Assembly (NCBI GenBank): GCA_964390695.1
Contig: CAYMKI010000002.1
Span: forward strand, 6,716 to 70,715
Length of the DNA stretch: 64,000 nucleotides
Reading direction: 5' to 3'
DNA from: an uncultured bacterium
GTDB taxonomy: Bacteria > Chlamydiota > Chlamydiia > Chlamydiales > Parachlamydiaceae
The notes beneath the pieces were generated by a model. That model saw only the letters and a list, made by a program, of their open reading frames with translations. It was not told where the DNA came from and did no database searches. The position numbers were made by a program, and so were the translations under genes. This document shows, piece by piece, positions 1 through 64,000 of the stretch. Position 1 is the first letter of the stretch. Each line of letters begins with the position of its first letter.

Positions 1-3000
1 ATCGTCCCTATCTAATGAGTGCGCAAGCATTCTTAAAAGAATTGACGGGAGAACAGCGTACATGATAAACCTAACTGTAAATCCTCCAGGATCATCTTTT
101 ACGCTATTAATCGTCTTCCTTAACCCTTGCACGGCAGCATTTGAAAATGGTAGCAATTGGTTAATCCACTTCATCTGCTCACCGGCTACAGCAAAGTCTA
201 GTAAGTCGCGAGATTTGAATGAGGCGTAAAGCATAGCGTTATAATCGTCTAAATCTTTAGACTTAGCTTCTTTGAAAGAACTTCTGTACTGCTCTAATCG
301 AGTAGCTATTTCTCCGCTTGCTATTAAACTCCCGTACCAGTCGCTAACATTGCTCAACATTTTTCCGGGAGTTGTAATGATGTTGTTTTTGTCCTTCGCT
401 AATTCTCGAACTGCTTTATCTAACTCCTTGTAGTAAAAATCCTCACTCATTAAATAATACCCTGCTTGCCCTCCCCCTAGACTATTGTAAGCCTCTAATG
501 TTTGTTGTTTAAGATTTCGATTAATGTTTATGTCGTGCCCCGTAAACGCATTTGGTGACATTACAAATCTCGCTTGAATATCTCTAATTCTATTTTTAAT
601 CGCGAATACAGGGAAATTAATAATACCCCATCTAAGTAGGCTAGGTAGCGCTGTCAAGTATGGAGAAAGTTTTACGTTATCGGTTATATTTTTTACCGAT
701 TTGTAAACATCCGAATTTAACTTCCAATATTGTTTTTTTCCTTTATCAAATATGGTAATGGTGTTGTCTCCTGTTGATCCAACTTGAGTTCCTATTGAAC
801 CTAAAAATTTAGGATCACCTTCGTGCATTCCCCTAGCATGTACTAATAATTCTTTGAACGCTAAAAGAACATTATTCCTGTCTGACTCTCTTATTACATT
901 GGCCGTATTTCCTATTAATGACTCGTAAGGATTCTTTATTGTTTTGCTACTTCCTTTCTGTTTGTAGATTATCTCTTTAACAGAAGCTAAAGCTCCACCA
1001 GTGCTTTTTGTAAAACTAACTACCTCTTCATCTGGGGAAGATTCTGATATTCTTTGCAATGCAACATATTCTAAGTTTGTAGATTTTATTTGATTATATG
1101 ACTCTTCGCTTAATCGTCCGCTTGCAACAGCTATTTTGAGTCCAGCATCTGCGTACTCTTTATAACGTCTGGCTGACTCTTCAATTCGTTTTTTTGCATC
1201 TGGATTTTCTTGTGTGTGCTCATCTAATCTTTTATTGGCAATTGTTAAGTCTTGAAATACACCTGCTCCTGTACCAGTTAAAAAGTCTTGTCTATTTAAC
1301 TTAGAAGACATCTCAACGGTTCTTTTTGCTACCATGTAGCTAATCACTTTTTCTTGTTCATCCTTTATGGATTTTTCAGTAGAGTTGTCAAGGGATGAAA
1401 TGAGCCACTCAAAATTCATTGCCTCGCCAGTCTGCCTATCTATCAACCTATTTAATTTAGGCGCATTAGGGTCTGATGAATCAATGGGGTTATCCGGATT
1501 GATAAAACCGTTCTCAAGTATGTCTTGTATCTTACTGTTTTCCCCGGCTAATAATCTAGCAAGCATAACAGGGTCTTTCGAAGGCATTAACTTATCAATA
1601 CCTTTTTGATCTAACAAAAATTTTACGCCCTTCTGAAATGGCAATAAAGTATTCAGCCATTGTTGAGATAATCTATCAAAAATAGTCAGTTCAAAATTTT
1701 CTTTGGTAGGATTTCTCAATAGATTAGTAAAAAATCCTTTTGCTTTTTCTGGTTCAAACTGAACGTTAGACATTATTTGATGATGTCCCGACAACCCAAC
1801 GAATTTCCGAATGTCGTCACCAAATTTCCTAAGTGCTTCCTTTGTCTCACTCGGCACTGTACCCTCGAAAAGTTTTGATGTCTCAGGGTATTGTATAGAC
1901 ACCTCTGATGGGTTCACCATCCATGCCCTTATGTATTCAGCAAGACCTTCACTTAATTTATAGGCTTTCTTGTCAGACACGCCTTTACGTGGCTTAGAGC
2001 CAAATTTGCCTAGTTTATTAAGCTCTTTTTCTATGGCTGGATTTATCTTTCCTAATAAGTCAAATAAATCATCTATACTGTGCCCGACTTCGTGAGCGGT
2101 AGTGTCAAGATCACCTTGGAACTTTATTGCTATGGCTGCATTTGTAGACCGATATACCCCTAAAGCATTTCTGCGCGTGGTATTTTTTACGTAGTAGATT
2201 TTTGACTTTATGGTTTTGGAGAGGTCAATTACTATCTGCTTTAGCTTTTTTGGTTCCGCACCGTAAATAGGACTAACCGCAATACGCTCGGTTTTGTTTT
2301 TCCTTTTTGGAGATCCTATTGGGGGCTGATAAATTTTTTGAGTGCTGGCCTGCTCACCCTCATATGGATTAATATCCTTTTCTTCAATCTTCCAAACCGT
2401 CCCAGTAGTCGATTTGATTTTATATTTGCTATTCTCAAAAGTTTGTACTGTTCCTTTCGCATAGCTTCCGCTAGGAGTTATAAACTCTACAACATCTCCA
2501 CTTTTATAAGTTGTTTCCGCATCTTTTGAAATGTCTAAGTTTTCAATTTCATTTCTTTTATTCACTACCTCTTTTATCGTTTCATTAGGTATTTCTTGAA
2601 CATTTTTAAAATTAGTTTCTTCCAACTTATTAACAGAATTTATCAGGTGTGTGGAGTTTTTAAATCCATTTTCTTGAGCAATTATATTTGCTAATTTTTT
2701 CCCTTCTTTTTGTAATGTTTCATTTTTGATTTCTTCGCTTGAATATTTAATCTTTTGCTCATTGAAATATTTCTGACTTTCCTCATCCACAAATGGATTT
2801 TCTCGGTCTAGCATTGGGTCAATATAGCGGATGTTCCCTTCTGTATCTTTTATTACATTTTCTCCATGAACATCCGTAAGCCTTATCCCTAAATCAGGAT
2901 TATAAAATTGATTTTGACCGAGTGAACCTTCTGGGTGTATTTGAAAAAACCCACGTTTTGATAAGTCTTCAATTAATTCTGATCTTGGTACTGGATTTCC

Positions 3001-5649
3001 ATCAATATATGGCTGCTCGGAAACCGCTGATAGCCTACCTCCTTCTTTAGTAAATCCGATTAAATCATAAGATGTTTCAGGGAATAATGTTTTTTGAAGG
3101 TTGAGCCTATCCCAAAATTCAGACCATGAACCATGATTTGATAATCCATTTACTTTTATAACTTTATCCCCTTCTTTGTTTAGATAAACATCTTGCTCAG
3201 TCCCTCCATCTATTTTTTCACCAAGGTCTTTTTTTATGTCCTCAATGAATACCCCTGATTTTCTGGCATAAGACTCAAGTTCTTTATCTTGTTCTTTCTT
3301 TAATTGCCTTGTGCTTCTCTGTGCTCCTTTAATCTTTGGGATTGCTTCTTGAACTGATCTGGTGATGTTTTCCGCATCTTCTTGTTTGATTCTGCCTCCC
3401 TTCGGTTCTGTTCCTCGTGATAAGGGGTTAACTTCATTTCTGGTTTCATTGCTTTCTGGATTAGTTTGATTTAATGTTGGTTTTGTCTCAATTGCACCAC
3501 CTCCACTTTCAATAGGCTTAACTGGTTCTTCAACCGCTGGTTTTGCGGGTTCTTCTTTAACTGGTTGAACAGGTTGACGAACTTCTTCCTTAACTGCTTC
3601 TCCTGTGGGCTCATTTGGTTTTTCGCCTTCTTGGTAACGAACGTTTATCTTTACTTTTTGATTGCCATCTAAAATGTCCTTAGCAATTCTATGGTGCCCG
3701 TCAGTGATTACATACTTATCACCTTTTTTGATAACGGTTGGAATTCTACTGCCGGGCGAAGGGACGTAGTATTTGGAGACAAATGGTTGAGAGGGGGCTA
3801 TTTTATTAATGTCAATCTCTTCTTGAGAAGTCACATTTGACATTTCCCCTATATCTTCATAAGGATTTTCAATAGGCAATTTGAAGATATCTTTGGTAGA
3901 TATCCTTTGATCTTTTCGAATTGATTGTATTTCCCTCTCTAATTTAGCAACCTGTTTTGTTTTGTATTCTGCGGTATTGTCGTAGATACTTGTTAACTTA
4001 TCTTCTTTCGCTTTCAGTTCGCTAAACTCTTTTGGAGGATTATTTAAATCAACCTCTTCTATTTTGAGTGCTTTTTCTTTTTTCGGTTCGGCTTGTACTT
4101 GAACACTCTCTTTTTGAATATCTTTTGGAAGTGGCTGACTATCTCCTTTTCCAGTTGGCTCAACTTTAATTTCATTGGCTTGGCTTTTTAAGTACTCATC
4201 CAATATTTTCTTTGTCTCATACCGATCCTCAGTGCTCATGTTTTGCATGGCGCCCATAACTCCGGGCATCACAAATCCAACTACGAAGCCTGCGCCTGCA
4301 CCTTCAAGCATTCCTGATTTTAAGTCTCTCTCCGGATCGTATGAACCTTGCGCAATCTTGTTGGTCAAGTATTGCTGAACTGCTTCTTGGCTTGCCTCTT
4401 CTAATCCCTGAGCCGTTCCTTGTGCTGCGGCTTGTTTAATGGTTCCGATAAGTCCATTGCCAGTAACCTTGTTCAATCGAGTGAACATATTGGCTACCGG
4501 TATGACTTCCGTTAACCCTCCTGGAATGTTCTTTAGGAATACCGAGAACGCTTCATCATCTGATTTGCCTGCTGCCTTAGCAGCTTCATACTCTGGCACC
4601 GAAGCCTGCAAAGCTCCACTCACGGCCATGGGAGAAGTTAATGTGCCTACTAATTCTCTGCCTATGGATTGCTTCACAAGTCCCGTTTCTGCTGCGGCTG
4701 GGCCACCAGTCATAATCATTCCGATCATTGAGCCAAAGGCGCTGGGAACGGCTGAATTAAGAAATCCGGCTCGCTTCTCATCAATGGCCGTAATTCCTAT
4801 CTCTAAGGCTTTTTTGTCAATCCATTGCCCTAGTTGATAGGTGCTATAATTTTCAACTGGCCCATTATCAACGCCTGTTAAATCGTCAAGTTTTTTTGCG
4901 AGGATACCTACTGCCTTTGGGATAGATGTAACCGCTCCAATAAATGCTTTGTTGAATGAAGGGGCAATTTGCGAAGCATCCGCAACTATCTCACCGACAA
5001 AACCTTGATTCTCTCTCTTTCCAGTAATTTCTTCCTGAAATTCACCTACAACTCTTCTGGCATTCTTTTCAGCATCTTGAGCCCTCATAACTTGAGGGAT
5101 TTTCAAGTCTTTTATAAATGGATTCTTGAGCCCATAGTTGCCCTTGGCATCATCCTCCATGAATTGCTTGTACTGATCCTCTTGAATTGATTTAGGAAGA
5201 ACAAACTGATCTTTGTTAAGATTATCAAGAGTTTTTTGCTTGTCCTGTTCTTCTGTAAGTCCGTTATCCATTAACGGAATCTGTATGGGCTTACTTAAAT
5301 CAATCTGTCCGGGCAATCCTAATGGTTGAGGATCAGGAATATTTGTCACTAATGGCTCTGAAAAACCTTGCTGCGTACTCAAGCCATTCAGCAATTCTTG
5401 AGGAGATGAAATACTTTGCTTTTCTGGACCAACCACGCCAATAGGTAGCGCTGAGTCTTTTTTTTTTACTTTATTCTCAAATTCTTCAAATGATCCCAAT
5501 TCATATTCCTGCCCTACGCCATCGTAGAAGGCTTTCCTTTTAGATGGGTCTTGTAGTTTGGCTGCAAATTCTTCCAATGTGCCTACATCATACTTTTTAG
5601 ATACGGCTTCATGGAGAATTTTGATTTTATCTTGTTTTGGGTCGAACAT
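1..5649 (-). CDS. giant multidomain polyvalent-type virion/injected protein, partial (>=1883 aa; C-terminus lies beyond the window edge)
   Basis: Hand translation of the reverse strand from the ATG at 5649 (TAATG overlap with the upstream stop) finds no stop down to base 1 (5649 nt = 1883 codons). The ORF track omits it because it is open-ended. No other minus ORF >=60 aa exists in 5.6 kb. Gly/Ala-rich hydrophobic N-region, then ParB-like, kinase-like and HExxH modules. Confidence 0.8.
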   Translation of the reverse strand, partial: MFDPKQDKIKILHEAVSKKYDVGTLEEFAAKLQDPSKRKAFYDGVGQEYELGSFEEFENKVKKKDSALPIGVVGPEKQSISSPQELLNGLSTQQGFSEPLVTNIPDPQPLGLPGQIDLSKPIQIPLMDNGLTEEQDKQKTLDNLNKDQFVLPKSIQEDQYKQFMEDDAKGNYGLKNPFIKDLKIPQVMRAQDAEKNARRVVGEFQEEITGKRENQGFVGEIVADASQIAPSFNKAFIGAVTSIPKAVGILAKKLDDLTGVDNGPVENYSTYQLGQWIDKKALEIGITAIDEKRAGFLNSAVPSAFGSMIGMIMTGGPAAAETGLVKQSIGRELVGTLTSPMAVSGALQASVPEYEAAKAAGKSDDEAFSVFLKNIPGGLTEVIPVANMFTRLNKVTGNGLIGTIKQAAAQGTAQGLEEASQEAVQQYLTNKIAQGSYDPERDLKSGMLEGAGAGFVVGFVMPGVMGAMQNMSTEDRYETKKILDEYLKSQANEIKVEPTGKGDSQPLPKDIQKESVQVQAEPKKEKALKIEEVDLNNPPKEFSELKAKEDKLTSIYDNTAEYKTKQVAKLEREIQSIRKDQRISTKDIFKLPIENPYEDIGEMSNVTSQEEIDINKIAPSQPFVSKYYVPSPGSRIPTVIKKGDKYVITDGHHRIAKDILDGNQKVKINVRYQEGEKPNEPTGEAVKEEVRQPVQPVKEEPAKPAVEEPVKPIESGGGAIETKPTLNQTNPESNETRNEVNPLSRGTEPKGGRIKQEDAENITRSVQEAIPKIKGAQRSTRQLKKEQDKELESYARKSGVFIEDIKKDLGEKIDGGTEQDVYLNKEGDKVIKVNGLSNHGSWSEFWDRLNLQKTLFPETSYDLIGFTKEGGRLSAVSEQPYIDGNPVPRSELIEDLSKRGFFQIHPEGSLGQNQFYNPDLGIRLTDVHGENVIKDTEGNIRYIDPMLDRENPFVDEESQKYFNEQKIKYSSEEIKNETLQKEGKKLANIIAQENGFKNSTHLINSVNKLEETNFKNVQEIPNETIKEVVNKRNEIENLDISKDAETTYKSGDVVEFITPSGSYAKGTVQTFENSKYKIKSTTGTVWKIEEKDINPYEGEQASTQKIYQPPIGSPKRKNKTERIAVSPIYGAEPKKLKQIVIDLSKTIKSKIYYVKNTTRRNALGVYRSTNAAIAIKFQGDLDTTAHEVGHSIDDLFDLLGKINPAIEKELNKLGKFGSKPRKGVSDKKAYKLSEGLAEYIRAWMVNPSEVSIQYPETSKLFEGTVPSETKEALRKFGDDIRKFVGLSGHHQIMSNVQFEPEKAKGFFTNLLRNPTKENFELTIFDRLSQQWLNTLLPFQKGVKFLLDQKGIDKLMPSKDPVMLARLLAGENSKIQDILENGFINPDNPIDSSDPNAPKLNRLIDRQTGEAMNFEWLISSLDNSTEKSIKDEQEKVISYMVAKRTVEMSSKLNRQDFLTGTGAGVFQDLTIANKRLDEHTQENPDAKKRIEESARRYKEYADAGLKIAVASGRLSEESYNQIKSTNLEYVALQRISESSPDEEVVSFTKSTGGALASVKEIIYKQKGSSKTIKNPYESLIGNTANVIRESDRNNVLLAFKELLVHARGMHEGDPKFLGSIGTQVGSTGDNTITIFDKGKKQYWKLNSDVYKSVKNITDNVKLSPYLTALPSLLRWGIINFPVFAIKNRIRDIQARFVMSPNAFTGHDININRNLKQQTLEAYNSLGGGQAGYYLMSEDFYYKELDKAVRELAKDKNNIITTPGKMLSNVSDWYGSLIASGEIATRLEQYRSSFKEAKSKDLDDYNAMLYASFKSRDLLDFAVAGEQMKWINQLLPFSNAAVQGLRKTINSVKDDPGGFTVRFIMYAVLPSILLRMLAHSLDRDD
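2040..2200 (-). other. HExxH zincin-like metallopeptidase module inside the giant ORF
   Basis: FQGDLDTTAHEVGHSIDDLFD. The HEVGH codons lie at 2080-2094. Confidence 0.5.
2806..3270 (-). other. protein-kinase-like module inside the giant ORF
   Basis: GGTEQDVYLNKEGDKVIKVNG (nucleotide-loop/Lys-like) ... LTDVHGENVIKDTEGNIRYIDPM (HxxN catalytic-loop-like plus a DP metal site). Resembles polyvalent-protein kinase domains (from memory). Confidence 0.5.
3631..3800 (-). other. ParB/sulfiredoxin-like nuclease module inside the giant ORF
   Basis: Translated segment ...IPTVIKKGDKYVITDGHHRIAKDILDGNQKVKINV. The DGHHR codons lie at 3688-3702. Confidence 0.65.
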
Positions 5650-7034
5650 TAGAATCCTGCTATTTTAGTTTTGCCCGTTTTATTATTCTTATCGTATGCC
5701 TCTAAATACCTATCAAATCTATCTGCGCCAATGGAGGTCTTAGGATTTTGAGAATCCAATATTTCGCTCAAATAATACTGCGCTCTTTTTCTTGCTTCTG
5801 GTGTACTTATGTCTATATCAGATGTTACTTCTTGTTTGCCTTTATTGTAAGTGTTTTTTATGTAAGCATCCTTTAGCTGCTCAAGATTATTAGGATCAAA
5901 CTTAGGATCGGCTAAGTTTGCTTTAAATGTTAGAATGATCTTTTTTCCGTCAGCGCTATACTCTGCTTTCGATCCTTTTATTAGATTTCCTAACGCCCCA
6001 ATAGACTGTAGATTTTTTCTGTTTACAATCTTGTCAGTTATGTCTCTTCTGGCTTCTAGGTCTTCTATTTTATGTCCAAAGTCTATGCCCCATTTGCTGT
6101 TGGTTATTTTTTCTTTAAGATCATTAGTATTAGGCTTATTACGAAGATCAAACTTTTGCTCTGTCTTATCAAAAACAGGAAGTACTTGTTTTAAGAATTC
6201 TTTTTGCGAATTTTCATCATCTGGTTTTCCTGTTTTTTCTATTGAATGCATCTCCATCAACTGCCGCATATCTGGATTTGCATTTGCTAACCTGTATACA
6301 TCAGGACTAATATCGTTTAGTATTTTATTGCCATTTTTATCCAATTCAAACTCTACAACCCCATTTGGATTTAATTTTGTTCGGTAGTTTAACTTTGATG
6401 TTAGCGTAGAGGTAACATCATAATCACCTGCTATCTGTTTTTTGAATTGCTCAGTAGCTTGCTCGTCTAATGTGTTCATAAAAGAACGAGCCACAAAAGA
6501 CGGATTCAGATTTTTAGGATGATCAACGATTGACTCAATCTGCGCGATCCCTGCGCGAATATCATTGTCTGGTTTTAATCTACCCTCATTGTCAAACAAA
6601 GTGTCTCTGATCACACTTCTGGCCGAAGGATCAAACCGTCCTGACTTTATGTTGTCTTCAACTATCTTGCTGGCTTCATCATAAGTCTGCTTCCATGCAT
6701 CGTATTCTCTTCTGCGAGAATCAAGATTGGCTTGCAGTCTTTTACCAAGCATATCTGCCTTGCGAACGTCTCCGGTTTCCAATACCTGACGAACAGGCGC
6801 ACGAAGTTCGGCTTCAACGGAATCCCCTAAACGTTGATTTAATTGAGTGAACTTGGTTTCTGGGTTATACTTGTCGGCATAGTCCATCACCGAATCTCTG
6901 TCCTTTCTTTTTTGAGCTTGCACCGCAGCATCATTTTTTGATTGCTGGGCCTGCTGCATCATAAATACTTGAAGAGGATTTATGCTTCCCCCAAGAATGG
7001 TTGCGTTTCCGAGTGCTTCTTTGCCTACTGCCAT
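5649..7034 (-). CDS. hypothetical protein (probable internal virion/ejection protein by position)
   Basis: 461-aa ORF, translationally coupled on both sides within the structural operon. Confidence 0.6.
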   Translation of the reverse strand: MAVGKEALGNATILGGSINPLQVFMMQQAQQSKNDAAVQAQKRKDRDSVMDYADKYNPETKFTQLNQRLGDSVEAELRAPVRQVLETGDVRKADMLGKRLQANLDSRRREYDAWKQTYDEASKIVEDNIKSGRFDPSARSVIRDTLFDNEGRLKPDNDIRAGIAQIESIVDHPKNLNPSFVARSFMNTLDEQATEQFKKQIAGDYDVTSTLTSKLNYRTKLNPNGVVEFELDKNGNKILNDISPDVYRLANANPDMRQLMEMHSIEKTGKPDDENSQKEFLKQVLPVFDKTEQKFDLRNKPNTNDLKEKITNSKWGIDFGHKIEDLEARRDITDKIVNRKNLQSIGALGNLIKGSKAEYSADGKKIILTFKANLADPKFDPNNLEQLKDAYIKNTYNKGKQEVTSDIDISTPEARKRAQYYLSEILDSQNPKTSIGADRFDRYLEAYDKNNKTGKTKIAGF

Positions 7035-7035
7035 T

Positions 7036-7815
7036 TTATTTGCGGATTCTGATTCTTGGTACCGAACCTTTGAAAGATGGACCTAAATCCGTTTTAATCC
7101 TTCTGTTAAAACCAGATTGGTAGCCATTTAAAATAGGAAATTTTGGCTCTGAATCTGTTGTAACTGGATCTTCTTGCGCCTGATCTTGTGTGCCAGTCAA
7201 AAACTTAGCGGTCGTATTTCCTCCTGCTGCTTTTGACAATAGTCCAGCCGTAGCCAAATTGTTTATTCCGCTAAAGAGATTTGTATTGCCGGCATTATCC
7301 AAAGCATTTTTTGTCTGCAAGTACTCAGCCTGATTTTGTCTGTCATTCTGAGCGATCGCATTGTTAGCGTTGCTTAGTCGGCCAAAGGCATTCTCGCTGA
7401 ATTGATCACCTTGTGCTTGCACTTGGGCACTGGCATCATTGGCCTGAGCGGTGGAGCCTGCTGCTACTGCTGCTATTTTATTGGCGTCACCTCCAAACAT
7501 CCGCTGGGCACCCGCAATTTGATTAGCCTGATTCCTTCTGATACGTTCTTCCGATTGGGCTGCGCCAGGCGCTCTTCTGGAATACGCTTGTTGTTTCGCC
7601 AAATCACGATTCATAAGCAACTCCGGAGGAATGTAATTGCTCTTTTTTAGATTGTTAGCCTCGTTTTTCTGAAAAAATCCTCCTATTGTTTGTGCGAGTG
7701 CCGGTATAGCAGCTATGGCCAATGGTCCTAAAAGCAGATATCCATTAGTTCTTTTGGATAAAAGAGACGCTACAATACTCCAGAACAAAAATTGAAATAT
7801 GACTATCTCTTCCAT
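7036..7815 (-). CDS. membrane-anchored Gln/Ala/Asn-rich hypothetical protein (probable internal virion protein)
   Basis: 259-aa ORF with hydrophobic N-terminal segments followed by a low-complexity Q/A/N-rich region. Confidence 0.55.
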   Translation of the reverse strand: MEEIVIFQFLFWSIVASLLSKRTNGYLLLGPLAIAAIPALAQTIGGFFQKNEANNLKKSNYIPPELLMNRDLAKQQAYSRRAPGAAQSEERIRRNQANQIAGAQRMFGGDANKIAAVAAGSTAQANDASAQVQAQGDQFSENAFGRLSNANNAIAQNDRQNQAEYLQTKNALDNAGNTNLFSGINNLATAGLLSKAAGGNTTAKFLTGTQDQAQEDPVTTDSEPKFPILNGYQSGFNRRIKTDLGPSFKGSVPRIRIRK

Positions 7816-7838
7816 AGCGGGTGAATTTAGGCGTTAAT

Positions 7839-10800
7839 TTACTGAAAACTTTGCATACTTGGAGTATAAAATACGGTTATCGACTTCATGCTGTTGTAAC
7901 CAGTGACATTGCTGACAATGGTTATGTAGGCGCTTTGCCCACGGATAGAATCAGGACTCTTGTATTTTGACTCCGTGGTGGATCCAAATGAAGCATCGTT
8001 TATGTTCCGGAAAAATGCCGATCGGTAGGCGCTTGCCCTCTTCTGGAAATCCAAATAGTTGATTCTTGTCTGCAACTGACCGCCTCGGACATGGTACAGA
8101 AGAACGATATCCTCATTTGTGCCTGCAGTTGTGAACAATGTTTCCACATCGACCTCGATCGCGTTCCAGATGCATTCCAAAGATTGTCCCGGTGCTATCT
8201 CAAACTCTAAAGTTCGGCTATACTGAGTGCCAAACCAGTTATTCCAGTTCGCCTCTGGGGTCTGAATCCAGAATTGGCCACCAAGAAAGGCTATTTGCTT
8301 TTGTTCTAATATCCCCCAAAGAGTAGGTTTTATGTCGGCTTGGCAAACCCATGCATTGCTGGGCTCATGGAAGTATAGCGTGTAACCGGTGTTGTCCGAT
8401 ATTTTAACGAAACTGATCACATAGCAATCGTACTGAGGATCCCATCCTGCCACTATTCGGCTGTCGGAGCCCAAAGCTAAATGTGTTTCACAAAGGTTGC
8501 TCACCAATCCTTTGACTCCGTACTGTGAGATAACCGTCAATCCATCTTGTGACCTGCGGACTATAACCCCCTTGCGAGCATCGAGGAAATAAACTCTGGA
8601 GTCTCGGGAAACAATACTTCTCGGGTGGATGGAACCGTGGCCCCCTTGGTACTTTTGATCATCCCCGATAACGCTGTCAGTCTTTGTCAGAAATGAGCTT
8701 GATCCAGTATTAACAAATCCTTCGCCAACATAAACGCTCGAAGTCTCAGCTTCTGATATTGCAACCATGACTTGTCCTGCTTCTACTATTGAAACGCCTG
8801 GGCCGTTTTCTATCGGAAGAGCATATTCATTCAAAGCGTAGAAGGTATTCAATCCAAGTTGCTCCGAATTCTGAATGTACTGCTCACCAAATCTTAGGTA
8901 TGTGGTTTTGGCTATTTGCCGAGAATCTGATTTTATGACTGATCTTGCCCCAGGAGTAACCCAATTAGGAAAGTTCTTTGATAAAGTCATTTGCAGGGTT
9001 GCTATATTATAAAAATCTGTGTAGCCTCCGTAATTGTTTGCAAATGGATCTGTTGCTGAGTACGCACCAACTACTTTAGTTACGGTGAAATTGCCATACT
9101 CTACATCACCTTGAATTAAAGAACTTGCGGCATAATCTACATATTCAAAAAATGGCTCTTGTTCTACTTTCTTGGGAGTGTATATTTCAAATCGAATAGA
9201 AGTTCTATCGCTTGTTAACATTGTATACTTTGTGTCAAAATTAACAACGTCTATAAAAACAAATCTTCCTTCTTGAGATTTAATAGCGTAATCCTGTGCA
9301 ACTGACTCTCCAGAAGCATCATTTTTATTTAAGAACAGTCTAATCTTGTCACCTGCTGAAAAAGTATATCCTAAATTATTGGTTGTTAATAATCCAATGT
9401 CAATAGCTGTTCCTTCCGCTCCAAATGAAGCAAGTGTTTTGCTATATGATAGAACTCCGGAGGCATTTTTCTTGTAGTAGTAAACATCTTGAGTATATCC
9501 GCCCACAAAAAAAGTGGCGGTCAAATCTTTAGTGACAACAATTTTTGCCGTAGCCCATGCCGGAAGTGTTGGCAATGAACTTACTCTAATTCTGTATAAG
9601 ACAAGTGGATCGGATGGTATCGTTACAGTTTGCTCTTCAATGACAGAATAAACTCTTCCAAAAGAATCAGCTAGTAATACTCCAACAGTATACTTTCCTC
9701 CTGGCCTTGCCACGCGAAACACTTTTTCGTCTCTGCTTACGGTCTGAGCTTCTATGGTCAATGACAATGATCCTGTATAAGTAATATCTCTACCCTCAAC
9801 ATTATTCAATAGAAATATTCTATTCTTAAAAACGTTTAAACTTCTGCATGACAACGGAACTGAGTCGTTCCACTTGAATGAATCCGCATCAGGAATGGTA
9901 AACAAATAGTTATCATTGTAGAATAAATGGCTTGTTGTAAACGAACCTGTTTTTTCAACCCTGTAAATAATAACTTCATTAGATCCATTAATCCGAACTG
10001 CATACTCAATTTTTTTAACCGTAGATGGCGGAGTCCCTGACCTAGATACAGTTATCTTATTTGGACCATCTAAAATTGTAACCACAACGGGCTGACCAAC
10101 GCCAGCAACCACCAAAGAGTATAATCGAAGCACTTTACCTACATAAAAAAATCCATCCTTAACATAAACATTGGTTGTTGCTGTTGCTGCTGCTGCAAAA
10201 TCTGCTGCTCTAGCCCATGCGCCTGCGGCAATAACCCATACTCCATTTTCTTCCATCGTAGTTTGGCCTAGCAACACAATGCGCTGACCAGCAAACACAG
10301 TTCTTCCGTCAACAGAGCCCGGCACACCTGTTAATGCCAAATTTGTATATGTAACGCATTCCACATTCAGAGCATAAGGGCTCCCTGCTGTTGCTTGAGG
10401 ATGCACCCAGTCATTTGCTAAAGTGCTCCAAGGTCCAAAGACACTATAATCGTTGAGTTCATAAACATATCTGTGGGTAAACTGAAAATAGTTTCCGTAT
10501 ATGTTATTGTTGGTAACCGCATAGTCGTATTCAAGAACCCATGTAATCGGATTGACGGGCGGATTTTTAATTAATGCTAACTCTATTGCCGTAGGGGTAT
10601 ACGTTGCCCCAGCGATTGCCTTAACTACATCTATCCTTTGAATATCCGTCCGGCCATTAGTCCATATTAAAATATCCCCTACTATGTCCGCCTCAACTAC
10701 ATCGGTAGCCAGAAAGTCTAAAACAGCATTTCTTAAAACTACTGTGATAGCGCCATTTTTGTATTGGTAGATAGTATTATTTGAGGCCGTGGAATTAGCG

Positions 10801-11048
10801 ACAAAAAAAAAGGCTCTGTTGCCGGTTCTGTCTTGTTTGAATCCGATCGCTGTATTGGTGCCGCTTGGAAGAGAGTTTGTCACCAAGGCATTCCCGTACA
10901 TATTTGAGATCACGTCCATTAAAGACTTTGACCCTGCCCCCGGCTGAACAGTTATTCCGTTTTTAAGCAGGCGATAGTCTCCTGGCTTCAGTGTGCGAAC
11001 ATCTGAATCCAAATTTATCCTCCGGAATAGCTGCTTGAAAAAATTCAT
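7839..11048 (-). CDS. large virion structural protein (tail/nozzle-type, 1069 aa)
   Basis: Long beta-rich ORF in the structural operon. No specific motif recognised. Confidence 0.6.
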   Translation of the reverse strand: MNFFKQLFRRINLDSDVRTLKPGDYRLLKNGITVQPGAGSKSLMDVISNMYGNALVTNSLPSGTNTAIGFKQDRTGNRAFFFVANSTASNNTIYQYKNGAITVVLRNAVLDFLATDVVEADIVGDILIWTNGRTDIQRIDVVKAIAGATYTPTAIELALIKNPPVNPITWVLEYDYAVTNNNIYGNYFQFTHRYVYELNDYSVFGPWSTLANDWVHPQATAGSPYALNVECVTYTNLALTGVPGSVDGRTVFAGQRIVLLGQTTMEENGVWVIAAGAWARAADFAAAATATTNVYVKDGFFYVGKVLRLYSLVVAGVGQPVVVTILDGPNKITVSRSGTPPSTVKKIEYAVRINGSNEVIIYRVEKTGSFTTSHLFYNDNYLFTIPDADSFKWNDSVPLSCRSLNVFKNRIFLLNNVEGRDITYTGSLSLTIEAQTVSRDEKVFRVARPGGKYTVGVLLADSFGRVYSVIEEQTVTIPSDPLVLYRIRVSSLPTLPAWATAKIVVTKDLTATFFVGGYTQDVYYYKKNASGVLSYSKTLASFGAEGTAIDIGLLTTNNLGYTFSAGDKIRLFLNKNDASGESVAQDYAIKSQEGRFVFIDVVNFDTKYTMLTSDRTSIRFEIYTPKKVEQEPFFEYVDYAASSLIQGDVEYGNFTVTKVVGAYSATDPFANNYGGYTDFYNIATLQMTLSKNFPNWVTPGARSVIKSDSRQIAKTTYLRFGEQYIQNSEQLGLNTFYALNEYALPIENGPGVSIVEAGQVMVAISEAETSSVYVGEGFVNTGSSSFLTKTDSVIGDDQKYQGGHGSIHPRSIVSRDSRVYFLDARKGVIVRRSQDGLTVISQYGVKGLVSNLCETHLALGSDSRIVAGWDPQYDCYVISFVKISDNTGYTLYFHEPSNAWVCQADIKPTLWGILEQKQIAFLGGQFWIQTPEANWNNWFGTQYSRTLEFEIAPGQSLECIWNAIEVDVETLFTTAGTNEDIVLLYHVRGGQLQTRINYLDFQKRASAYRSAFFRNINDASFGSTTESKYKSPDSIRGQSAYITIVSNVTGYNSMKSITVFYTPSMQSFQ

Positions 11049-11051
11049 TCC

Positions 11052-11840
11052 TTAAATGCTTTGAACCAATCTATAAGAATCTCTCATCACCTCAAGAACG
11101 TCTGCGGCTGAAACCTTCTGTATTCTGTTTTGAACTTTGTAGTACTCGTTCCAATAATCATCTTTTGCTTCTTTCTTTTCAGCCTGATTTGAACTCTTGG
11201 AATATTTATGGCGCTGCCAGTGGGCATACAACTTCAATAGCTTGGCCGCATAGATGTTTACGACTGTCTTCTCAGATGGATTGATACCGTCACTGATATA
11301 CTCCAAATAGATTGAAGTATCTCCTTTAACTCTGGGGCTGAACTGAATCTCTCTGCGCTCAGGATTCATCTTAAAGTAGCCAACGCCATTTCCTTTCACT
11401 GTCAATCCGTACAATTGTCCCGGATCTTCACCGCGAGAATTCCAATTGTAGAAATAGTATTTGTTAGGGTTGCTTGGATCAGGAACGATTTCTTCTTCGG
11501 TAGGCTCTGGAGGATCAGACTCTAATAAATTTTGATCCGGCAAAGCAATACGCTCGTCATTTGTGAAGACTCGTATTTCGCCATTGACAACAACGCCTAT
11601 TTGAACAAAGTCAACGTAGTCAAGCGGAAGCTCAATAGATTTCCAAGCGGTTAGAGGCAAATATGCTGTTTTTACTTCTTGTGCTAAGTCCAGATGAAAA
11701 TCAAGATAACCATCAATCACCCAATGACGAAATTGCTCGTACCTCTCCATGGAAGCACCAATATCCATTAGCGCACTTTTGACTACTTGGTCAAGCGTTA
11801 CAAATCCTCTTTGGATATGACCTTGTTTTGTAGTACTCAT
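11052..11840 (-). CDS. hypothetical structural protein
   Basis: 262-aa ORF, tightly packed in the operon. Confidence 0.55.
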   Translation of the reverse strand: MSTTKQGHIQRGFVTLDQVVKSALMDIGASMERYEQFRHWVIDGYLDFHLDLAQEVKTAYLPLTAWKSIELPLDYVDFVQIGVVVNGEIRVFTNDERIALPDQNLLESDPPEPTEEEIVPDPSNPNKYYFYNWNSRGEDPGQLYGLTVKGNGVGYFKMNPERREIQFSPRVKGDTSIYLEYISDGINPSEKTVVNIYAAKLLKLYAHWQRHKYSKSSNQAEKKEAKDDYWNEYYKVQNRIQKVSAADVLEVMRDSYRLVQSI

Positions 11841-12379
11841 ACAAAGGCGTATTTATTTTCAATTTTATTTTCAATTAAAGCAGATTTATAAGCTGAATAA
11901 GCCTCTTCTTCTGAATGAAAAGTTCCTAAACTCTTATTCTTTTTATCCACATAAATACTAGCGTACCATTTTCTATCTCTTTTAATATAAGACACGCCTG
12001 GATATTTACTGCTCTTACCTCTTCTCAAGTGCCCATGTAAAGCATTTTCATTATTATTAATCCATTCTAGATTTGAAGGCACATTATTTTTCCTGTCTCC
12101 ATCAATATGATTAACCTGTTTTGATAATTTTATATTTTCAACGAAAGCAAGAGCAACAAGTCTATGGACTTTAATCCCTTTAGTTCTCCCGTGTTTTGAT
12201 AAAAAGCATTGATTATAACCGTCATTATCACTGAATTTTACTATGGATTCTTTTCTTGAGATAAACCCAGAATAATTTCCACTATTTTCGTAGGTTCTTG
12301 CCAATGACTTAACTCTCCCCAAATTGCTCACTTGGTAAAGCCCTTCGTAACCTTCAATATCTTTCCAGATTTCTTCCAT
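11837..12379 (-). CDS. HNH homing endonuclease (NUMOD4 + HNH + AP2-like DNA-binding domain)
   Basis: WKDIEGYEGLYQVSNLGRVKS (NUMOD4); HRLVALAFV...VNHIDGDRKNNVPSNLEW (HNH); YPGVSYIKRDRKWYASI...GTFHSEEEA (AP2). Confidence 0.85.
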   Translation of the reverse strand: MEEIWKDIEGYEGLYQVSNLGRVKSLARTYENSGNYSGFISRKESIVKFSDNDGYNQCFLSKHGRTKGIKVHRLVALAFVENIKLSKQVNHIDGDRKNNVPSNLEWINNNENALHGHLRRGKSSKYPGVSYIKRDRKWYASIYVDKKNKSLGTFHSEEEAYSAYKSALIENKIENKYAFV

Positions 12380-13005
12380 TATCTTTGAACTTTGATCCCA
12401 ATATCAGCATTCCCGTCTAACCTTTTGTCTTGTATCGGCATTCCCTTAATCATCTGTCTCACTTTTTCAATAATCTCAATCTGGTGCTCAGGGTATATCG
12501 GCAAGAAATCGTCTATCCCTACTGAGTCAGGGCTAGCCACAACCAAATCAACCAGAACCTTAGCTAGCTCGATGTCATTATCGAAGTAAACCTTTCGGCC
12601 CTTCGTCCAATAACTCTGTTGATCAGGATCCAGATCAGCGCATGGAAGATTGCGACTGACTGCCGGATTATGTCTCGGAATGAAAACGTTCGTAGGGTCA
12701 GTTACAGGTGCCACCGCAGCAAGTCCTTTGTTAAAAGGGAGGCTAATGTAGAAATCTGGGAGATCAATGTACTTATTAGTTCCAGTGCCTTGAACATCCA
12801 CTGTGTACGTGACTACCATCAAATTCAGCACACTTCTATCGTCTTGCGCCAATTTCTCGTAAATCCGTGGCATCAAAACCGTGTTGGACATCTGCCGTAC
12901 GTACTGGATAACGTATGCTTCCGACAAATTAGAGTCCGTGGACTGTCCTCCTCCGCTCTCGAGTTCGATTATTTCTCTTGCCAGTTTTCGAAGTGTTACG
13001 CTCAT
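12379..13005 (-). CDS. hypothetical structural protein
   Basis: 208-aa ORF; its start overlaps the neighbouring stop. Confidence 0.55.
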   Translation of the reverse strand: MSVTLRKLAREIIELESGGGQSTDSNLSEAYVIQYVRQMSNTVLMPRIYEKLAQDDRSVLNLMVVTYTVDVQGTGTNKYIDLPDFYISLPFNKGLAAVAPVTDPTNVFIPRHNPAVSRNLPCADLDPDQQSYWTKGRKVYFDNDIELAKVLVDLVVASPDSVGIDDFLPIYPEHQIEIIEKVRQMIKGMPIQDKRLDGNADIGIKVQR

Positions 13006-13652
13006 TTTACAGTGGCTTCAATTGGAACAGGACTTTGACCTACTCTTTGCAATTGGCCGTCACGCATGGAAAGCCCGAGCATGAGCAATGATTTTTCGAC
13101 CAATATTGGATGAACAAGTGGGCTCCATTCTACATCTACGCTATTGGCATCATCATAAATATATTGCGAACTAACCAATGTAGTCGCAAAGACTGGCTTA
13201 ACCGGACGTTTGAAATAATTGAAAACAAGTGGGGTGATCTGCGCTGACAACTCAATCTTTTTTGAGGTATCAAAGTAGATGTTCCCGATCAGGTTTGTGG
13301 TAGACGGGGCATCAATAGGATCTCTTAACCGGTTCCTGAATGTGCCGGCTTCAAATATTCGAACTGGATAATCGACTGAGTTCACTGTAACCCAGCAATC
13401 CATTTCGTGCTCAAAATCACTTGGCAAATCTCCAATCTTGGCCGTAATCGGAATACTGGCTCTCTTTTGAAATGGTAAAAGTTCATTTCTGACCTGTTTT
13501 GTTTTGGCAAATTCTTGGATCAGCGGACGGAACAGGTTCATTTGAGTCTGGTCAATAACGTCCATTATCTGACTGTCGGAGTGATAGCCAGTAATTCCCT
13601 TGTCTGTGGCAAGAGCTACGAGGTCATAAATTTGCTTGATCAGTTTTGCCAT
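13002..13652 (-). CDS. hypothetical structural protein
   Basis: 216-aa ORF with a 4-nt overlap to the neighbour. Confidence 0.55.
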   Translation of the reverse strand: MAKLIKQIYDLVALATDKGITGYHSDSQIMDVIDQTQMNLFRPLIQEFAKTKQVRNELLPFQKRASIPITAKIGDLPSDFEHEMDCWVTVNSVDYPVRIFEAGTFRNRLRDPIDAPSTTNLIGNIYFDTSKKIELSAQITPLVFNYFKRPVKPVFATTLVSSQYIYDDANSVDVEWSPLVHPILVEKSLLMLGLSMRDGQLQRVGQSPVPIEATVK

Positions 13653-14206
13653 TATGAAGCGGCTTTACCAAAAGGTCTTAATGTAGCTGCGCGGATCAAT
13701 TTGACGTTTCCTGCAGTTGCTATCTGTATGGTTTTGATAACGCCTGGAAACGTATAAACTACATCCTTGGCAAAGTCCGTAAGGGATACGCCTGCAGAAG
13801 TAAATCCGCCACCTTGAAGGTTTGGATCCCAGAATGTAATGGTCACATTTGCCGCACTCAAGTCGGCTCCAACTGGGGTAAATGCATCCCAAGCGCCTTC
13901 CCCACCCGTTTGCGACCATGTTCCGAAGATACCTTCCGCAACAAATGGCTTGTTTATGACCACGCGATTTGCGTCAATTACATACAAAACCCGAGTTGTG
14001 CCATTGTAATTGGTGGTTCCTGCAATGACAATTGGTGAGCCTTTTTTAAGGCCATGATCAGTATCCGTCATAACGGCTTTTCCTGCCCATCTGCCGCCTG
14101 CCACCGACCATGCTGCTGTCACGGTTCCTGTAAGGCCAGCCAGCCCAATATCGTCAGTTCCTTTATCGGCTGAAAAGATTGAAGATGCTTTGTAAATTGA
14201 TCCCAT
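13652..14206 (-). CDS. hypothetical structural protein
   Basis: 184-aa Gly/Thr/Ala-rich ORF. Confidence 0.55.
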   Translation of the reverse strand: MGSIYKASSIFSADKGTDDIGLAGLTGTVTAAWSVAGGRWAGKAVMTDTDHGLKKGSPIVIAGTTNYNGTTRVLYVIDANRVVINKPFVAEGIFGTWSQTGGEGAWDAFTPVGADLSAANVTITFWDPNLQGGGFTSAGVSLTDFAKDVVYTFPGVIKTIQIATAGNVKLIRAATLRPFGKAAS

Positions 14207-14252
14207 GGCTTTTTTTAATAAAATTAGACAATCTTTGAATATAGTGCAAAAG

Positions 14253-14894
14253 TCACCTTTTACGGGCGACTTGCATCTTTAGAACTGAATTAATCTCTAT
14301 CAACTTATTCTCATGCGTTAGTTGATAGGTACTTGTTTCTTTCCACTTGCGAAAAGTTATCATTTTCCAAAACCACTTGTCCGGCCTGCTCCTAATGTCT
14401 ATACCGGTGATAACGTCAGTTTGTTTAAATCGACTAGAATCATTCACATAGAAGCGAAGATCGTTATGCTTGTCTTTGTATTCAAATAATCTAAGGGTAG
14501 TGTCTTTCGGGTGAACAGTTGAGTGAACAGGATCATCCATCACGCTATCTACTTTCGATGTGGTGTTAAATGTAGTGAGAGACTCTACTTTTTTCAACTT
14601 CACGTTAAATGCCTTCTCAAGATTGAATCTTTCAAGTTTAGCAATTTTATCAAAGTTCTTACGGTCCAACTCCTGATTTTGAATGACTATAACTGCGTCA
14701 CCTAATTTGTTTTTGTACTCGGTGACCTCCGCTTCTTTTTTGTCGACAAGTGACAAGGCCGCATCCATACCCTTAGCATTTTCTTCTTTTTGTATCCGCT
14801 GGGAATCGCCCCATTGATACATAACCCATAACAAAACTAAAAGAATGCCTATTGCGGCAAACTTCCAATGCTTTAGTAAAAATGCTTGTACCAT
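14253..14894 (-). CDS. N-terminally membrane-anchored protein downstream of the endolysin (spanin-like/lysis accessory candidate)
   Basis: WKFAAIGILLVLLWVMY TM segment followed by a charged, coil-like region. The call rests on its position directly after the endolysin. Confidence 0.45.
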   Translation of the reverse strand: MVQAFLLKHWKFAAIGILLVLLWVMYQWGDSQRIQKEENAKGMDAALSLVDKKEAEVTEYKNKLGDAVIVIQNQELDRKNFDKIAKLERFNLEKAFNVKLKKVESLTTFNTTSKVDSVMDDPVHSTVHPKDTTLRLFEYKDKHNDLRFYVNDSSRFKQTDVITGIDIRSRPDKWFWKMITFRKWKETSTYQLTHENKLIEINSVLKMQVARKR

Positions 14895-14897
14895 TGA

Positions 14898-15440
14898 TTA
14901 TTTATTTGTGTCAATGTCAACCAATAAAACTTTCTTCGTATTTTCTAAATACTTTAAGCGATCTGCGTAGCCATTCAAGCCCCCATTGATTCGCTTGGTA
15001 ATCTTCTCGAAGTCCATAACGTCAGCCAATACGTTTAACTTCTTAGTATTCCAAAACCACCCAGCCGAAAAGGCAGCATATAAGGGTTGCTCTAAAAGTT
15101 CTGGTTTAGCGATAAGATCAACACCTATATACTTGCCCAACGCTTGATAGTTTGCGCGGCCTGTGATTTGAATTAAACCCCTACCTTTGAACTTTACGCC
15201 ATCACCTACATAAATATTACCAAGATCTTTGCGGCCTTCGTAGGCTTCTCCGGTGGCTAATTCCTTCACCCATTTTAATGATCCTGATTCGTGTGCTAAT
15301 TGAGCCAGAAAGCAAGCTATTCTTTTAGATGTATTGATTGAATAATGTTCAAGTGTCCTATTAATTGGATCAATGAATCGATCAATATTTGCCTGTGTTG
15401 CTGCTGGCATGATAGCCTTTAATTGCTCCTTAGTAATCAT
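14898..15440 (-). CDS. endolysin, glycoside hydrolase family 19 (chitinase-like)
   Basis: CFLAQLAHESGSL...YEGRKDLGN...FKGRGLIQITGRANY...AGWFWN...INGGLNG: a typical GH19 phage lysin signature. Confidence 0.85.
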   Translation of the reverse strand: MITKEQLKAIMPAATQANIDRFIDPINRTLEHYSINTSKRIACFLAQLAHESGSLKWVKELATGEAYEGRKDLGNIYVGDGVKFKGRGLIQITGRANYQALGKYIGVDLIAKPELLEQPLYAAFSAGWFWNTKKLNVLADVMDFEKITKRINGGLNGYADRLKYLENTKKVLLVDIDTNK

Positions 15441-15658
15441 TTCTTTTCAGCTATTTCTTTGAGTGCGTCCAATTCGTTTTTGATGAAGATGTCCAACCTG
15501 TTGTTTATACCCTTTACATCATCTTCAATTCGCGTCATGCCGTTTTTAATCGACATCAGTCCGCTAATCTTAGCATTGTTCTGAATGGTTGTTAGGCTTA
15601 TCCAAGCCACCCATCCAGTAAAAAGAACTCCTATAACTGCGTAGATTTCTGCTCCCAT
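15437..15658 (-). CDS. holin candidate (single TM plus coiled C-terminus)
   Basis: 73 aa; TM IYAVIGVLFTGWVAWISL; overlaps the endolysin start. Confidence 0.5.
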   Translation of the reverse strand: MGAEIYAVIGVLFTGWVAWISLTTIQNNAKISGLMSIKNGMTRIEDDVKGINNRLDIFIKNELDALKEIAEKK

Positions 15659-15780
15659 TGATCGCGTATTTTTTTTTCAATTTCTCTTATTTTATCTCTC
15701 TGCCTTTTTGCGAACCATGTCAGCAAACCCATTACCAAGAACAGAATTATAATGACAAAGCAAGCAGCAAATTCACTCAT
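15631..15780 (-). CDS. small TM protein (holin/antiholin candidate)
   Basis: Start refined to MSEFAACFVIIILFLVMGLLTW (ATG at 15780, overlapping the upstream stop as ATGAGTGA). Confidence 0.45.
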   Translation of the reverse strand: MSEFAACFVIIILFLVMGLLTWFAKRQRDKIREIEKKIRDQWEQKSTQL

Positions 15781-16147
15781 CTTTAGCGTCCCAAACAATC
15801 CAGCACACAAATAACACTTGAATAACATTAAATGAAAACGGTATATCTAAAACCCTAAACCATGTCGAATTGTATGTTAGCAAGTAGTCAAAGAAATCAA
15901 ACACCGACAACGAAAAGAAAAACGATAGCTGCCGTCTGATTAATTTGATTTCCATGAACATGAGATAGTACAAATACACGAAAGCCAAGTGTTCACACAA
16001 GTAGTAAACGTATTCCTGAACAGTACATTTAGCGTCTGAGAACAAAAAAAAGTCCATGGACTTTCCGTATGGTATCGCTTTTAAGAACACCAACTGCATC
16101 ACCGTAATGAATGCCAGAAACGCTATTTTCTTTTGTCTGTCGTTCAT
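15773..16147 (-). CDS. multi-pass small membrane protein
   Basis: Start refined to MNDRQKK (ATGA overlap with the upstream stop at 16144-16147). Several hydrophobic helices. Confidence 0.5.
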   Translation of the reverse strand: MNDRQKKIAFLAFITVMQLVFLKAIPYGKSMDFFLFSDAKCTVQEYVYYLCEHLAFVYLYYLMFMEIKLIRRQLSFFFSLSVFDFFDYLLTYNSTWFRVLDIPFSFNVIQVLFVCWIVWDAKDE

Positions 16148-16353
16148 CCGCATCCGCCAGGAGGACAACCACCACCGCCCGGCTTTCCTATTTGTAAGTT
16201 TGTGTAAACCCTGATATTGTCTTTGTTCATTTCCTTGGTGAACAAAGCTATTAATTTTAAAAGTCTATCGCTAGGCTCATCTTCTGAACCACTCTGAAAA
16301 TTTAAAAAAGTAACCCCCTTTGGGTATTTTTCTTTGTGTTTCTTCTTTGCCAT
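16144..16353 (-). CDS. small basic protein with a Gly/Cys/Pro C-terminal tail
   Basis: Start refined to MAKKKHKEKYPKG (TAATG overlap at 16351-16355). Ends ...GKPGGGGCPPGGCG. Confidence 0.45.
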   Translation of the reverse strand: MAKKKHKEKYPKGVTFLNFQSGSEDEPSDRLLKLIALFTKEMNKDNIRVYTNLQIGKPGGGGCPPGGCG

Positions 16354-16763
16354 TATTTCACTTCGGTTGTAGTGGTAGTTGTGACCTTTGTTTCTGGTTC
16401 CTCCTCTTTCTCTTTTTTCACTGGTGCCCGACCAAAAAAAGCAAGTGCATAATCTAGTACGCTCCTGCCAAGCAAGGCAAATCCTATTAAAAAGCAAACA
16501 ACATACCATACCTCAATAGGCACATTCGATATGAAAGCAGCCTTAAAAATGATCGGCCAAATTCCCATTAAAGCCCAATAGATAGTTTGCTCATGCCCTT
16601 CCCAAAAGAAGTTGCTGCCCTCCATTCCCCTCACTGCGCGTTCACGGAGTTTTATCTGCCAGAACCAAATGAAGAAAGTACATACTGTCCACATTATAAG
16701 TCCGTCAAATCGCTCCGCATTCGAGAAGTGATTTAAAATAAATGAGTCTATAATTTTTCCCAT
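16353..16763 (-). CDS. membrane protein
   Basis: 136 aa, about four hydrophobic helices, Thr-rich tail. Confidence 0.55.
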   Translation of the reverse strand: MGKIIDSFILNHFSNAERFDGLIMWTVCTFFIWFWQIKLRERAVRGMEGSNFFWEGHEQTIYWALMGIWPIIFKAAFISNVPIEVWYVVCFLIGFALLGRSVLDYALAFFGRAPVKKEKEEEPETKVTTTTTTEVK

Positions 16764-16805
16764 TTGAGTTTAGATTTTATGCTATTGTTGTAAAAGTCTA
16801 TTGCT

Positions 16806-18323
16806 TTACCAATTTGTAAGTACATTTTCCATCGCAGCACGAACAATCTCACGTGCCGAAGGCTTACCTACCAGAACCGCTTCAAAATCTCCATCCATGT
16901 AACTACCAATCACTCCGTTTACATCATTTGCCCCCACGGTTAATCTTCCCGTGCCGGAGTTGGTTACTTGTGTGACTGAATAAGTTCCGTCAGCAGCGGC
17001 ATCTTTATAATTATTCTTTGCCGTGCTTGATGTGCGTTCGGCTAAGTACCATTTATTTCCCAATGCCGCATCGGAAAAGGCTGAAACTGCCACATCGTTA
17101 ACCCGACTAAAGGCAGTTGTTCCATTTTGTCCAATTTGCAATTGACTGGTTCCTGATCCAACACCAATCGCAGCGCAAGTTGTAGCCGTTCTATTGGCCT
17201 TGATTTTGACAGCAATAAATTGATTTTGTTGTGACGAAACGATATTGTAAGTCGGGAAAAATGAAATGCGCCAAGTGGATGAAGTTCCATTTGTTGATAC
17301 ATGACTATTAGCTACAAATGTTGCTCCTGAATTACTGCCGTTGTAAATAAAAGCCCAATCAAATAATGCATCTTCTTCGGTAGCGGCTTTTAATTTTGAA
17401 ACCACATCCATATCAAACAAATTCGTACCAACAGCATTGATAAATGTTTGAACCAAATCCTTCCTGGTCGTTGACAAATCTGAAGGGTGACACGCAATTA
17501 TAGACCTTGCCCACTTGCTATATGAACTGTTTAACAGCCATTTACTACCCATCATGTCAGCCAATAAATTATTGCCTGTTTGATTAAGGTGAAGCCCATC
17601 AACTAAGTAATAAGGATTTCCAGCAACACTTGGGAAACTCGAAACGCTTCCGGCAATACTTACTTGCGGGAATAAATTAGCTGCGTTCACAAGATACTTA
17701 CGAATAGAGGCAATCTTGGATGTAATGGAACCCGCTGGAAGCCTTCCGATAATAACGATCTTGATTTGAGTTTTTGGATACTTGGTAGTTATTCTAGTGA
17801 ATAAACTATTCATGTCGCTTTCAATATTTGCCAGCGTTGCGCTATACGCAGCATCGTTAATTCCAAGATGCATTACAACGTATTTTGGATAAGCAACACC
17901 AACAGCCGCACAAGCCTCATCGCAGAAAGCTTCTGAATTTGCGTACAAAGATGACGCGGTTGACCATGTATCGGTAGCGCCAGCATCAAAACTAAATGTA
18001 GTTCCGCCAACACCAGACAATGCAAACACGGGTTTCTTGCCTGTATTATTATAGTAGTTGATGCCATATTTCGGCCAGATGCTTCCCCAATTTACATTGG
18101 TAACATCTTGTTGGATATCCGTAGCTCCGATTTGTTGTACGCTACCCGCATAATATTGGAAAACAGTACCCGCGACAGGAGTAGGACCATAAGCCCCTGA
18201 CGGACGCGACCGAGTGAATGAGTCGCCAACTACCCATATAACCTCCTTACCGTCTGAGGAAGTGGCTGTTTTTTGTGATCTCACTGGCCTTCTATAAAAA
18301 AATGCTTTTTTTGCCGCTATCAT
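16806..18323 (-). CDS. SGNH/GDSL-family esterase fused to a beta-rich C-terminal domain (tail-associated polysaccharide deacylase candidate)
   Basis: VIWVVGDSFTRS (block I GDS), VVMHLGINDA (block III), DGLHLNQTGN (block V DxxH). Lies next to the fibre genes. Confidence 0.7.
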   Translation of the reverse strand: MIAAKKAFFYRRPVRSQKTATSSDGKEVIWVVGDSFTRSRPSGAYGPTPVAGTVFQYYAGSVQQIGATDIQQDVTNVNWGSIWPKYGINYYNNTGKKPVFALSGVGGTTFSFDAGATDTWSTASSLYANSEAFCDEACAAVGVAYPKYVVMHLGINDAAYSATLANIESDMNSLFTRITTKYPKTQIKIVIIGRLPAGSITSKIASIRKYLVNAANLFPQVSIAGSVSSFPSVAGNPYYLVDGLHLNQTGNNLLADMMGSKWLLNSSYSKWARSIIACHPSDLSTTRKDLVQTFINAVGTNLFDMDVVSKLKAATEEDALFDWAFIYNGSNSGATFVANSHVSTNGTSSTWRISFFPTYNIVSSQQNQFIAVKIKANRTATTCAAIGVGSGTSQLQIGQNGTTAFSRVNDVAVSAFSDAALGNKWYLAERTSSTAKNNYKDAAADGTYSVTQVTNSGTGRLTVGANDVNGVIGSYMDGDFEAVLVGKPSAREIVRAAMENVLTNW

Positions 18324-18327
18324 TTTG

Positions 18328-19857
18328 TTATCTAAAGGTTGTTGTAACCTGAACGTTAGCTACTGTTGCATCATAGCCCACAAAAATAGCTGTTGTTGCA
18401 GCTACATTCAAATTTACAGAAAATGGAGTGAAGGTAGTAACCGGCAAAGAGCAGCTAAATATAACCGTCCCCGTTTCTGTCGCTGAATCGTAAATGGTTA
18501 TTACTCCAGCCGTAACGGTTCCAGTTGGTGAAAAGGTAATCGTTTGTATGTGGCCCGCTGTTGCTTTCACTTGACCATCTGCAACTAACCTTGAATATGT
18601 TAAAGGCCTGTTTCTAACCCATAAAACGCCAGCATCATCAGTAGCGATCTCCGAATAATCACCTGCTGCGCTTGTTTGACTTGTCAATGTTGGGCCATCT
18701 CTACGAACACCAAATACTGTTGGACCTGTGTCGCCAGATGCGGCTGCAGCGTCCTCAGCTTTACCAATAGATGTTGCGCCAGTTCCACCAGTTCCTAGGT
18801 TTAATGCTACCCCCCTTAATACCTCAACAGGCAAGGCTGACCCTACACCCATAGGTCTAATATCTTGAATTGATACGTCTGTGTTTGCATAATGTGAAAC
18901 GCTTACAAATCCTATTGTCCATGTGGTTGTAGATGCAGGGGCGGTGGACCCATTGGCAATTCTGATTTGAAGTCTTAGGCTCTTATCGTCAGGAATATTT
19001 TCAACCCTTGTGGCTCTTACCGTTTGCTGAATAGTAGCCGCACTTGCAACCAACTGATCTGCATAAGTAGCTACTAAGTCATTACCTGTAACTATCGCCA
19101 TATGCCCGGGCGATGCGCTTGTTAATGTTGTGGGTGAAGATACCCCGGTCGCAAACCCGTTTCTTTGGGTGTCAAAACTTGTAACAGTTGCGGTTGTTCC
19201 GGTGTATTGAAGTTGGTAGTAATTCCAGCCAAATAAAGAGCATGTGCCAGTTCCTGCCGCGAAACCAGATACGGTAAAAGTGACATCGTTACCAGATACC
19301 GAAGCAATCGGATAGCGGCCTGATAGGAATGTACCAGTGCCTGAAAATAATCCTATATACATCGACTGACCGACATTTTCAGCGGTAAATGGATTGCTAG
19401 GAATTGTTACGGTTATGGCTGTGGCTGATCCGATTGAATAGGATAGCCCGTCACCGATAACGTCAACCAATTCAACAAAAAAATTATTGTTTGCTATACG
19501 TTGTGATAACGTTGACCTTGCCCGTAATCGAATGCCGCCCTGCCAGCTATCAATAGATCGTATAATTGTTTCACTTCTTGCTGTTGTGCCTGATGTTATA
19601 ACTAAATTGCCGCCTGTCTGGTCTACGTCCATACCTGTTCCTATGCCACCAACAATAGCGCCCCATTCAGAATCTACCGAGTTTGAAAGCGCCTTAGTAA
19701 AACCTATGCGGTCGATGTCCTGCGGAATAGTGCGCGCAAGGATAGCTAATTCATCCCCCTGCGGTGTGGTTGCTAGTTTTGGAGAAGACCCGTTGTATGG
19801 GCCGCTCTGCGAAAATACAGCCGAAGAAATCAGTAAAAAGAAAAGTATTTTTTTCAT
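18328..19857 (-). CDS. tail-fibre-like beta-rich protein with a Sec-type signal peptide
   Basis: Start refined to MKKILFFLLISSAVFSQS (ATG at 19857). Gly/Thr/Ala/Val-rich. Confidence 0.6.
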   Translation of the reverse strand: MKKILFFLLISSAVFSQSGPYNGSSPKLATTPQGDELAILARTIPQDIDRIGFTKALSNSVDSEWGAIVGGIGTGMDVDQTGGNLVITSGTTARSETIIRSIDSWQGGIRLRARSTLSQRIANNNFFVELVDVIGDGLSYSIGSATAITVTIPSNPFTAENVGQSMYIGLFSGTGTFLSGRYPIASVSGNDVTFTVSGFAAGTGTCSLFGWNYYQLQYTGTTATVTSFDTQRNGFATGVSSPTTLTSASPGHMAIVTGNDLVATYADQLVASAATIQQTVRATRVENIPDDKSLRLQIRIANGSTAPASTTTWTIGFVSVSHYANTDVSIQDIRPMGVGSALPVEVLRGVALNLGTGGTGATSIGKAEDAAAASGDTGPTVFGVRRDGPTLTSQTSAAGDYSEIATDDAGVLWVRNRPLTYSRLVADGQVKATAGHIQTITFSPTGTVTAGVITIYDSATETGTVIFSCSLPVTTFTPFSVNLNVAATTAIFVGYDATVANVQVTTTFR

Positions 19858-19859
19858 AA

Positions 19860-20801
19860 TTAGTTTGTTATAATCCATCTGCCATCTATTTTTTCCATGA
19901 AGCACGGGACGTTATAAAGCAACTCGGTAACCACAGTCACGCGATCTGCCAAATAAACAGTTGCTCCAGTAAAACTCCAAACGTACGTATCTTCCGTGTT
20001 GTAGAATTTCATTACATCCCCATTGGAGCCAGTTGGAATTGTTATCACTCGGTTGGCCGTTGCAACTCCATCTAAGATGTTATGCACTCCGTTTGCCGTT
20101 GCAGTAAAATTTGCATCCGTAGCGTTGGCAACAAGTGTAAGTGGTGATTGCTTCCCGTTAAACGTATTCCAATCAGTAGAACTCAAATATCCGTCTGCGC
20201 CAGTAGTAGCCTGATTAATTGCAATCGTCCTATTAGAAGATAAGTCACCGCCTCCTGTTAATGGGGAAGTGGTTGAAATCGTTCTTGATGTCGATACCTT
20301 GTTATTAAATGTATTCCAGTCGGTAGAAGTTAATTGCCCCGATTGCCCAGTTGTTGCATTCTGTAAAGTGAGTGTAATCGCTGGAGTAGTAGTTGCATTT
20401 ACTACTGATCCGCTAAACCCGTTGGCTGTTGCCACCGAAACCGAAGTAACCGTACCCGAACCGCCACCACCTGCACTACCTATAATTTGATAATACGTTC
20501 CATTATAAGAAAGTATCTTTCGGCAGGCGCAAATAGATCCTATCGCTGGGTTAGTGCCATCTTCATTCTTAATGAACTTAGCTCCCAATCCATTTCTATT
20601 AATTGTAGGGGTTGTTGTTGTGTTTGCAGACGGGAATACAACAATAAATTTTTCTTTTGCATCGTAAGATGCTGGTAATGCTTCTGTTAAAACATAGTTA
20701 TCAGTTGTCGGCATTGTGGCCGTGAGTGTCTTGAATGTTCCATCGACACTTTGCCCGTATGCTGTTTGAATTAGAAGCAGTAAAAAAAGTATCCGTTTCA
20801 T
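19860..20801 (-). CDS. tail-fibre-like protein with a Sec-type signal peptide and duplicated LxSTDWNTFN motif
   Basis: MKRILFLLLLIQTAYGQS; GQLTSTDWNTFNNK and GYLSSTDWNTFNGK repeats. Confidence 0.65.
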   Translation of the reverse strand: MKRILFLLLLIQTAYGQSVDGTFKTLTATMPTTDNYVLTEALPASYDAKEKFIVVFPSANTTTTPTINRNGLGAKFIKNEDGTNPAIGSICACRKILSYNGTYYQIIGSAGGGGSGTVTSVSVATANGFSGSVVNATTTPAITLTLQNATTGQSGQLTSTDWNTFNNKVSTSRTISTTSPLTGGGDLSSNRTIAINQATTGADGYLSSTDWNTFNGKQSPLTLVANATDANFTATANGVHNILDGVATANRVITIPTGSNGDVMKFYNTEDTYVWSFTGATVYLADRVTVVTELLYNVPCFMEKIDGRWIITN

Positions 20802-20810
20802 GATTTAAAA

Positions 20811-21305
20811 TTAATAAGTTATTGCCCAATTAGAAAGTATCTGGCCAGGATTGTTAACCAAGGCACGTATGACCGCACCGGGATCAACTGAGACTCCTGC
20901 TAATACCCCCGATACGCCTATATTCCAAGTGTATCCCTTTCTCACATTCACCGAAGGAAACAGGTTGGTTGACGCATCATAGCTGCCTTGATCCCTCCAA
21001 TATCCATCAGTAGAAATTGCCTCAACATACACAATTGGCAACCCCACAACCGGAGATATAGTAGGGAAAACATCTTTTTCCGATAAATCTTTTAAGCAGA
21101 ATAGAATTGCCTCCAATTCCTTATCCTCTAAATCTGTTTTTCTTTTATATACAGTCAGAAGAGTAAGAATTTTGTTGGCATTCTCATCCTCAATATATGC
21201 TTCTTCGCCATTCATAATTAATTGAGCGGCTGCAAACCCTTCCGAAACCATCTTTTGAGTGGCCGCGAGGATTATTGAGTTTTCTTCTGTTAAAATCTCT
21301 GCCAT
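20811..21305 (-). CDS. hypothetical structural protein
   Basis: 164-aa ORF. Confidence 0.5.
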   Translation of the reverse strand: MAEILTEENSIILAATQKMVSEGFAAAQLIMNGEEAYIEDENANKILTLLTVYKRKTDLEDKELEAILFCLKDLSEKDVFPTISPVVGLPIVYVEAISTDGYWRDQGSYDASTNLFPSVNVRKGYTWNIGVSGVLAGVSVDPGAVIRALVNNPGQILSNWAITY

Positions 21306-21712
21306 TACGAGTCTTGTAAAAGTCCGTTAGCCGCGCTGAAATCTATCAACAAAGACTCACCATTTACCATGGAAATTGATGAGCCGTAATCAAAGTAACC
21401 GATTAATTCATCATTTGTTGCGGTATCATTATACACAACCACATATCTAAATGTAGCCACCGCTCCGGTGGCCGAAAGCGTCAAGTCGTTTACAATCAAT
21501 TTATACACTCCGGCTGTCTGTGAGCTTGAAGTAGTTGTAATATTTCTTGATGAAAGATTTGTGTACGCGATTTCGGTAATGTCTGCGAGAACTGCATTGG
21601 CAGCATTGGGAAGCGTATTAGTTAGCGCAACCTTCAACTGATCGGTAGCCAGGTTATGCTTTTTCTCATAAACTGCTTCGATGAATGAATTGAACTTGTT
21701 GAACGTTGCCAT
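21305..21712 (-). CDS. hypothetical structural protein
   Basis: 135-aa ORF with a 1-nt overlap. Confidence 0.5.
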   Translation of the reverse strand: MATFNKFNSFIEAVYEKKHNLATDQLKVALTNTLPNAANAVLADITEIAYTNLSSRNITTTSSSQTAGVYKLIVNDLTLSATGAVATFRYVVVYNDTATNDELIGYFDYGSSISMVNGESLLIDFSAANGLLQDS

Positions 21713-21714
21713 AA

Positions 21715-22569
21715 TTATCCTTCAGTTATAATTGCCTCAAGTAAATCATTTGGTGAAACTCCAGTGAAAACGTATTGTTTGTAGTTTGCTCCACTGCCAT
21801 CTAAATTATCTCCAAAACTAAAAGTTTGAACGCTTTCTGAAGATCCATTTCTTAAAAACTCCACGTTCCCAGCATCTTCTGTAACCCCTGAATTGGTTGT
21901 CTTGTAAACAGTACACGTAACATCATTGCTTGTCTTCAATGAGTTGTTTCCTACCGCACCGCTATTGGTGAGGTTTATTGTTCTGGTTGTGACCCCATCG
22001 CTGAAATCGCATCTCCAAGAGCATGGAGGCCCCACAGCTTCAAACAATGATCCCTTGTAAAGTACTGGGTCTACCTGTGTATAGGTAAGTGTCGCAGCCT
22101 GTCCGCTCATTGAAAAAAGTCCTCTATCGGCAGACAATGCCCGGTTATAGAACATGCTTATTGCTTGTCCAGAAAGCGAGAATACGCCAGCATCAGCCGC
22201 GAGTATAAATCCTGATTTTGACAACATAACATCTTGGCCTCGCATTGAATAGATACCGGCCCATGCCTGCATGGTTCTGTGTACCAATTCCGGTGTTGCT
22301 GAAACGCTCACTACCTTTTCAATGGTAGGAACAAATGTGCTTTCATTAAGTTTTAACAAACAGTATTCAAGTAACTCAGTTTCTTTCGAAGATAAGTCGC
22401 TACAATCCAGCGACTCAAGCACTGTGAATATCTTGCTTAACTCAACGTCTTGTTCTTCCGAAGATAATCCGTTTGCCTTATTTTGAGCCCCGAGTACGCC
22501 AAGGCGTATCAACTCATTAAAAGCAGATGGGTATTGATTTATAAACACTATGTTAAAAGCGCTTATCAT
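21715..22569 (-). CDS. hypothetical structural protein
   Basis: Start refined to MISAFNIV (ATGA overlap with the upstream stop at 22566-22569). Confidence 0.5.
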   Translation of the reverse strand: MISAFNIVFINQYPSAFNELIRLGVLGAQNKANGLSSEEQDVELSKIFTVLESLDCSDLSSKETELLEYCLLKLNESTFVPTIEKVVSVSATPELVHRTMQAWAGIYSMRGQDVMLSKSGFILAADAGVFSLSGQAISMFYNRALSADRGLFSMSGQAATLTYTQVDPVLYKGSLFEAVGPPCSWRCDFSDGVTTRTINLTNSGAVGNNSLKTSNDVTCTVYKTTNSGVTEDAGNVEFLRNGSSESVQTFSFGDNLDGSGANYKQYVFTGVSPNDLLEAIITEG

Positions 22570-23234
22570 ACGGCTCCAAGTAAAATAAGTCTCAATACAA
22601 CCCACTCGCCAGAGGTATTCAGCCCTAGGCTATCAGCGACAATAGCGATTTGAATATTCCGGTAGATGTTGTCAAGCCTTGCCTTCATCTTATCGTCCTC
22701 ACAAACGCCACAACTGCCGGCCTGCGCGAGTCCGGCTATTTTTTTGGACCAGTATACATCGGCATTATAGGCTGTAACTCTGCCGTCATAGGTAGTTATA
22801 ATTGAAGAGTTACCTTCAATCGTTGTGAGATCCGTAACAACATCCCAATCCGCATGCGGAGGGGCATTTGATGTTGAGGTATTTGCTTTGTAGATAACTC
22901 CATTGTAGAACTTAACTACTCCAGATGCGTAAGTGCCTGCGGTCCAAATGAGAATGGTTAGTTTAGCTGCTTCATACCATCCATCAACTGATCTTGTGGC
23001 TTGAAAAACTGTATCGGTTATCGGATCTGATGAATCTAATGCCATTAGAGCATCTGCCACCGAGTTGACATTCTTTTTGCGGAGGATTACAAAATGAGCG
23101 TAGTCGCTGAATGGGTTGTTTGGAGTTCCATAGCCACCTGGATTAGTAGCTACATCGTAGTCTCCGGTTGTATCGGTTACGATCACCTTTGTCTTTGAGA
23201 AGGTTACCGCTATCTTAATCGTTGGTGTGGCCAT
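22566..23234 (-). CDS. hypothetical structural protein
   Basis: 222-aa ORF. Confidence 0.5.
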   Translation of the reverse strand: MATPTIKIAVTFSKTKVIVTDTTGDYDVATNPGGYGTPNNPFSDYAHFVILRKKNVNSVADALMALDSSDPITDTVFQATRSVDGWYEAAKLTILIWTAGTYASGVVKFYNGVIYKANTSTSNAPPHADWDVVTDLTTIEGNSSIITTYDGRVTAYNADVYWSKKIAGLAQAGSCGVCEDDKMKARLDNIYRNIQIAIVADSLGLNTSGEWVVLRLILLGAV

Positions 23235-23352
23235 ACTCTATATTTTTTAACTTCAATCATTAAAAGGGAAAGGGCCACGCTATACTCGATAGCCACGCCC
23301 GTCCACCTAACCCCCAGAGACTTTCGTCCCTCCTAAGCGGTTCTTTTTCAGG

Positions 23353-24267
23353 TTAATCAACCCGAATTGCTTTTTTGAGTGCCGTGGCAAACTCAACATA
23401 TTTTATCCTTCCTGGGCTTCCTTCTTCACTCATGAAGAACTTACACAGACTCTCTATTTTGTCAGTGTCCTCTTCAGGTTTGAACAATTCTTCCACGTTG
23501 GAATCATTTGACAGGTAGTATGTATCTTTTTCGTACATCAAAACTCCATATACCAACCCATCGTAAATCTGAACTTTCAGCTTTGCTTTTGAGTCAGGGC
23601 TTGCCGCAATCAATTGTTTCGGGAATTGTTGCGCCAACTGAATCATCTCGTACTTCATGCTTTCCGGATCATTAGTGGCCCCCTCGATGAAAGTCTTGAC
23701 TTTGTATCGAGGATCTGGATTGTTGTTTAGAACTAACGCTATCTCTCTCAAATCCTTGAATGTAGCTTCGCGGATTAGTTTCTCCGCATAATACTTCATG
23801 TCTGAAATTTTCATCAATGAAGTCACTTCTTTTGTGCCCACTTGGAAGAATGAATTAACTTCATCTGCGGGTGTAGCACCCATAGCTTTTCTAAACCGGT
23901 TTGAAGTATTCTTTCGGGACCGCATCAAAAATTGATAGAGAGCATGGTTTGTATTAGAAACTCTAAGTTCTCCTTTTATGAATTTTGGTTTTTCGTAGAT
24001 AGGTTTTACTTGACCAGAAGTGCCAATTTGCTTGTAATCAATTATGGTCGTAGCCATCTTCTTTGATCGGGCCGCACCGTCTTCGCCAATATCAATGATT
24101 TTTTCAATCCCGTTGAGTTGAACAACTTCCGGGCACAGTGGTAATTCTTTAGCCTCAGACTTAATAAATGCTTTCGTTAGTCTGAATACTGCTACTTGTC
24201 CATCTTTCAGTGGATCAACTTGCAATCTTTTGCTTAGTGGCTTTACATCGTCATATATCTCTGCCAT
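23353..24267 (-). CDS. hypothetical protein downstream of the capsid gene
   Basis: 304-aa ORF preceded by a terminator and a TTAACCCCC leader. Confidence 0.5.
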   Translation of the reverse strand: MAEIYDDVKPLSKRLQVDPLKDGQVAVFRLTKAFIKSEAKELPLCPEVVQLNGIEKIIDIGEDGAARSKKMATTIIDYKQIGTSGQVKPIYEKPKFIKGELRVSNTNHALYQFLMRSRKNTSNRFRKAMGATPADEVNSFFQVGTKEVTSLMKISDMKYYAEKLIREATFKDLREIALVLNNNPDPRYKVKTFIEGATNDPESMKYEMIQLAQQFPKQLIAASPDSKAKLKVQIYDGLVYGVLMYEKDTYYLSNDSNVEELFKPEEDTDKIESLCKFFMSEEGSPGRIKYVEFATALKKAIRVD

Positions 24268-24295
24268 AATAAAGGGGGTTAATTGAGTGATTTAA

Positions 24296-24328
24296 TTTAA
24301 AAAGTAAAGGGGAGAATTACTCCCCTTT
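24296..24328 (-). terminator. intrinsic terminator after the capsid gene
   Basis: Reverse strand AAAGGGGAG-TAATT-CTCCCCTTT followed by ACTTTTT. Confidence 0.75.
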
Positions 24329-24336
24329 AAATGATA

Positions 24337-25725
24337 CTACGCTGATTTTCTCAAGATCAAGAACTTGTTGAGGTTACGAACCTCTAAGCTCTTGTACGAC
24401 ACCGCATTGATTCTCCAATACATACCATCGTTGGTTGCGCCACCGGGAGCCAAGGCACCGTCACTGAATACAGTGTAGTCACCTTTGTTCTGGTTAGCCG
24501 CGCCACCTGGATCGCTGTACACAAGTTGCAAGAATGGCTCTGCTGAGTTTCCGCTTTCAGAATCAGGGGAAGAAGTACTTCCCATAGGGATAAATACCCC
24601 CATATTTCTGTAAGGCATGTTGCCAGCACCCAGTGTATCTGCGTGAGAGAACACATCCCATGTCTTCATGTAGAAGCAATAAGGCTCGATGCAGATAGAG
24701 TTGAAATTGAAATTCAACGCTTGCTGTTTCCCACCGTCAAAAGGAGAGAATGACACATTGTTATCACCTGCTTTTGCAAAATCAATAAGCCAGTTTTTCC
24801 AGCCTAAGTTCAAATCAAGTCCTTGGCCAACCATGTACTCGGCAACGCCATAAGAACGATTCAAAATCAAAATTGCATCGTCAATTGTGGTCATGTCAGG
24901 AGTTCCGTAATACTCCAGCGTGTTACCGCTATCAGTAATTTGAGGAATCAATCCCTTTGCCAAACGAATTGCTTTTGAGCCTGCATTCACCAAGCTAGAT
25001 GAAGATGGGTTAATAAGCAAACCAAGTTCTTCTTGGAGCTCAAAACGATCCATCATATCATCAATACCTTTTGGGTGAAGTACTTTTTTGCCTTTGTATT
25101 CAAACTCCGTTTCATTCTGCATTGCATGGTCGGTCACCTTGTATGCTTCACGGAAAGTTTGAATATAGTTAGTGACTTTAGAAGTCTTTGGCACACGAAC
25201 CTCAGTTGCGGTAGACTCTTCAGACTGCGCATTTGAGTAGAATACCATTGTCGTTCCAACAATTGCCGAGGCAAGAATGTTGTTCACACTGGTATCCACA
25301 GGATAAACACGAACGCTGTGTGCGTTTGCAGTGGTTCTGTTCACTGAATACACATAACCGGCGGCTTCGTTTTCAAACACCACTGTGTTTCCAACGACTG
25401 GAAAAGATTGGGCACCCGAGTTTTCGTGGTTTGCCGCAGCTAAGGTGATATCCACATAAGTGGTTCCGTCCACAACACTGGCAATGACAGCCGAGGCATC
25501 CATCCACTGACCTTCTTCATGGTAGTAGTAGGTATGGCGAATGGCTTTCCGCTTGCCCATGTAACCTTTGACTTTGCGCATCCACTTCAATGCCGAGGCG
25601 CGAGGCACTTTTTTGATCAATTTTTTGTAAAAATCTCTGTCGTAGATATCATAGCTACTAATCAGAGTTACATTTTCTCCACCGGACTGGAAACCGGCTC
25701 CGGGTATACCTGCAACTTGTGACAT
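24337..25725 (-). CDS. major capsid protein (positional call)
   Basis: 462 aa, directly after the scaffold-like gene and followed by a strong terminator. No sequence motif verified. Confidence 0.55.
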   Translation of the reverse strand: MSQVAGIPGAGFQSGGENVTLISSYDIYDRDFYKKLIKKVPRASALKWMRKVKGYMGKRKAIRHTYYYHEEGQWMDASAVIASVVDGTTYVDITLAAANHENSGAQSFPVVGNTVVFENEAAGYVYSVNRTTANAHSVRVYPVDTSVNNILASAIVGTTMVFYSNAQSEESTATEVRVPKTSKVTNYIQTFREAYKVTDHAMQNETEFEYKGKKVLHPKGIDDMMDRFELQEELGLLINPSSSSLVNAGSKAIRLAKGLIPQITDSGNTLEYYGTPDMTTIDDAILILNRSYGVAEYMVGQGLDLNLGWKNWLIDFAKAGDNNVSFSPFDGGKQQALNFNFNSICIEPYCFYMKTWDVFSHADTLGAGNMPYRNMGVFIPMGSTSSPDSESGNSAEPFLQLVYSDPGGAANQNKGDYTVFSDGALAPGGATNDGMYWRINAVSYKSLEVRNLNKFLILRKSA

Positions 25726-25777
25726 ATTTTAAATTTGGTTTAAATGGGTTTAAATTTCGTCCCGCTTAGGAGTCTAT

Positions 25778-26920
25778 TTATCCCTTTTTTGCAGCCTCCC
25801 AAGCATCAAATATGGTTCCTTCTCCTTTTGAAGCAGCCTGGGTAGTGTTGGCTATTTCTTTAGGATTAGAAGCATTTCTGGCCTCATTGACTTTCGCCAA
25901 CTGACCCAATTTGTACCCATGCTGATACGCTAGTTCTGCTTTTTTCTGGTGGTTTTTCATCTCGAAAAATTCACGAGCAAGCTCTTTGTATGAGTTATCA
26001 TCAAATTGCCCTTGCGAGTTCGTAAACTGCCCTACGAATTCATTCCACCAGTTTCCGGGTTGTACTAAATCTTGTTTCAGGGTTTCAATCTCATTTGGAT
26101 CAAGAGCCATCGTCAAGTAATCGCTTTCTTGGGGGTTTTCTGAGAAAGCGAGTTTTACACCTCCGAAATCTTCTACTGCATTAAAAATGCTAGTTTGCAC
26201 TTGTTCTGAAATTTTAGCCGGTGCAGCCTCAACTGTTTTGAACGATTTGGCGATTTCAGAAATAGTTTTTGATGCCTCTTTCACCTCATTGGAAAGCATC
26301 CGTTCTTTGACAAGATTCCCATCCAAATCGCCATATTTATGCTCGAATTCGGCTTCAAAATACTCTTGGTGCCTACCTGCTGGTATATCCGAATTTTTCG
26401 GATCAACTAAGTAAGCCTCGAAAAGTATCTCTTTCGGGGTTTTGCCTTCCGGGTTGAAAGAAATAGCACGCAAAGTTCGCATTGCCGCTTCTGGCTCGCT
26501 GCCAGCGCTTTGAGATAAAATTTGATAAGCCAGTTTTGCACGCTCATTTTCAAATTTCGGCTCAAATCCTTTTTCGGCTTGGTCCAAAAGCTCATTGTAA
26601 TGAGTTATTAACCCGGCAAACTCCTCTTCGGATTTAATACTTCCGCCTGTCATTTTGCTCAAGCGTCCGTAAAATTTCTCTTCGGGGACATCCAAATCAT
26701 CATTTGGAATAACCGGTTCAACAACTGTACTTTGACCTTTCGAATTATCTTTTAGCGGTTCGTCCGCTGTTTTTGCTGGTTCTTGTGGGTCAGGATTTGC
26801 AGGTTCGTCTGCATTGTCTGCTGGTTTATCCAGTTCTGCTGCAGGTTTTTCGCCTGGTCTTGTTAGTTCTGCCGTTCCTGAACCAAGTTCTTGCGCGAGG
26901 GTTTCAAATACATTCTCCAT
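25778..26920 (-). CDS. scaffolding-like acidic protein
   Basis: Start refined to MENVFETLAQ (26920), because the listed N-terminal extension covers its own promoter. Acidic, Pro/Glu-rich, helical; sits between the portal and capsid genes. Confidence 0.55.
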   Translation of the reverse strand: MENVFETLAQELGSGTAELTRPGEKPAAELDKPADNADEPANPDPQEPAKTADEPLKDNSKGQSTVVEPVIPNDDLDVPEEKFYGRLSKMTGGSIKSEEEFAGLITHYNELLDQAEKGFEPKFENERAKLAYQILSQSAGSEPEAAMRTLRAISFNPEGKTPKEILFEAYLVDPKNSDIPAGRHQEYFEAEFEHKYGDLDGNLVKERMLSNEVKEASKTISEIAKSFKTVEAAPAKISEQVQTSIFNAVEDFGGVKLAFSENPQESDYLTMALDPNEIETLKQDLVQPGNWWNEFVGQFTNSQGQFDDNSYKELAREFFEMKNHQKKAELAYQHGYKLGQLAKVNEARNASNPKEIANTTQAASKGEGTIFDAWEAAKKG

Positions 26921-26944
26921 TCTGGGGTATGGGTTAATTTGAAC

Positions 26945-26986
26945 CAAATGTATAATCGTTTGTTCAAATTTGCAACTGCGTTGCAA
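26945..26986 (-). promoter_or_regulatory. late promoter with the palindromic operator TTGCAAC-N3-GTTGCAA
   Basis: Reverse strand TTGCAACGCAGTTGCAA (26970-26986) ... TACATTTG (26945-26952), upstream of the scaffold and capsid genes. Confidence 0.7.
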
Positions 26987-27029
26987 GTACACTAATATTT
27001 GTTTAGGCGATTATACTAATTATAGGCAC

Positions 27030-27054
27030 AAAAAAAGCCGGGCTTTAACCGGCT
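27030..27054 (-). terminator. intrinsic terminator downstream of the GT-MTase cassette
   Basis: Reverse strand GCCGG-TTAAAGC-CCGGC followed by TTTTTTT. Confidence 0.7.
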
Positions 27055-27076
27055 TTCTTGTTTCTAATTTATTCAG

Positions 27077-28693
27077 TTATGGTCGATAACAACTCTTGAA
27101 CAATAATGCCCACGGTGCCGGGAAATCAAGTTTCTGTATGAGTAGAAACCCGTTCTTTTCAAAGAATTTAATCCAGTGCTCGGTAGGCTTCACATTGATA
27201 TGGCCCCATTGCTTGTCAAACTCGGGTGTATCAGTATATGGCGTTGAGGTGAACAGAAAGTAATCGCAACGCTCTTTCCACAAGTTCAATATCTGTTCGT
27301 TGTATTCATCCGGAATGTGCTCAAAAACCTCAATGCAGGTAACCACGTCCACTTTCTGATCAATCACTGAATTCTGGGCATAGTCCATGATGAACCGGTA
27401 GGACTGTTCTGGATTTCTCGCATCAAAGTATGCTTTGTTGACGGTGTTTGAATCAATGCCATAAGCTACCACTCCTTTGCGGAGGAAGGCTTCAAGCAAT
27501 GCACCAGATCCGCATCCGATGTCTACTGCCGACTTGGCTTTCAGGATCTCTACACAATACTGTACGGTTTTATCCATGCCCTGATTCCAAAGCGGATTAT
27601 CTTGAGTCCATCCGTGCTCTTTATTGTAGTTGAAAAATTCCTGATCGGTGAAGGGCTGTACTAAGTCTAAATCTTTGACGTCTTCAAATTTGCTGGCTGA
27701 TTCAATCTCATTGATTATTTTAAATCTATCCTTGTTGACATGGAATAAGTTAAGGATATTATTTAAGTGACTTTTTGCATTTGTCACAATGCTATTGTTA
27801 TCGTTAAGTGCCCGTTTAAAAGAAGCCTTAAATCCTTCATTGTCGGAATAGTGATATCCAGGCAAATCTATCCATTCATACCAAAATGGCATAACAACCT
27901 TTGCGCCTGCCAGCGTAGCCTCTTGCCATGCAATGTTTGATTTTGATTGGTTGAAAGGGATATTTTCGAGAGGAACGTAAACAATCTCTGGCGCTAGCTT
28001 GATCATTTTTTTGATGAACTCGATCACTCCATCATTGGCCCACAACTTAATTCGATTGCTCGGAAGATGTTCAATGGCCCACGGTGGACAATAGCCAAAA
28101 AATCCCCATGTATACTCTGGCGTTTCATCCATCAGTTCAAGTATCTCTTGTTTGTAGGCATCAAAATCGGCATTGTGAGTATCCGATCCGCGCCACAAGA
28201 TTAATTTGTCTCGCTTGTAGTTATCCGAATCGTGGATATCTAATAATCTTAAATCAGTAGCATTTGGTATCACCGAAATGGACTTTGGATTTTCCTTTGA
28301 AAACTCCTCTAACAGATGTTGAGTCGATACCGTAACATGATCCGCATTTCGAATCATCCACTTAATTGTCTCAACAATGGATGGGTTATACAATTCTTTT
28401 CGATTGTTGGTTTCAGGAATATCAAGATAGTGATCATCCCAGTCAACCCATACAGGAACGCCATACTCCTTCGCCATTTTGATGAAGTCCATTTGCCATT
28501 TCGTGGCCGGACGCTGCATGAAGATCAAATCTACTTGAGTAATCTTAACCCAATTGATGTCGGTGTCATTGCCATTGATAATCTCAATTTGATCCGGAAA
28601 TTGCTTTTGCAATAAATTGAACGGGCCATAGGCTCGATAAAAGGAGGTACCATCCGATTCATTAGGATGATGGACAAGAATTTTTTTTCTCAT
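27077..28693 (-). CDS. bifunctional glycosyltransferase-like / class I SAM-dependent methyltransferase
   Basis: Start refined to MRKKILVHH (28693). The C-terminus has AVDIGCGSGALLEAFL (SAM motif I) and VDVVTCIEVFEHIPDE. The ~380-aa N-terminal part looks like a GT-B fold (weak). Confidence 0.7.
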   Translation of the reverse strand: MRKKILVHHPNESDGTSFYRAYGPFNLLQKQFPDQIEIINGNDTDINWVKITQVDLIFMQRPATKWQMDFIKMAKEYGVPVWVDWDDHYLDIPETNNRKELYNPSIVETIKWMIRNADHVTVSTQHLLEEFSKENPKSISVIPNATDLRLLDIHDSDNYKRDKLILWRGSDTHNADFDAYKQEILELMDETPEYTWGFFGYCPPWAIEHLPSNRIKLWANDGVIEFIKKMIKLAPEIVYVPLENIPFNQSKSNIAWQEATLAGAKVVMPFWYEWIDLPGYHYSDNEGFKASFKRALNDNNSIVTNAKSHLNNILNLFHVNKDRFKIINEIESASKFEDVKDLDLVQPFTDQEFFNYNKEHGWTQDNPLWNQGMDKTVQYCVEILKAKSAVDIGCGSGALLEAFLRKGVVAYGIDSNTVNKAYFDARNPEQSYRFIMDYAQNSVIDQKVDVVTCIEVFEHIPDEYNEQILNLWKERCDYFLFTSTPYTDTPEFDKQWGHINVKPTEHWIKFFEKNGFLLIQKLDFPAPWALLFKSCYRP

Positions 28694-28709
28694 AATTAGG
28701 GGTTTGGTT

Positions 28710-28738
28710 AAAAAAAGAGAGCCCAATATTGGGCTCTC
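28710..28738 (-). terminator. intrinsic terminator upstream of the GT-MTase cassette
   Basis: Reverse strand GAGAGCCCAATATTGGGCTCTC followed by TTTTTTT. Confidence 0.8.
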
Positions 28739-28761
28739 AAAAATAATAAAATTACTGCTGA

Positions 28762-29361
28762 CTATTGCGCATTCATCAAGCGATCTGTTGCTGTTTTCCA
28801 AACCGCAGACGCACCGTTTCCGGTTGTTGGGGTGGTAACAAAGTGCAAGCGCTTAAATGCCGGCAAGGTTTTCGATGCGCCAGATGCTCCGTTGTCAATG
28901 TATGCGGAGGCTCCATTCGGGAACACGCTCACAGGTGTTGACAAAGTGTTGACAATAACCACACAGTTGCGATCTGATGGAGGAGGCAACTTCACGTTGG
29001 CCGATGCTCCGGTAGCTGATGTGTAGATGTGCAAGTACTTATTCAATACCGAAGTGGTTGTTACGCCACCAGAAACACCGGTAACTGCTGTATTCACCAA
29101 GTGACCCACCAAAGGATCAGCCGATACCGCAGCTACGGTTGCTTGCGACATTGCGCGAACATCGTCAGGAGACTCATAGACTTCAAGTTTTCTTTCTTTC
29201 GTGTTTTTCAGAAAGATAACCGCACCTCCACTTCTGCGGTTCATTTCGATTCTTTTGATGTCCTCTGATGTCAGATAGAACACTCTGGGTGTAGTCAAAT
29301 CACCCTTTGACGGCCCAATACGTCTTGCCGTCACTGGAAAACTTACTGCTTCGTTTGCCAT
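28762..29361 (-). CDS. hypothetical virion-module protein
   Basis: 199-aa ORF with its own palindrome-bearing promoter. Confidence 0.5.
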   Translation of the reverse strand: MANEAVSFPVTARRIGPSKGDLTTPRVFYLTSEDIKRIEMNRRSGGAVIFLKNTKERKLEVYESPDDVRAMSQATVAAVSADPLVGHLVNTAVTGVSGGVTTTSVLNKYLHIYTSATGASANVKLPPPSDRNCVVIVNTLSTPVSVFPNGASAYIDNGASGASKTLPAFKRLHFVTTPTTGNGASAVWKTATDRLMNAQ

Positions 29362-29403
29362 TTCTTTAAATTATTTAAGTTTTTTATGGGAATATCCCCA
29401 CGT

Positions 29404-29445
29404 CAAAAGTATAATACTTTATTCGTAGTTGCAACTGTGTTGCAA
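29404..29445 (-). promoter_or_regulatory. late promoter with the palindromic operator TTGCAAC-N3-GTTGCAA
   Basis: Reverse strand TTGCAACACAGTTGCAA (29429-29445) ... TACTTTTG (29404-29411). Same 25-bp offset as the 26.9-kb copy. Confidence 0.7.
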
Positions 29446-29452
29446 GTAGCGC

Positions 29453-31858
29453 CTATTTTGAGGTTGCTGCTGGTCTTGCTTTAGCTGCAGCAATTTGGAA
29501 CTGGCCCATCTTCTCAACTTTCATAAGCTCAGTCATTCGGTTTTGTTCTTCAACAGATAAGGCAATATCCTTTTCTAGCTTGTACTTGACCTGCAATAAG
29601 AAGGCATCATCGCTTGCTTTCTGTTTTTGAAGATACATTTTGCCTTGTAATTCCTGATCTAAAAGTGAACTCTTGGTTTGCATTTCAAGTTGCAAGGTTT
29701 GTTGCTGGGCCTGCGCAGCCGCATTAGCAGAATTGATATTTTTGCTTTCCTCGGCCTTGTACTGGGCTTGCATCTGCTGATTTTTGAGGTCGTTCTTTTG
29801 CTTCCGGTACATCTTCAGCAAGCGGATGGCTCGGTAGATGTTTGGCTCGGTTTGAATTTCGAATGCCTCTTCTTCGTATAAAGTGCCGGCCAAAATACCT
29901 GACTTGCAGTATTCATTGATCCAAGCCTTAATTTCTTGTGTAGGCTGTTTCATAGAGTAGCAACCTAGTTCATGCCCTGAGACATCTGACAACAACTTCA
30001 ATACTGCCATGGCTTGCAGCCCTAGAGCCTCGGTGTATTGCGGTGCCAAGCCGGTTGCCGCCATCCCGGATATTGTCATTATCGTTCTTTGATGAGTCCC
30101 GAGGTTAATGGAATCAAATGCAAAGTGCAATCCTCGTAGCGCATCGTCAGTAGCGCCTGATGCCATGGTGGCCACTGCTTTGCCCATTTCTGAGTTCGGA
30201 GTGCTGGCATCCGTCAATTCGTTCAATCCAATCTGATCACGAAGCAAGTTTATATCTTGGATCATGTACTGGAAGTGCTTCTCCATGGCGTTTGAGATAC
30301 CACCTGACATCTCTTGTATTGGCTTGAAGTTGGATAAATTGCCAGAAGCGTCCCTTCTTCTCCAAAGAAGCACGCCAGTTTCAAAATATATTTGAAGAGC
30401 CTCTTTAGGGGTAATAGTTTTTCCGCTTTTCCCCTCAATTGAGATATCTTGAAGTGCTGTGAATTCTATCGCTGGGCCGGCAGGAACAGATTTAGCCGCA
30501 TGGTGTTGGAATTGCAGCCATTGGATCTGAATATTATCCAGTGTCGGGATAATGGTTTCGATTATACACTTCTTTGTTTTGTAGATAGTGTATGGGGAAA
30601 CTGTTTTCCCTAGGTTAGACTCATTCTTGAGCATGTCCTTGCTTTTGCCGTATTTGAAGACGTACTTGGTGCCCTTAACCCATAAGCATTGATACTGATT
30701 GTCTATTGAGTACCTAATAACTTTGGATTCATTCGACTCATTGAATTTTTGCTCGGTGACTCCTTTTTGCTCTAACTTTTTCCACCAAGAATATTCTTTA
30801 CGATTCACAAATACATCTCCAAACTTGTTCTTTCCTTGGAGGTATGTTTCTACATCTGGAGAGAACCACACAAAGTCACCAACGGTAATTTTTGTGTTAT
30901 CCCATGGATAGCACATATTTTCTTTGTAGTAATCTTCAACTCCAAAATTATCAAATGAACGACCTTGCGCCTGCTCCGCTAATTTCTTCCACTCTTCTTC
31001 ATTGCTCAGTTCATCTCCTACAATTTCTTTTAATTGGCCAATGGTCAAATCCCAATACTCGCCAATATACTTTGCATCGTCAATCAAACTTTTGTTTGAA
31101 GTCGAGCATACCATTCTTTCAGGCACACATCTACGTCTTAATACTTTGTCGCGGACGCGATATGTTTTTGTAACACCTACTCCGACCTCTACCAAATCTC
31201 TTGCTACTTCTGCTAGGATGTCTGTGTAGTTGTCCTGCTCGTTCATGACTTTGATCAAGTCCTGCATGATCATGCAGTAGTCCTCTTTGTAAAACATCTG
31301 CATAAAGATGTTCAACTCGGCCATGTTCTGAGGAAGAGGCATCACATCATCCTCAACCGGAGATTCAAAAGGTATGCCAGTAGCTTTAGAAACATTATCC
31401 AAAAAGTCTTTGTTGATAATGTACTCCTGCAACTCCATTCTTTTCTTGCGCTTCTCATCCTGGGCTCGCTTGTCCACGGAGTAAACGCCAATGTCATTGT
31501 TTTGCTTTAACAACTTTCCGATAAGAACGTTGACGTATTTTGATGCGATGTCTAATATCTCCCAGTTGAGAGCACGATAACTTGTCGCTGTCGGGTCCTT
31601 CTTGCTCTTTTCGTTGATTCCGAGTTTGGGTTTGTACTTGTCGATGCGTTGATTGCCCCGAGCATAAGAGCGCCACAAGTCATATTTATTGATCGAATTC
31701 GCACCTATGGACATACCTTGAAAAAGGCCATTGCTTTCTCCGCTTATGCCAACAGCATCTATCGCTTCGGCCCATTTAAGAGCATATTCTTTAGATTGTT
31801 TCTGCTCTGGGCTTACAAAGTCCGAAGGAAAGTTGGGGTTTTTCTTGTCAAATTCCAT
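29453..31858 (-). CDS. portal protein (size/position call)
   Basis: 801 aa, immediately downstream of the large terminase. Gln-rich coiled C-terminus. Confidence 0.65.
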   Translation of the reverse strand: MEFDKKNPNFPSDFVSPEQKQSKEYALKWAEAIDAVGISGESNGLFQGMSIGANSINKYDLWRSYARGNQRIDKYKPKLGINEKSKKDPTATSYRALNWEILDIASKYVNVLIGKLLKQNNDIGVYSVDKRAQDEKRKKRMELQEYIINKDFLDNVSKATGIPFESPVEDDVMPLPQNMAELNIFMQMFYKEDYCMIMQDLIKVMNEQDNYTDILAEVARDLVEVGVGVTKTYRVRDKVLRRRCVPERMVCSTSNKSLIDDAKYIGEYWDLTIGQLKEIVGDELSNEEEWKKLAEQAQGRSFDNFGVEDYYKENMCYPWDNTKITVGDFVWFSPDVETYLQGKNKFGDVFVNRKEYSWWKKLEQKGVTEQKFNESNESKVIRYSIDNQYQCLWVKGTKYVFKYGKSKDMLKNESNLGKTVSPYTIYKTKKCIIETIIPTLDNIQIQWLQFQHHAAKSVPAGPAIEFTALQDISIEGKSGKTITPKEALQIYFETGVLLWRRRDASGNLSNFKPIQEMSGGISNAMEKHFQYMIQDINLLRDQIGLNELTDASTPNSEMGKAVATMASGATDDALRGLHFAFDSINLGTHQRTIMTISGMAATGLAPQYTEALGLQAMAVLKLLSDVSGHELGCYSMKQPTQEIKAWINEYCKSGILAGTLYEEEAFEIQTEPNIYRAIRLLKMYRKQKNDLKNQQMQAQYKAEESKNINSANAAAQAQQQTLQLEMQTKSSLLDQELQGKMYLQKQKASDDAFLLQVKYKLEKDIALSVEEQNRMTELMKVEKMGQFQIAAAKARPAATSK

Positions 31859-31872
31859 GGATTCGTGATTTG

Positions 31873-34089
31873 TTATTCTGTAAAGTTACCATTTGGGCCA
31901 TTATTGTCAAATGTATCAAACCAGTCCGAGATATTGCCGCTTGGCTTTTCATCTATTTCTGATACTTTTTCAGCGTGAACCAATGTGAATCCTGATGATA
32001 CCGTTGCATCCGATTTTGTGGGGTTAGAACTATCAAAATTCAACCAGTCTTCAATCGTATTATCGAATGGCATCCGGTGAATGTGGTTGTTTATAAAAGC
32101 TATCAACCTTCGCGTGTAGTAGTCAATCACCTCTGACGTGGAGGCATAACCAGCATCATCCGAGTTGACTTGCAGGTCTACCTCTGACTGAACAAAGTCC
32201 TTTGGATACGCTAAGAACTTCTCCAGTCCATTTGTTTCGAAATAGGTATTTAGCGAGGGTACGTTTCGCTCGGGTAGAAGTTTGCAGCCCAAAAAGATAC
32301 ACGCCATAGCCGTGTCTTCAAAAGTAGTTTCAGGATCTTCCGGTCGGTTTATGTACTCAAAAATAAAGTTGTGCGATGTCCAGTCCTTTTTTTCTTTTCC
32401 GTAATCGGCTATGCCGTCATACAACCTGAATCCGTGAATTGCAGCCTTAGAAGCTCTAGGATCCTTTGTCTTTGAGTATTTGATAGGGTCACTGCCTATT
32501 CGGAATAGGTGATCATTCTTTGGATACTTCAGTTTCCGGGAGAACCCCTTAGAATCATAACCCCACTCTTCTCCAAAGTTGTTCAATATCTTTGCTTGAT
32601 CGGGGTTTTTAATCATGCTGTACTCATCTGGAAACCATGCCCAGTTAAACCTGCCTGCATGATCATCGCGCTCCCACCATACCGGACCAAATTTGTCTTT
32701 AACCCAGTATAGGTTTCCGCGAACGTATGGAGGTTTGGCCATTCTATTTCGAATGTGCTCAAGCCTGTCCGACAAAAGCATGACGTTAAAAATAGACTTG
32801 CTTTGATCTTTAATGAAAGCCTCTGTTTCATTTCGAGGGCTTTTGCGCATACGACTGCCCAACTTCTTTAGGTCAGATTTTAAAGCGTCAAAGTCATTTT
32901 GAATTTTAATGTTTGCTATCTCTCTATTTACATTCCCAAACTTATTGCATGGAGGACCGTAATTCTTTCCGGTAACATCAATGTATGGCTCAAGGGATGT
33001 GTCAGTGTCTAATGATGAAATCAGATGTCTATGAATTTTTGATGTTGTAAATCCGTTGCCATCCAACTGCTTCATGTCGCTATCCTTCCATAATTTGTGG
33101 CATTCGTCTCCACCTTCGTTCATCTCTTCAACCGTAGTTGTTTTTCTTAGGACTCCGATTTTGCGATGGTTACGAAAAACGGTTTTAAGATTAGTTTCAT
33201 GCCGAACATAAACGTCAGCTACTATCTTTGGATTACACTTGCCCACCTCATCTTCTAACACGTCCCCCAGCGTCTCCTTATCCAATACTTTTTCACCTGG
33301 AGCCACGGCAAAGATTGTGCTTATGAGTTCTAGGTCTGGACCAAATTCTAAGTTGGTGCTCTCTTTCCCTCGAATTGATCTACGCCTGAATACAAGTTCT
33401 GACTGAGTATTCGTTCCGTGGGCATACTCTGGTTTGAAAAATTTAGGAAGAGCGTTAAATAATGGGACTGTTTTTGCCTGAATTAATACTCCTTTTGCAC
33501 CTACTTCAAAATCATTGCTTTGAAGTGCTGCTCGGTGATTATGAAACATTGTTGCCCTATTTGTTATGCAGGCCAACTCTTCCGAGGTTTTGCCTGTTCC
33601 CCGGCTCGCAATGAACAAGTAACCCATGCTCTTAGGATTCTGTTCGCACCACTTCCTTATATAAAAATTGTCTCTTGAAAATCTGTAATAAAATGGATAG
33701 CCATCATTTTCTTTGTGATCAAACTTGCAATAAGTCAAATACCAATAATGATGTTCGGTTAAATACGTCAACTCGCCATCTATCATTATGTGTACTCCAA
33801 ACATTCTACGCTTCCACTCTCTCCTTCGGTAGCGCTCGCACATAGGATCGACAAACATGGTTTTCTTTTTGCCCCGTAAAATCAATTCCTGATCTTGACC
33901 TTGCTTGTATTCTTCTTCAAGTGATCTTTCGAGATACCATTTCGGAATGGGCTCGCGCTTCCAGTATTGTTCTTCTCGGTGAAGTCCGTAGTTGATTATC
34001 TCTGACTTGTCGGCTGGCGGTGGAGGAATGTGGCATTTAAAACCTTCGCCTACAATTATTGATGTGCCACCTTTATACGGATAATACAT
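31873..34089 (-). CDS. terL: terminase large subunit
   Basis: 738 aa; Walker A-like FIASRGTGKTSEE; position upstream of the portal. Confidence 0.8.
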   Translation of the reverse strand: MYYPYKGGTSIIVGEGFKCHIPPPPADKSEIINYGLHREEQYWKREPIPKWYLERSLEEEYKQGQDQELILRGKKKTMFVDPMCERYRRREWKRRMFGVHIMIDGELTYLTEHHYWYLTYCKFDHKENDGYPFYYRFSRDNFYIRKWCEQNPKSMGYLFIASRGTGKTSEELACITNRATMFHNHRAALQSNDFEVGAKGVLIQAKTVPLFNALPKFFKPEYAHGTNTQSELVFRRRSIRGKESTNLEFGPDLELISTIFAVAPGEKVLDKETLGDVLEDEVGKCNPKIVADVYVRHETNLKTVFRNHRKIGVLRKTTTVEEMNEGGDECHKLWKDSDMKQLDGNGFTTSKIHRHLISSLDTDTSLEPYIDVTGKNYGPPCNKFGNVNREIANIKIQNDFDALKSDLKKLGSRMRKSPRNETEAFIKDQSKSIFNVMLLSDRLEHIRNRMAKPPYVRGNLYWVKDKFGPVWWERDDHAGRFNWAWFPDEYSMIKNPDQAKILNNFGEEWGYDSKGFSRKLKYPKNDHLFRIGSDPIKYSKTKDPRASKAAIHGFRLYDGIADYGKEKKDWTSHNFIFEYINRPEDPETTFEDTAMACIFLGCKLLPERNVPSLNTYFETNGLEKFLAYPKDFVQSEVDLQVNSDDAGYASTSEVIDYYTRRLIAFINNHIHRMPFDNTIEDWLNFDSSNPTKSDATVSSGFTLVHAEKVSEIDEKPSGNISDWFDTFDNNGPNGNFTE

Positions 34090-34741
34090 CTTTTATTTCC
34101 TCGTAAGGTTTCTCGGTAAGTATCCTTTCGGCTGTCTCGGGTCTGATTGCCTCTGAGAATTCAGCCTCTTGTAAATCTTTGTTGTCTCCAAAAAACTGCT
34201 CGTACAATCTTTCCAACTCTCGCATACGAAGATTGCAGGACTCCATTAACTTGTCCTTCTTAACGGTAGAGTCAATTACGTCCTTATCGTCCAAAGCTCC
34301 TTCGCCTTTTCCCTTGCCTACCGGATTAAATCGGAGCACGCGATAGTCAAACAATTCCTGTTCGCAGATGATGATCTCAGTCCACACATGGCTTTTCTGA
34401 ATCTTCAAGAATCGCATGATGGCTGCGGTTACGTCTTCATCTTTGATGTCCATGACATCTTGGATCTTGACTCCCCACTTGCCGTCCTTTCTTTCAAAGC
34501 CAGCATCTTTAGCGGCCTCGCTTTTACGTTCGGCTAAGTCGTGCTGAAATTCTTGAACTAGCTGAGTGTTCTTATCATAAACGAATACAATGTATTTTAT
34601 TAACTTATCAAAGTCAGCGCGAGATTTTAACTTGGTAAACTCTTTATGACTAAATATCTCTGGAAATGTGTTTTTGTCAATTACGTCAGCCTTATGGACT
34701 TTCCACTTGACCAATGAGTATCTATCATATCTTGATTCCAT
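34073..34741 (-). CDS. terminase small subunit candidate (position only)
   Basis: Start provisionally MESRYDRYS (34741). Overlaps the terL start by 17 nt. Confidence 0.4.
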   Translation of the reverse strand: MESRYDRYSLVKWKVHKADVIDKNTFPEIFSHKEFTKLKSRADFDKLIKYIVFVYDKNTQLVQEFQHDLAERKSEAAKDAGFERKDGKWGVKIQDVMDIKDEDVTAAIMRFLKIQKSHVWTEIIICEQELFDYRVLRFNPVGKGKGEGALDDKDVIDSTVKKDKLMESCNLRMRELERLYEQFFGDNKDLQEAEFSEAIRPETAERILTEKPYEEIKDVLSV

Positions 34742-35243
34742 TTGACACGTAGATAAGATCATGTTTAAAATTACCTCTTGCAATAGTGGCCCTTACGGTT
34801 CCGGGATTTATATCCCTTGCTTTTGCCGCATCTTTCATGTTTTGATAATAGATTCCAGTTCTTAAATCTAATACCCATTTTGATTTACTAAGATACTCCT
34901 TTCCTTTTGTTGAGAACTCTATCATCCTTCCTGATTTTTTAGCATGAAGCATGTTTTCAAAATGTGTGCACCATTCAAGATTTTCAATACTGTAATCAAG
35001 CCGATTGCTATTTATGTGATTAATCTCTGGCTTGTTTTCTGGATTTGGAATCCATGCCTTTGCAACAAGTCTATGCATAGTAACTAATTTTTTGTATTGG
35101 TTAACACACAGAGTTACTACCATGTATCCTTGACTATTCGGATATGGTTTTAAAAACTCACCAGTTTTAAGATTTTTTACCTTTAAATCTTTGGTTATTG
35201 AGTAATAACTTTCCCAGCCAAGTATTGGTTTTTCGTCAATCAT
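34725..35243 (-). CDS. HNH homing endonuclease (NUMOD4 + HNH)
   Basis: ILGWESYYSITKDLKVKN; HRLVAKAWIPNPENKPEINHINSNRLDYSIENLEWCT. Confidence 0.8.
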   Translation of the reverse strand: MIDEKPILGWESYYSITKDLKVKNLKTGEFLKPYPNSQGYMVVTLCVNQYKKLVTMHRLVAKAWIPNPENKPEINHINSNRLDYSIENLEWCTHFENMLHAKKSGRMIEFSTKGKEYLSKSKWVLDLRTGIYYQNMKDAAKARDINPGTVRATIARGNFKHDLIYVSNGIKI

Positions 35244-35506
35244 TTCTTGTAGTCGTAAAGGTCAATGCTTCCGTGCCGGATAACTCGCAACTCTTGGCCG
35301 TCCTCTTCAAAGTCATAGCCTGCCTCTGAGGGGATAACCACTATCATGCCCGGCTCAATCTTCACTTTCTGTTCGCTCGGGCCAACGGCAACAACTTCCC
35401 ACATCTTGATTTTTTGACCTTCGACTGGGATAATAAGGCCCGATTTTGTTTTTGTCTCGGGTGGGATGGGCTTAAGAATCACCCTATCTTCTGTTGGGAA
35501 TAGCAT
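35240..35506 (-). CDS. GroES/Cpn10-like co-chaperonin
   Basis: 88 aa; DRVILKP...KSGLIIP...WEVVAVGP...PGMIVVI pattern. Confidence 0.65.
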   Translation of the reverse strand: MLFPTEDRVILKPIPPETKTKSGLIIPVEGQKIKMWEVVAVGPSEQKVKIEPGMIVVIPSEAGYDFEEDGQELRVIRHGSIDLYDYKK

Positions 35507-35534
35507 AATTAAAGGGGGTTAGAATGTCGAAAAA

Positions 35535-35801
35535 TTACTCTGCTGGCGCTACCGGAGCCTCAACAACTGGTGCTGCCTCTGCGTTTTCGGCAATTGTGGC
35601 AACTGGTGTTGTTTCTGCTGCTGGCGGTAATGGATTTTCATTAGTTGTGCTTGAGCCTTGTTCTCCTTCTGGTGCCGGAATGATTTCAGCCGCTTCAAGC
35701 GCTTCTTGTTCTTTTTTCTCGCGCTCAAACTTCTCCTTCTGGAGTCTGATCTCAGTGAGCAATTTGTCGTTTTCGAGTTTGTCAATGTCAGACTGTTGCA
35801 T
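35535..35801 (-). CDS. acidic coiled/low-complexity hypothetical protein
   Basis: 88-aa ORF. The other frames listed over this stretch are low-complexity artefacts. Confidence 0.45.
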   Translation of the reverse strand: MQQSDIDKLENDKLLTEIRLQKEKFEREKKEQEALEAAEIIPAPEGEQGSSTTNENPLPPAAETTPVATIAENAEAAPVVEAPVAPAE

Positions 35802-35870
35802 AGTTGTAATGTTTACGGGTTTGTGAAATTAAAATCAAATTTGCGATATTTGACTCAAATAAACAATGCC

Positions 35871-36569
35871 ATGCCAAAGAAACCATCATTCGTAAAAAGC
35901 CTGTTCATGTCTCGCAAAGCAAAAGATCGGGCAGGTTTGGAGTCGATTAAAACCGGTGGCGAGTACACGATTAAGAGCCGGAACAAGGTTTCTAACCCCG
36001 TCAACCCTTCACAAACACTTCCCCGTGGAGCCAAAGTGAGCACTACAATGCAATCAACGGATGTGGTGAAGACTCAAAAAACTCCTGACACCTCCCGAGA
36101 GGTGACGATTGATGTTCCAAAAACTGAGTATAAGCCTGGCGATATGCAAACTGGTGGCGTGCGCGATCGCAAAACAACCATTCCTTTGGGGGCTTTGCTG
36201 AAGGAGAAACCTGCAAAAACTCAAATGCGCATTGATGCCCAGAAAGAAGGCAAGACTTCATACAACTACAAAGGAAAAGAAGAGTATTCAGGAAGAAACG
36301 AGACCACCTACACGCCAAAGAAAATCAGCGTTCCGGTGCCGGGCAAAGAAACCACCTCGAAAGAGACGGTTACGAAACCAGTGACAAAGGTTGATTATCC
36401 TACAACCAAAAAGACTGGCTCAAATAAAGGTGTCAGCATGGCTATTCGTAGAGTCTCCGGATCTGATTCAAGAGGCCGAGGACAAAACTACAAAAGACTC
36501 GATGTAAAGGTTGGCAAAAAGGTTATTCCTATCATTAAGGTAAAAACCAACACTCGCAGATCAAATTAG
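35871..36569 (+). CDS. highly basic Lys/Thr-rich, probably disordered protein; the only plus-strand gene in the leftward block
   Basis: Start refined to MPKKPSFVKS (35871). 232 aa, K/T/R-rich, no hydrophobic core evident. Confidence 0.5.
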   Translation: MPKKPSFVKSLFMSRKAKDRAGLESIKTGGEYTIKSRNKVSNPVNPSQTLPRGAKVSTTMQSTDVVKTQKTPDTSREVTIDVPKTEYKPGDMQTGGVRDRKTTIPLGALLKEKPAKTQMRIDAQKEGKTSYNYKGKEEYSGRNETTYTPKKISVPVPGKETTSKETVTKPVTKVDYPTTKKTGSNKGVSMAIRRVSGSDSRGRGQNYKRLDVKVGKKVIPIIKVKTNTRRSN

Positions 36570-36952
36570 TAGTACACTCTAACGCAGGTGTAGTACGTTG
36601 TCCCTACTTTAAAAATCCCTACGCATATTTTTTGCGCTCGGCTCATAAGTATCTTCTTGTGACCTTTTGAATGCATGAAAGCATCCAGCGCTAGCGGTAA
36701 TGTCCAGTTTTTTGATAGCGTCTCTCCGCAGTTTTTTTCCGTTAACTTATGGGTAAACCATATTGAGGCTACTTGAGCCGACTTATCTACTTTTGCCTGA
36801 CTGCTTTCTTGGTACTCCAATTTCTTTTTGAATCGCTTTGCCCTTTCGTGGTTGACCAAATCTGCAAAATACTTGCAGCTATCCATGCTGAGAGATTGAG
36901 AAGTGGCCTCAATACAGGTTATAAAAGTTAAAAATATTGTTAGTCTTAACAT
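36566..36952 (-). CDS. secreted CAP/SCP-like domain protein
   Basis: Signal-like MLRLTIFLTFITCIEATSQS; ADLVNHERAK ... FMHSKGHKKILMS ... ICVGIF ... YYTCV resembles the CAP (PR-1/SCP) pattern. Confidence 0.5.
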   Translation of the reverse strand: MLRLTIFLTFITCIEATSQSLSMDSCKYFADLVNHERAKRFKKKLEYQESSQAKVDKSAQVASIWFTHKLTEKNCGETLSKNWTLPLALDAFMHSKGHKKILMSRAQKICVGIFKVGTTYYTCVRVYY

Positions 36953-37962
36953 AAAATTTTACCCCAAAGTGTTATCCATGCTTTTTCTGCCGCCTGCTCC
37001 ACAACTCCGTTTCCTGCCATGCGAAGAAGGTCTTCTCGATAGTTGTACCCATGAGCTGTAAGACCCATGCCGGGTTCAACACGAGGTTCTTCCCACTCAT
37101 ATTGTGATTGCCCGGGTCGCGCTGGCCATCTTGTTTGTAAACTATTGTTGTCAATGATTCCTGAGTTCCCTTTTTCCCGTTGCTTCTGTCCTGAAATCCC
37201 AATCTCACTTCGTGGGCTACCGGGGTTGGCCAGTTCATTACTTGGCTGTTCAAATCTATCGTATATCCCTCCTTCAATTTCCTCTGATAATTTCCGCTTT
37301 CCTCCAAATCCGGATTCTTGAAATCCCGCGCTTGTGGAGTTGCCCAATTCAGTTCTTGCTTTACTTGCATTGATAGCGGAGTTCCACCTTGTTTGTATTT
37401 CGTATTCCTGTTTGAATCGTTCGCGGTGTGCGTTGTCCACAGCAAGGATGAATAGTCTTTTTCTCTGGTGCGGAGCGCCAACTTCTTCCGCACTGAATAT
37501 TCCTTCTTCAACCGTGTAACCAAGTTGTTCCAAATCTGATCTGATTTTTCGGTATCCGATAGAGATGAGACCGGGGACGTTTTCGAAGAAGCACCAAAGA
37601 GGTCTAATTGTACCGACAATTGAGTTTTCGCCTGTGACTGTGTACCCCCAAAGCCATCGCTCGTCTTGATCACCCTTTCGCGCTCCGGCAACTGAGGCAG
37701 GCTGGCAAGGTATTCCTCCAGTGATTCCGTGTATTTTATTGCGAAAAAGTCTTGAAGGGAACTTGATAAGGTCCGAGAAAATAGGTGCTTCACCCAGTAT
37801 ACCCTGTTCCATCTGCTGCACCAGGTTTTCGATGACGAAACCTTCCCTTTCCACGTAACATTTGACTGAAACATTGACGCCTGCTCGTTCAAGTCCTCGT
37901 TCAATTCCCCGCATCCCTGAGCAGAGAGAAATGACACTTTGAGATTGTTTGTTAAAATCCAC
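36946..37962 (-). CDS. DNA (cytosine-5)-methyltransferase
   Basis: Motif I SLCSGMRG, IV GGIPCQPAS, VI FFENVPGL, VIII QRKRLFILA, C-terminal WPARPGQSQYEWEEPRV...REDLLRMAGNGVV (motif X). Confidence 0.85.
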   Translation of the reverse strand: MDFNKQSQSVISLCSGMRGIERGLERAGVNVSVKCYVEREGFVIENLVQQMEQGILGEAPIFSDLIKFPSRLFRNKIHGITGGIPCQPASVAGARKGDQDERWLWGYTVTGENSIVGTIRPLWCFFENVPGLISIGYRKIRSDLEQLGYTVEEGIFSAEEVGAPHQRKRLFILAVDNAHRERFKQEYEIQTRWNSAINASKARTELGNSTSAGFQESGFGGKRKLSEEIEGGIYDRFEQPSNELANPGSPRSEIGISGQKQREKGNSGIIDNNSLQTRWPARPGQSQYEWEEPRVEPGMGLTAHGYNYREDLLRMAGNGVVEQAAEKAWITLWGKILC

Positions 37963-37964
37963 AT
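36972..37964 (-). CDS. alternative-frame (+1) 330-codon ORF fully overlapping the C5-MTase gene; coding status unresolved
   Basis: Stop-free across the whole MTase gene. Contains LLWTTHTANDS, NWATPQARDFKN, NWPTPVAHEVR and LNPAWVLQLMG. Confidence 0.35.
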   Translation of the reverse strand: MWILTNNLKVSFLSAQGCGELNEDLNEQASMFQSNVTWKGKVSSSKTWCSRWNRVYWVKHLFSRTLSSSLQDFFAIKYTESLEEYLASLPQLPERERVIKTSDGFGGTQSQAKTQLSVQLDLFGASSKTSPVSSLSDTEKSDQIWNNLVTRLKKEYSVRKKLALRTREKDYSSLLWTTHTANDSNRNTKYKQGGTPLSMQVKQELNWATPQARDFKNPDLEESGNYQRKLKEGYTIDLNSQVMNWPTPVAHEVRLGFQDRSNGKKGTQESLTTIVYKQDGQRDPGNHNMSGKNLVLNPAWVLQLMGTTIEKTFFAWQETELWSRRQKKHG

Positions 37965-37988
37965 TTTAGTTATTAAAAAATTAAGTTA

Positions 37989-39479
37989 TCAAAATGGCGT
38001 TTCAAAATCATCTTTGGGCAATTCCGAAGTAGGATCTTTGTAGCGGCTCGTTCCAAACTCTTGTCTTTTGGTTGTGGTCATTGGTGTTGAGTCGCTGATC
38101 CATTCGGTGAACTTGGTGTACTTGCCGATGAACTTCTGTTTTGCGGTGCCGGTTGAGCCTGCTCGGTGTTTTTCTATGATTGCTTCGCAGAGTCCATGTG
38201 TGGAATATCCATCTTCATCCTGAGTGATTTTATAGTACTCGGGCCGGTATAGGAACATAACCACGTCAGCTTCTTGCTCAATAGATCCTGACTCACGTAA
38301 ATCACTTAGCTGCGGTCTTTTTACTCCACCCCTTGTCTCCACTGATCTGCTAAGTTGTGAAAGTGCGATAACTGGAATGTCTAATTCCTTAGCAATTCCT
38401 TTCAATGTTCGAGTGATTGATCCTATCTCTTGATCCCGAGTTATCTGCCTGCCAGTTTCATTCACCCCTTTTATTAATTGTAAATAGTCAATGATAAGAA
38501 GTTTGATTCCATACTTAGTCTTCATTCTCATGGCGCGAGCACGAAGCTCAATGATAGTCAGGAATGGACTATCGTCAATATGCAAAGGAAGACTGGCAAT
38601 TTTTCCAATAAATTCATTCAATCTATCTTGTTCGTATCTGTCTAAAATACCCTTCTTTATTTTTTCTGAATCAATCTCTGCCTCGGATGCAGAAATTCTT
38701 TCAACAAGTTCCAAATCTCCCATCTCAAGACTAAATACACCAACCGGATTTCCTGCCTTTGCAACATTAACCCCTGCTTGCATGGCAAAAGAAGTCTTTC
38801 CCATGCCCGGGCGTGCCGCAATTATTATCAGGTGAGTTCGAACAAATCCATTTAGAATCCTGTCTACCTCAAGAAAACCACTTGGAACACCCATGGTAAC
38901 CCCAGACTGCCTTGATTTTATCTCGTTCGATAAGGCATAGCATATATCCACAATCGACTTATCTCCTTTCGCGCTGATCGCATGGTCCTGAATCTCTTGC
39001 AGGCGGAGGTTTGTTTTGGCTACAATTTCAAAAACATCTGAGGTATCTTCGTAGGAATCTTGGTGCACCTCGGATGCCATTTGGATCATCTCGCGTTTCA
39101 TGGCCATCTCGACTAGGATTGCCGAGTGATAAGCGATGTTTGCGGCTGAACTAACCTTTGAAACAAGTTCAGCTATGTAATAAGCCCCTCCAACAAGTTC
39201 TAACTTACCATTCTTCTTGAGACGAGCCACAACTGTTCGCATGTCAATAGGATTGGCCTCTGAAAATAACTGCTGAATTGCCTCGTAAATTGTCGCATGT
39301 TGTTCCTTGTAGAACATTTCCTTGCGAAGAACTGAAGCTACGTCAATGATTGCGTTCTTCTCGCACATTATTGCCCCAAGAACTGCTTCTTCCACGTCTG
39401 TTGCCTGCGGTGGAACCTTGCCCAGCGTTGATGCCAAGTCAGTGACGTACTTAACCGGATAGTTTTTTCGTTCGCTCAT
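37989..39479 (-). CDS. dnaB: replicative DNA helicase (DnaB family)
   Basis: 496 aa; LIIIAARPGMGKTSFAM Walker A; LLIIDYLQL; SQLSRSVE; typical DnaB N-terminal domain. Confidence 0.9.
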   Translation of the reverse strand: MSERKNYPVKYVTDLASTLGKVPPQATDVEEAVLGAIMCEKNAIIDVASVLRKEMFYKEQHATIYEAIQQLFSEANPIDMRTVVARLKKNGKLELVGGAYYIAELVSKVSSAANIAYHSAILVEMAMKREMIQMASEVHQDSYEDTSDVFEIVAKTNLRLQEIQDHAISAKGDKSIVDICYALSNEIKSRQSGVTMGVPSGFLEVDRILNGFVRTHLIIIAARPGMGKTSFAMQAGVNVAKAGNPVGVFSLEMGDLELVERISASEAEIDSEKIKKGILDRYEQDRLNEFIGKIASLPLHIDDSPFLTIIELRARAMRMKTKYGIKLLIIDYLQLIKGVNETGRQITRDQEIGSITRTLKGIAKELDIPVIALSQLSRSVETRGGVKRPQLSDLRESGSIEQEADVVMFLYRPEYYKITQDEDGYSTHGLCEAIIEKHRAGSTGTAKQKFIGKYTKFTEWISDSTPMTTTKRQEFGTSRYKDPTSELPKDDFETPF

Positions 39480-40363
39480 CTGTCCTTCGGAATAAAGTAC
39501 TTGGTTTCTTCTGTTTTGTTGAATTTGCTCTCACTCCACGATTTTAGCCTGGCCGCAAGGTCCCAGTGCTCTTCATCCTCCCATCGGAGTTTGGTTGGAA
39601 CCGGTTTGTTCTCCGGTTGCGACCAGTGGCGATAGAACGAGTTGAGAATATCTCTTGGGTATTTGTCCACGTAGGCAGCCAGAAGTGTCGTTAACTCGCC
39701 TTTCTTATCCGATATTGACTTCAATTCGGTCAGGTAGCATGGTATCTTGTCAAAGTTGTTGTTTGCCCACTTTTTGAGACGAAGGTTCAAGTCCCATGCC
39801 TTGGAGTCTCTTTCCTTCTCAAACAGCATATTCAATGCCTTTTTGCCTGATGGCTGCGACCAGTAGGCCACAAAGTTTTCAAGCATCTGACCAGTGTACG
39901 TATCTTTTCCGAATTCAAAAACTTCTTTTTGAAACGACTCTTTTCTAATCAATAATTCATTAACACTTTCATTTTCATCTTCATTTCCCATAAGGTTACC
40001 CTTATGGTTATCCGATAGGTTATTTTTAGGTTTTACTTTAGGTTTACCACTAGCTTTCTCATCTTTTGGCCTACCCCCTAAATTTCCGTTTAATCGCCTA
40101 CTTTCAGTAAATCTGTTCCTTTTTTCGGTTTCCTGCTCTAATCTATCATTGTACCAAAGCCCATCTTGATCTATGCTAAATTTGGATTTTAGGCTATCCG
40201 AAACAGAACCTAAAATAAACCTAATGGTTTCCTCGCTCATCCTACCTTGTTGGTGCATGAGGCATAGTATTGTAATGTACTTTCCACGGTCCTCCCAGTT
40301 AAGCGTAGCCACGCCAGTGTAGAAGTCTTGAGAGTAGAACAGAAATGCCGGATCTTTTGCCAT
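39476..40363 (-). CDS. DUF1376 (YdaU-like) replication-associated protein
   Basis: AFLFYSQDFYTGVATLNWEDRGKYITILCLMHQQG at the N-terminus. Coupled to dnaB. Confidence 0.65.
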   Translation of the reverse strand: MAKDPAFLFYSQDFYTGVATLNWEDRGKYITILCLMHQQGRMSEETIRFILGSVSDSLKSKFSIDQDGLWYNDRLEQETEKRNRFTESRRLNGNLGGRPKDEKASGKPKVKPKNNLSDNHKGNLMGNEDENESVNELLIRKESFQKEVFEFGKDTYTGQMLENFVAYWSQPSGKKALNMLFEKERDSKAWDLNLRLKKWANNNFDKIPCYLTELKSISDKKGELTTLLAAYVDKYPRDILNSFYRHWSQPENKPVPTKLRWEDEEHWDLAARLKSWSESKFNKTEETKYFIPKDR

Positions 40364-40365
40364 AA

Positions 40366-40824
40366 TTAAAATCCTTCGTTAGATAATTTGTAACCAGAAA
40401 TCCTGTTAAACTTCAACCCATCAAAAGAATAGTTATATGTATAAAGGCTTAAATTAAAATCTTCGGAAGAAACTACGTCAGGCACAAAAACAAAATGATT
40501 AGTACGATCAACCTCATATCCTACTAATGCCAAATTAATAATAACTGAACCTCTATTATTAAAGTATCTTTTTATGCCCTTGCAGTACTTTATCCCCTGT
40601 AAAAAAGTGCTAATATTTATGACATCCTTCTTCAATTCATAAACGGTTATTTGCAAAGTATCAAACCTTGGAATCCTTTCAACGGTAACTAAATCACATA
40701 TCCCATAATTACCAATTCTAACCTGCCTTCTTTTAATACCGGAAATATCTAACCCACGGTGCTCAAGCAATTCATTGTCAGTTTCGAATATGATGTCCTC
40801 TAAGTTCTTCTCTAAAAAGTTCAT
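40366..40824 (-). CDS. hypothetical protein, possible PD-(D/E)xK-type nuclease
   Basis: GICDLV...ITVYELKKD spacing resembles a D...ExK motif (weak). Confidence 0.35.
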   Translation of the reverse strand: MNFLEKNLEDIIFETDNELLEHRGLDISGIKRRQVRIGNYGICDLVTVERIPRFDTLQITVYELKKDVINISTFLQGIKYCKGIKRYFNNRGSVIINLALVGYEVDRTNHFVFVPDVVSSEDFNLSLYTYNYSFDGLKFNRISGYKLSNEGF

Positions 40825-40897
40825 AAAATAGGGGTCTAGGCATAGGAAAAGTAATCCAGTTCACCGCATTTTATTGCAGCAAACTGGACTGGGGAGT

Positions 40898-41632
40898 TTA
40901 GGAAATACTGATCACCGAACAATCAAAACCGATAGCCTTGAAGGCTTCTACTTCCTTGTCAAACAAGGAGTCTCTATCGGTTCTGGTCAGGTGGAATAAC
41001 TCATCGCTGTAAAGGAAGAAGTCAACTTGTGTGGACTTTGGATCGAGTCCTATGCTCACTGTAAACTCTCGCTTCTGGTAGCCCTTGTAGATGGGTATGG
41101 ATAAGGTAAATTCCTTCACCAGATCAATTTCACCGACTTTGCGCTCCAACTGAGACAAAGAATTGCCGGAGTTGTCGTTGTGCTGTTTAATGACCAATTC
41201 TACGTTTACATTCCACTTCTGCAGGCTGGCGATCAACTTGGAGTGCACAGATGGGTCTTTGAAGAAGTACTTGCGCTCGCGCACGAACTTTAAGAACTCG
41301 GCAACGTTCCATCGCTTTTCGGTATTGATCGACCAAGCGGCAAGGTCTTCGCTTGGCTTTAGCTGGCCAACTATTTGAACCGGTGACTTCTCGGATCTTT
41401 CATTCAAGTTGAGAGTCAATTTGTTGCCATCTCGGTCAATGAGAAGATGGGCAACAGCCTTATCAAATCTCTCTACCTTGCCTTTTAAAAAATCTACCGG
41501 GGCAGAAAGCACACCAACAATATTGATAGGCTTATCGTAAATCACCTTTTCGGCTTCACCAAAAAGGATATTGTGAACTCCTGGTGCCGTTATAGTGAGG
41601 CCCACTTCTTTAATTTCTTCTGGTTTTTTCAT
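40898..41632 (-). CDS. hypothetical protein
   Basis: 244-aa ORF. Confidence 0.5.
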   Translation of the reverse strand: MKKPEEIKEVGLTITAPGVHNILFGEAEKVIYDKPINIVGVLSAPVDFLKGKVERFDKAVAHLLIDRDGNKLTLNLNERSEKSPVQIVGQLKPSEDLAAWSINTEKRWNVAEFLKFVRERKYFFKDPSVHSKLIASLQKWNVNVELVIKQHNDNSGNSLSQLERKVGEIDLVKEFTLSIPIYKGYQKREFTVSIGLDPKSTQVDFFLYSDELFHLTRTDRDSLFDKEVEAFKAIGFDCSVISIS

Positions 41633-41634
41633 GA

Positions 41635-42054
41635 TTATTGTGCTTGTTTAAGTTCGCGCATGATTGTGTACTGCCGCTCCTCTGGAAGCATTGGTCGGCT
41701 GTTTACTACGGTGCCGTCCGGAGCCACAAAGTGCATGGCATGATTCTCGTAATCGGGAATCTTGTGGGTTGGGCCAGTAACCTCAGTAGCCTTCAATTTG
41801 ATGGCTTTAAGGTTTTCGGAGAACGATTTTGTCAAAGGATCAATCTTGTCTTTGTAATCCTTTTTCACCTGAGCTAACTCATCTTCTAATACTGATTTTT
41901 GCATAGCTGCCTGTGCTAAATCTTCTCGTTTGATGTTTAACTCTTCTTCGGTTAGCGGTTTCATGTACGTGAGGTCCTTGACCTCCGTAGAGTAAGAGGC
42001 TATAAAGTCCGCTCTTTCTGGCTCGCTCATTTTTGACAAATCAAAAATATTCAT
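41635..42054 (-). CDS. hypothetical coiled-coil protein
   Basis: Start refined to MNIFDLSKMSEPE (42054). Confidence 0.5.
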   Translation of the reverse strand: MNIFDLSKMSEPERADFIASYSTEVKDLTYMKPLTEEELNIKREDLAQAAMQKSVLEDELAQVKKDYKDKIDPLTKSFSENLKAIKLKATEVTGPTHKIPDYENHAMHFVAPDGTVVNSRPMLPEERQYTIMRELKQAQ

Positions 42055-42086
42055 AAGATTAAAATTGGTTTCAACTAAAAAAGTAT

Positions 42087-42190
42087 CCCGCCACACACGA
42101 ACTAAAGACGCGAATCAAATGTCAAAGCAAAAGCCTTGAAATGTTGGTGTGTGGACGGGAATGTTTTTAATGTCTCTCATTTGATTCGCG
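42087..42190 (-). promoter_or_regulatory. two interleaved inverted repeats (A-B-A'-B') ending in a U-tract: pseudoknot or attenuator-like RNA element
   Basis: A 42178-42190 / A' 42109-42121 give a perfect 13 bp. B 42146-42159 / B' 42087-42099 give 12 bp with one bulge. A T-run follows on the reverse strand (42077-42082). Confidence 0.55.
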
Positions 42191-42228
42191 ATGGCAAACA
42201 TACAAAAAAATCTATCTAAACAAAATTT

Positions 42229-42435
42229 TTAATCATCATCATCTTCTTCGCCTGCTTCATAGTCTGGCTCGTATTCAATTTCATTCTCCGTGCCGCAGTG
42301 AGGGCAAATTTCTGTGTGTATGTCCTCTGCGCAGTTCTCGTTTATGCAGGCTTGGATAACCGGCACCATTGGGTAAGGATTGCTTGGCAGTCCATCTGGG
42401 CTGTCGTAGCTGACTCGGTTTGAATGCTTTGCCAT
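42229..42435 (-). CDS. small zinc-ribbon protein with a poly-acidic tail
   Basis: CINENC...CPHCG and the C-terminal EAGEEDDDD. Confidence 0.5.
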   Translation of the reverse strand: MAKHSNRVSYDSPDGLPSNPYPMVPVIQACINENCAEDIHTEICPHCGTENEIEYEPDYEAGEEDDDD

Positions 42436-42452
42436 AAATATTGGGGGTTAAG

Positions 42453-42478
42453 GCGTGGCGCTCAAAAGAGCACCACGC
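42453..42478 (-). promoter_or_regulatory. stable stem-loop without a U-tract in an intergenic leader
   Basis: Reverse strand GCGTGGTGCTC-TTTT-GAGCGCCACGC, followed by the CTTAACCCCC leader. Confidence 0.5.
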
Positions 42479-42488
42479 TAAAACAAAT

Positions 42489-43004
42489 TTATTCCTTTAC
42501 TTCCCAATCTTCTGCAAAACAATCAGAAGAAGAGGGAACCCATGAATCAGCCCTGCCCTCTGAATTTACAATCAGCATTTGGTTGGCATAGTTGATCGCT
42601 TGGTTTCTTTCCAACATCACATCTTTAGCTGATTGAGGAAGTGATTGCATCTTAGGAATAATATCAGTTCCTATGACGGCAGGTATTTGTTTTACAATAA
42701 ACATTCCCTTTCCGTTCCATCCAGAACGGTGAACTAATTTGCCTTCTTTTAAGGCTTCAATTGCTTGTCCAAAATTCATTGCTTTCTTGTTTGGTTGGTA
42801 CGCCATCCCGCGCTTTAGTTTATTTCTATGGTACTCAATAATCTCATTCAAACAGGTATCGCACTGAGTTTTGCAAAGATGTTTTGGCCAATGCTTTTTT
42901 AGCGTTCCATTGTATTCAGCGTATTGCTTGCATCGAAATGGGGGCCTAGGTAACTCTTCAGGCTCTTCGATTAAGTCAAATGGATTTATAAACCGACTGG
43001 CCAT
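42489..43004 (-). CDS. DUF2829 (Tad2-family) domain protein with a Cys-rich N-terminal extension
   Basis: MNFGQAIEALKEGKLVHRSGWNGKGMFIV ... WVPSSSDCFAEDWEV matches the DUF2829 pattern. The ~75-aa N-terminal part has CxxxC/CxxC. Confidence 0.7.
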   Translation of the reverse strand: MASRFINPFDLIEEPEELPRPPFRCKQYAEYNGTLKKHWPKHLCKTQCDTCLNEIIEYHRNKLKRGMAYQPNKKAMNFGQAIEALKEGKLVHRSGWNGKGMFIVKQIPAVIGTDIIPKMQSLPQSAKDVMLERNQAINYANQMLIVNSEGRADSWVPSSSDCFAEDWEVKE

Positions 43005-43007
43005 GGC

Positions 43008-43316
43008 TCATTTCCTTTTCTTCTTCTTAGGCGTGAAATTAGTCCCTCTCTTTCGCCTGAATGGCAAGTTGTCAACGAGCACGTACTCTGACTTTCCGTT
43101 TGTCTTCCAGGTTTTGTAACCGCGATGCAGCATGATTTTATCATATTCGGAAAGTTTTTCGTAGGCTTTCTGGAGGTTGACATCTATGGTTTTAAGTTCC
43201 TCTTCTTTGGAGAGGGGAGTTGCCGGGATAACCTGAGCATCCATTTGAGCAAGAGCTTTGGCGGCTGCAATACCGGCGCCACCATCTCCAATTACAATTA
43301 CTTTTGATTTTTCCAT
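43008..43316 (-). CDS. small protein with an isolated GxGxxG dinucleotide-binding-like motif and a poly-basic tail
   Basis: KVIVIGDGGAGIAAAKALA at the N-terminus; ends PKKKKRK. Too short (102 aa) for a full Rossmann enzyme. Confidence 0.4.
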   Translation of the reverse strand: MEKSKVIVIGDGGAGIAAAKALAQMDAQVIPATPLSKEEELKTIDVNLQKAYEKLSEYDKIMLHRGYKTWKTNGKSEYVLVDNLPFRRKRGTNFTPKKKKRK

Positions 43317-43318
43317 GG

Positions 43319-43570
43319 CTATATTGTTCTATCTTGGATACCCATCACTACATATCCTTCTTCAATCCCAAAATTGCCACCTTGAAGAATGTAAGTAACG
43401 CGAGCATAAACTTCTTCTCCAGTGTATTCCTTTTTTTCTGGATCGTACTCTTGAAGCAACAAAGTATCGCCAACTTTAAAATCTCTATCGGCTTTTCTGA
43501 CTTCAAAGTTTTTGTTTCCATCAATTATAGCCAAATAGTACTTTGGCCATGTTTTTAATTCGTGTATCAT
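43319..43570 (-). CDS. ASCH-like (DUF3850) domain protein
   Basis: HELKTWPKYYLAIIDGNKNFEVRKADRDFKVGDTLLLQEYD...YTGEE. Confidence 0.65.
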   Translation of the reverse strand: MIHELKTWPKYYLAIIDGNKNFEVRKADRDFKVGDTLLLQEYDPEKKEYTGEEVYARVTYILQGGNFGIEEGYVVMGIQDRTI

Positions 43571-43577
43571 TTGTTAT

Positions 43578-44654
43578 CTACTTAATGTTATCAATACAAA
43601 TTTTACGTACTTCCTTCAAATATATGAGTACCTTATCCGCTGCGGCCTTACCTTTTTTGGATTTGAAGTGAGTCCAGATAAGTACATTGTCAGCGAGCAA
43701 GTGTTCATACAAAGCCTGTTCTACAAATTGAAATTTAGCCTTGTCTGATCCCGCCAGAAGAGCCTCTTCTGCCTCCTCTTTCGCTTTTCGCTCTGCTTCC
43801 AGTTTATCTTCAGCATCTTTCTTGGCTTTTGCCTCGGCTTCAATACGTGCGTTTTCAGCCGCTTCTTTTTTAGCTTGCTCTAAGTTCTCCAATCGAATTT
43901 TCTCTTGGTGCTCGGCTTCCTTGGCATCTTCAATGGCTTTTTTCTCCGCTTCCAGTTTATCTTGTTCGGCTTTCAGTTTGGCGGCAGCCTCAGCATTTGC
44001 CTGTTCAATCTTTTTTTGCTCTGCCCGGAATGCGGCCTGCTCTTCTTCAAACTTTTTGCGTTCGGCTTCTTGGGCTTTTTGTCTTGCAGCCTCTTCTCGC
44101 TGGGCCTGTAATTCGGCCTCTCTTTCAGCCATGCGCTTTTCCAATTCAATTCGGTGAAGTTCTTTGGCTTCTTGCAACGTTGTTGCAAATTGCTCGTCCG
44201 TCAATCCTTTGAGCGTGTGGAAGTCAATTGCGTAATCAACCTCATTCAACTGATCGAGCATGGCTTGGATACGGTCGGACTCCTTTTTTTCGGCTTCCAG
44301 GCGGAGGCGTTCTTTCTCGGCATAGTAATCATCTTCCAGTCCGGAAAGAATGTCTTCCGTGGGCTCAATGAGTGCCACAAGGGTCTTTTCTCTTTCAATC
44401 ACTGCCTTTTGGAACTTAACTGCAGACTCGCGCAGGTTTTCGGAGGCTTTTTTGATCTTCACCCGTTGGCTTTTGAGAGCTTTACGTGCATTCTCGACTG
44501 TTTTCAGTCCGGCTTTGTCTTCTTGCCCGGCAATTTTGAGGTTTTTGTAGGCATCACGAAGAGCGGTTAAGCCAGCCTCGGTGATTTCGAAGTCTGTTTC
44601 GAATCGCTTTAACTCGCTTGAGATAAAATCTTGTTTGATGGGGGTTGTTTCCAT
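43578..44654 (-). CDS. Glu/Ala/Lys-rich coiled-coil protein (DUF1351-like N-terminus?)
   Basis: Start refined to METTPIKQ (44654). The long EAK low-complexity region generates spurious ORFs in other frames. Confidence 0.55.
   Translation of the reverse strand: METTPIKQDFISSELKRFETDFEITEAGLTALRDAYKNLKIAGQEDKAGLKTVENARKALKSQRVKIKKASENLRESAVKFQKAVIEREKTLVALIEPTEDILSGLEDDYYAEKERLRLEAEKKESDRIQAMLDQLNEVDYAIDFHTLKGLTDEQFATTLQEAKELHRIELEKRMAEREAELQAQREEAARQKAQEAERKKFEEEQAAFRAEQKKIEQANAEAAAKLKAEQDKLEAEKKAIEDAKEAEHQEKIRLENLEQAKKEAAENARIEAEAKAKKDAEDKLEAERKAKEEAEEALLAGSDKAKFQFVEQALYEHLLADNVLIWTHFKSKKGKAAADKVLIYLKEVRKICIDNIK
44172..44188. promoter_or_regulatory. intragenic copy of the palindrome TTGCAAC-N3-GTTGCAA
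   Basis: TTGCAACGTTGTTGCAA inside the coiled-coil gene. No -7 box at the expected offset. Confidence 0.5.
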
Positions 44655-44680
44655 GGTTATTTTAAGTTGTTGATTTCGGT

Positions 44681-44717
44681 AAAAAAGTAGGGGTGCCGCT
44701 AACCAAAACAGCACCCC
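44681..44717 (-). terminator. intrinsic terminator
   Basis: Reverse strand GGGGTGCTG-loop-CGGCACCCC followed by TACTTTTTT. Confidence 0.7.
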
Positions 44718-44766
44718 TCAGAAGCATGACAACAACTGTATGAGGCTGTAAAGGTAAGCATTGTTT

Positions 44767-45015
44767 TTAATTTTTCAATCCCTGACGCAGCATGTAACGC
44801 AATTCTTGTTCGCGTTTTCTTTCTAGTTTTAGGTATTCTACATAAACGTCAATTTTAGCCTGATCGGGAGGATCTATCGAATCACCGGTTTCAGCCAGTA
44901 GCAAATCTTGAACGTACCTCAGTTCTGATTTAATTTTCTCTTCATGCTCGCGAACCCTTTGCTCATACTCCCTCACATGGAGGAAGTCATTGAGCATTCG
45001 TAGGAATTTTTTCAT
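44767..45015 (-). CDS. hypothetical small coiled-coil protein
   Basis: 82-aa ORF. Confidence 0.5.
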   Translation of the reverse strand: MKKFLRMLNDFLHVREYEQRVREHEEKIKSELRYVQDLLLAETGDSIDPPDQAKIDVYVEYLKLERKREQELRYMLRQGLKN

Positions 45016-46007
45016 GGCTTTACATTTCTTTCAAGTGTGGCAATAACATCTCCTTTCTTAATCAGCAGGTATTTTTTGCCTGCAAGTTCTATCTCCTGAC
45101 GGTCGGACTGACCAAAGATAACCGTAGTGCCAGGATTAAATTCGCTGTCGCCTTCGTGCACAACTACACCTTTTTTGGTCATTTTCTTTTTCATGAATAT
45201 GCCGGAAACAGTTGAATCCGGTTCATCGAGTGCGGAAACCAGCATGTGCCCTCTGATCGGGGTGAACTCGCCATCTACCTCTTTGGCAACAATATGGCGC
45301 TGGCGGATGGCAAAGTACTCGGTATTCTCAATCTTGTTGATCCAGTCTGCATTCCTGCGGTACCATATCTTTTGACCCACCTCTACCTCAACTTTGTCTC
45401 CAATCAGTGGACTTCCAATGTGCCGGACAAAGCCTACCAAGAACTTGTACTCGGGCTGCACCTTGCGCTGGATCCATTGATCTTTGGGTTTGGGGATTAG
45501 ATTGCCGTCCGCATCCTTTAGGTTGGTCATAACTGGCAACAGGATATCATCCCACGTCTCAAAATCGGGGTCAATTAGAACATACGAACCGATCGGAATG
45601 ATTACGCCATCCCGGACGGCACAGATAATCTGCTCGTAGCTTACCTTAAAATACCATGTTTTGTTGGGGTGCACACCTTCTTCTTTGACAAGGTTGCGCA
45701 TCATCATGGTGTTAAAATGGAAGTATATGCGGCTACCGACCTGCACTTCTTGGACTACATCAGAAGTGTACTTGTAATCAAATGGGCTGCTATCTGCCGG
45801 TGCCGGGCTGCCACGGTGCTCTTGCATGAATGGCTTTCTTGTTAACTGGAGCGGTAGCGAAACTACTTCTCCGTAGGTCCTAACATGCCTCTGAGGGTCA
45901 AATTTAGGGTCGAGGAATATCTCCTTCCCGTCTACACCTTTAAAGCTCGCTTTATCATTGAAGAGCGCATCGGTTTTAAATATGAGATAGTTAGCAAATG
46001 GCTTCAT
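45012..46007 (-). CDS. hypothetical protein with up to three GroES-like beta-barrel repeats
   Basis: YGEVVSLP...VGSRIYF; VGFVRHIGSP...VGQKIWY; KGVVVHEGDSEFNPGTTVIFG...KKYLLIKKGDVIATLE. Confidence 0.45.
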   Translation of the reverse strand: MKPFANYLIFKTDALFNDKASFKGVDGKEIFLDPKFDPQRHVRTYGEVVSLPLQLTRKPFMQEHRGSPAPADSSPFDYKYTSDVVQEVQVGSRIYFHFNTMMMRNLVKEEGVHPNKTWYFKVSYEQIICAVRDGVIIPIGSYVLIDPDFETWDDILLPVMTNLKDADGNLIPKPKDQWIQRKVQPEYKFLVGFVRHIGSPLIGDKVEVEVGQKIWYRRNADWINKIENTEYFAIRQRHIVAKEVDGEFTPIRGHMLVSALDEPDSTVSGIFMKKKMTKKGVVVHEGDSEFNPGTTVIFGQSDRQEIELAGKKYLLIKKGDVIATLERNVKP

Positions 46008-46558
46008 ACATACTTAAATTTAAATCTTTGCTCCGTGGATTGGACTCCATTTCGGTACAAAAAAATTTTGTACACTGTTCTTTTTATATTTCTATGATTT
46101 AAAAAATCAATAATAGAATCAAATGTAATCTCGGAATTTAAATCAAATACCTTTTTTGCCATAGGATGATTTCCTTTTGTAGGATGATATCTACGATTGT
46201 TTATTTCGGCATGATTTATATTTTCTTTTGCTGTACACCATTCTAAATTGTCAACATTGTTATTTAATTTGTTGCAATCCTTATGATTAACAAAAGGTTT
46301 GTTCTCAGGATTAGGTATAAAAGCAATAGCAACTAATCTGTGGGCTAAAAAAGTATATCGAACCGAATTATCTTGTAATCCTATAATTCGATACCCATTC
46401 CATATTAAACTACCAACAATTTGTTTTCCTACCCAAACCTGTTTCCTTCCATTTTTTCTAATAATGGTTCTGTTGATTGATTTTACAACTCCCTTATTTG
46501 ATACTAAATAGCTTTTTTCAAACCCAACAACTGGTCTCCAAATTTCCTGATCTTCCAT
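46004..46558 (-). CDS. HNH homing endonuclease (NUMOD4 + HNH)
   Basis: Start refined to MEDQEIWRPVVGFEKSYLVSNKG (46558); HRLVAIAFIPNPENKPFVNHKDCNKLNNNVDNLEWCT. Confidence 0.8.
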   Translation of the reverse strand: MEDQEIWRPVVGFEKSYLVSNKGVVKSINRTIIRKNGRKQVWVGKQIVGSLIWNGYRIIGLQDNSVRYTFLAHRLVAIAFIPNPENKPFVNHKDCNKLNNNVDNLEWCTAKENINHAEINNRRYHPTKGNHPMAKKVFDLNSEITFDSIIDFLNHRNIKRTVYKIFLYRNGVQSTEQRFKFKYV

Positions 46559-46670
46559 AAAAAAAGTATCCCGATCAAACAAGGCTTGTCCACCGCTGAG
46601 AATCAGCATGAGGCATGTAAGACCGGGAATATTTTTAATGTTTTCATAGTGAACAAGCATCACAAAGATA

Positions 46671-47258
46671 TTATTTTTTAGTTAAACTCCTATAATCAGC
46701 CACTACCTTCTCCGTTTTGGTCAGAAGTAGCTTTTCAATCTCCTTTGTGTAGTGATCAATCATAACATCACACTCGACTTTCCCGAGCTTTGTAACCTTG
46801 CGAGAAGCGGATATCATCAATGCCCAGGTTCCGGCTCCATGTAGCTTGTCCATCTCCCTTTCAAATACTTCGCGCATTCCGCCTTCAAATCCATTGCATT
46901 TTTTGCATTGAAGTCGGTTATTAATCTCGTTGTACTTGGTTCCTTTGTGCTGCCGGCCTGCACCATGGCCGCAATCAGCATGGCGCCAATATTTGAAAAG
47001 AGAGCATGTAAAGCATTTTCCTATCCCTTCCGCATTAGAATCGCGTAGGCGAATATACCGGCTGAACACGGGCCAGAGGTACAATTCATCGTATGCTTTC
47101 TTGGGTTTTAGTTTCTTGGGGGCCTTTCGTTCCGGTTTTGGCTGCTTGCAGAACACACAATTTTCCTCCAATGGGTCGTTAATGCGCTGGCATGAACAGA
47201 TCCACCGTTTGGGTTTAAGGCTTTTTTTGCCCCTGTTAAGAAAATCGTAGTAAGGCAT
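46671..47258 (-). CDS. NinG/Rap-like recombination protein
   Basis: Cys clusters, FSRYIRLRD...CFTC...ADCGH...QCKKCNGFEGG pattern. Confidence 0.55.
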   Translation of the reverse strand: MPYYDFLNRGKKSLKPKRWICSCQRINDPLEENCVFCKQPKPERKAPKKLKPKKAYDELYLWPVFSRYIRLRDSNAEGIGKCFTCSLFKYWRHADCGHGAGRQHKGTKYNEINNRLQCKKCNGFEGGMREVFEREMDKLHGAGTWALMISASRKVTKLGKVECDVMIDHYTKEIEKLLLTKTEKVVADYRSLTKK

Positions 47259-47282
47259 TAGACTTGGTTAGTCAGTTGTTTC

Positions 47283-47308
47283 AAAAAAGGGGCGGCAATT
47301 ACCGCCCC
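47283..47308 (-). terminator. intrinsic terminator
   Basis: Reverse strand GGGGCGG-TAATTG-CCGCCCC followed by TTTTTT. Confidence 0.8.
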
Positions 47309-47470
47309 CGGCTTCATCTTTGGCAGGGCTTTTGCAAGGCCGTACTTAGCGCTTCTAAGGTTTTCGCTTGCCAAGGCTACTTCCCAGATACCGATGGTTT
47401 ACTACGGCTCACCATCTTCAACACTTCATGCAATGTTCTAAGCCCCTATCTTTGGTATAACTGGTTTCTC

Positions 47471-47497
47471 AAAAAATGGCCGGGAATCTACCCGCCC
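47471..47497 (-). terminator. internal terminator-like hairpin within the ncRNA unit
   Basis: Reverse strand GGGCGGG-TAGATT-CCCGGCC (one G-G mismatch) followed by ATTTTTT. Confidence 0.45.
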
Positions 47498-47632
47498 TCA
47501 ATCATCTATCATCGTTGGCCCATCTATCGGCCCTGAAGTTCACCGTAAGCGGCCCTACCTCCGCTTTGAGATTTTTAACCCTATTCCTTGGGGATGTTCT
47601 TCCCTGCTTGCCGAGTTGAATCATCAATGAGA

Positions 47633-47663
47633 CAAATGTAAAAAATATCATCGAATTTACAAA
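47633..47663 (-). promoter_or_regulatory. Bacteroidota sigma-A-type promoter (TTTG-N19-TACATTTG)
   Basis: Reverse strand reads TTTGTAAATTCGATGATATTTTTTACATTTG. It matches the -33 TTTG / -7 TAnnTTTG consensus and spacing. Confidence 0.6.
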
Positions 47664-47719
47664 TATCTATTAAAATAAAAGTTCACATTCTTTAATTAAA
47701 ACAATTCAACATATTCAAT

Positions 47720-47896
47720 TTATGGAATTGCTTTAACTTTCACCTCTCCTTTGCCATCGCATAGCAGGCATTTCCGGTCCTTTTTGGTGTGCTTGTCGCG
47801 AACCTCACCACGGCCAGAGCATACAGGGCAAGTCTCAGCATTGATTTTTCTTTGTTTCTTAACCCTGTTCATTTTAGGATACCATGTTGTGCCCAT
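47720..47896 (-). CDS. 58-aa DnaJ-type zinc-finger mini-protein (below the ORF-track cutoff)
   Basis: Hand-translated MGTTWYPKMNRVKKQRKINAETCPVCSGRGEVRDKHTKKDRKCLLCDGKGEVKVKAIP. It has two CxxCxGxG motifs and is preceded by a terminator and the ACAACTGTATG start context. Confidence 0.5.
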   Translation of the reverse strand: MGTTWYPKMNRVKKQRKINAETCPVCSGRGEVRDKHTKKDRKCLLCDGKGEVKVKAIP

Positions 47897-47910
47897 ACAG
47901 TTGTTGTTTT

Positions 47911-47936
47911 AAAAAACCCAGACCGCCAACTGGGTA
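47911..47936 (-). terminator. intrinsic terminator
   Basis: Reverse strand ACCCAG-TTGGCGGT-CTGGGT followed by TTTTTT. Confidence 0.65.
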
Positions 47937-47955
47937 CCATTTTTTAATCTAGCTT

Positions 47956-48213
47956 TCAAACCCTTGGTTCAGAATTAGTTTTAGGACCATTGGTTGAATC
48001 CGCACGTTTGACGGTTTTAGCGGGCTCTGCGTTAGAGATACGTCTTTCGTATGCCTCTAACTTATATCTTACCTCTCGGAGTATCTGAGCGCAGCCTAGC
48101 GAGTCTTTGGCCTTCAGAAGTCTCTGAGCCTCCTGAATCCGTTCTTTGGAGATGGGCACCTTGGCTCTGGGCCTCATGTCGTGTAATCCGAATAGTTCCC
48201 CCTGCTCAGGCAT
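47956..48213 (-). CDS. hypothetical protein
   Basis: 85-aa ORF. Confidence 0.45.
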   Translation of the reverse strand: MPEQGELFGLHDMRPRAKVPISKERIQEAQRLLKAKDSLGCAQILREVRYKLEAYERRISNAEPAKTVKRADSTNGPKTNSEPRV

Positions 48214-48481
48214 TTTCCACCTCGTTTAGCTGTTCTTCCAGTTCTTCATCGCTGATCAGCGCCTCAAAAAAGCAGTCCATATACACCTTGTTGGGGTGTT
48301 TTTCTTCCAACTGAATCATGTTCCAGAATTGAGGAGGGAAGTCGGTGTTTCCATGGAGAGGATATCCGGCCACGGTGTAAATCTTTCCGAACTCTGGCAA
48401 GTCTCCAGCATCCATCTGTCCGAAGATAACGTTCCAATCTTTTTTTACGGGAGTGACATGCTGGCCGATTTTGAATTTCAT
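48206..48481 (-). CDS. hypothetical protein
   Basis: Start refined to MKFKIGQHV (48481). Confidence 0.45.
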   Translation of the reverse strand: MKFKIGQHVTPVKKDWNVIFGQMDAGDLPEFGKIYTVAGYPLHGNTDFPPQFWNMIQLEEKHPNKVYMDCFFEALISDEELEEQLNEVENA

Positions 48482-48606
48482 ACGACAAGACAAATTAGGT
48501 AAACAATCAAAGCCATAGTCAATACTATCACAATTGCCTGAAAATAGCAACTTGAGCCGATAGACATTTGATACTCTTCTTCTAAATCCTCGTGATTCCC
48601 CATAAA

Positions 48607-49008
48607 TCAGAAAGGTAAATCATCAACTGCACCATCCGAACCTGAAGGAGCGCTTGAACTAGGCTCCTGATACTTCCCAGCATCCGGATCCACCGGTGGA
48701 GTGCCTGCGGATTGCCATTTTCTTTGACTTTGCGCCTCCCAAGTTATCTTCCATGCTTTCACATCCGTGAACCATCTTCCGCTGTACTCGCGTGATTCTA
48801 TATTGATATGGGCTGTCACGGTGAGCCCAACGGTTAAGTCGTACTTGTTGATCAGATCCTCGCCCCAGACTGAAATACAGACAGGTTTTGGGAATTGTCC
48901 TGGCTGCTCGAGAATAAAATCCTGCTTGTGCCAGGTGCCTTTTTTGCCATTGCCGGTGATCACCTGCATGACATTGATTATTTTTCCGGTTATCTCCATA
49001 GAATTCAT
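48607..49008 (-). CDS. single-stranded DNA-binding protein (DUF3127/OB-fold type with an SSB acidic tip)
   Basis: ITGKIINVMQV...WHKQDFILEQPGQFPKPVCISVWG...RWFTDVKAWKI plus a disordered tail ending DDLPF. Confidence 0.7.
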   Translation of the reverse strand: MNSMEITGKIINVMQVITGNGKKGTWHKQDFILEQPGQFPKPVCISVWGEDLINKYDLTVGLTVTAHINIESREYSGRWFTDVKAWKITWEAQSQRKWQSAGTPPVDPDAGKYQEPSSSAPSGSDGAVDDLPF

Positions 49009-49010
49009 TT

Positions 49011-49142
49011 TTAAAGCCTTTCAATTAGCTCAATCAATTTTTTTATAGCAATCGCAGTTTCTTTCCTTTTGTTTGCGTTAATTAACAATTCAATGCTTTG
49101 ATTTAATTTTGCAATAGCTTCTATCAATTCTAATTTTTCCAT
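49011..49142 (-). CDS. 43-aa helical mini-protein (below the ORF-track cutoff)
   Basis: Hand-translated MEKLELIEAIAKLNQSIELLINANKRKETAIAIKKLIELIERL. It fills a gap in the operon. Confidence 0.35.
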   Translation of the reverse strand: MEKLELIEAIAKLNQSIELLINANKRKETAIAIKKLIELIERL

Positions 49143-49157
49143 TATGTGTTTTTTGTT

Positions 49158-49319
49158 TTAAAGTGTTATAAGTAATTTTATTCTTACTACAAATAATTTT
49201 AACATAACCTTCTTTTCGTATAACCTTAACCACCATTTCGGCATTCCGTGCATTACTTTATTCAAATTTGGTGACCAAATACTACTGGTTGCTTCTAAAT
49301 TTTTTTCTTTTTGAGTCAT
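49158..49319 (-). CDS. small hypothetical protein
   Basis: Start refined to MTQKEKNLE (49319). Confidence 0.3.
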   Translation of the reverse strand: MTQKEKNLEATSSIWSPNLNKVMHGMPKWWLRLYEKKVMLKLFVVRIKLLITL

Positions 49320-49358
49320 AAACTTTCCGCAGAGTTTAACGAGCTGCACCGCTCGGTT

Positions 49359-49688
49359 TTAAAACTCAATTTTATCGCAAGGCATTGGTTTAAAATCATT
49401 TGATGTCACGGTTCCAACCTTAACCGAGTAATCGAAATACGTTGCAATCTTTACCTTCTTTTTTTCGATTGCCTCCCTGTCAATTACGGTTTCAAAAATG
49501 CCCTATTGCTGAAGAACTTCCATAACCGCCACGATGTCATTGAACTCATAAACTATCCTTTGAGCATTCGTTAATTCTTGTTCCGGTTGGATTTCTTCGA
49601 GTGTAAATCGAATAGCCTTTGAAACTCTTTGCGCTGTCTCAACGCATTCCTCAGCTAAAACCGTGAGTAAAAGTTCTGTTCTTGTCAT
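49359..49688 (-). pseudogene. MazG-like all-alpha NTP pyrophosphohydrolase, reading frame interrupted (pseudogene, assembly error or recoding)
   Basis: The intact 61 codons (49503..49688) have EECVE...KAIRF...YEFND. The protein-like continuation GIFETVIDREAIEKKK is in the +1 frame. KYFDYSVKVGTV...KIEF is back in frame 0, ending at 49359. Confidence 0.5.
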
Positions 49689-49700
49689 AACTCATGGTTT

Positions 49701-50102
49701 CTACTTCGGCAATTCGTACTCTCTCCAGAAGGTGACGTTTACACGCTTTAAGTGATTGCCGTTATTCTGCACTTCGTACCATCCCAGCATAGGTAAGTGA
49801 ATACCTGTTTTTGGATGATCTGAGGACTCGTCTGTGAGCACGAGCACCGTTTTCACTTCTTTAGGCTTTTGGTTTTCGCCTTCTGTTGTAGGGTTCCATT
49901 TTGTTGCTTCCATTTTTTTAAAGGGGTTTGAAAAGTTCATATTTGATTGATTTAAATGCATCTCTAATTTTTTGGTCTCGGGATCGTGATTCAGGAATGT
50001 ATAGACTTCGTAGTCCGAAAATCCTGCTCTTTTCATCATCTGACCTTTCAGTCTGCCAATTATTTCTATGGCTTCGCGTAGGGGTTCTTTAGGTGTGCTC
50101 AT
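49701..50102 (-). CDS. hypothetical protein with a DUF551-like C-terminus
   Basis: 133-aa ORF; ...VLVLTDES...GWYEV...VTFWREYELPK. Confidence 0.5.
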   Translation of the reverse strand: MSTPKEPLREAIEIIGRLKGQMMKRAGFSDYEVYTFLNHDPETKKLEMHLNQSNMNFSNPFKKMEATKWNPTTEGENQKPKEVKTVLVLTDESSDHPKTGIHLPMLGWYEVQNNGNHLKRVNVTFWREYELPK

Positions 50103-50105
50103 TTC

Positions 50106-50279
50106 TCAAATCTTTATTTTTGAAGTTCCTTTATTGTACTCTCTTTCAGCCGCCAACATTTTGATGTCGGTAACATATCGTTGTCCTTTGTGAGTGAAGT
50201 GAAGATCCTCACCTCTGGCAATAAGCCTTTCGGTCATGGCATCCAACTCTTTTGCGGTATAGCGTTTTCTTTTGGCCAT
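50106..50279 (-). CDS. 57-aa hypothetical protein (below the ORF-track cutoff)
   Basis: Hand-translated MAKRKRYTAKELDAMTERLIARGEDLHFTHKGQRYVTDIKMLAAEREYNKGTSKIKI. TAATG overlap with the upstream gene. Confidence 0.4.
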   Translation of the reverse strand: MAKRKRYTAKELDAMTERLIARGEDLHFTHKGQRYVTDIKMLAAEREYNKGTSKIKI

Positions 50280-50767
50280 TAAATTGATCTTAACTCGGGC
50301 TTAACATAATCCACTCCAATCCGCTTAAACAAATCTTCCTCCTCGCGGCAGTTGTACTTATCGCGTCCATGCCACAGGTATCCATCTCGGGACACATACC
50401 CGGCTTTTACCCAGCCATTCGCCAAAACTTTGTGGCTGTACTCCGCTGAACCCGTCCGAATAGCAAATATCAATCCCCAGTTTTCCGGCTCCGCGAAGAA
50501 CAAATCCAACTTTATGCCTTCCGGCAATATCCTCTGAGTGTACTTACATGGAAGCTCACCCTTGACCTTTTGCCACCGGTTCACAACCGTAGCTATACCG
50601 GACTCAAACAGACCAACCTCGAAGGGCTTAGGAATAGCCACGATCTCGATGTCTTTCACCTCGGATTTCCGTCTTCGGATGCTTCCGGCTATCTCGCATC
50701 GAACGCAATGCGGTCTTAGTTCTTCCAAGACCTTTTCAGCAATATTTAGAGCATCGTAGAGTATCAT
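50279..50767 (-). CDS. minimal Pol X-family nucleotidyltransferase/DNA polymerase (palm + thumb only)
   Basis: 162 aa. EIAGSIRRRKSEVKDIEIVAIPK, IKLDLFFAEPENWGLIFAIRTGSAEYS and EDLFKRIGVDYVKPELR align by eye with minimal Pol X proteins such as the ~174-aa asfarvirus enzyme. Confidence 0.65.
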   Translation of the reverse strand: MILYDALNIAEKVLEELRPHCVRCEIAGSIRRRKSEVKDIEIVAIPKPFEVGLFESGIATVVNRWQKVKGELPCKYTQRILPEGIKLDLFFAEPENWGLIFAIRTGSAEYSHKVLANGWVKAGYVSRDGYLWHGRDKYNCREEEDLFKRIGVDYVKPELRSI

Positions 50768-51216
50768 GCTATTTTACCCTCCTTCAAAATCCTGAAATAA
50801 GCCTTATGGTACTTTTGCAGTCTTGCATAGTCTGAAAGTTTGATTTCCGTTAATCTGGTAATGTCCATGTTATCCAGAAGATCGGCTTTTTTGACTTCGA
50901 TAGCCCATGCATCCGTCAATATTTGGGAGATGTAATCATCGTAATCCCAATCCCTTTTTCTGGTCAGCACAACAACGCTATCGACAATGTTTTTACCGAA
51001 AAGCGCCCTCAAAGACTTCTCATTCCATTCCGGGCAATCCTCCAATAGATCATGCAGCAACGCGATGATGAACAAATGCTCTCTATCATGGAATGAGTTG
51101 GCAACCCGTTTCAAGTGGTTTATGTATGGCATACCGGCCAAATCTTTCTTTCCTTGAAAAGAATGTTCCGCAATTTTTAAGGCTAATTCTTTATGGTCCA
51201 TATCAAAAAATATCAA
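50764..51216 (-). CDS. HD-domain small alarmone hydrolase-like protein (RelA/SpoT hydrolase family)
   Basis: AGMPYINHLKRVA...IIALLHDLLEDCP...FGKNIVDSVVVLT...VKKADLLDNM. Confidence 0.7.
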   Translation of the reverse strand: MIFFDMDHKELALKIAEHSFQGKKDLAGMPYINHLKRVANSFHDREHLFIIALLHDLLEDCPEWNEKSLRALFGKNIVDSVVVLTRKRDWDYDDYISQILTDAWAIEVKKADLLDNMDITRLTEIKLSDYARLQKYHKAYFRILKEGKIA

Positions 51217-52240
51217 TTTGTCTATTCCTGTTCATTATAGCGTACTCTACCCTTTTCTCTGCAATATCTACTTCCTCCGGAGACTGATCAATGCCCACGC
51301 CATCCATAAACTCATAGGCTCCGGCTTTCAATGTAGACCCGCTGCCCATGTAGGGATCCAAAAACTCGCCTCCTATTGGATTCACAAGTCTCAGATAGTA
51401 CCGCATGAGGTTAGTCGGCTTTACTGTTGGGTGACTATTTACGACTTTACCCTCATTCCGATCAGCACGACTTGCCTTACCGCAATAAAAGAATCTTGCT
51501 GCACTTCCTTCACTAGATTCATGTATCTGTTTTGTAGAGCCAGATGGAGCACCTAAAGAATTTCCAGTATTAGTATACTCATAGGATTTTTTCATTGCTC
51601 CTGACTTCTGGTAAGGAAATAGGGACACTACTTCCTCGCTGCCATCATGCTGAATATTTGCTGGCCATCTTCCATTTTCTCCACCGGTGACATTTACCGC
51701 ATGAGCTGCACCACGAGTGAACATATCAGTACTTCTATGACCGTAGTTTCCGCCTTTGATGTTTGTTTGGCTACCAAATTTCCAAGGTTCTCCGGGTATT
51801 CTGCAGGCTGCAATATTCAAAACCCCTGTTCCCCAGCGATCGTAATTTTCCTGAACGGTACCATCCAAAGGCTTTCTCGCCAACACAATAGGCTCGATCG
51901 CAGGCTTCAAAGCGGTCCCCAGTTCTTCGGTTATGTTATGACTCTTTGGAAATCCGCTACCATAAAGCCAACCAAGCATATCCCTTATCTCAAATCCGGC
52001 ATCTTCCACATTACATACCATGCGATGATAGGTTCTTGTTCCCCCAAAAGCAAGCAAAAACGCACCTGGCCGAAGAACGCGATACACGGATTCCCACTCT
52101 TTTACCGATGGAACCGAATAATCCCACTTCTTACCCATGAATTTTAGCCCATAAGGAGGATCTGTCACGCAGGAATGAAACGTATTATCCCCATACTCCT
52201 TGAGCACATCTTCCTGCTTACCTTGATGCATTATCATCAT
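51203..52240 (-). CDS. DNA N6-adenine/N4-cytosine methyltransferase (beta class)
   Basis: CVTDPPYGLKF (motif IV) ... HPTVKPTNLMRYYLRLVNPIGGEFLDPYMGSGSTLKAG (motif I). Confidence 0.85.
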   Translation of the reverse strand: MMIMHQGKQEDVLKEYGDNTFHSCVTDPPYGLKFMGKKWDYSVPSVKEWESVYRVLRPGAFLLAFGGTRTYHRMVCNVEDAGFEIRDMLGWLYGSGFPKSHNITEELGTALKPAIEPIVLARKPLDGTVQENYDRWGTGVLNIAACRIPGEPWKFGSQTNIKGGNYGHRSTDMFTRGAAHAVNVTGGENGRWPANIQHDGSEEVVSLFPYQKSGAMKKSYEYTNTGNSLGAPSGSTKQIHESSEGSAARFFYCGKASRADRNEGKVVNSHPTVKPTNLMRYYLRLVNPIGGEFLDPYMGSGSTLKAGAYEFMDGVGIDQSPEEVDIAEKRVEYAIMNRNRQIDIF

Positions 52241-52491
52241 TACTCTATCACATTAAACCCACCCTTACCAATCTTCCCATTCCCTCCCCTTCCATGCACC
52301 TTTACCGCCTCAACCCTAACACAGAACCATCCACGCTCCTCCGACCCCTTACCGACCTTTACCACAAAAGGCCCACCATTCTCCCCCTTACGCTTCATAG
52401 TCCCGTAATTACCGCCTATCAAAACACTCAACCCCTTCAACGTGGTTGCGCACTTAACATCAAAACTCAATACCCCTATCCAGACTTTCAT
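52240..52491 (-). CDS. hypothetical Gly/Lys-rich small protein
   Basis: 83-aa ORF with a 1-nt overlap to the MTase start. Confidence 0.4.
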   Translation of the reverse strand: MKVWIGVLSFDVKCATTLKGLSVLIGGNYGTMKRKGENGGPFVVKVGKGSEERGWFCVRVEAVKVHGRGGNGKIGKGGFNVIE

Positions 52492-52733
52492 AACCCATTT
52501 GTATTTACCTCAAAAACTCGCGTTTCTAAAACCTGATCAAAACTATAAAACTCAACAATAGCGCAGTTATAACCAATCTCAATAACCCTCCCAATAGTAC
52601 ACCACTTAGTTACCGGTGACCAAAAATTCTTTTTATAATCAAACACCAACTCCGCCCACCCATTTCCTATTACCTTTATCATAGTTGCGCTCTTATCCCG
52701 CATCAAAAGTAACAAAATGATACTTCTATCCAA
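52488..52733 (-). CDS. hypothetical protein (first gene of the leftward operon)
   Basis: 81-aa ORF. Confidence 0.45.
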   Translation of the reverse strand: MDRSIILLLLMRDKSATMIKVIGNGWAELVFDYKKNFWSPVTKWCTIGRVIEIGYNCAIVEFYSFDQVLETRVFEVNTNGL

Positions 52734-52807
52734 ATAAATAAGTGAAATATTTAAGAAAAAAGCCTGTATAAGTGCACTTTTGAGGAATCTTCCACAAATG
52801 AGGGGGC

Positions 52808-52896
52808 CAAAAATCGCGTCCCCGAACGTTTTTAAAAGAGGGGGTGGGGGTCGATTCCAAAGCGCAATCGCGGATTTTTGAAAATGTGGCCACCTT
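52808..52896 (+). repeat. three spaced copies of AATCGCG
   Basis: AAAAATCGCG at 52808-52817, AATCGCG at 52865-52871, AAATCGCG at 52888-52896. Confidence 0.6.
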
Positions 52897-52927
52897 CTAA
52901 AATCGCGCGAAAACTAACTTTATCAAG

Positions 52928-52954
52928 TTGCATAGTTTTATATAAACTGTGCAA
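52928..52954 (+). promoter_or_regulatory. operator/promoter A: TTGCA-N17-TGCAA
   Basis: TTGCATAGTTTTATATAAACTGTGCAA. It faces the repeat region and no ORF follows. Confidence 0.6.
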
Positions 52955-53023
52955 AATGCTGAAAATAGGCCACTATCGCATGAATGTGTGATTTTTGGTC
53001 TCAAATATCGTTCTCCACCAGTA

Positions 53024-53275
53024 AAAATGAGGGTTTTTGCAACAGTGTTGCATCTTGAGGATTTTGTGCAGATATGCACATGAAAATGATGTTTTCGCAG
53101 TAAAAACGAGGTTTTATTGTGCATATGCTATTATTTTTTAGTGTTTGTTGAGGATTTTTCAATTGTATTCGGGATTTTATTGAGAGTATTTCAATGAAAT
53201 GGTGGATTTGTTGATAGGAATGAGGTTTTGTGATGTGGTGCGCACCAATTTATTTATAGAACGTGGTTTTTGGGC
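53024..53275 (+). repeat. array of at least nine same-orientation GWGGnTTTT(G) repeats, several followed by short palindromes (iteron-like)
   Basis: Copies start at 53029, 53057, 53088, 53108, 53150, 53171, 53202, 53222 and 53263. Spacings are 28, 31, 20, 42, 21, 31, 20 and 41 bp. The plus strand is very C-poor. Confidence 0.7.
53037..53052. promoter_or_regulatory. near-copy of the palindrome (TTGCAAC-AGT-GTTGCA) inside the iteron-like array
   Basis: TTGCAACAGTGTTGCA. Confidence 0.5.
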
Positions 53276-53310
53276 TTTTTTTTAGGATAATGCTTTAAAA
53301 TGGGCTGGAA

Positions 53311-53460
53311 ATGGCGCGCATCGTTTTTTTGTTTTGTCTGGCTGTTTGTTCTTCGCTGGCTTCCGCCTGCCTGCTGCGCTGTCTCTGCCTTTCCTTCGGG
53401 GAACCACTTCTTTTGCCGAGTGACGGATCATCTTTCTTCGGGCCGATAGAGAGTGAGGCT
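53311..53460. other. GC-rich pyrimidine-skewed core of the non-coding region
   Basis: Local GC is clearly above the flanks. Contains a cUUCGg-type hairpin (CTTTCC-TTCG-GGGAA) and CTTCGGGCCGATAGA (53436-53450). Confidence 0.5.
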
Positions 53461-53496
53461 AAAATTACGATGGCTTGGAGAGGCTATAATGAGGGG

Positions 53497-53610
53497 AAAA
53501 TGTGGGGTTGATTTTGCGGGTAGTAAAATGGGTTGAAAAGTGGTGCGATTTCGGTAAGGTCGGTAAAGTTGGGTTTTGGGGCAAAGTGGGAAATTAGCGA
53601 AATAAAGGGG
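53497..53610 (+). repeat. phased A-tract/G-tract repeats AAA(A)(T/G)(T)GGG
   Basis: Copies start at 53497, 53525, 53536, 53565, 53583 and 53604. Confidence 0.55.
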
Positions 53611-53768
53611 GTCGAGAATCGAATATAGCCGTACAAAGGTACAGGATTTGGCGAATATCGCGGTGTGGAGCGTTTGGAACTGGTAATTTGAGTAAAATAG
53701 GTATTTTGGTGGTTTTCAGACATTTAATATAGAGAAATTAAAAAATATCAACATTTGTTTGCATTGAA

Positions 53769-53795
53769 TTGCATAGTTTACTTATAATTGTGCAA
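53769..53795 (+). promoter_or_regulatory. operator/promoter B: TTGCA-N17-TGCAA, upstream of the rightward gene block
   Basis: TTGCATAGTTTACTTATAATTGTGCAA followed by the TTAACCAAAA leader and an ATG at 53819. Confidence 0.65.
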
Positions 53796-53818
53796 GAATT
53801 AACCAAAACAACAATTTT

Positions 53819-53938
53819 ATGAAAACTTTCAGAACATTATTTATCATCGCATCAGTAGCAATAATTGCTGCCTTCATCTACAAATTGGTAGAGAAGGTTA
53901 ACAACCCAATGGAGTTTCACAACATAATCCAAAAGTAA
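53819..53938 (+). CDS. 39-aa single-TM mini-protein (below the ORF-track cutoff)
   Basis: Hand-translated MKTFRTLFIIASVAIIAAFIYKLVEKVNNPMEFHNIIQK. First ORF after promoter B. Confidence 0.4.
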   Translation: MKTFRTLFIIASVAIIAAFIYKLVEKVNNPMEFHNIIQK

Positions 53939-53944
53939 TAAGCC

Positions 53945-54151
53945 ATGTCAGCACAAATCGCCATCGGCCAAACCGCTACTGTCTCCAAGGCGGACTACTC
54001 CGAAGCAACTGGAAAGGTAGTTTCGGTAAATGAACACCCTATTGTTGTCTTTTTAGGGACTTGTGAGTATCCAATTAGAGGTGAGGGAATGGAAACTAAG
54101 GTAACAATCATTGACGAGAACGGAAAAGAGCATTCAGGAAGCATTATTTAA
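53945..54151 (+). CDS. hypothetical protein
   Basis: 68-aa ORF. Confidence 0.5.
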   Translation: MSAQIAIGQTATVSKADYSEATGKVVSVNEHPIVVFLGTCEYPIRGEGMETKVTIIDENGKEHSGSII

Positions 54152-54162
54152 CCAAACAAAGC

Positions 54163-54441
54163 ATGACAGACTATCTAATCACACCCGAAGAGGCCAGAAA
54201 GGCTAAAATCAACTTGCCTGACGGCTACGATGCCTTTACAATCAATTACGGCCAATTGTGCCAACTGATTGAGGAGACCGCGCCCTATACCGACTTCTTG
54301 GTTATAAAGTATCCCATAAAGTGGAAATGGTTGAAAAGACTCAAAAAGAAGGGGTATTTTGTTAACTCAATGAAAGAGAGAATAACCCAGCAGGAATTCA
54401 CCTTTATTAGCTGGAAGAAAATGGTTACTGACGAGGCCTAA
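54163..54441 (+). CDS. hypothetical protein
   Basis: 92-aa ORF preceded by TTAACCAAAC. Confidence 0.5.
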   Translation: MTDYLITPEEARKAKINLPDGYDAFTINYGQLCQLIEETAPYTDFLVIKYPIKWKWLKRLKKKGYFVNSMKERITQQEFTFISWKKMVTDEA

Positions 54442-54454
54442 TGGCCGAAACCTA

Positions 54455-54466
54455 CCCCTTCGGGGG
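54455..54466 (+). promoter_or_regulatory. cUUCGg-type intercistronic hairpin
   Basis: CCCC-TTCG-GGGG, followed by the CTAACCAAAAAAA leader. Confidence 0.55.
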
Positions 54467-54504
54467 GATGGTCTAACCAAAAAAAGTCCCTAACGGGCAA
54501 TATT

Positions 54505-54942
54505 ATGAGCACAAGAGCAAACATTATTGTGAAAGAAGGAAATGAAAACCTTATTTTTTATCGCCACAGTGACGGTTACCCAGAAGGTACGATTCCTTCT
54601 TTAAAAAAGTTTGTCGATTTAATGAAGTCTGGCGTTGTCAGGAACAATATTAGCCAAGGTTGCGGCTGGCTTATTATTTTGGGTGCACTAGAATACGCAT
54701 CTATTCCAAGAATATTGGAAGCAGATGAAGACGGAAGCCCGAAGACATGGGAAGATATTCTTATAACAGATTGGAAGGTTGGAGCCTACGAGCCAACAAC
54801 AGGGATACATGGAGACATTGAGCACCTGTACTTGATTGACATGGATTTATTTAAGATTACAGAAATTCAAATAACCAAAAATTGGAAGACGGCAAAAGTC
54901 TTATACGTCCATTATGACGCAAACTCCACTAAGGGAGTATAA
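54505..54942 (+). CDS. hypothetical protein
   Basis: 145-aa ORF (IFYRHSDGYPEG...). Confidence 0.55.
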   Translation: MSTRANIIVKEGNENLIFYRHSDGYPEGTIPSLKKFVDLMKSGVVRNNISQGCGWLIILGALEYASIPRILEADEDGSPKTWEDILITDWKVGAYEPTTGIHGDIEHLYLIDMDLFKITEIQITKNWKTAKVLYVHYDANSTKGV

Positions 54943-54962
54943 AGTTATTAGGCTTAGTGCGT

Positions 54963-54978
54963 CCTGCCTTCGGGCAGG
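54963..54978 (+). promoter_or_regulatory. perfect cUUCGg tetraloop hairpin
   Basis: CCTGCC-TTCG-GGCAGG, followed by GGTTAACCAAAC. Confidence 0.6.
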
Positions 54979-55010
54979 GGTTAACCAAACAAAGTCCTTC
55001 GGGCAACAGT

Positions 55011-55112
55011 ATGAGAAAATTAAAATCAGTTATCCTTTCACTCACTTGGATAGATGCAGTTCTTTGGGCTGCGCCTGCCACACTAATCCTAGTTTCAACC
55101 CTAAACAAGTAA
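55011..55112 (+). CDS. 33-aa hydrophobic mini-protein (below the ORF-track cutoff)
   Basis: Hand-translated MRKLKSVILSLTWIDAVLWAAPATLILVSTLNK, placed after the hairpin plus leader motif. Confidence 0.35.
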   Translation: MRKLKSVILSLTWIDAVLWAAPATLILVSTLNK

Positions 55113-55118
55113 TTCGCC

Positions 55119-55436
55119 ATGGCAAAGCAAACATTCGACATTGGCATTTATCACTTCCACCGCACCATCAGCGGGCCCCAATGCAAAGATGATGGCAAAA
55201 TGAAGCAAGGAGACGTAATAGGATGCCTTCATCCTCTCTACGATCACCCAGTTTTTGCCTATGGCATTCATCAACAGAGCAAAGACTCGGTACAACTTGT
55301 ACGCCAAAACCTGCGGTTCAAAAAGATCATCACTTTGAACTATACGCCAGACTCCAACGAGTTGGAGATGCACACAAAGCTAAATGTAATGCTTAATTTC
55401 TTGGCCGATCCATCTAAACAACTGCAAATCGTATGA
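55119..55436 (+). CDS. hypothetical protein
   Basis: 105-aa ORF. Confidence 0.5.
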   Translation: MAKQTFDIGIYHFHRTISGPQCKDDGKMKQGDVIGCLHPLYDHPVFAYGIHQQSKDSVQLVRQNLRFKKIITLNYTPDSNELEMHTKLNVMLNFLADPSKQLQIV

Positions 55437-55957
55437 AACCAACACACGAACAAATCGAAACCGCAAAACAAGTTCTTTCCGATGCTGGTTTTATCCAAGT
55501 CTATTGGACTGAAGAGGACATTAGAACCAGACAAGATGAAGACGAACCGCTAACGGATGAGCAAGTGAAAAACATTCGCGAAAACATCGAGCGGAGACAC
55601 GATGCTAACATTGGAATCAATTGGGAGGTAATTGACATTTATATTCATGATGAGTTACACCCAGTTGAATGGAATTTTAAGGAAGTAGCGTCACACACGC
55701 CTATTGACCAAACAAAAACCTATTGGGCTATCGCTACCGAAACAATCAGTAGCCCTGAATTCGCATGGAGCGATGAAAACGAAAATCCTATTCTATTCGC
55801 TACCAAAGAGGAAGCCGAAAAAGAACTGAAGGAAGACGAACACAACGAGGACGAGTTTGTAACAGAAGTAAAAATTGAAGATGGCTTTCTAAAGTCTATT
55901 AACGATCGCTGCGACTGGCGCAAAATTGCAAACTTGGACTTGCTGAAGGTTAACTGA
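55433..55957 (+). CDS. strongly acidic hypothetical protein
   Basis: 174-aa Asp/Glu-rich ORF with an ATGA overlap upstream. Confidence 0.55.
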   Translation: MKPTHEQIETAKQVLSDAGFIQVYWTEEDIRTRQDEDEPLTDEQVKNIRENIERRHDANIGINWEVIDIYIHDELHPVEWNFKEVASHTPIDQTKTYWAIATETISSPEFAWSDENENPILFATKEEAEKELKEDEHNEDEFVTEVKIEDGFLKSINDRCDWRKIANLDLLKVN

Positions 55958-55978
55958 CGAAGGCTTCATTAGCCGAAA

Positions 55979-55995
55979 CGGGACTTTACATCCCG
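55979..55995 (+). promoter_or_regulatory. intercistronic hairpin
   Basis: CGGGA-CTTTACA-TCCCG, followed by TATTAACCAAAAAAACAACTGTATG. Confidence 0.5.
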
Positions 55996-56017
55996 TATTA
56001 ACCAAAAAAACAACTGT

Positions 56018-57160
56018 ATGAAAACAACAATCAAATTTTACGGGACTGAAATCACATTATCCGGACTCAAAAGAGAATGCGAAACTATCAGCGAAGCATT
56101 CGGCAAACTTCAAAAAATCAAGCAGTACCAATTAACCTACTCAGGTGTAAAGAAAGAAGGTATCGAACCCGAAGGAACTTTGCTCTATGTAATGTTCGGA
56201 ACCAACAAATTAAGAGAAGAGGAAGCCTTCGCAGCTAAGATAGAGGACTTCAAAACCCGTATACCTGCTATTGTCACGCTGGAGGACGTTAAAAGACTCC
56301 ACGCTGAGATGAAAGAAATTTTTAATGCTCACGTATGTATCGTAGATGATCGTATCACAGAAGAAGAAAAGGCCGAGCAGGAGGCCGAACGCCAAAACGA
56401 TCAGGAGGAACGCGAACGCCAGGCGTTGGAAGTTCAAAAACTTGTGAACCTGAAAGGAGAAGGAGAAGTTACGCGAGGTGTAAACGATATGTTTTTGACC
56501 ATTCAGGCATATTTTAACGACTCCCATTCAATGGTTGACTACTTCCATCCCCACCATTCAATCGGTGGAGCCTACGCCATTGGAATCGTTTCAAAGGGAG
56601 CACGTAAGGAAAGCCTTGTGAGGGATATAATCGCTGCCGTTCCCGAACTTCAGGCGTATGAGTGGAACTGGAACATTCAAGAGTATAGCAATGGTCATGG
56701 AACGTTTATGGAATCCTCACAAGTTGGCATCGCCCCAATAAAAGCCTATGACGGACGCAAAGAGGTAGGCTATTGGTACGAAATCTCTTTTTCCAATGCT
56801 ATCACCCTGCCCAAGTCTCGGCTATTCGTTGAGCAATTGCCGCAGCCCAAAGGAAAGATAGAAGGCGCTGCCCCTTCCGGGAACAAAATTGCCACCTGCA
56901 AAATCAATCAGGAGAAGAAGGGGATTGAATTGTACTTCAATTCTAAGCCGGCATCCGCAGTTTTAGACGATTTGAAGGCCAACGGATGGCGCTGGTCACG
57001 TTTTAACTCATGCTGGTACAAGTTGGGCAACTCTATCGCTAGGAGAACGGCTTCAAAGTATGCAGAAGTGCCAAATACGCTGAATGCGACTGAAAGATTA
57101 GCCACTGCTGGACTTGTGGAAGATCAAGAAGAAGCAGCCATCGCCAACGGAAAATATTAG
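56018..57160 (+). CDS. hypothetical protein with a C-terminal GIELYF...LKANGWRWSRFNSCWYK module
   Basis: 380-aa ORF. The C-terminal motif resembles modules seen at the ends of plasmid/phage antirestriction-type proteins (from memory, weak). Confidence 0.55.
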   Translation: MKTTIKFYGTEITLSGLKRECETISEAFGKLQKIKQYQLTYSGVKKEGIEPEGTLLYVMFGTNKLREEEAFAAKIEDFKTRIPAIVTLEDVKRLHAEMKEIFNAHVCIVDDRITEEEKAEQEAERQNDQEERERQALEVQKLVNLKGEGEVTRGVNDMFLTIQAYFNDSHSMVDYFHPHHSIGGAYAIGIVSKGARKESLVRDIIAAVPELQAYEWNWNIQEYSNGHGTFMESSQVGIAPIKAYDGRKEVGYWYEISFSNAITLPKSRLFVEQLPQPKGKIEGAAPSGNKIATCKINQEKKGIELYFNSKPASAVLDDLKANGWRWSRFNSCWYKLGNSIARRTASKYAEVPNTLNATERLATAGLVEDQEEAAIANGKY

Positions 57161-57184
57161 AGATACTTTTTTTGGTTAATTAGT

Positions 57185-57217
57185 AGCCTGCCTTAGAAAT
57201 GGGGCAGGCTTTTTTTA
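57185..57217 (+). terminator. intrinsic terminator ending the rightward block
   Basis: AGCCTGCC-TTAGAAATGG-GGCAGGCT followed by TTTTTTT. Confidence 0.8.
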
Positions 57218-57448
57218 TGGGCATAAAAAAACTCAGGAATTGTGTTAGCGGATGTCAGTCCGATTAACATGAAAACGATTAAAAATAAACCTTTCATAAA
57301 TTTGATTTTTATTTTGGCGGAATCACCCGTACCCGTGTTGTTCAGAATTCCAACTGTTCCCTTGGTGATGCTAATTTAAGTGTTTTTTGCTTCTTGGCCA
57401 TCTTTTGCGTCTGTGTCGGGGCTTGTGTTGGATGGGTGGTGAAATCGG

Positions 57449-57718
57449 CTAAATATCCATAGCGCAATCATGCGTGCAATCCTCGCAACAAGTGCAAGTA
57501 AACGTATCATCATTATTAACGTCTGATTGATACGGGCAAGTGTGATCTTCTTGCGCCTTACCCTTTTCGCATTTATGGCATTTCTCAATAGGTTCTTTCT
57601 TCACCTCCTTAATCACCACGTCAATGGCTTCTTTAACTCTAATACCATCAAAAATATCAACCCCCTTGATATATTCCTTGTTGCTCTCCAACACTTCGAT
57701 AGCTGTCTTTAAGTCCAT
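57449..57718 (-). CDS. Cys-rich small protein
   Basis: 89 aa; HKCEKG...HTCPYQ...FTCTCCEDCTHDC. Confidence 0.5.
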   Translation of the reverse strand: MDLKTAIEVLESNKEYIKGVDIFDGIRVKEAIDVVIKEVKKEPIEKCHKCEKGKAQEDHTCPYQSDVNNDDTFTCTCCEDCTHDCAMDI

Positions 57719-57721
57719 AGG

Positions 57722-57913
57722 TCATTTTTTAGGTGGTTCTGGTAGCGGCATCCAATGAGTTATTCTATCTCCAAGAAATGAATCAAATACATCTGGAAAT
57801 CTAGTAGTTGTAAATGACGTTCCTATTTCTTTGTTTCCAGCCCCGTAAGTTGCACAAGTAAGAACCTTTACATTTGGTTCTGGCATTCTATCCTTAACGC
57901 TTATCCATTCCAT
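57722..57913 (-). CDS. DUF551-like protein
   Basis: MEWISVKDRMPEPNVKVL...THWMPLPEPPKK. Confidence 0.7.
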   Translation of the reverse strand: MEWISVKDRMPEPNVKVLTCATYGAGNKEIGTSFTTTRFPDVFDSFLGDRITHWMPLPEPPKK

Positions 57914-57943
57914 AGATTTTATCGTTTAGGGTCTTTTTCAATA

Positions 57944-58165
57944 TCAATATTGTTTTGGGAAAGGTAGCTTGTAAGTCCAAAATGTGTATTGTTCGCCTTC
58001 ATCGCTTTTGACCCATCTGTTCATTCGGCATAATCCTATTTTGTGAAACTCTACCACATTACCGCACGGGTAATGCATATAGCCACAAACATAATATTCT
58101 CCATCGAAAGGAGGCATTTGTTCACGAGATAAAAACCATTCAATTTGAATGTTTATTATTTCCAT
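57944..58165 (-). CDS. hypothetical protein (DUF551-like?)
   Basis: 73-aa ORF. Confidence 0.45.
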   Translation of the reverse strand: MEIINIQIEWFLSREQMPPFDGEYYVCGYMHYPCGNVVEFHKIGLCRMNRWVKSDEGEQYTFWTYKLPFPKQY

Positions 58166-58410
58166 GTCAATTCAAAATTTTTCCATATCAAAATTGGTCT
58201 ATCTACATTACTATTATACCATTGAATTATTTCATCATGATATATTTCAACCACAGCATCATAAAGACGGGGCCAATTCCCTTTTTCAACATCTAAACCA
58301 AATTCTTTAATCGGTGCGTTCTGATTGCACATAATCAGAATTTCAGATTTCTTTTTCTTTTTTAGAGTTTTAAGCCATTGTTTTACGGCACTATATTCAA
58401 CGGTTGACAT
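58156..58410 (-). CDS. hypothetical protein
   Basis: 84-aa ORF. Confidence 0.5.
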   Translation of the reverse strand: MSTVEYSAVKQWLKTLKKKKKSEILIMCNQNAPIKEFGLDVEKGNWPRLYDAVVEIYHDEIIQWYNSNVDRPILIWKNFELTWK

Positions 58411-58433
58411 ATCATTCTTTATTGTTTATTATA

Positions 58434-58709
58434 TTAGTCTTTAAATCCGTTAGCGTATGCGAGGAGGAGGTAGAAGTTGGCGATGTCATCGACCATGTAA
58501 TCTTGCTCATAAAAATAAACCCCAAAATGATTAGCTATATCAACATCTTTTATAATTCTATGTTGAATTCTGCTTGGCACTATTGATATTTGAATGTGTG
58601 ACTTAGCTGTTTCATACGCATCCCTCGCTGAATACCCTTTAGGTAGGTCGAATTCGATTACCTTAGTCCGATAATCTCTTTTTTTTCTTTTCGTGCTTTG
58701 TGGATCGGG
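58434..58709 (-). CDS. start-less protein-like ORF in the +1 frame relative to the upstream gene; possible frameshift/slippage fusion at an A8 tract
   Basis: Hand translation: ...RDYRTKVIEFDLPKGYSARDAYETAKSHIQISIVPSRIQHRIIKDVDIANHFGVYFYEQDYMVDDIANFYLLLAYANGFKD. It fills an otherwise empty 250-nt gap and has no ATG until codon ~68. Confidence 0.4.
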   Translation of the reverse strand, partial: PDPQSTKRKKRDYRTKVIEFDLPKGYSARDAYETAKSHIQISIVPSRIQHRIIKDVDIANHFGVYFYEQDYMVDDIANFYLLLAYANGFKD

Positions 58710-59118
58710 TCAAATTCTTGATCGACCCAAAATTGTCTTTAGCAAACTTCACCTTTGCAAAGGCTTTATTCACTTCTTCGTTGTCTCTTTCGGCTAGTTT
58801 CTTGATTTTATTATCAACCTTTCTCTTTACGGATTCAGGAACTATGCGTAATGCCTGTTCGTAAACCCCTTCGTTGTCTCTTTCTCGTGCGCTGACATTG
58901 TCATCACCGATAGCTAAAATGGATTTTCTGGTAATTTCATCACCTCCAGCGGCAGCCTTTAGCAGAGCTTTTTTTACTTTATCGGAGGCGTATAGTTCTG
59001 CGGCCTCATCCATAAGATCGTACCTATTATGGGTTTGGCTTACCTCTAATTCATGACTAGCCCATTTGGGGTAACCATACTTCTTTGCAATCTTATCTTT
59101 TGCTTGTTTGTAAGTCAT
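58663..59118 (-). CDS. hypothetical protein ending in a Lys run
   Basis: 151-aa ORF. Its 3' end contains an A8 tract (58679-58686, reverse strand). Confidence 0.55.
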   Translation of the reverse strand: MTYKQAKDKIAKKYGYPKWASHELEVSQTHNRYDLMDEAAELYASDKVKKALLKAAAGGDEITRKSILAIGDDNVSARERDNEGVYEQALRIVPESVKRKVDNKIKKLAERDNEEVNKAFAKVKFAKDNFGSIKNLTRSTKHEKKKKRLSD

Positions 59119-59124
59119 ATTATT

Positions 59125-59340
59125 CTATTTACGGTACTCGTGAGTCTTATGTAATAATTCAACAATTTTATTGCTTTGTTTTGATATTTCTATTTGTGAA
59201 AAATCATCTTTCTTCCATTTTAGATAGTCTGAATTTGTGTTACTCAAATGGGTTAATGCGTAACACAATAAATCAAGTTCATCTTTAGAAAAAAAACATT
59301 TGACCTTGTCAGGCTGGCCGATGGCTATTGTGTTTTTCAT
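59125..59340 (-). CDS. hypothetical protein
   Basis: 71-aa ORF. Confidence 0.5.
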   Translation of the reverse strand: MKNTIAIGQPDKVKCFFSKDELDLLCYALTHLSNTNSDYLKWKKDDFSQIEISKQSNKIVELLHKTHEYRK

Positions 59341-59342
59341 GG

Positions 59343-59549
59343 TTAAAAAATTAGGTTCTTTGAAACAAGATCGTGAAGCATTATACTTCCATTATCACAA
59401 TCACATTGCTTTTGAATTGGGAATGTGCTATGCTCAGAAAACCAAGCGTTGAAATCTTCAGGCTTGGTTAGGTTGTTACCAAACCACATTTTTGTGATCT
59501 TGGAACACTTTCTACATTTTATCTCGTACGTGTATTCTTGATCTGTCAT
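59343..59549 (-). CDS. Cys-containing small protein
   Basis: 68 aa; CRKCSK...CDCDNG. Confidence 0.5.
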   Translation of the reverse strand: MTDQEYTYEIKCRKCSKITKMWFGNNLTKPEDFNAWFSEHSTFPIQKQCDCDNGSIMLHDLVSKNLIF

Positions 59550-59552
59550 AAC

Positions 59553-59867
59553 TCAAGGTTTAAATTCTGGTTTTGGTGCTTCTTTAATTGAATCCCTATT
59601 GATTATTCCGGTTGGATGATCGCAATGGCCTTGGCACCCGCAAGTCATAGGGTCTCCACATGATATGTATTTTACCCTTGCAGAAGAAAGGCAAGATTCA
59701 ATCTGAGCCTCACACGCTTCATCCCACTTCGAACGAGCGTACAATATAGCGGCTTGCTCTTGAGCGTACTGCAAATAATCATAGTCACTTTCTGAGTTAT
59801 TGTAATCCTCAAAGTTTTGATACTCGAGAGTTCTAGCTACTTCGTCTAATGCTTCGGGGTAACTCAT
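59553..59867 (-). CDS. Cys-rich small protein
   Basis: 104 aa; ...ISCGDPMTCGCQGHCDHP. Confidence 0.5.
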   Translation of the reverse strand: MSYPEALDEVARTLEYQNFEDYNNSESDYDYLQYAQEQAAILYARSKWDEACEAQIESCLSSARVKYISCGDPMTCGCQGHCDHPTGIINRDSIKEAPKPEFKP

Positions 59868-60235
59868 ATCGTTAATTTTTTAAGTACATCTTCATAAATA
59901 GATAATTGCAATTTAGATTGAACCGAAGCAGTAGAATTTTTTATGCTTGAAATATTCCAATCTAAAAAATCTATAGCTTTTTGATTTTTACTTTTTAGTT
60001 CTGCAATTTGCTCTCTAAGCGCATTACATTCGTTTATACAAGACATTCCATCCTCAACCCTTATCCTATTAGCGTGGAATAATTTTGATTCTAAAGGCTT
60101 TACTTTCTCAATCATGCACCTTGCAAACCCAACCATTTCACCCTCAGACCAGCAGCCAGCGTGAGCGCATTTATTGTCGGCAGGCTTTTTAATCTTTACA
60201 ATTTCTTCCCAATTAGGCTCTCCATTGTTTGTCAT
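59864..60235 (-). CDS. hypothetical protein
   Basis: 123-aa ORF. Confidence 0.5.
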   Translation of the reverse strand: MTNNGEPNWEEIVKIKKPADNKCAHAGCWSEGEMVGFARCMIEKVKPLESKLFHANRIRVEDGMSCINECNALREQIAELKSKNQKAIDFLDWNISSIKNSTASVQSKLQLSIYEDVLKKLTI

Positions 60236-60504
60236 AATGAATCAGGTGTAAATTTTGTTTCTAGCCAACTGTACAAAGAACCATTATGAAGCCAAGGGCA
60301 AAAGCCAGCAGGACTATGTTCATCAAACGAATAGCCACAATGAATACAAGAACATTGAATTTTTATTAGACTATTGAGTTGATCGGTATCAATACCGCTA
60401 CCATCACAAAAAATACAAGTAACTGGAACGTCCGCGCCATCGCGATTGACTTCTTTCTCACCTTGGCCATTGCAGTGTTCACATTTTAAGTCTTCGTATT
60501 TCAT
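60232..60504 (-). CDS. DnaJ-type zinc-finger small protein
   Basis: CEHCNGQG and CIFCDGSG (CxxCxGxG, two copies) plus further Cys pairs. Confidence 0.55.
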   Translation of the reverse strand: MKYEDLKCEHCNGQGEKEVNRDGADVPVTCIFCDGSGIDTDQLNSLIKIQCSCIHCGYSFDEHSPAGFCPWLHNGSLYSWLETKFTPDSL

Positions 60505-60713
60505 AATTTGTTGGCTAATTTTGTTAATTCCTTTTTTCCTTTCTTCTCAAAAATTGATACGCACTTGTCAGAGCATAAATGAAATTCATATTCCCAACCA
60601 GTATAATCATGCCGTCCTAAAAAGACTGTCATGGATGTCCAGTTTGATTTATCCCAGATAGATTCATGCCCGCAATTATCGCATCTGTAAATTGTTCTTC
60701 TTTCAACCCTCAT
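60501..60713 (-). CDS. zinc-ribbon small protein
   Basis: CDNCGH...CSDKC. Confidence 0.5.
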   Translation of the reverse strand: MRVERRTIYRCDNCGHESIWDKSNWTSMTVFLGRHDYTGWEYEFHLCSDKCVSIFEKKGKKELTKLANKL

Positions 60714-61150
60714 AGTTCTATTTGTAATTCTTGCTTCGTTAGAAAATAAAAGAGATTCTGAAGTTCGTGAACGTATTTGATTTTGGGCGTAAAGTGCTCA
60801 CCGTTGTAAGAAAATTTCTTAGTCCCTTGGTCATTCCAAATATGAAAAGTATCGTAAAACTCTCTTTGCTCGCCATTGTTTTTGATTTGCAAATCTAAAC
60901 CATTGTTAAGCCTCTTAAACCCCGCCTTAACAAGTATCTCCTCGGTGAGAGGGATGCCGCACAAATCAGCTATTAAAGCGGTGAATGATCTTTCTTGCTC
61001 TGAAATATTCTTTTCGGTGTGATACAATTCAACTGTATGCACACCAATCGCGCCCACAAGAAACTTGCCACCTACCGGAAGATGAACATAACTTGAACGA
61101 TTGATTAGGTCAACAGCATTCCCGATTCTCAAATCTTCTGGTCGTATCAT
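60710..61150 (-). CDS. hypothetical protein (MIRPEDL N-terminus)
   Basis: 146-aa ORF. Confidence 0.5.
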   Translation of the reverse strand: MIRPEDLRIGNAVDLINRSSYVHLPVGGKFLVGAIGVHTVELYHTEKNISEQERSFTALIADLCGIPLTEEILVKAGFKRLNNGLDLQIKNNGEQREFYDTFHIWNDQGTKKFSYNGEHFTPKIKYVHELQNLFYFLTKQELQIEL

Positions 61151-61152
61151 GA

Positions 61153-61389
61153 TTATTCAGGAATAAAACACCATGAAACAACTCTAATACCATAACTAGG
61201 ATATTCGCTATAATCAGGAGAGCCAGCAAAATTAGTAAACAACTTCCAGCCAAATTCAGGGTTAAAGCAACCCACAAGCGGGAATGATCCTTTTTCAATA
61301 TAAACAAGTACAACCTCATCGTTTGGAGGCAACTGTTTAATAGTTGGTATAAATCTAAAAGCAATTGCTAAATCTTCTGGTCGTATCAT
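61153..61389 (-). CDS. hypothetical protein (MIRPEDL N-terminus, paralogous start)
   Basis: Start refined to MIRPEDLAIAF (61389), removing the overlap with the HTH gene. Confidence 0.45.
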   Translation of the reverse strand: MIRPEDLAIAFRFIPTIKQLPPNDEVVLVYIEKGSFPLVGCFNPEFGWKLFTNFAGSPDYSEYPSYGIRVVSWCFIPE

Positions 61390-61400
61390 GTTAGTTTGGG

Positions 61401-61775
61401 TTATAAAGGTGGCAATCCATCTTCGTAGATATCCATAATCGGAAATGAGGAAGGAGCCGGACTTGGGGAGGATGGCAAGTCCTGGCTCTTCGGGGCTGGG
61501 TTGACGGAACCGGCAGGCGCTTTCACGTTTGAGAATGTCAACGGGATCTTTTTTGTTTTCTGATAAGGATTGGGCCACAGATCATCGAAAGATCTTCCGG
61601 TGTAGGCCATGATTTTGTGGTACTGATCCAAAGTTAATTTCCCGGCTTTGAGCCTGTATCTAAAGGCTTGGTAGGTGGTTCCCAAAATGTCTTTGGCAAA
61701 GTCCATCGGGCTGAAGCCTGCTGATCTAATTGCCTTGGTTAAATCGCTTTTCTTATTCACTTTTTGATCCATCAT
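61401..61775 (-). CDS. HTH transcriptional regulator (Cro/CI-type switch protein)
   Basis: DLTKAIRSAGFSPMDFAKDILGTTYQAFRYRLKAGK helix-turn-helix. Divergent from the integrase operon across an operator-bearing switch. Confidence 0.6.
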   Translation of the reverse strand: MMDQKVNKKSDLTKAIRSAGFSPMDFAKDILGTTYQAFRYRLKAGKLTLDQYHKIMAYTGRSFDDLWPNPYQKTKKIPLTFSNVKAPAGSVNPAPKSQDLPSSPSPAPSSFPIMDIYEDGLPPL

Positions 61776-61779
61776 GGCA

Positions 61780-61787
61780 CAAATGTA
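61780..61787 (-). promoter_or_regulatory. -7 box TACATTTG only 4 nt upstream of the HTH regulator ATG (leaderless-type transcript predicted)
   Basis: Reverse strand reads TACATTTG-TGCC-ATG. Confidence 0.5.
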
Positions 61788-61830
61788 TTAATATTCTTTA
61801 ATTAAAATACTCATATCTTTTATTTTTAGT

Positions 61831-61857
61831 TTGCACATTTCCATTATATTTGTGCAA
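61831..61857 (+). promoter_or_regulatory. operator/promoter C: TTGCAC-N15-GTGCAA in the switch region, upstream of the integrase operon
   Basis: TTGCACATTTCCATTATATTTGTGCAA. It contains TATATTTG (an exact TAnnTTTG) and is followed by the TTAACCAAAA leader and an ATG at 61875. Confidence 0.7.
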
Positions 61858-61874
61858 CAATTAACCAAAACTGT

Positions 61875-62069
61875 ATGAAGTACCACATAGAATTTACTAG
61901 TATAGCCGAAAAAGGACAGCATGGAATTCACCCCTCCACTAAGTCCGGATCAACGTCTGCGGAATCCCAGACTATATTAGGAGCAATCCAAGGGTTTCTC
62001 AACAAGAAGGAAGAGGAAGGAGTCAAAATCATCAAACTTAAAGTCCAAGAAGATGCCCTTAATAGCTGA
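61875..62069 (+). CDS. hypothetical protein
   Basis: 64-aa ORF after promoter C. Confidence 0.5.
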   Translation: MKYHIEFTSIAEKGQHGIHPSTKSGSTSAESQTILGAIQGFLNKKEEEGVKIIKLKVQEDALNS

Positions 62070-62247
62070 GTCCGACTATTTCGCCATCTGGTGCATGAAC
62101 TTTGAAGGGCAGCTAAGAAAGCTCTACAACAATGCCACCGTAATAGATGAAGGTGAGGCTTATCGGTTTACGGTTATGCCGTTCACGGACTTTTGCTTAA
62201 TGGTGTATGAGAACAATCCGGAAGTTATAGACGAATCTCAAAACTAA
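62053..62247 (+). CDS. hypothetical protein
   Basis: 64-aa ORF. Confidence 0.45.
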   Translation: MPLIAESDYFAIWCMNFEGQLRKLYNNATVIDEGEAYRFTVMPFTDFCLMVYENNPEVIDESQN

Positions 62248-62257
62248 ATAAAAAATT

Positions 62258-62422
62258 ATGGCTAAATTAAATGAATTAGTAGGTAAAACTCTTACCGAAA
62301 TCAAAAACAACGATGATGAATTAATATTTATCGCAAATGATGGCTCCTCTTTTAAAATGTATCACTCGCAAGATAAAGTACGAGATTCAAGCTCACTTCA
62401 AAGTGAAGAAACAGTTTCGTAA
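62258..62422 (+). CDS. 54-aa ORF, possibly a truncated gene (below the ORF-track cutoff)
   Basis: Hand-translated MAKLNELVGKTLTEIKNNDDELIFIANDGSSFKMYHSQDKVRDSSSLQSEETVS. Confidence 0.35.
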   Translation: MAKLNELVGKTLTEIKNNDDELIFIANDGSSFKMYHSQDKVRDSSSLQSEETVS

Positions 62423-62476
62423 GAAAGACTTCGTTCAGAAGGCCAATGAGCGCATCAAAACTTTAAAAAGCTGGTT

Positions 62477-62602
62477 ATGAGAATACATTGGATTGACCAG
62501 ATTAATCACATTAAGTGGTTTCTTATTTTTCTGCTGGCCGCGTTGTGTGTTTCTGTGATTCTGTTTGCTGGGATTGTGTATGTTTTTTGTCAATTAGACT
62601 AA
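62477..62602 (+). CDS. 41-aa single-TM mini-protein (below the ORF-track cutoff)
   Basis: Hand-translated MRIHWIDQINHIKWFLIFLLAALCVSVILFAGIVYVFCQLD. Confidence 0.4.
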   Translation: MRIHWIDQINHIKWFLIFLLAALCVSVILFAGIVYVFCQLD

Positions 62603-62609
62603 TAAATTT

Positions 62610-63701
62610 ATGACCCCCAGAGTAACCTTCCGATCCATTAAGGATCATCTGAAAATACGAATCAAGATCCACGGACAGAAGCCCAGTTCCTACGACACTG
62701 GTATTTTCTGCCCTGCCGACAAGTTCGATGCTAAAAAGCAAATATCCGGCTATCCTCAAGTCCAGACCTACATGCAGTCAACAACTGAGGCTATCCGCAA
62801 GATGTTCATGCCAGGCGCTACGGCTGAATCCCTCTGGACTGAGCTTCTAAAACGCCAATCTATTGCCAATGGCTCACACAAAATTTCAGACGCATTCGAA
62901 TACTACCTGCGGACTGCTGACGTAACAGAGTCAACGAAAACAGGTATTCGCACCCTGCAATCCAAACTTGAGTTATCTGGGCTCTACCAACTCCCCATTA
63001 AGGATTTGACCGGAGCCAAAGTGCGCGAGTTCTTAACAGCATTGAACCTGAAAGAATCAACCACTTACAAAAACAATTCAAAGCTCAATACCATTCTGAA
63101 GAGATACTTGTCCGATCAGGGACTTGACATTAAAGTACCCAAGGCCGTGAGCAAGAAGCCCAAAGTATCAGATGAGGCCGAATACCTTATCTGGAATGAA
63201 CTCAAAGACCTACTTGCCAAAGAAGTAGAAGACGAAAGCGATAGCCGAGGTAAGGATCTGTGGTGTCTAATGGCTCTCACTGGACTTTCTGTTTCTGATC
63301 TTCTCAAGTTTGACCCCAAAAAGAACATCTCCGAGGATGGAAAGTGGGTGCACTACAACCGGAAGAAAACAGATAGCAAATGCACCATCCCTCTTCTGCC
63401 CATGGCAAAAGAAATAATCGAGCGCCATGACTGGCCGGCAAAGGTTTCTGTTCGCTGGCTGCAATACAAATCTACTGGCATTGTGAGTGAACTTGTTGGC
63501 CGAAAGATGAAATCCCACTCGGCAAGGAAGACATTTGGAACGGTGGCATTGGAATGGGGATACAGTTTAGATGCTGTCTCTAAGTTCTTAGGACACGCAA
63601 ATCCGATCATAACGGCCAACGTGTACGCCAAGGTCACACAGGCCAAGATTGAGCGCGAGATGAACGCTATCCCGGATAAAATAAAAGCAATGATGATATG
63701 A
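62610..63701 (+). CDS. int: tyrosine recombinase / phage integrase
   Basis: 363 aa; ...MKSHSARKTFGT (HxxR) ... LGHANPIITANVYAKV (catalytic Tyr); Bacteroidota-type N-terminal domain. Confidence 0.9.
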   Translation: MTPRVTFRSIKDHLKIRIKIHGQKPSSYDTGIFCPADKFDAKKQISGYPQVQTYMQSTTEAIRKMFMPGATAESLWTELLKRQSIANGSHKISDAFEYYLRTADVTESTKTGIRTLQSKLELSGLYQLPIKDLTGAKVREFLTALNLKESTTYKNNSKLNTILKRYLSDQGLDIKVPKAVSKKPKVSDEAEYLIWNELKDLLAKEVEDESDSRGKDLWCLMALTGLSVSDLLKFDPKKNISEDGKWVHYNRKKTDSKCTIPLLPMAKEIIERHDWPAKVSVRWLQYKSTGIVSELVGRKMKSHSARKTFGTVALEWGYSLDAVSKFLGHANPIITANVYAKVTQAKIEREMNAIPDKIKAMMI

Positions 63702-63892
63702 AGCAGATAATATTAGACCACATTAGCGACTTATGTTCTAACTTTCTGTACTACGATAGAAAGGAAAGTGAAAACCTAAGCATGGAGCAACTTAACGCAG
63801 CCGTTAAGAATGGCGAAATAACTATTGACGAAATGGTTGCTGAATTTAGAAAGCACCTTGAAAACACTTTTAACGACAATGAAATTAATTAA
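63698..63892 (+). CDS. hypothetical protein
   Basis: 64-aa ORF with an ATGA overlap to the int stop. Confidence 0.5.
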   Translation: MKQIILDHISDLCSNFLYYDRKESENLSMEQLNAAVKNGEITIDEMVAEFRKHLENTFNDNEIN

Positions 63893-63901
63893 CCAAACTG
63901 T

Positions 63902-64000
63902 ATGAAAAACAAAAAACAAATCACAGAATTTTGCACTAAAGCAAACATCAACACTGAACAATTTTTTGGTAGAGAACCAATCACCGGATCCCTCTACTTG
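63902..64000 (+). CDS. hypothetical protein, partial (runs off the right edge)
   Basis: TTAACCAAACTGTATG start context. MKNKKQITEFCTKANINTEQFFGREPITGSLYL..., open to the window end. Confidence 0.45.
   Translation, partial: MKNKKQITEFCTKANINTEQFFGREPITGSLYL

Follow-up and report, generated by a model that had tools for sequence, protein, structure and literature searches.

A phage-type polyvalent protein of 2,140 residues, with Kinase-PolyVal and LPD38 domains, at the end of the virion operon of a Bacteroidota phage

Results

The DNA analysed here, hereafter the window, is a stretch of 64,000 nucleotides (G000:C2:6716-70715) taken from a phage contig of approximately 70 kb that carries terminase, portal and conserved neighbour genes. 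The source is a Bacteroidota phage known from this contig in a metagenome bin, and its terminase is only 25-28% similar to those of Flavobacteriia podoviruses. No exact overlap joins the two ends of the contig, and both ends lie inside the same 60-nt repeat unit.

The largest gene in the window is the last of a leftward virion operon. It occupies positions 1 to 5,649 of the minus strand, where an earlier note on this DNA had described an ORF of 1883 codons (residues 1-1883) that is open at the left edge. When the left flank of the contig was added, as that note had advised, the ORF was found to end at C2:5942 with 2140 codons and, therefore, only 257 codons lie beyond the window; the complete gene spans G000:C2:5942-12364 and encodes 2,140 residues. 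Its start codon and the stop codon of the 461-aa gene upstream overlap in the TAATG arrangement that had been reported (...ggattcTAATGttcgac). This upstream gene and two others, of 259 and 1069 aa, are translationally close-packed at positions 5,649 to 11,048 of the minus strand. The 1069-aa protein matches phrog_14478 ("virion structural protein", E 1.4e-44), and homologues of the 259-aa and 1069-aa proteins are found upstream of the giant gene in the related viral contigs L005-L009, L025 and L029. The giant gene is on the same strand as, and downstream of, the terminase, the portal, virion-structural PHROGs and the endolysin. A frame of 6.4 kb that remains open in DNA of 41% GC, together with relatives that are 37-56% identical across approximately 1000 residues, is not the product of chance, and the ORF is confirmed as a real gene with correct coordinates.

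The protein begins with a small helical module (residues 7-62; positions 5,464-5,631, minus strand) that matches phrog_24532 (E 1.5e-21). This module is N-terminal in many giant proteins, with 20 matches among them, and the AF2 model gives it four helices with pLDDT of 82-87. Residues 7-61 are 67-69% identical to gp122 of phage phi18:3 and gp119 of phage phi46:3; in these Cellulophaga phages of the Pachyviridae, the module is a separate gene of 102-103 aa that adjoins the giant gene.

It is followed by a conserved, all-helical, Gly/Ala-rich region, here called module N (residues 113-530; positions 4,060-5,313, minus strand), which is common to 35 giant proteins with E values down to 9e-114. 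The hydrophobic Gly/Ala-rich segments that had been noticed near the N-terminus are found at residues 200-500, and the most hydrophobic stretch, the top KD window at residues 446-470 (positions 4,240-4,314), falls inside this module. Module N matches phrog_10691 (E 9e-6) and phrog_2206 (E 5e-8), the latter in the N-terminal part of proteins annotated as virion RNA polymerase. The copy of Pfam that was searched holds no family for the N-terminal helical module. The AF2 model reaches pLDDT of 85-95 across residues 230-480, and a Foldseek search with it returned no fold match in the PDB at E<=1e-3. Among the weaker Foldseek matches of this model and of that of the C-terminal module, the only thematically plausible ones were chains of an M. 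tuberculosis regulator (6cz6, 6d2s), with a probability of 0.2-0.44. The Pro/Glu/Lys linker described after the hydrophobic segments corresponds to linkers rich in K, E, P and Q; these four amino acids make up 0.44 of residues 501-600.

Within the region that follows, the DGHHR motif lies at residues 650-654 (positions 3,688-3,702), exactly where it had been reported. It is part of a candidate mini ParB/Srx-like segment (residues 610-675; positions 3,625-3,822, minus strand) in which IDINKIAPSQP precedes DGHHR. The ParB-like nuclease that the earlier note had proposed here is not established. The match of the segment to ParBc_2 (PF08857) has an E value of 0.006-0.012 and 16.2-17.2 bits, which is under the gathering threshold of 23.6, and ParB_N (PF02195) gave no HMM match. 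The segment is an orphan: no homologues were found by a word-index search of 5.8 billion clusters covering small proteins and giants, by a scan of viral contigs, or by phmmer against 194 giants and 68 viral loci. A jackhmmer search seeded with the ParB_N of a related giant, the profile of which drew on related giants and host ParBs, likewise did not recruit it from the database. DGHHR follows two predicted strands (639-642 and 645-648), and the segment lacks the helix that usually separates strand 1 from the DGHHR strand; the AF2 model of this region, made without homologues, has pLDDT of 25-30 and is for this reason unusable. All this is consistent with a chance resemblance or a degraded remnant within a linker, in which case the kinase described below would be the only enzyme of this part of the protein. 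Such a reading is quite possible, although a targeted test argues against it. The ParB profile from the jackhmmer search, which is independent of the segment, gives it a weak signal of 13.8 bits, whereas none of 500 full shuffles scored above 7.1, and 13.8 bits is reached by 13 of 1000 shuffles in which DGHHR was held fixed (p about 0.013). Also, in a BLASTP comparison with the ParB_N segment of giant P0174 (E 0.001), both EIDINKI and DGHHR are aligned, and ParB domains are common in polyvalent proteins.

The kinase-like module placed next along the protein was called correctly. Residues 784-946 (positions 2,812-3,300, minus strand) match Kinase-PolyVal (PF18762) with E 2.5e-33 and 115.7 bits, well over the cut-off of 27 bits, across profile positions 1-155 of 160. 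The domain consists of the N-lobe and catalytic loop of a protein kinase, with no C-lobe, and extends over approximately 165-200 residues before a linker begins. Alignment to 16 kinase domains, drawn from 15 giants, shows that the residues of the ATP site and of catalysis (E818, K832, Q879, D926, N931 and D944) are conserved, and they fit the features described for Kinase-PolyVal, a family reported mainly from (pro)phages of Bacteroidetes and Verrucomicrobia (PMC5512222). Judged by these residues, the domain is a predicted Ser/Thr/Tyr-type kinase that is truncated but catalytically complete. Between the kinase and the C-terminal module there is a small segment that looks beta-rich (residues ~1040-1095; positions 2,365-2,532, minus strand) and has no Pfam family; residues 975-1095 are common only to P0021 (E 1.5e-10) and, weakly, to P0029.

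The HEVGH motif, at residues 1186-1190 (positions 2,080-2,094) as previously located, heads a conserved C-terminal module of approximately 1,040 residues. The motif belongs to a region (residues 1120-1295; positions 1,765-2,292, minus strand) with HEVGHSIDD at 1186-1194 and EGLAE at 1234-1238. In 17 relatives, H1186, E1187, H1190, D1193 and E1234/E1238 are invariant, as is D1194. The AF2 model, with pLDDT of 80-95, places the HExxH on a helix that follows a three-stranded sheet and the Glu on the next helix (H41-51, E55-58, E69-72, E77-80, H86-101 and H132-150 in model numbering). A profile search of the PDB returned zincins as the best, though marginal, matches (E 0.019-0.16), among them the lethal-factor catalytic domain (E 0.019) and thermolysin (E 0.07). 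No peptidase family of Pfam is above threshold, with Reprolysin_3 at E 0.055 and no other at E<=5. The combination of HExxH with an Asp at the third position past the motif and a Glu further on matches a widespread phage-type variant of the metallopeptidase (MPTase) described in PMC5512222. The zincin that had been suggested at this position is thus supported by residue invariance, by predicted topology and, marginally, by the PDB profile matches, as a probable zincin-like metallopeptidase.

The rest of the C-terminal half, described in the earlier note as uncharacterised, turns out to be a module that is known and widely conserved, with Pfam LPD38 at its end. Its helical part in the window (residues 1482-1883; positions 1-1,206, minus strand) matches phrog_9854 (E 1.7e-44), and outside the window the module runs on to residue 2140, with LPD38 (PF18857) at residues 1882-2042 (E 2.4e-25; 90.2 bits against a cut-off of 27; profile positions 1-179 of 189). 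For the approximately 600 residues between the MPTase and LPD38, no Pfam family was found in the copy searched. At the 50% cluster level, searches with the module gave 1528 matches with E<=1e-3, most of them to the HExxH region. Its AF2 model (mean pLDDT 79.5, pTM 0.70) has no Foldseek match in the PDB at E<=1e-3, and 78 matches in BFVD at the same threshold, mostly to phage proteins named "large polyvalent protein associated domain". One of these is a protein of phage PTXU04, which we take to be gp25, with a fold match at E 4.3e-26 and TM of 0.58/0.55 over approximately 1180 columns; at the BLAST level, no sequence similarity between the PTXU04 protein and the giant protein was detected.

The closest relatives of the N-terminal module, the kinase cassette and the C-terminal module are each found in different giant proteins. 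The C-terminal module is 37-56% identical to that of giants carrying ART-PolyVal, zeta toxin, GGACT, SNF2 or RadC in place of the kinase, and InPase is another cassette domain among its relatives. Conversely, the kinase is 60-75% identical to that of giants with another C-terminal part. The architecture is a conserved N-terminal module, a swappable middle cassette with Pro/Glu/Lys linkers on its flanks, and a conserved C-terminal module.

Discussion

The giant protein is a typical phage-type polyvalent protein, a class described in 2017 (Iyer et al., J Bacteriol, PMC5512222). With 2140 aa, it combines Kinase-PolyVal, a zincin-like HExxH domain, LPD38 and a possible ParB-like piece, it is encoded at a late/virion location, and it has class-specific LPD and PolyVal domains in architectures that vary around shared modules. 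With the published class it shares the giant multi-domain polypeptide in the late/virion block, Kinase-PolyVal, the probable MPTase, the LPD38 end and the varying cassettes. It differs in having no MuF, ART, SNF2 or methylase domain, and in that its ParB-like piece is an orphan and not of the DdrB-ParB family. The proposal of a polyvalent protein in a virion operon is supported, since Kinase-PolyVal and LPD38 are both diagnostic of the class and far above their cut-offs, and since relatives swap the effector cassette. The domain combination that had been singled out is less unusual than was implied, given that the C-terminal half is a known LPD38-bearing module with more than 1500 relatives at the 50% cluster level. 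Overall, the earlier interpretation is partly supported.

Two other identities were considered and rejected because the domains that define them are absent. An N4-like virion RNA polymerase (vRNAP) has to be discarded, with no T7-like single-subunit RNA polymerase domain, no RNAP family of Pfam, no sequence match in the PDB (phmmer with the whole protein found nothing) and a phrog_2206 match that is N-terminal only. For a tape measure protein, no family was found in Pfam, PHROGs or NCBIfam, and the matches of the C-terminal module are to polyvalent proteins, podoviral ones in many cases. The likeness to the vRNAP of coliphage N4 (gp50) is weak at the sequence level: it is limited to residues 385-797, which align with profile positions 338-669 of the 3406 of phrog_2206 and partly fall in low-complexity linker. 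Nonetheless, the two share a logic of an N-terminal helical injection region, a catalytic middle and a C-terminal MPTase region, and in N4 the C-terminal region with the MPTase is required for encapsidation (PMC5512222).

Gene order in the Cellulophaga phages phi18:3, phi19:3 and phi46:3 is comparable, with a giant gene at the end of the structural block and a small gene immediately before it (gene sets gp122 and gp123; gp119, gp120 and gp121). The giant gp123 of phi18:3, in the equivalent position, is a structural (virion) protein verified by MS/MS, and gp121 of phi46:3 is homologous to residues ~1643-1938 of the protein studied here (HMM E 1.2e-20; BFVD E 3e-9). In these phages, in contrast, each module has a gene of its own, the HExxH is missing from gp123 and gp120, and neither gp120 nor gp123 has homology to the giant protein that is detectable by BLASTP or hhalign; for phi18:3, only the small module of the neighbouring gp122 is held in common. 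The "structural protein" labels of the small genes of phi46:3 and phi19:3 cite gene numbers that do not match the MS-verified list of phi18:3, and these labels were not relied on.

Two other phages provide functional parallels. Gene 25 of Escherichia phage PTXU04 encodes a putative polyvalent protein of 2,198 aa, similar in size to the giant protein and from a phage of another host phylum; it is a "Fit" gene in CRISPRi-ART that is needed for plaque formation, and its knock-down strongly lowers plating efficiency (PMC11879866). In the short-tailed E. coli phage phi24B, gp47 carries LPD5, LPD1, LPD38 and a MuF-C metallopeptidase, and it has been proposed as an encapsidated ejection protein because it is present in the virion proteome and invisible in the cryo-EM reconstruction of capsid and tail (bioRxiv 10.64898/2026.04.10.717836). 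By its published domain list, gp47 is also an LPD38-bearing giant with a metallopeptidase, and it differs in its other LPD domains, in the MuF-C type of its peptidase and in having no kinase.

From these comparisons, the giant protein is probably (about 70%) a three-part polyvalent protein that is packed in the capsid and ejected as a carrier, delivering its kinase at infection. It would be made late, together with the virion proteins, and by analogy with other LPD38 proteins would be packed into the capsid through its conserved C-terminal module and ejected alongside the DNA. The proposal is that ejection with the DNA would allow the kinase to phosphorylate host proteins ahead of any phage gene expression, presumably for takeover or counter-defence. 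A possible function of the zincin domain is to cleave the polyprotein, or it may contribute to packaging or ejection in some other way.

Because PTXU04 gp25 is essential, the conserved module may do more than act as a carrier and have its own function in virion structure or in ejection. Taken further, the giant protein could be mainly an essential ejection or structural component, with its N- and C-terminal modules forming or extending a trans-envelope conduit for a short-tailed phage, the zincin perhaps aiding the crossing of the cell wall and the kinase a dispensable passenger. Besides the knock-down phenotype of gp25, this is in line with the much wider distribution of the conserved modules compared with that of any single cassette (the 1528 matches above), with the conduit role that the phi24B authors propose for their LPD38 giant, and with the hydrophobic Gly-rich helices at residues 446-470 and 1856-1876. 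However, the KD maxima of these helices are only 1.5-1.6, with no clear transmembrane topology, and Foldseek against the PDB gave no fold match to any solved ejection protein or channel. We regard a mainly structural function as unlikely; it is, moreover, compatible with effector delivery and largely overlaps the carrier explanation. It is far less probable still that the protein is never packaged and acts late in the cytoplasm as a multi-enzyme protein, for instance in superinfection exclusion, late host shut-off or modification of progeny DNA or protein. The phage is known here from its contig alone, Pfam finds in the giant protein no MuF domain, the portal-associated module typical of many polyvalent proteins, and gp121 of phi46:3, which is homologous to part of the C-terminal module, bears only the annotation "hypothetical". 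Against this stand the position of the giant gene, last in a structural operon and translationally coupled, and the detection of the phi24B LPD38 giant in virions.

A more speculative extension of the carrier model concerns the cassette, for which two frameworks are observed: the zincin and LPD38 C-terminal module present here, and a second C-terminal part of approximately 1000 residues without HExxH in giants P0019-P0031. The kinase cassette with its orphan mini ParB/Srx-like piece could conceivably be a mobile, pre-packaged counter-defence unit that hops between these two unrelated frameworks for virion cargo, with the truncated piece serving as a new nucleotide-binding or DNA-tethering partner of the kinase and not as a nuclease. 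We consider this improbable.

Being a typical member of its class, the giant protein is a good new example of it, and it opens neither a new class nor a new question. It provides a clean and complete example of a polyvalent protein from a Bacteroidota phage, with a three-part mosaic that can be read from the sequence. That the kinase keeps 60-75% identity among giants that are otherwise unrelated supports cassette exchange, as was suggested in 2017. Delivery together with the DNA, if it takes place, would let the kinase act ahead of phage gene expression, which bears on how bacterial defences may be pre-empted.

Extent and genomic context of the giant gene

The largest ORF of the window, as the earlier note stated, is a minus-strand frame whose 1883 in-window codons extend from position 5649 leftwards to the window edge, but it is not open-ended. 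With the left flank included (C2:1-13000, C2 being the phage contig, of which the window covers 6716-70715), the ORF ends at C2:5942. Only 257 codons lie outside the window, and the complete protein, P0002 (gene C2:5942-12364, minus strand), has 2140 residues. Its start codon overlaps the stop codon of the upstream 461-aa gene, in agreement with the TAATG coupling that had been described. Given that plus-strand genes converge on it at its downstream side, this gene is the last of the leftward operon. The motif coordinates read from the sequence are all exact, and correspond to residues 650-654 for DGHHR (a ParB/Srx-type motif), 784-946 for the kinase and 1186-1190 for HEVGH (an HExxH motif). 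The Gly/Ala-rich hydrophobic stretches were also found, at residues 200-500 with a hydrophobicity peak at 446-470, as were the K/E/P/Q-rich linkers.

Contig C2 (70,764 bp, 41% GC) carries, on the same strand as this gene, a terminase, a portal, an endolysin and virion-structural PHROGs. Compared with terminases of Flavobacteriia phages, among them the podoviruses phi38:1 and elemo, its terminase shows 25-28% identity. Related viral contigs have the genes in the same order (1069-aa protein, 259-aa protein, third gene, giant, terminase and portal), and the genomic relatives are mostly from Bacteroidota, with integrated copies among them. Both ends of C2 (positions 1-119 and, beyond the right edge of the window, the final ~58 nt) lie in one 60-nt tandem repeat unit (TCACTTCGATACCAGAAGG...) within a repeat-protein ORF. 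This shared repeat suggests that C2 is a complete phage genome, either circular or terminally redundant, with the break in the repeat. An HNH endonuclease gene (window 11837-12379, minus strand; phrog_59, E 6.7e-39) lies between virion structural genes; it may be a homing endonuclease that inserted there as a free-standing gene.

Domains of P0002

Two Pfam families match P0002 well above their cut-offs of 27 bits: Kinase-PolyVal (PF18762, residues 784-946, E 2.5e-33, 115.7 bits) and LPD38 (PF18857, E 2.4e-25, 90.2 bits). PHROGs matches cover residues 7-62 (phrog_24532, E 1.5e-21) and 1482-2028 (phrog_9854, E 1.7e-44). In two families of phage giants (3,400-3,900 residues), the N-terminal part weakly matches the N-terminal helical region of P0002; phrog_2206 (E 5e-8), one of the two, carries the annotation virion RNA polymerase. 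Searches of P0002 against NCBIfam and PDB sequences gave no match.

The kinase-like module proposed earlier is borne out by the Pfam match and by its catalytic residues. In an alignment with 16 kinase domains taken from 15 other giants, E818 (ahead of strand 2), K832, Q879, the D926-x4-N931 catalytic loop and D944 are conserved, and therefore the domain looks catalytically competent as judged from sequence. Iyer et al. give these features for this truncated kinase clade, which they report mostly from (pro)phages of Bacteroidetes and Verrucomicrobia (PMC5512222). Residues ~975-1095 (window 2365-2700, minus strand), which separate the kinase from the zincin-like domain, comprise a Lys/Asn-rich part and, after it, a short segment of beta-like appearance (SGDVVEF...WKIEEKD). 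They have no assigned family and recur in one other giant, P0021, and weakly in P0029.

The HEVGH motif stands at the head of a C-terminal module of ~1,040 residues (~1096-2140) that shares 37-56% identity with 16 other giants. A1185, H1186, E1187, H1190, D1193, D1194, E1234, G1235, A1237 and E1238 are invariant, and this holds in a wider set of 25 sequences. Residues 560-1480, used as the query of an exhaustive search, retrieved 1528 cluster representatives (E<=1e-3), and among the 150 matches listed almost all cover residues ~1100-1480. The AlphaFold2 model of the module (30 sequences in the alignment; mean pLDDT 79.5, pTM 0.70) opens with a helix and three strands, after which come the HExxH helix and, further on, a helix with EGLAE; this is the zincin core described in PMC5512222. 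D1193 is the Asp that, in a widespread phage-type MPTase variant, lies three residues past HExxH (PMC5512222). Against PDB sequences, a profile of this region gave the anthrax lethal-factor catalytic domain as its best match (E 0.019, both helices covered), with thermolysin also on top (E 0.07-0.14), although these E-values are marginal; Iyer et al. likewise found lethal-factor and thermolysin relatives of the N4 vRNAP MPTase by HHpred (PMC5512222). Because of these marginal values, and because Foldseek of the whole 1045-residue model against PDB gave no significant match, the predicted zincin identity is well supported but short of proven.

The ParB-like segment is the weak point of the earlier finding. 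The top Pfam match of this segment, ParBc_2, is sub-threshold (16-17 bits versus a cut-off of 23.6, E 0.006-0.012), AlphaFold2 gives a pLDDT of 25-30, and no homologues of residues 585-690 were found by a word-index search of small and giant proteins, in viral contigs, or among 194 giants and 68 viral loci. An independent profile, iterated from the ParB_N domain of the related giant P0174 (PF02195 E 1.7e-5), drew in further giants together with ParB-like ORFs of the host itself, but left this segment out. Targeted scoring with the same profile gave 13.8 bits, aligned over PTVIKKGDKYVITDGHHRIAKDILDGNQKVKINVR, versus a maximum of 7.1 bits in 500 full shuffles; when only the flanks were shuffled around an unchanged DGHHR, 13.8 bits was reached in 13 of 1000 cases. 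BLASTP against the P0174 segment (E 0.001) aligns both EIDINKI and DGHHR. The helix usual after strand 1 is absent. The segment is probably a truncated ParB/Srx-fold domain, a statement that concerns the fold and not nuclease activity.

Mosaic structure

Local BLASTP of P0002 against all relatives gave different closest relatives for each part: P0024, P0027-P0033 and others for the N-terminal helical module (residues ~113-530, identity up to 47%), P0019-P0025 for the kinase cassette (~707-975, 60-75%), and P0003-P0018 for the C-terminal module (~1096-2140, 32-56%). Relatives sharing the last have other effectors in their middle part (SNF2, GGACT, ART-PolyVal, zeta toxin, RadC, ddrB-ParB, InPase). 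Those with the kinase and the N-terminal module have another C-terminal part of ~1000 residues, without HExxH or LPD38. In a giant from a Terrimonas rubra prophage, the kinase and the C-terminal module are colinear with those of P0002 (36% identity). For these reasons, the gene is, at the sequence level, a conserved frame with a swappable cassette, the kinase having moved between frames. P0019-P0031 form a second family of metagenomic giants (1,750-3,200 residues) that have the N-terminal helical module in common and in many cases also the kinase; their C-terminal ~1000 residues showed no Pfam family, HExxH or LPD38.

Against predicted viral structures, the C-terminal module gave 78 matches (E<=1e-3), mostly 'large polyvalent protein associated domain' proteins, including those of Escherichia phage PTXU04 (E 4.3e-26) and Cellulophaga phage phi46:3 gp121 (E 3e-9), the latter borne out by the module HMM (E 1.2e-20). 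In phi46:3, gp121 (13942-15822) is a separate 626-aa gene, homologous to residues ~1643-1938. Since phi18:3 gp123 is unrelated over that part, a swap of the C-terminal part has taken place within Pachyviridae.

Proposed packaging and function

P0002, encoded in the late operon, combines an LPD38 module with a kinase that is intact and a zincin-like site that is conserved. For a short-tailed phage of E. coli, virion proteomics showed a high abundance of an LPD38 giant with a metallopeptidase. This giant is missing in the reconstructed shell, and the authors proposed that it is an encapsidated ejection protein (bioRxiv 10.64898/2026.04.10.717836). PTXU04 gp25 is needed to form plaques (PMC11879866), and N4 vRNAP depends on its C-terminal region with the MPTase for encapsidation and on the helical region at its N-terminus for injection (PMC5512222). 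MS/MS has verified the giant gp123 of Cellulophaga phage phi18:3 as a virion protein; it has no detectable homology to P0002. The small gene adjoining it is 69% identical to residues 7-61. The GenBank 'structural protein' labels of the small genes phi46:3 gp119 and phi19:3 gp128 cite non-corresponding phi18:3 gene numbers and look shifted by one gene; in phi18:3 itself, the verified protein is the giant and the small gp122 is labelled 'hypothetical'.

On the basis of these systems, we propose that P0002 would be packaged via its conserved C-terminal module and ejected together with the DNA, that the kinase would phosphorylate host targets early, and that the zincin may cleave the polyprotein. 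The main alternative places the emphasis on the conserved modules themselves as an essential ejection device.

In all its robust features P0002 agrees with the phage-type polyvalent proteins that Iyer et al. described in 2017, in line with the concept invoked in the earlier note, and it is a further member of a kind already known. What is specific to it is the three-way mosaic, for which two alternative C-terminal parts exist, the orphan ParB-like piece, and the fusion into the giant of a module that in Pachyviridae is a separate gene.

What the first reader, a model, noticed from the sequence alone, without database searches (positions are those of the whole stretch)
36946..37964. Two stop-free, same-strand, fully overlapping ~330-codon frames at the C5-methyltransferase locus, each with family-like motifs
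Frame A (36946..37962) carries the full C5-MTase motif set: I, IV (PCQ), VI (ENV), VIII (QRKR), then WPARPGQSQYEWEEPRV and RMAGNGVV. Frame B (36972..37964, +1 relative to A) stays open for 330 codons over the same DNA. In AT-rich DNA an unselected frame hits a stop roughly every couple of dozen codons, so this length is far outside chance. Frame B does not look like junk either. It has three W-x-T-P/H-x-A-x-D/E repeats: LLWTTHTANDS, NWATPQARDFKN (core at 37335-37346) and NWPTPVAHEVR (37221-37232). It also has LNPAWVLQLMG (37047-37079). These recall the WPTPxAxD...LNPxFVEWLMG signature of phage/prophage methylase-associated proteins, though this is from memory and unverified. Where the repeats sit, frame A reads as odd low-complexity sequence (ELGNSTSAGFQESGFGG, ELANPGSPRSEIG), as expected if selection acts on the other frame. 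Possible explanations are an overprinted gene, programmed frameshifting that gives alternative MTase C-termini or target-recognition domains, or a two-frame-encoded enzyme.
Basis: partly seen in the sequence, partly recalled or inferred. Interest (0 to 1): 0.85.

Follow-up and report, generated by a model that had tools for sequence, protein, structure and literature searches.

The report
Two-frame phage cytosine methyltransferase gene
One 1-kb stretch of this phage genome encodes two proteins in two reading frames, a cytosine-methyltransferase catalytic chain and a large unnamed partner protein; this double coding is conserved in thousands of phages and resembles the one characterised two-chain enzyme, M.EcoHK31I.

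Summary
On the minus strand, frame A (alpha, 37962..36946, 338 aa, GTG start) and frame B (beta, 37964..36972, 330 aa, ATG start, +1 phase) are both open. The third frame has 22 stops. In 20,000 synonymous shuffles the other frame was never left open.

Both frames are conserved. 88 of 94 homologous loci are stop-free in both frames. Beta-like nested +1 ORFs occur in phages of Bacteroidota, Firmicutes, Proteobacteria and Cyanobacteria. A beta profile hits 15,831 cluster representatives at E<=1e-10, yet no Pfam or NCBIfam family exists for it.

Selection alternates along the gene. Alpha carries motifs I-VIII and X, joined by an unconstrained, disordered linker. Beta has a conserved N-terminus (MWIIPxN), a variable array of NWPTPxAxD repeats under ordinary single-frame selection, and a motif-IX-like LNPxWVxxLMG. 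Alpha's synonymous sites are suppressed wherever beta is conserved.

Best explanation: a two-polypeptide C5-methyltransferase of the M.EcoHK31I kind. Here the overlap is complete, the start codons overlap (ATGTG), and beta probably supplies target recognition. Heterodimer formation and beta's function are inferred, not shown: AlphaFold and profile searches gave no support for them. Programmed frameshifting is disfavoured.

The parts
36946..37962 (-). alpha ORF (frame A), 338 aa: C5-methyltransferase catalytic chain (motifs I-VIII, linker, motif X)
   Evidence: PF00145 E=2.7e-27 for aa 9-190. phrog_363 matches aa 10-329. 2031 homologues at E<=1e-10.
36972..37964 (-). beta ORF (frame B, +1 phase), 330 aa: conserved unnamed protein, proposed recognition/motif-IX subunit
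   Evidence: 160 homologues, mostly full length. 29,753 cluster representatives at E<=1e-3. No Pfam or NCBIfam family. phrog_1008 E=8.8e-10.
37960..37964 (-). overlapping start codons ATGTG: ATG opens beta, GTG two bases later opens alpha
   Evidence: ATGTGGAT is conserved. The GTG at +2 is the nearest or only alpha start candidate in 34 of 71 loci; 9 loci have an alpha ATG at -7 instead. Use of both starts is inferred.
37393..37938 (-). alpha catalytic large domain: motif I (ISLCSGMRG), IV PCQ 37702-37710, VI ENV 37576-37584, VIII QRKR 37456-37467
   Evidence: PF00145 profile positions 2-180. AF2 pLDDT 72-89. Foldseek matches M.HaeIII and M.HhaI over the large domain only, ~175-185 columns.
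37126..37422 (-). alpha linker (aa ~181-279): low-complexity, unconstrained, predicted disordered, but kept free of stops
   Evidence: Amino-acid identity is 0.14-0.27 across 71 loci. AF2 pLDDT is 23-35. It is stop-free in 92 of 94 loci and carries 14 stops in L062.
36949..37125 (-). alpha C-terminal conserved block: WPARPGQSQYEWEEPRV, then motif X (GNGVV at 37000-37014) and the terminal helix
   Evidence: Amino-acid identity 0.60-0.62. AF2 pLDDT 84-87 for the terminal helix. GN[AGS]V is present in nearly all loci.
37425..37964 (-). beta N-terminal half (aa 1-180), overprinted on the alpha catalytic domain: MWILTNN..., WKGKVSSSKTW..RVYWVKHLF, QLDLFGASSKTS, LVTRLKKEYSVRKKLA helix
   Evidence: Conserved blocks in alignment A1. 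Alpha's 4-fold synonymous identity is 0.57-0.74 under these blocks against 0.37-0.38 at baseline, MWU p=4.7e-5. The helix at aa 135-173 has pLDDT >90.
37080..37439 (-). beta repeat array: three W-x-T-[PH] units (W codons at 37437-37439, 37344-37346, 37230-37232), family core NWPTPxAxD, ~35-aa period
   Evidence: 0-7 units per homologue, mode 3. The region shows an ordinary single-frame selection pattern in B, with third positions least conserved at 0.33-0.38.
37047..37079 (-). beta LNPAWVLQLMG: motif-IX-like element, ending 32 nt upstream of alpha's GN of motif X
   Evidence: L296, W300, L304 and G306 are invariant, and N297, P298, V301, Q303 and M305 are at least 90% conserved in A1. The 32-nt spacing holds in 58 of 74 loci. 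The resemblance to motif IX is motif-level only; profiles do not detect it.

Best explanation
This locus encodes a two-polypeptide phage DNA (cytosine-5) methyltransferase from one stretch of DNA read in two frames.

Alpha (frame A) is translated from the GTG of an ATGTG start. It forms the AdoMet-binding and catalytic large domain (motifs I-VIII), followed by a sequence-irrelevant disordered tether and then the C-terminal block with the motif X helix, which completes the large domain.

Beta (frame B) is translated independently from the ATG two bases upstream. It has a conserved N-terminal half, proposed to dock onto alpha. It then has a variable array of ~35-residue NWPTPxAxD modules occupying the place of the target-recognition domain, and a motif-IX-like LNPxWVxxLMG element.

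Alpha and beta are proposed to assemble into the active enzyme, as shown experimentally for M.EcoHK31I. The enzyme would methylate phage DNA to evade host restriction; it is an orphan MTase in the replication module.

Shown here: both frames are open, conserved and under purifying selection; the domain content of each frame; and the absence of a folded TRD in alpha.

Inferred: independent initiation at both start codons, heterodimer formation, beta as the recognition subunit, and the biological role.
For: (1) Both frames are open against all shuffles and unlike every other gene in the window.

(2) The same +1 nested frame with the same motifs occurs in Paenibacillus, Synechococcus, Lacticaseibacillus, Salmonella, Burkholderia and uncultured phages. 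88 of 94 loci are stop-free in all zones of both frames.

(3) Selection alternates between frames. Alpha identity is 0.14-0.27 in the linker, where beta shows a normal coding pattern. Alpha's 4-fold synonymous identity is 0.57-0.74 under conserved beta blocks, against 0.37 after beta's stop and 0.32-0.49 in flanking control genes.

(4) Beta's start and N-terminus (ATGTGGAT, MWI[ILV]P) are conserved where alpha's N-terminus is not.

(5) Alpha lacks a recognition domain. PF00145 and TIGR00675 match only profile positions 1-180, and the dcm score is 75 bits against a cutoff of 100.65. AF2 predicts a disordered linker, and Foldseek aligns only ~180 of ~325 residues of M.HhaI and M.HaeIII.

(6) There is a precedent. 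In M.EcoHK31I, beta is encoded entirely in another frame inside alpha; alpha has motifs I-VIII and X, beta has motif IX; removing beta's start codons silently abolishes activity, and beta supplied in trans restores it (PMC2836561).

(7) In L062 the alpha linker carries 14 stops while alpha-N, alpha-C and beta are intact. So the linker sequence is dispensable and the pieces can be separate chains.
Against: No direct evidence shows that either protein is made or that they interact.

AF2 on beta alone gives pLDDT 57. AF2 on a beta-alpha concatenation with a block alignment leaves beta's repeat module at pLDDT 22-28 and predicts no complex.

The motif IX assignment for LNPxWVxxLMG rests on motif-level resemblance only. 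A chimeric A-B-A read does not improve the PF00145 score (95.3 vs 96.5 bits). The beta profile finds nothing among PDB sequences at E<=10.

The published description also places the TRD in alpha, not beta.

The conserved 32-nt spacing between beta's LMG and alpha's GN is equally compatible with a B-to-A shifted product.

Alpha would depend on a GTG start overlapping a stronger ATG.
Confidence: 0.72

Rival explanations
1. Programmed ribosomal frameshifting makes one canonical single-chain enzyme. Translation starts in A (motifs I-VIII), shifts +1 into B after motif VIII (repeats plus the motif-IX-like element), then shifts -1 back into A for motif X.
For: The order I-VIII (A), repeats plus LNP..LMG (B), GNGVV (A) reproduces the canonical C5-MTase order. 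The LMG-to-GN spacing is conserved at 32 nt in 58 of 74 loci. In L062 the A linker is closed by 14 stops, yet alpha-C is intact. Database proteins P0030, P0097 and P0102 hop between frames.
Against: It needs two efficient shifts in opposite directions.

It does not explain why B is open, constrained and ATG-initiated from the very 5' end, or from an internal ATG far upstream of motif VIII in other lineages.

It does not explain why A stays stop-free through an unconstrained linker in 92 of 94 loci.

Synonymous conservation at the A-to-B junction (A aa 161-180) is near baseline at 0.49, so no conserved shift signal is evident.

The frame-hopping proteins switch at motif IV or near motif I, not at the predicted junctions.

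In M.EcoHK31I, beta is independently initiated.
Confidence: 0.07
2. Beta is a genuine overprinted protein, but its function is unrelated to methylation. It could be a DNA-binding, anti-defence or regulatory protein that merely shares DNA with a methyltransferase, and the methyltransferase works alone or is non-specific.
For: Beta has no detectable homology to any named family or solved structure. AF2 predicts no alpha-beta complex. All database homologues are 'hypothetical'.
Against: Beta was found only inside C5-MTase genes in every locus examined and never free-standing.

Alpha lacks the TRD and motif IX that all characterised C5-MTases need.

Beta's variable repeats sit exactly where the TRD belongs, and its C-terminal motif resembles motif IX, placed just upstream of motif X.

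The M.EcoHK31I precedent applies.
Confidence: 0.12
3. Frame B is an unselected by-product of frame A's composition, or the result of assembly or sequencing indels.
For: None beyond the general fact that long alternative ORFs can arise in some compositions. High G+C may contribute in Synechococcus phage Yong-M2-251.
Against: No shuffle out of 20,000 gave fewer than 2 stops. The frame is conserved across hundreds of independent assemblies at 43-55% G+C. B-specific motifs are conserved where A is unconstrained, and A's synonymous sites are suppressed. The B family is huge.
Confidence: 0.01

Closest known systems
M.EcoHK31I (and, from my own recollection, its isoschizomer M.EaeI): two-polypeptide C5-MTase with beta nested in an alternative frame of alpha (Lee, Kam & Shaw 1995; described in PMC2836561)
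   Same: A same-strand out-of-frame beta ORF lies inside the alpha gene. Alpha carries motifs I-VIII and X. Beta carries a motif-IX(-like) element. Beta has its own start. The N-terminal part of beta is proposed (here) or shown (EcoHK31I) to mediate association.
   Different: Here beta is as long as alpha (330 vs 338 aa) rather than 176 aa within 309 (the EcoHK31I chain lengths are from my own recollection). The two starts overlap (ATGTG). Alpha's TRD position is an unconstrained disordered tether, and beta carries a variable WPTP repeat array there, whereas the literature places the EcoHK31I TRD in alpha. This is an orphan phage enzyme rather than part of an R-M pair. Sequence homology to EcoHK31I could not be tested.
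'g55 internal gene' of Paenibacillus larvae phages (e.g. Shelly YP_009598579, inside MTase gp55)
   Same: It is homologous to the window's beta by tblastn (E 5e-4), in the same +1 phase, with the same WxTPxAxD repeats and LNPEWVECLMGFPIGW motif.
   Different: It starts internally, ~61 codons into alpha (234 aa), and ends ~50 codons before alpha's stop. It is annotated only as an internal gene or 'DNA methyltransferase', with no functional interpretation in the genomics paper (PMC6070908).
M.AquI-type split C5-MTase (alpha = motifs I-VIII, beta = IX-X, consecutive ORFs); from my own knowledge, not checked here
   Same: It is a natural C5-MTase made of two polypeptides divided around the variable region.
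   Different: In M.AquI the two ORFs are sequential with only a short overlap, and motif X is on beta. Here motif X is on alpha and the ORFs overlap completely.
Multispecific Bacillus phage C5-MTases (SPR, phi3T, rho11s) with tandem TRDs; from my own knowledge
   Same: They are phage orphan C5-MTases with a variable number of tandem ~40-residue recognition modules between motifs VIII and IX.
   Different: They are single chains in a single frame. No sequence similarity was tested or found, and the link is only an analogy for beta's repeat array.

Membership tests
C5 DNA methyltransferase (Pfam PF00145 / TIGR00675 dcm): alpha | Catalytic large-domain motifs I, IV (PCQ), VI (ENV), VIII (QxRxR) | tested here: met
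   PF00145 E=2.7e-27 for aa 9-190, profile positions 2-180. Motifs read directly. Foldseek to M.HaeIII and M.HhaI at E~1e-10.
C5 DNA methyltransferase (Pfam PF00145 / TIGR00675 dcm): alpha | Motif X (GN..V) C-terminal helix | tested here: met
   GNGVV at 37000-37014. Conserved across the family. AF2 pLDDT 84-87. phrog_363 coverage reaches aa 329.
C5 DNA methyltransferase (Pfam PF00145 / TIGR00675 dcm): alpha | TRD and motif IX (small domain) within the same polypeptide; full-length score above the curated cutoff | tested here: not met
   Profile positions ~180-325 are unmatched. TIGR00675 scores 75.4 bits against a cutoff of 100.65. The linker is disordered and unconserved. Foldseek aligns the large domain only.
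M.EcoHK31I-type two-polypeptide C5-MTase | Beta ORF encoded in an alternative frame of the same strand within the alpha gene | tested here: met
   conserved in 88 of 94 loci.
M.EcoHK31I-type two-polypeptide C5-MTase | Alpha carries motifs I-VIII and X; beta carries motif IX | tested here: inconclusive
   The alpha part is met. Beta's LNPxWVxxLMG(xPxGW) resembles motif IX in pattern and position, but Pfam and PDB-sequence profiles do not detect it.
M.EcoHK31I-type two-polypeptide C5-MTase | Both polypeptides are made independently and both are required for activity | not testable with these tools
   Only indirect evidence exists: beta's conserved ATG and N-terminus, and both frames kept open.
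M.EcoHK31I-type two-polypeptide C5-MTase | Sequence homology to M.EcoHK31I alpha and beta | not testable with these tools
The 1995 paper is not held, there is no supplement, and no hit carries that name.
Programmed ribosomal frameshift gene | A conserved shift site or stimulator at the frame junction, with the zero frame closed or unselected beyond it | tested here: not met
   Synonymous conservation at the VIII/repeat junction is near baseline at 0.49. Both frames stay open and selected well beyond any junction. No formal slippery-site scan was run.
M.AquI-type sequential split MTase | Consecutive ORFs, with motifs IX and X on the second polypeptide | tested here: not met
   Motif X is in the alpha frame, and the ORFs overlap completely.

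The most novel reading that the evidence does not exclude
Beta is the founding member seen here of a very large, unnamed protein family: at least 15,000 clusters at 50% identity, with no Pfam or NCBIfam model. It exists only as the +1 frame of phage and prophage C5-methyltransferase genes. It would be the enzyme's trans-acting target-recognition subunit, built from a gain-and-loss array of NWPTPxAxD modules (0-7 per protein) that may set one or several specificities. Overlapping AUGUG start codons on one initiation site would set the alpha:beta ratio. This would be one of the longest (about 1 kb, essentially 100% overlap), most widespread and oldest same-strand overlapping gene pairs in dsDNA phages. 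It would also mean that thousands of annotated 'DNA cytosine methyltransferases' are incomplete without a hidden second gene.
Probability: 0.5. Interest if true: 0.8.

Novelty: new variant of a known kind. Interest (0 to 1): 0.68.

Why it matters
If alpha needs beta, a very large set of phage and prophage 'DNA cytosine methyltransferase' annotations describes only half an enzyme. Gene callers report one frame or the other; the source record of this window calls beta and omits alpha.

The locus is an unusually clean natural example of full-length same-strand dual coding. Selection visibly alternates between frames, which makes it useful for studying how overlapping genes evolve and for testing detection methods.

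The variable repeat array in beta offers a testable route to how phage methyltransferases diversify specificity against host restriction systems.

The ATGTG double start is a simple candidate mechanism for fixing subunit stoichiometry.

Tried and rejected
- **Chimeric A-B-A read against Pfam.** No gain over alpha alone, and beta proteins from four lineages gave no Pfam hit.
- **AF2 of beta alone.** Low confidence, with isolated helices only.
- **Beta-alpha concatenation for AF2.** The first alignment put beta rows onto the alpha block. Repeating row 1 fixed this. The resulting model still gave no complex and left beta's repeats disordered, so it is inconclusive for the heterodimer.
- **Beta profile against PDB sequences.** No hits at E<=10.
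- **DnaB as a synonymous-site control.** It is not syntenic in the other loci, so shared flanking gene families were used instead.
- **Variable IX-X spacing as an argument against a fused product.** Rejected, because the spacing is conserved at 32 nt in 58 of 74 loci.
- **Finding the M.EcoHK31I sequence or name.** The primary paper is not held, there is no supplement, and no hit carries the name.
- **The look-up of encoding contigs for P0060 and P0001.** Not on record.
- **Literature on this overlap in phages.** Only the unexplained Paenibacillus 'internal gene' annotation turned up.
- **Sequencing or assembly error.** Considered and rejected on the conservation evidence.
Full report
**1. The observation**

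On the minus strand there are two ORFs. Frame A (alpha) runs 37962..36946: 338 aa with a GTG start. Frame B (beta) runs 37964..36972: 330 aa with an ATG start, two bases upstream of alpha's start and so in the +1 phase. It shows 22 stops in the third frame and none in A or B apart from B's own terminator.

The region is 44.5% G+C, so it is not markedly AT-rich.

Chance is excluded. In 20,000 shuffles of synonymous codons that keep protein A and its codon usage, the B phase has 8.5 +/- 1.9 stops, never fewer than 2. The reciprocal shuffle gives 13.1 +/- 2.7 stops in the A phase, minimum 3, against 0 observed. The other 22 open frames of at least 250 codons in the window have 12-72 stops in their +1 frame.

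**2. What each frame encodes**

Alpha matches PF00145 (E=2.7e-27), but only over aa 9-190, which is profile positions 2-180 of 324. TIGR00675 dcm likewise covers only positions 1-178 of 329 and scores 75 bits, below its cutoff of 100.65.

After motif VIII, alpha reads as low-complexity sequence. It then has a conserved C-terminal block, WPARPGQSQYEWEEPRV...RMAGNGVV, which contains motif X.

Beta has no Pfam or NCBIfam family. It does hit phrog_1008 'DNA methyltransferase' at E=8.8e-10. It has 160 word-indexed homologues, most of them full length at 30-49% identity and without Pfam domains.

The beta family alignment shows:
- a conserved N-terminus, MWI[ILV]PxN;
- the blocks LMWRSKPxSxKTWxxxWxRVYWLxHLFGRxLKPS, QLDLFGASSKTS and WVTxLRxEYSQRxKLA;
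- a variable array of W-x-T-P units, with core NWPTPxAxD, about 35 residues apart and 0-7 per protein, mode 3;
- a nearly invariant LNPAWVxQLMG, which reads LNPxWVExLMGxPxGWT in other branches.

A full HMMER scan of 1.84 billion cluster representatives with the beta profile finds 29,753 proteins at E<=1e-3, 15,831 at 1e-10 and 2,800 at 1e-30. Most match from their first residue.

**3. Conservation of the double coding**

tblastn shows that beta matches other phages in the same +1 phase relative to the alpha match.

- Paenibacillus phage Shelly annotates a 'g55 internal gene' (234 aa) inside its MTase gene.
- Synechococcus phage Yong-M2-251 has alpha of 379 aa and beta of 371 aa.
- Phage C75C1 has 480 and 459 aa. 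In both of these phages the two starts are 7 nt apart.
- Nested +1 beta ORFs with WPTPTAxD repeats and GQLNPxxxxWLMGxPxxW also lie inside the annotated MTase genes of Lacticaseibacillus phages R9.1 and Lc-Nu, Salmonella phage SEN4 and Burkholderia phage BcepC6B.

A pattern scan of IMG/VR found 347 related loci, of which 80 were fetched. GTDB genomes gave 21 more, mostly Bacteroidota such as Chitinophaga, Tenacibaculum, Aquimarina and Saprospiraceae.

In 94 loci all motifs could be located. In 88 of these (94%), four zones are all stop-free: the alpha N-domain, the alpha linker, beta's upstream half and beta's repeats. The third frame has a median of 18 stops.

**4. Selection acts on both frames and alternates along the gene**

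The analysis used a codon alignment of 71 non-identical loci.

- *Baseline.* Alpha's 4-fold synonymous sites, compared only where the amino acid is identical, are 37% identical after beta's stop (alpha aa 321-338) and 38% at aa 81-100.
- *Under conserved beta blocks.* The same measure is 57-74% at aa 1-80, 141-160 and 301-320. Alpha's third position is beta's second position.
- *In the linker (alpha aa 181-280).* Alpha's amino-acid identity falls to 0.14-0.27. Beta there shows an ordinary single-gene pattern, with third positions least conserved (0.33-0.38) and synonymous identity of 0.30-0.36.

A column-level comparison gives a median of 0.64 against 0.43, Mann-Whitney p=4.7e-5. The zones were chosen, so this p-value is post hoc.

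Flanking gene families shared by subsets of the same loci have synonymous identity of 0.32-0.49. The dual-coded MTase zones in those same loci are at 0.72-0.95.

**5. Start codons**

Most loci begin ATGTGGAT. The ATG opens beta (M-W-I), and the overlapping GTG is the nearest or only possible alpha start ahead of motif I in 34 of 71 loci. Nine loci instead have an alpha ATG 7 nt upstream.

In the window an alpha-frame TAA lies two codons upstream of the GTG. Database alpha proteins begin VD.. or MD.., so gene callers place alpha's start at that position.

Beta's N-terminus is conserved where alpha's is not. I infer two independent initiations on one initiation region. This is not shown.

**6. 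Structure**

AF2 of beta alone, with 47 sequences, gives pLDDT 57 and pTM 0.25. Confident helices appear only at about aa 40-80, 135-173 and 221-240.

I therefore folded a beta-alpha concatenation with a block-diagonal alignment. The result:
- alpha's catalytic domain is confident (pLDDT 72-89);
- alpha's terminal motif X helix is confident (84-87);
- alpha's linker is disordered (23-35);
- beta is low throughout, and no complex is predicted.

Foldseek matches M.HaeIII, M.HhaI, DNMT1, MET1 and DNMT2 at E~1e-10. It aligns only ~175-185 columns of the ~325-residue bacterial enzymes, with TM to target of 0.43, which is the large domain alone.

So alpha has no folded recognition domain. Whether beta forms one is unresolved.

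**7. Mechanism**

The arrangement matches the logic of M.EcoHK31I. [quoted passage not shown] Silently removing beta's start codons abolishes activity, and beta supplied in trans restores it. Beta's N-terminal ~42 residues are needed for association (PMC2836561).

In the window, beta's LNPAWVLQLMG lies 32 nt upstream of alpha's GN of motif X. That spacing is conserved in 58 of 74 loci. From my memory of M.HhaI (…HPRECARVMGYPDSY…), it has the motif IX pattern L-x-P-x5-[LV]-M-G-x-P-x-x-[WY].

This resemblance is not detected by profiles. A chimeric A-B-A read does not raise the PF00145 score, and the beta profile finds nothing among PDB sequences.

I therefore propose an alpha/beta enzyme in which beta supplies the small domain: the repeat array as TRD, plus motif IX. 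Alpha's linker is a sequence-irrelevant tether that must only stay open so that motif X is translated.

L062 supports the tether idea. Its alpha linker has 14 stops, yet alpha-N, alpha-C (including the part beyond beta's stop) and beta are all intact.

**8. Rivals**

*A double programmed frameshift (A to B to A)* would give a canonical single chain and is compatible with the conserved spacing. It does not explain several things: beta's conserved ATG, its constrained N-terminal half, beta's internal ATG starts far upstream of motif VIII in other lineages, or the open alpha linker. No conserved signal is evident at the junction. The database proteins that hop between frames (P0030, P0097, P0102) switch at other places and look like indels.

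*A beta function unrelated to methylation* cannot be excluded. It is less likely because beta was never seen outside a C5-MTase gene, and alpha lacks a TRD and motif IX.

*An unselected by-product or a sequencing error* is refuted.

**9. Context**

The gene lies in a phage replication module. A DnaB-like helicase ends 24 nt upstream, with a primosomal protein beyond it. An HNH endonuclease, the large terminase and the portal lie downstream. No restriction enzyme was found among the ten neighbouring ORFs scanned.

The source record contains beta (P0001) but not alpha.

**10. Novelty**

The kind is known: a C5-MTase with a nested out-of-frame second polypeptide, M.EcoHK31I, described in 1995. 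Paenibacillus phage annotators noticed an 'internal gene', but the genomics paper does not interpret it.

I found no description in the searchable literature of any of the following:
- the complete, 5'-coterminal overlap with ATGTG starts;
- the recognition-domain position being an unconstrained tether in alpha and a variable repeat array in beta;
- the sheer size and phylogenetic breadth of the unnamed beta family.

Homology to M.EcoHK31I itself could not be tested. I rate this a new variant of a known kind.

Noticed in passing
L062 2498-3774 (IMGVR_UViG_3300009481_004159): This is a family member in which the alpha linker carries 14 stops. Alpha-N (181 aa, motifs I-VIII), alpha-C (WPSRPGQEQYEWEEPRV...GNGVVPQ, intact even beyond beta's stop) and beta (395 aa) are all preserved. 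It may be a three-piece enzyme, or alpha-C may be expressed by another route.
   Followed up: partly
proteins P0030, P0097, P0102; L004 4001-4927: These database proteins start in one frame and continue in the other. P0030 and P0097 go from alpha motifs I-IV into beta sequence. P0102 goes beta, then alpha, then beta. They are probably indels or assembly errors at this locus, but they could be natural fusions.
   Followed up: partly
window 36946-37964: The public record this window comes from contains the beta protein exactly (P0001, NCBI, 70,764-bp contig) but not the alpha protein. So the methyltransferase itself appears to be unannotated there.
   Followed up: yes
window 36566-36952 (-): A 128-aa ORF starts at an ATG that overlaps alpha's stop (ATGTTAA, 7-nt overlap), which suggests translational coupling. 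It has a hydrophobic, signal-like N-terminus (MLRLTIFLTFITCIEA) and no PHROG match.
   Followed up: partly
window 35658-36569 (+): A 303-aa ORF with a TTG start, rich in K and T, is the only long plus-strand ORF in an otherwise minus-strand block. It fills a ~1.3-kb stretch with no minus-strand ORF of at least 110 aa. It was not examined, so whether it is real is unknown.
   Followed up: no
window 34725-35243 (-) and 31873-34089 (-): An HNH endonuclease (phrog_59, E=1e-38) lies just upstream of the large terminase and portal genes. From my own knowledge, this is the arrangement typical of HNH-assisted cos packaging.
   Followed up: no
L089-L109 (GTDB genomes): Genomic (prophage) copies of this subfamily are almost all in Bacteroidota, which from my own knowledge largely initiate translation without Shine-Dalgarno pairing. 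Some IMG/VR loci instead have clear GGAGG upstream of ATGTGG. The dual start therefore operates in both initiation regimes.
   Followed up: partly

Follow-up and report, generated by a model that had tools for sequence, protein, structure and literature searches.

A modular, non-coding unit upstream of NinG in a presumed Bacteroidota phage is homologous to initiator-tRNA cassettes of related phages

We report that the gap upstream of a phage NinG-like gene holds a modular, non-coding unit on the minus strand that is homologous to the initiator-tRNA cassettes of related uncultured phages. The unit was found in a 64-kb stretch of DNA, which as a whole we call the window. As judged by comparison with the relatives' loci (labelled L001 and so forth), the window copy consists of a leader, a short trailer with a terminator (t1) and a trailer of another type (W type) with a second terminator (t2), the tRNA of the relatives having been replaced. 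The initial annotation of this DNA had recognized a promoter-to-terminator non-coding unit, and that view stands, as promoter, t1 and t2 are present and no ORF is conserved. It had also taken the unit for a single RNA of about 340 nt belonging to one family, and on this point our reading departs from it: the comparison points instead to a mosaic of three separately conserved modules. We favour, with moderate confidence, the view that the unit is a self-contained non-coding small-RNA cassette with the leader as its working product, and that its terminators also throttle read-through into NinG.

Genomic setting

The gene-free gap between the zinc-finger gene and the NinG-like gene measures 461 nt (47259-47719), in line with the approximately 460 nt first given for it (Table 1). 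Every gene from about 5.6 kb to about 52.2 kb of the window is on the minus strand, and the gene set comprises a DNA methylase, a DUF3127 SSB-like protein, NinG/Rap, an HNH/NUMOD4 endonuclease, a Cpn10-like protein and DnaB, then structural genes; in its gene content the window looks like a temperate phage. Downstream of the unit lie NinG, HNH, the Cpn10-like gene and, further on, DnaB, which places the unit among early or middle genes, with the early genes on one side of it and NinG on the other. The host would presumably be a member of the Bacteroidota, because the promoter is of that type and no Shine-Dalgarno sequence is seen before NinG when the sequence is read by eye.

The 58-aa zinc-finger protein has Pfam and PDB matches to the DnaJ CXXCXGXG domain only, together with weak PHROG matches to Q-like families (E about 4e-4). 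Elsewhere in the same phage, Rfam places a Pistol ribozyme at 54923-54985. The unit has a GC fraction of 0.49, compared to 0.41 for the window; the earlier description of it as GC-richer than its flanks holds against the 91-nt promoter spacer (0.19) but not against the flanking genes (0.45 for both).

Table 1. Positions of the unit's elements and of neighbouring features in the window
Feature	Position	Strand	Basis or remark
Promoter, Bacteroidota sigma-A type, TTTG-N19-TACATTTG	47663-47633	minus	regex scan
Promoter -33 element, TTTG	47663-47660	minus	
Promoter -7 box, TACATTTG	47640-47633	minus	after 19-nt spacer
Two other strict intergenic promoter matches	52734; 42224 (42224-42195)	minus	regex scan
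Conserved 5' leader	47628-47539	minus	covariance model R1, ~85-90 nt
5'-proximal hairpin, TTGA/TCAA	47627-47616	minus	
Hairpin P1, GGGA/TCCC	47604-47591	minus	
24-nt core, CCCCAAGGAATAGGGTTAAAAATC	47593-47570	minus	
Hairpin P2, AAGCGG/CCGCTT	47566-47561/47552-47547	minus	8-nt loop
Module 1, whole	47538-47502	minus	read from sequence
Module 1 small hairpin, GGCC/GGCC	47532-47529/47520-47517	minus	loop GATAGATG
Module 1 A/G-rich box, GATGATAGATGA	47513-47502	minus	
t1, internal terminator	47497-47471	minus	fold -12.3 kcal/mol
Trailer domain, W type, multi-stem	47446-47325	minus	~120 nt; comparison between loci
W-type closing helix, GGGGCTT/AAGCCCT	47446-47440/47331-47325	minus	
W-type H3, GATGGT/ACCATC	47416-47411/47398-47393	minus	
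W-type H5, CTTAG/CTAAG	47359-47355/47349-47345	minus	
GATGAAG box	47318-47312	minus	ahead of t2
t2, strong terminator	47309-47283	minus	terminator scan; fold -18.4 kcal/mol
NinG-like gene (NinG/Rap)	46671-47258	minus	
Zinc-finger gene, CXXCXGXG	47720-47896	minus	58 aa
DnaB	37989-39479		downstream of NinG
Integrase	62610-63701		

Promoter, terminators and predicted transcripts

A near-consensus Bacteroidota promoter had been proposed for the unit, and it proves to be a strict match. Screening the 64 kb with TTTG-N17-21-TAnnTTTG returned three intergenic matches on the minus strand, the unit's promoter among them, and all 11 relatives retain the -33 and -7 elements at an unchanged distance with a spacer sequence that varies. 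Two published accounts of the Bacteroidota sigma-A consensus give TTTG at -33 and TAnnTTTG at -7, the latter box lying at -12 to -5 (PMC7366714, PMC9723704). Because the consensus box occupies these positions, the transcription start is predicted at A47628.

The strong intrinsic terminator said to close the unit is t2, which has nine pairs, seven of them G-C, in a stem-loop at 47309-47288 with a T6 run at 47288-47283. The internal terminator-like hairpin described with it, t1, exists as well: its stem (GGGCGGG/CCCGGCC) has seven pairs with one G.G mismatch, its loop is TAGATT, and an A plus T6 follow. It falls below the threshold of the terminator scan and so was not listed there, for which reason t1 is probably leaky. 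By eye, t1 matches the sole terminators of L037 and L052 and the terminal terminator of L055, which share the TAGAT loop. From these ends we predict transcripts of about 158 nt (to t1) and about 346 nt (to t2), and the short form of about 150 nt that had been suggested is probable; L037 consists of that short form alone. With its own promoter, a Rho-independent terminator and no conserved ORF, the unit has the sequence features that would be expected of an intrinsically terminated sRNA gene.

Between the end of t2 and the NinG start codon lie 25 nt that contain no TAnnTTTG box. An equivalent terminator directly precedes NinG in seven of nine distinct relatives; L049 and L062 have an extra element between terminator and NinG. 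Terminators inside the co-directional gene array are found at 47935, where one precedes the zinc-finger gene, and at 47497, 47309 and 44718.

Related loci and the initiator-like tRNA

Relatives were gathered by collecting NinG homologues and fetching the contigs that encode them, with pattern scans in addition. In this way 11 more loci were obtained in which the same unit lies ahead of NinG; every one of them comes from a metagenome or an uncultured viral contig, and L052-L055 were all that pattern scans of viral, genome and metagenome collections contributed. GenBank phages and 185,579 species genomes held no homologue of the unit beyond chance matches, and the tRNA is the only part of the cassette that GenBank phages have in common with it.

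An initiator-like tRNA-Met stands between leader and trailer in seven distinct relatives (nine loci). ARAGORN calls a tRNA-Met(CAT) after the leader in L001, L046/L047, L048, L049/L050, L052, L055, L060 and L062, and Rfam scores the relatives' tRNAs at 56-61 bits at the same position. The two Rfam tRNA alignments examined (L060 and L062) contain a 1:72 mismatch, and a GGG/CCC anticodon stem is seen in the sequences of six of the seven tRNA forms; we take these two features to be marks of an initiator tRNA. The layout of a co-transcribed tRNA precursor, of the 3'ETS type, is present in the tRNA-bearing relatives (L001, L046, L048, L049, L052, L055, L060, L062) and absent from the window unit.

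No tRNA gene was called by ARAGORN in the window, no Rfam RF00005 match was obtained at E<=10 in 47100-47900 (the gathering score being 29 bits), and none was found in L037/L038 or L053/L054. A degenerate tRNA in the window was considered and rejected, given the lack of any ARAGORN or covariance-model signal and the fact that the T-arm-like hairpin is t1, matched by eye to the L037 and L052 terminators. In L037/L038, whose NinG is 85% identical, the minimal form of about 175 nt consists of leader, hairpin, GATGA box and terminator; in L053/L054 the leader is followed by about 110 nt and by a hairpin that lacks a T run. Three independent forms are tRNA-less (the window, L037 and L053), and promoter and leader are kept in all of them. 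Some NinG homologues of 73-79% identity (L042, L051) have no cassette.

The leader and its core

A covariance model (R1) was built from the leader and run on the window and the relatives' loci. It recovered one high-scoring copy per locus at 12 loci, at 69-89 bits and in each case upstream of NinG; the window copy, at 77.1 bits, is the single one in 64 kb. The only additional match in the window and the relatives, on the contig of L001 and L035, reached 18.5 bits (E=0.042).

The 5' hairpin of the leader starts 3-8 nt from the predicted transcription start and has a different sequence in every lineage with its pairing kept, for instance GCGAATTCAG/CTGAATTCGC in L049 and GTTGATGTT/AACATCGAC in L052. 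In P2 the pairing is 100%, with double changes in four of six pairs, as compared to 16-44% when the partner strands were slid and the pairing fraction recomputed; its 8-nt loop is purine-rich and varies between loci. Identity in the P1 and P2 regions is only 31-68% among the ten more distant relatives, yet both still fold. The core, by comparison, is 92-100% identical (consensus CCCCAAGGAATAGGGYTAAAAATC), whereas NinG DNA shows 48-70% identity to that of the window for the same ten relatives and 84% for L037. The window core agrees at 24/24 positions with the tRNA-bearing L001, L046 and L060, and L049 has a 1-nt deletion within it. Because the core has changed far less than the coding DNA next to it, its pattern of change suggests purifying selection at the level of RNA or DNA sequence. 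In most of the folds predicted for the relatives the core is largely unpaired.

The comparison covers about four independent leader lineages. Homologous loci had been proposed as a source of covariation, and double changes are indeed seen in P2, in H3 and in a helix of the T-type trailer (below); the comparative set being small, these counts for leader and trailer are suggestive and do not amount to statistical proof. Of the stems named earlier, AGCGG/CCGCT (part of P2) is thereby supported, but TTGGCA/TGCCAA is not kept in L062 when compared by eye.

Several specific roles were tried and rejected. Pairing of the core with the conserved NinG start region or the tRNA anticodon arm extends to at most 5-6 bp and is broken, without compensation, in the GGGCUA variants (by eye). 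A CsrA-type GGA site is contradicted by L037 and L052, where GGA is AGA. Mimicry of a CRISPR repeat, as an RNA anti-CRISPR, was pursued by scanning 185,579 species genomes with exact and degenerate patterns, which gave single chance matches in coding DNA and no arrays. A search for a complement, made window-wide with the whole unit, gave best matches of 11-12 nt, which lie outside the core and are no better than those of shuffles. The repeat of part of the unit that the initial annotation saw at 53436-53450, in the control region, can likewise be put down to chance, as 56 of 60 shuffles of the unit scored at least as well as the real best match.

Module 1 and the trailers

Module 1 follows the leader and consists of a small hairpin and an A/G-rich box. 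As had been noted, GATAGATG occurs twice in the unit, at 47528 and 47510. The same layout is found by eye, in few sequences, in L037 (a GGCTC/AGCC hairpin plus ATAGATGATAGATGA) and in the trailers of L052 and L055; the latter two have a short trailer whose hairpin, GATGA-type box and terminator match, again by eye, module 1 plus t1 of the window.

The W-type trailer has homologues in the RNA that follows the tRNA of L062 and in the sequence ahead of NinG in L039-L041. The proposed fold has 94% of its cells paired, as compared to 31-48% when slid, and H3 shows double changes in three of six pairs (GATGGT/ACCATC as compared to GTCCGT/ACGGAC), the comparison being one of 2-3 sequences. A different trailer, the T type (about 90 nt, closed by GGGGTTC/GAACCCC), follows the tRNA in L001, L046, L048, L049 and L060 and has an inner helix with double changes in four of seven pairs; in L002, a non-coding region of 520 nt also aligns to it at its 3' end. 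Folded as single sequences, neither the unit nor its parts outperform shuffles (the z-score is -1.17 for the unit in full, -0.44 for its short form and -1.08 for the trailer domain), and it is the comparison between loci, not the unit's own folding energy, that supports RNA structure here.

One helix of the W-type trailer, Pe, pairs at only four of seven positions in the window copy, and because of this partial break the module may be decaying here. This raises the possibility that the whole unit is a relic, in other words that the cassette once served the initiator tRNA and has been left functionless by the loss of that tRNA. Such a history would suit the absence here of a tRNA that most relatives have, the state of Pe, the mismatch in t1 and the unremarkable folding z-scores. 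We nevertheless consider it unlikely, since three independent tRNA-less forms keep promoter and leader intact. In the window itself promoter, P2, closing helix, H3, H5 and t2 are all intact, and the core is identical to that of tRNA-bearing relatives and far better kept than the coding DNA beside it.

Coding potential and known RNA families

The longest minus-strand ORF had been put at about 40 codons; it actually has 49 and takes in the promoter. A minus-strand ORF of 38 codons and a plus-strand ORF of 90 codons also exist in the gap, so that an ordinary small protein gene could in principle be proposed for any of the three. No reading frame is common to the relatives' loci, although conservation of the ORF would have made this an ordinary small gene, and the frame in which the core is read differs between the window and L001. 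The frames give no Pfam or PHROGs matches, the 49-codon ORF begins inside the promoter, the L049 core has its 1-nt deletion, and in L062 the antisense frame runs through the tRNA gene. The changes in H3, moreover, are compensatory for an RNA but radical for an antisense peptide (DGLLRL as compared to VRFLLL). A coding gene is so improbable on these grounds that we regard it as excluded for practical purposes.

The unit had been described as matching no known RNA family, and the Rfam scan proposed as a check agrees: Rfam 15, whose models include tmRNA, RNase P, 6S, introns, riboswitches, ribozymes, GOLLD, ROOL and HEARO, gave no family over the unit, either at gathering score or at E<=10, the only signal being 9-bit noise, and scans of the relatives found tRNA as the sole family. 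Neither the leader nor the trailer RNA falls within a family described so far (none in Rfam).

Another reading is that the leader is a new small catalytic or ligand-binding RNA, with an active core that its invariant nucleotides would build between the covarying helices, and invariant junction nucleotides combined with covarying helices are a pattern that the leader shares with ribozymes and aptamers. Small self-cleaving ribozymes are frequent in phage DNA and near tRNA genes, and the Pistol ribozyme mentioned above belongs to the same phage. Against this, no model of a ribozyme or a riboswitch matches the unit even at E<=10, neither a closing helix nor a pseudoknot was identified, and the P2 loop varies. 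The nearest terminator in the tRNA-bearing relatives is about 250 nt away, a distance that does not fit a riboswitch. That the leader is a self-cleaving ribozyme or an aptamer thus seems to us very unlikely.

Discussion

We propose the following scheme for the favoured reading, that of a small-RNA cassette with the leader as working product. In the related uncultured phages the same promoter and a leader of about 85 nt would drive an initiator-like tRNA-Met, followed by a structured 3' trailer and a terminator. In the window, host RNA polymerase would start at about A47628, with some transcripts stopping at t1 (about 158 nt) and the remainder at t2 (about 346 nt). The piece that appears constant in every variant comprises the 5' hairpin, the near-invariant 24-nt stretch, for which little pairing is predicted, and P2. 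RNase P, cutting at the 5' end of the tRNA, would free this leader piece in the tRNA-bearing relatives, and in the window copy the piece would end at t1. It is because the leader is kept in all variants, would be released by RNase P in the relatives and would be ended by t1 here that we take it as the working product. We infer that the leader is a stable small RNA whose 24-nt core is displayed to an RNA or a protein that recognizes its sequence specifically; the trailer domain, conserved separately, would make up a second structured RNA.

In the same scheme t1 and t2 would limit the transcription that reaches NinG and the genes beyond. As NinG has no promoter of its own, the terminators are likely to gate its transcription; the cassette terminators and the one at 47935 must be read through, and so the unit would gate NinG as well.

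Alternatively, the leader might act purely in cis, as the 5' leader of the NinG operon, with its 5' hairpin stabilizing the mRNA or with a factor of the host or the phage loaded in the manner of nut or put for read-through of t1 and t2. The promoter would then be the operon's own and the tRNA and trailers would be cargo inserted into its 5' UTR. The leader is single-copy and always directly upstream of NinG, NinG has no own promoter after t2, and several terminators lie inside the phage's co-directional array, all of which such a role would accommodate. L053/L054 has no T-run terminator between leader and NinG, so that the leader there would simply be the NinG 5' UTR, and the conserved linear box beside a hairpin recalls boxA plus boxB. 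Yet there is one copy per genome and nothing that matches it follows the early promoter at 52.7 kb, no antiterminator protein was found (the Q-like PHROG matches of the zinc-finger protein being weak), and NinG homologues of 73-79% identity (L042, L051) do without the element. A cis role accounts for the unvarying place beside NinG roughly as well as the stable-sRNA reading does, and we rank it only slightly below; taken on its own it remains a tentative proposal, which we would call possible rather than probable.

A bolder version of these ideas is that the leader represents a new class of functional RNA in Bacteroidota phages, built of a 5' hairpin, the invariant 24-nt core and a hairpin with a purine-rich 8-nt loop. 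We think this unlikely to be right; if it were, the leader could be a factor-loading element that makes RNA polymerase ignore the cassette terminators, or a new small self-cleaving ribozyme that trims the cassette transcript, and the trailer would be a second new structured RNA travelling with the initiator tRNA genes of phages.

As a rule, the tRNA genes of phages are regarded as bare tRNAs. The sequences that surround an initiator tRNA in this group of phages appear to be conserved in their own right, and leader and trailers, along with intact promoter and terminators, stay in place where the tRNA has been lost, which suggests phage small RNAs for which tRNA cassettes serve as a vehicle. The cassettes would add two or three RNA motifs that are absent from Rfam, together with a 24-nt sequence that is near-unchanged across diverged phages. 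The unit is also a candidate control point for early-to-middle expression in poorly studied Bacteroidota phages, because transcription must pass it to reach NinG. Many candidate structured RNAs of such size are known from comparative genomics, and in kind the finding is no surprise. We regard the feature as real, ordinary in kind (a phage tRNA/small-RNA cassette) and new in content, in its leader and trailer motifs and in its tRNA-less copy.

Comparison with known systems

One parallel is with phage tRNA gene cassettes and with stable RNAs that are transcribed together with tRNAs. The tRNA cluster of T4 carries the RNAs known as species 1 and 2, and the 3' external transcribed spacer of E. coli glyW-cysT-leuZ is an sRNA sponge. 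The relatives resemble phage tRNA cassettes in that a single promoter would drive leader, tRNA and structured trailer to an intrinsic terminator, and since the flanking pieces are conserved in their own right they are suggestive of products and not mere spacers. The window copy differs in being without the tRNA, and its leader and trailer are unlike any described spacer-derived RNA in sequence or by model.

GibS is a trans-acting small RNA of Bacteroides thetaiotaomicron. Small RNAs of this type share with the unit a sigma-A-type promoter of their own, a size of about 150 nt (that of the unit's short form) and an end at an intrinsic terminator, and the most conserved stretch of the unit is, as in such RNAs, predicted to be largely unpaired between hairpins. 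The unit differs from them in that no target complementarity was found in the phage, and no sequence similarity connects them.

Lambdoid phages have, among other elements, PR'-qut-6S RNA-tR', nut and put, and in Stx phages tRNA genes lie downstream of Q. Like the lambdoid nin and late leaders, the unit has a strong promoter followed at once by terminators upstream of NinG-type genes, a slot that accepts tRNA cargo and a conserved box beside a hairpin. It differs in lying among early/middle genes with DnaB downstream, in the lack of any clear Q or N homologue in our searches and in being single-copy. An outright equivalent of the lambda PR'/Q late leader was rejected, as DnaB and the promoter at 42224-42195 lie downstream, not a lysis/structural head, and no Q homologue was found beyond the weak Q-like PHROG matches of the zinc-finger protein. 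For nut/put antitermination RNAs, the layout of a promoter-proximal element followed by terminators would be compatible, but there is no copy for each early operon as with nutL/nutR and putL/putR, R1 finding one in 64 kb.

Finally, with GOLLD and ROOL, large phage-associated RNAs found beside tRNA genes, the unit shares that it is phage-borne, structured and, in its relatives, associated with tRNA genes. The leader and trailer differ from these RNAs in being far smaller, at about 90 and 120 nt, and they match none of the Rfam models at the thresholds tried.

Elements around the cassette and NinG

We note that immediately upstream of the zinc-finger gene lies a hairpin resembling a terminator, complete with its T run, with counterparts in L037 and L046 (metagenomic or uncultured viral loci with a related cassette, as are L001, L048, L049, L052 and L062); NinG therefore stands behind three successive same-strand terminators. 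Throughout the cassette family, A/G-rich GATGA-type boxes lie 4-8 nt 5' of nearly all terminator stems, at an equivalent position in L001, L037, L048, L052, L062 and the NinG-homologue loci L002 and L039, and they are not accounted for by any conserved ORF.

An additional three-way-junction element of ~85 nt, missing from the window and without a match in Rfam, separates the cassette terminator from NinG in L049 and L062. Comparison by eye of these two loci reveals compensatory changes in three stems (GACCG/CGGTC vs GATCA/TGATC, AGCAT/ATGCT vs AGTAT/ATACT and GGAGG/CCTTC vs GGTGG/CCACC), and the strand TTCATCTATNNAGTTAAGCCCCCG is common to both. L002, a relative at 65% identity, carries ~520 nt without genes, rich in GNRA, upstream of NinG; the T-type trailer (a structured RNA found after tRNA-Met in some relatives) aligns with its 3' end, and the other ~350 nt match nothing in Rfam at E<=10.

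On the other side of NinG, an HNH/NUMOD4 homing-endonuclease gene separates it from the 331-aa Cpn10-like gene. NinG and the Cpn10-like gene directly adjoin in L037, L001, L046 and L048, and compared with these loci the endonuclease gene is an insertion.

Elements elsewhere in the window

A third strict-consensus promoter is followed by a leader of ~120 nt (folding z-score -3.77) with two long, interleaved stems. One is CGCGAATCAAATG/CATTTGATTCGCG; the other, CCCGTCCACACAC/GTGTGTGGCGGG, has a T run after it. The arrangement resembles a switch between mutually exclusive antiterminator and terminator forms, directly upstream of the gene at 41635-42096.

Two extended stretches lack ORFs of at least 90 aa, and Rfam gives zero hits in either. 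The sole Rfam hit across the 64-kb window is a Pistol self-cleaving ribozyme (RF02679), which is full-length, scores 47.2 bits vs a gathering score of 34.5, and overlaps the ends of two ORFs, 54505-54942 and 54914-55192.

Coordinates of the features discussed (window unless a locus is named)
Feature	Coordinates	Strand	Setting
Terminator-like hairpin	47935-47916	-	
GATGA-type boxes	47513-47502; 47318-47312		upstream of terminator stems
Three-way junction	L049 2885-2975; L062 575-665		
Gene-free region	L002 2455-2975		
HNH/NUMOD4 gene	46004-46663	-	
Third promoter	42224-42195	-	
Promoter plus leader	42224-42080	-	
Stretch lacking ORFs of at least 90 aa	52750-53800		~1 kb of gene-poor region ~52.3-54.1 kb, between divergent early genes
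Stretch lacking ORFs of at least 90 aa	1-4400		initial ~4.4 kb
Pistol ribozyme	54923-54985	+
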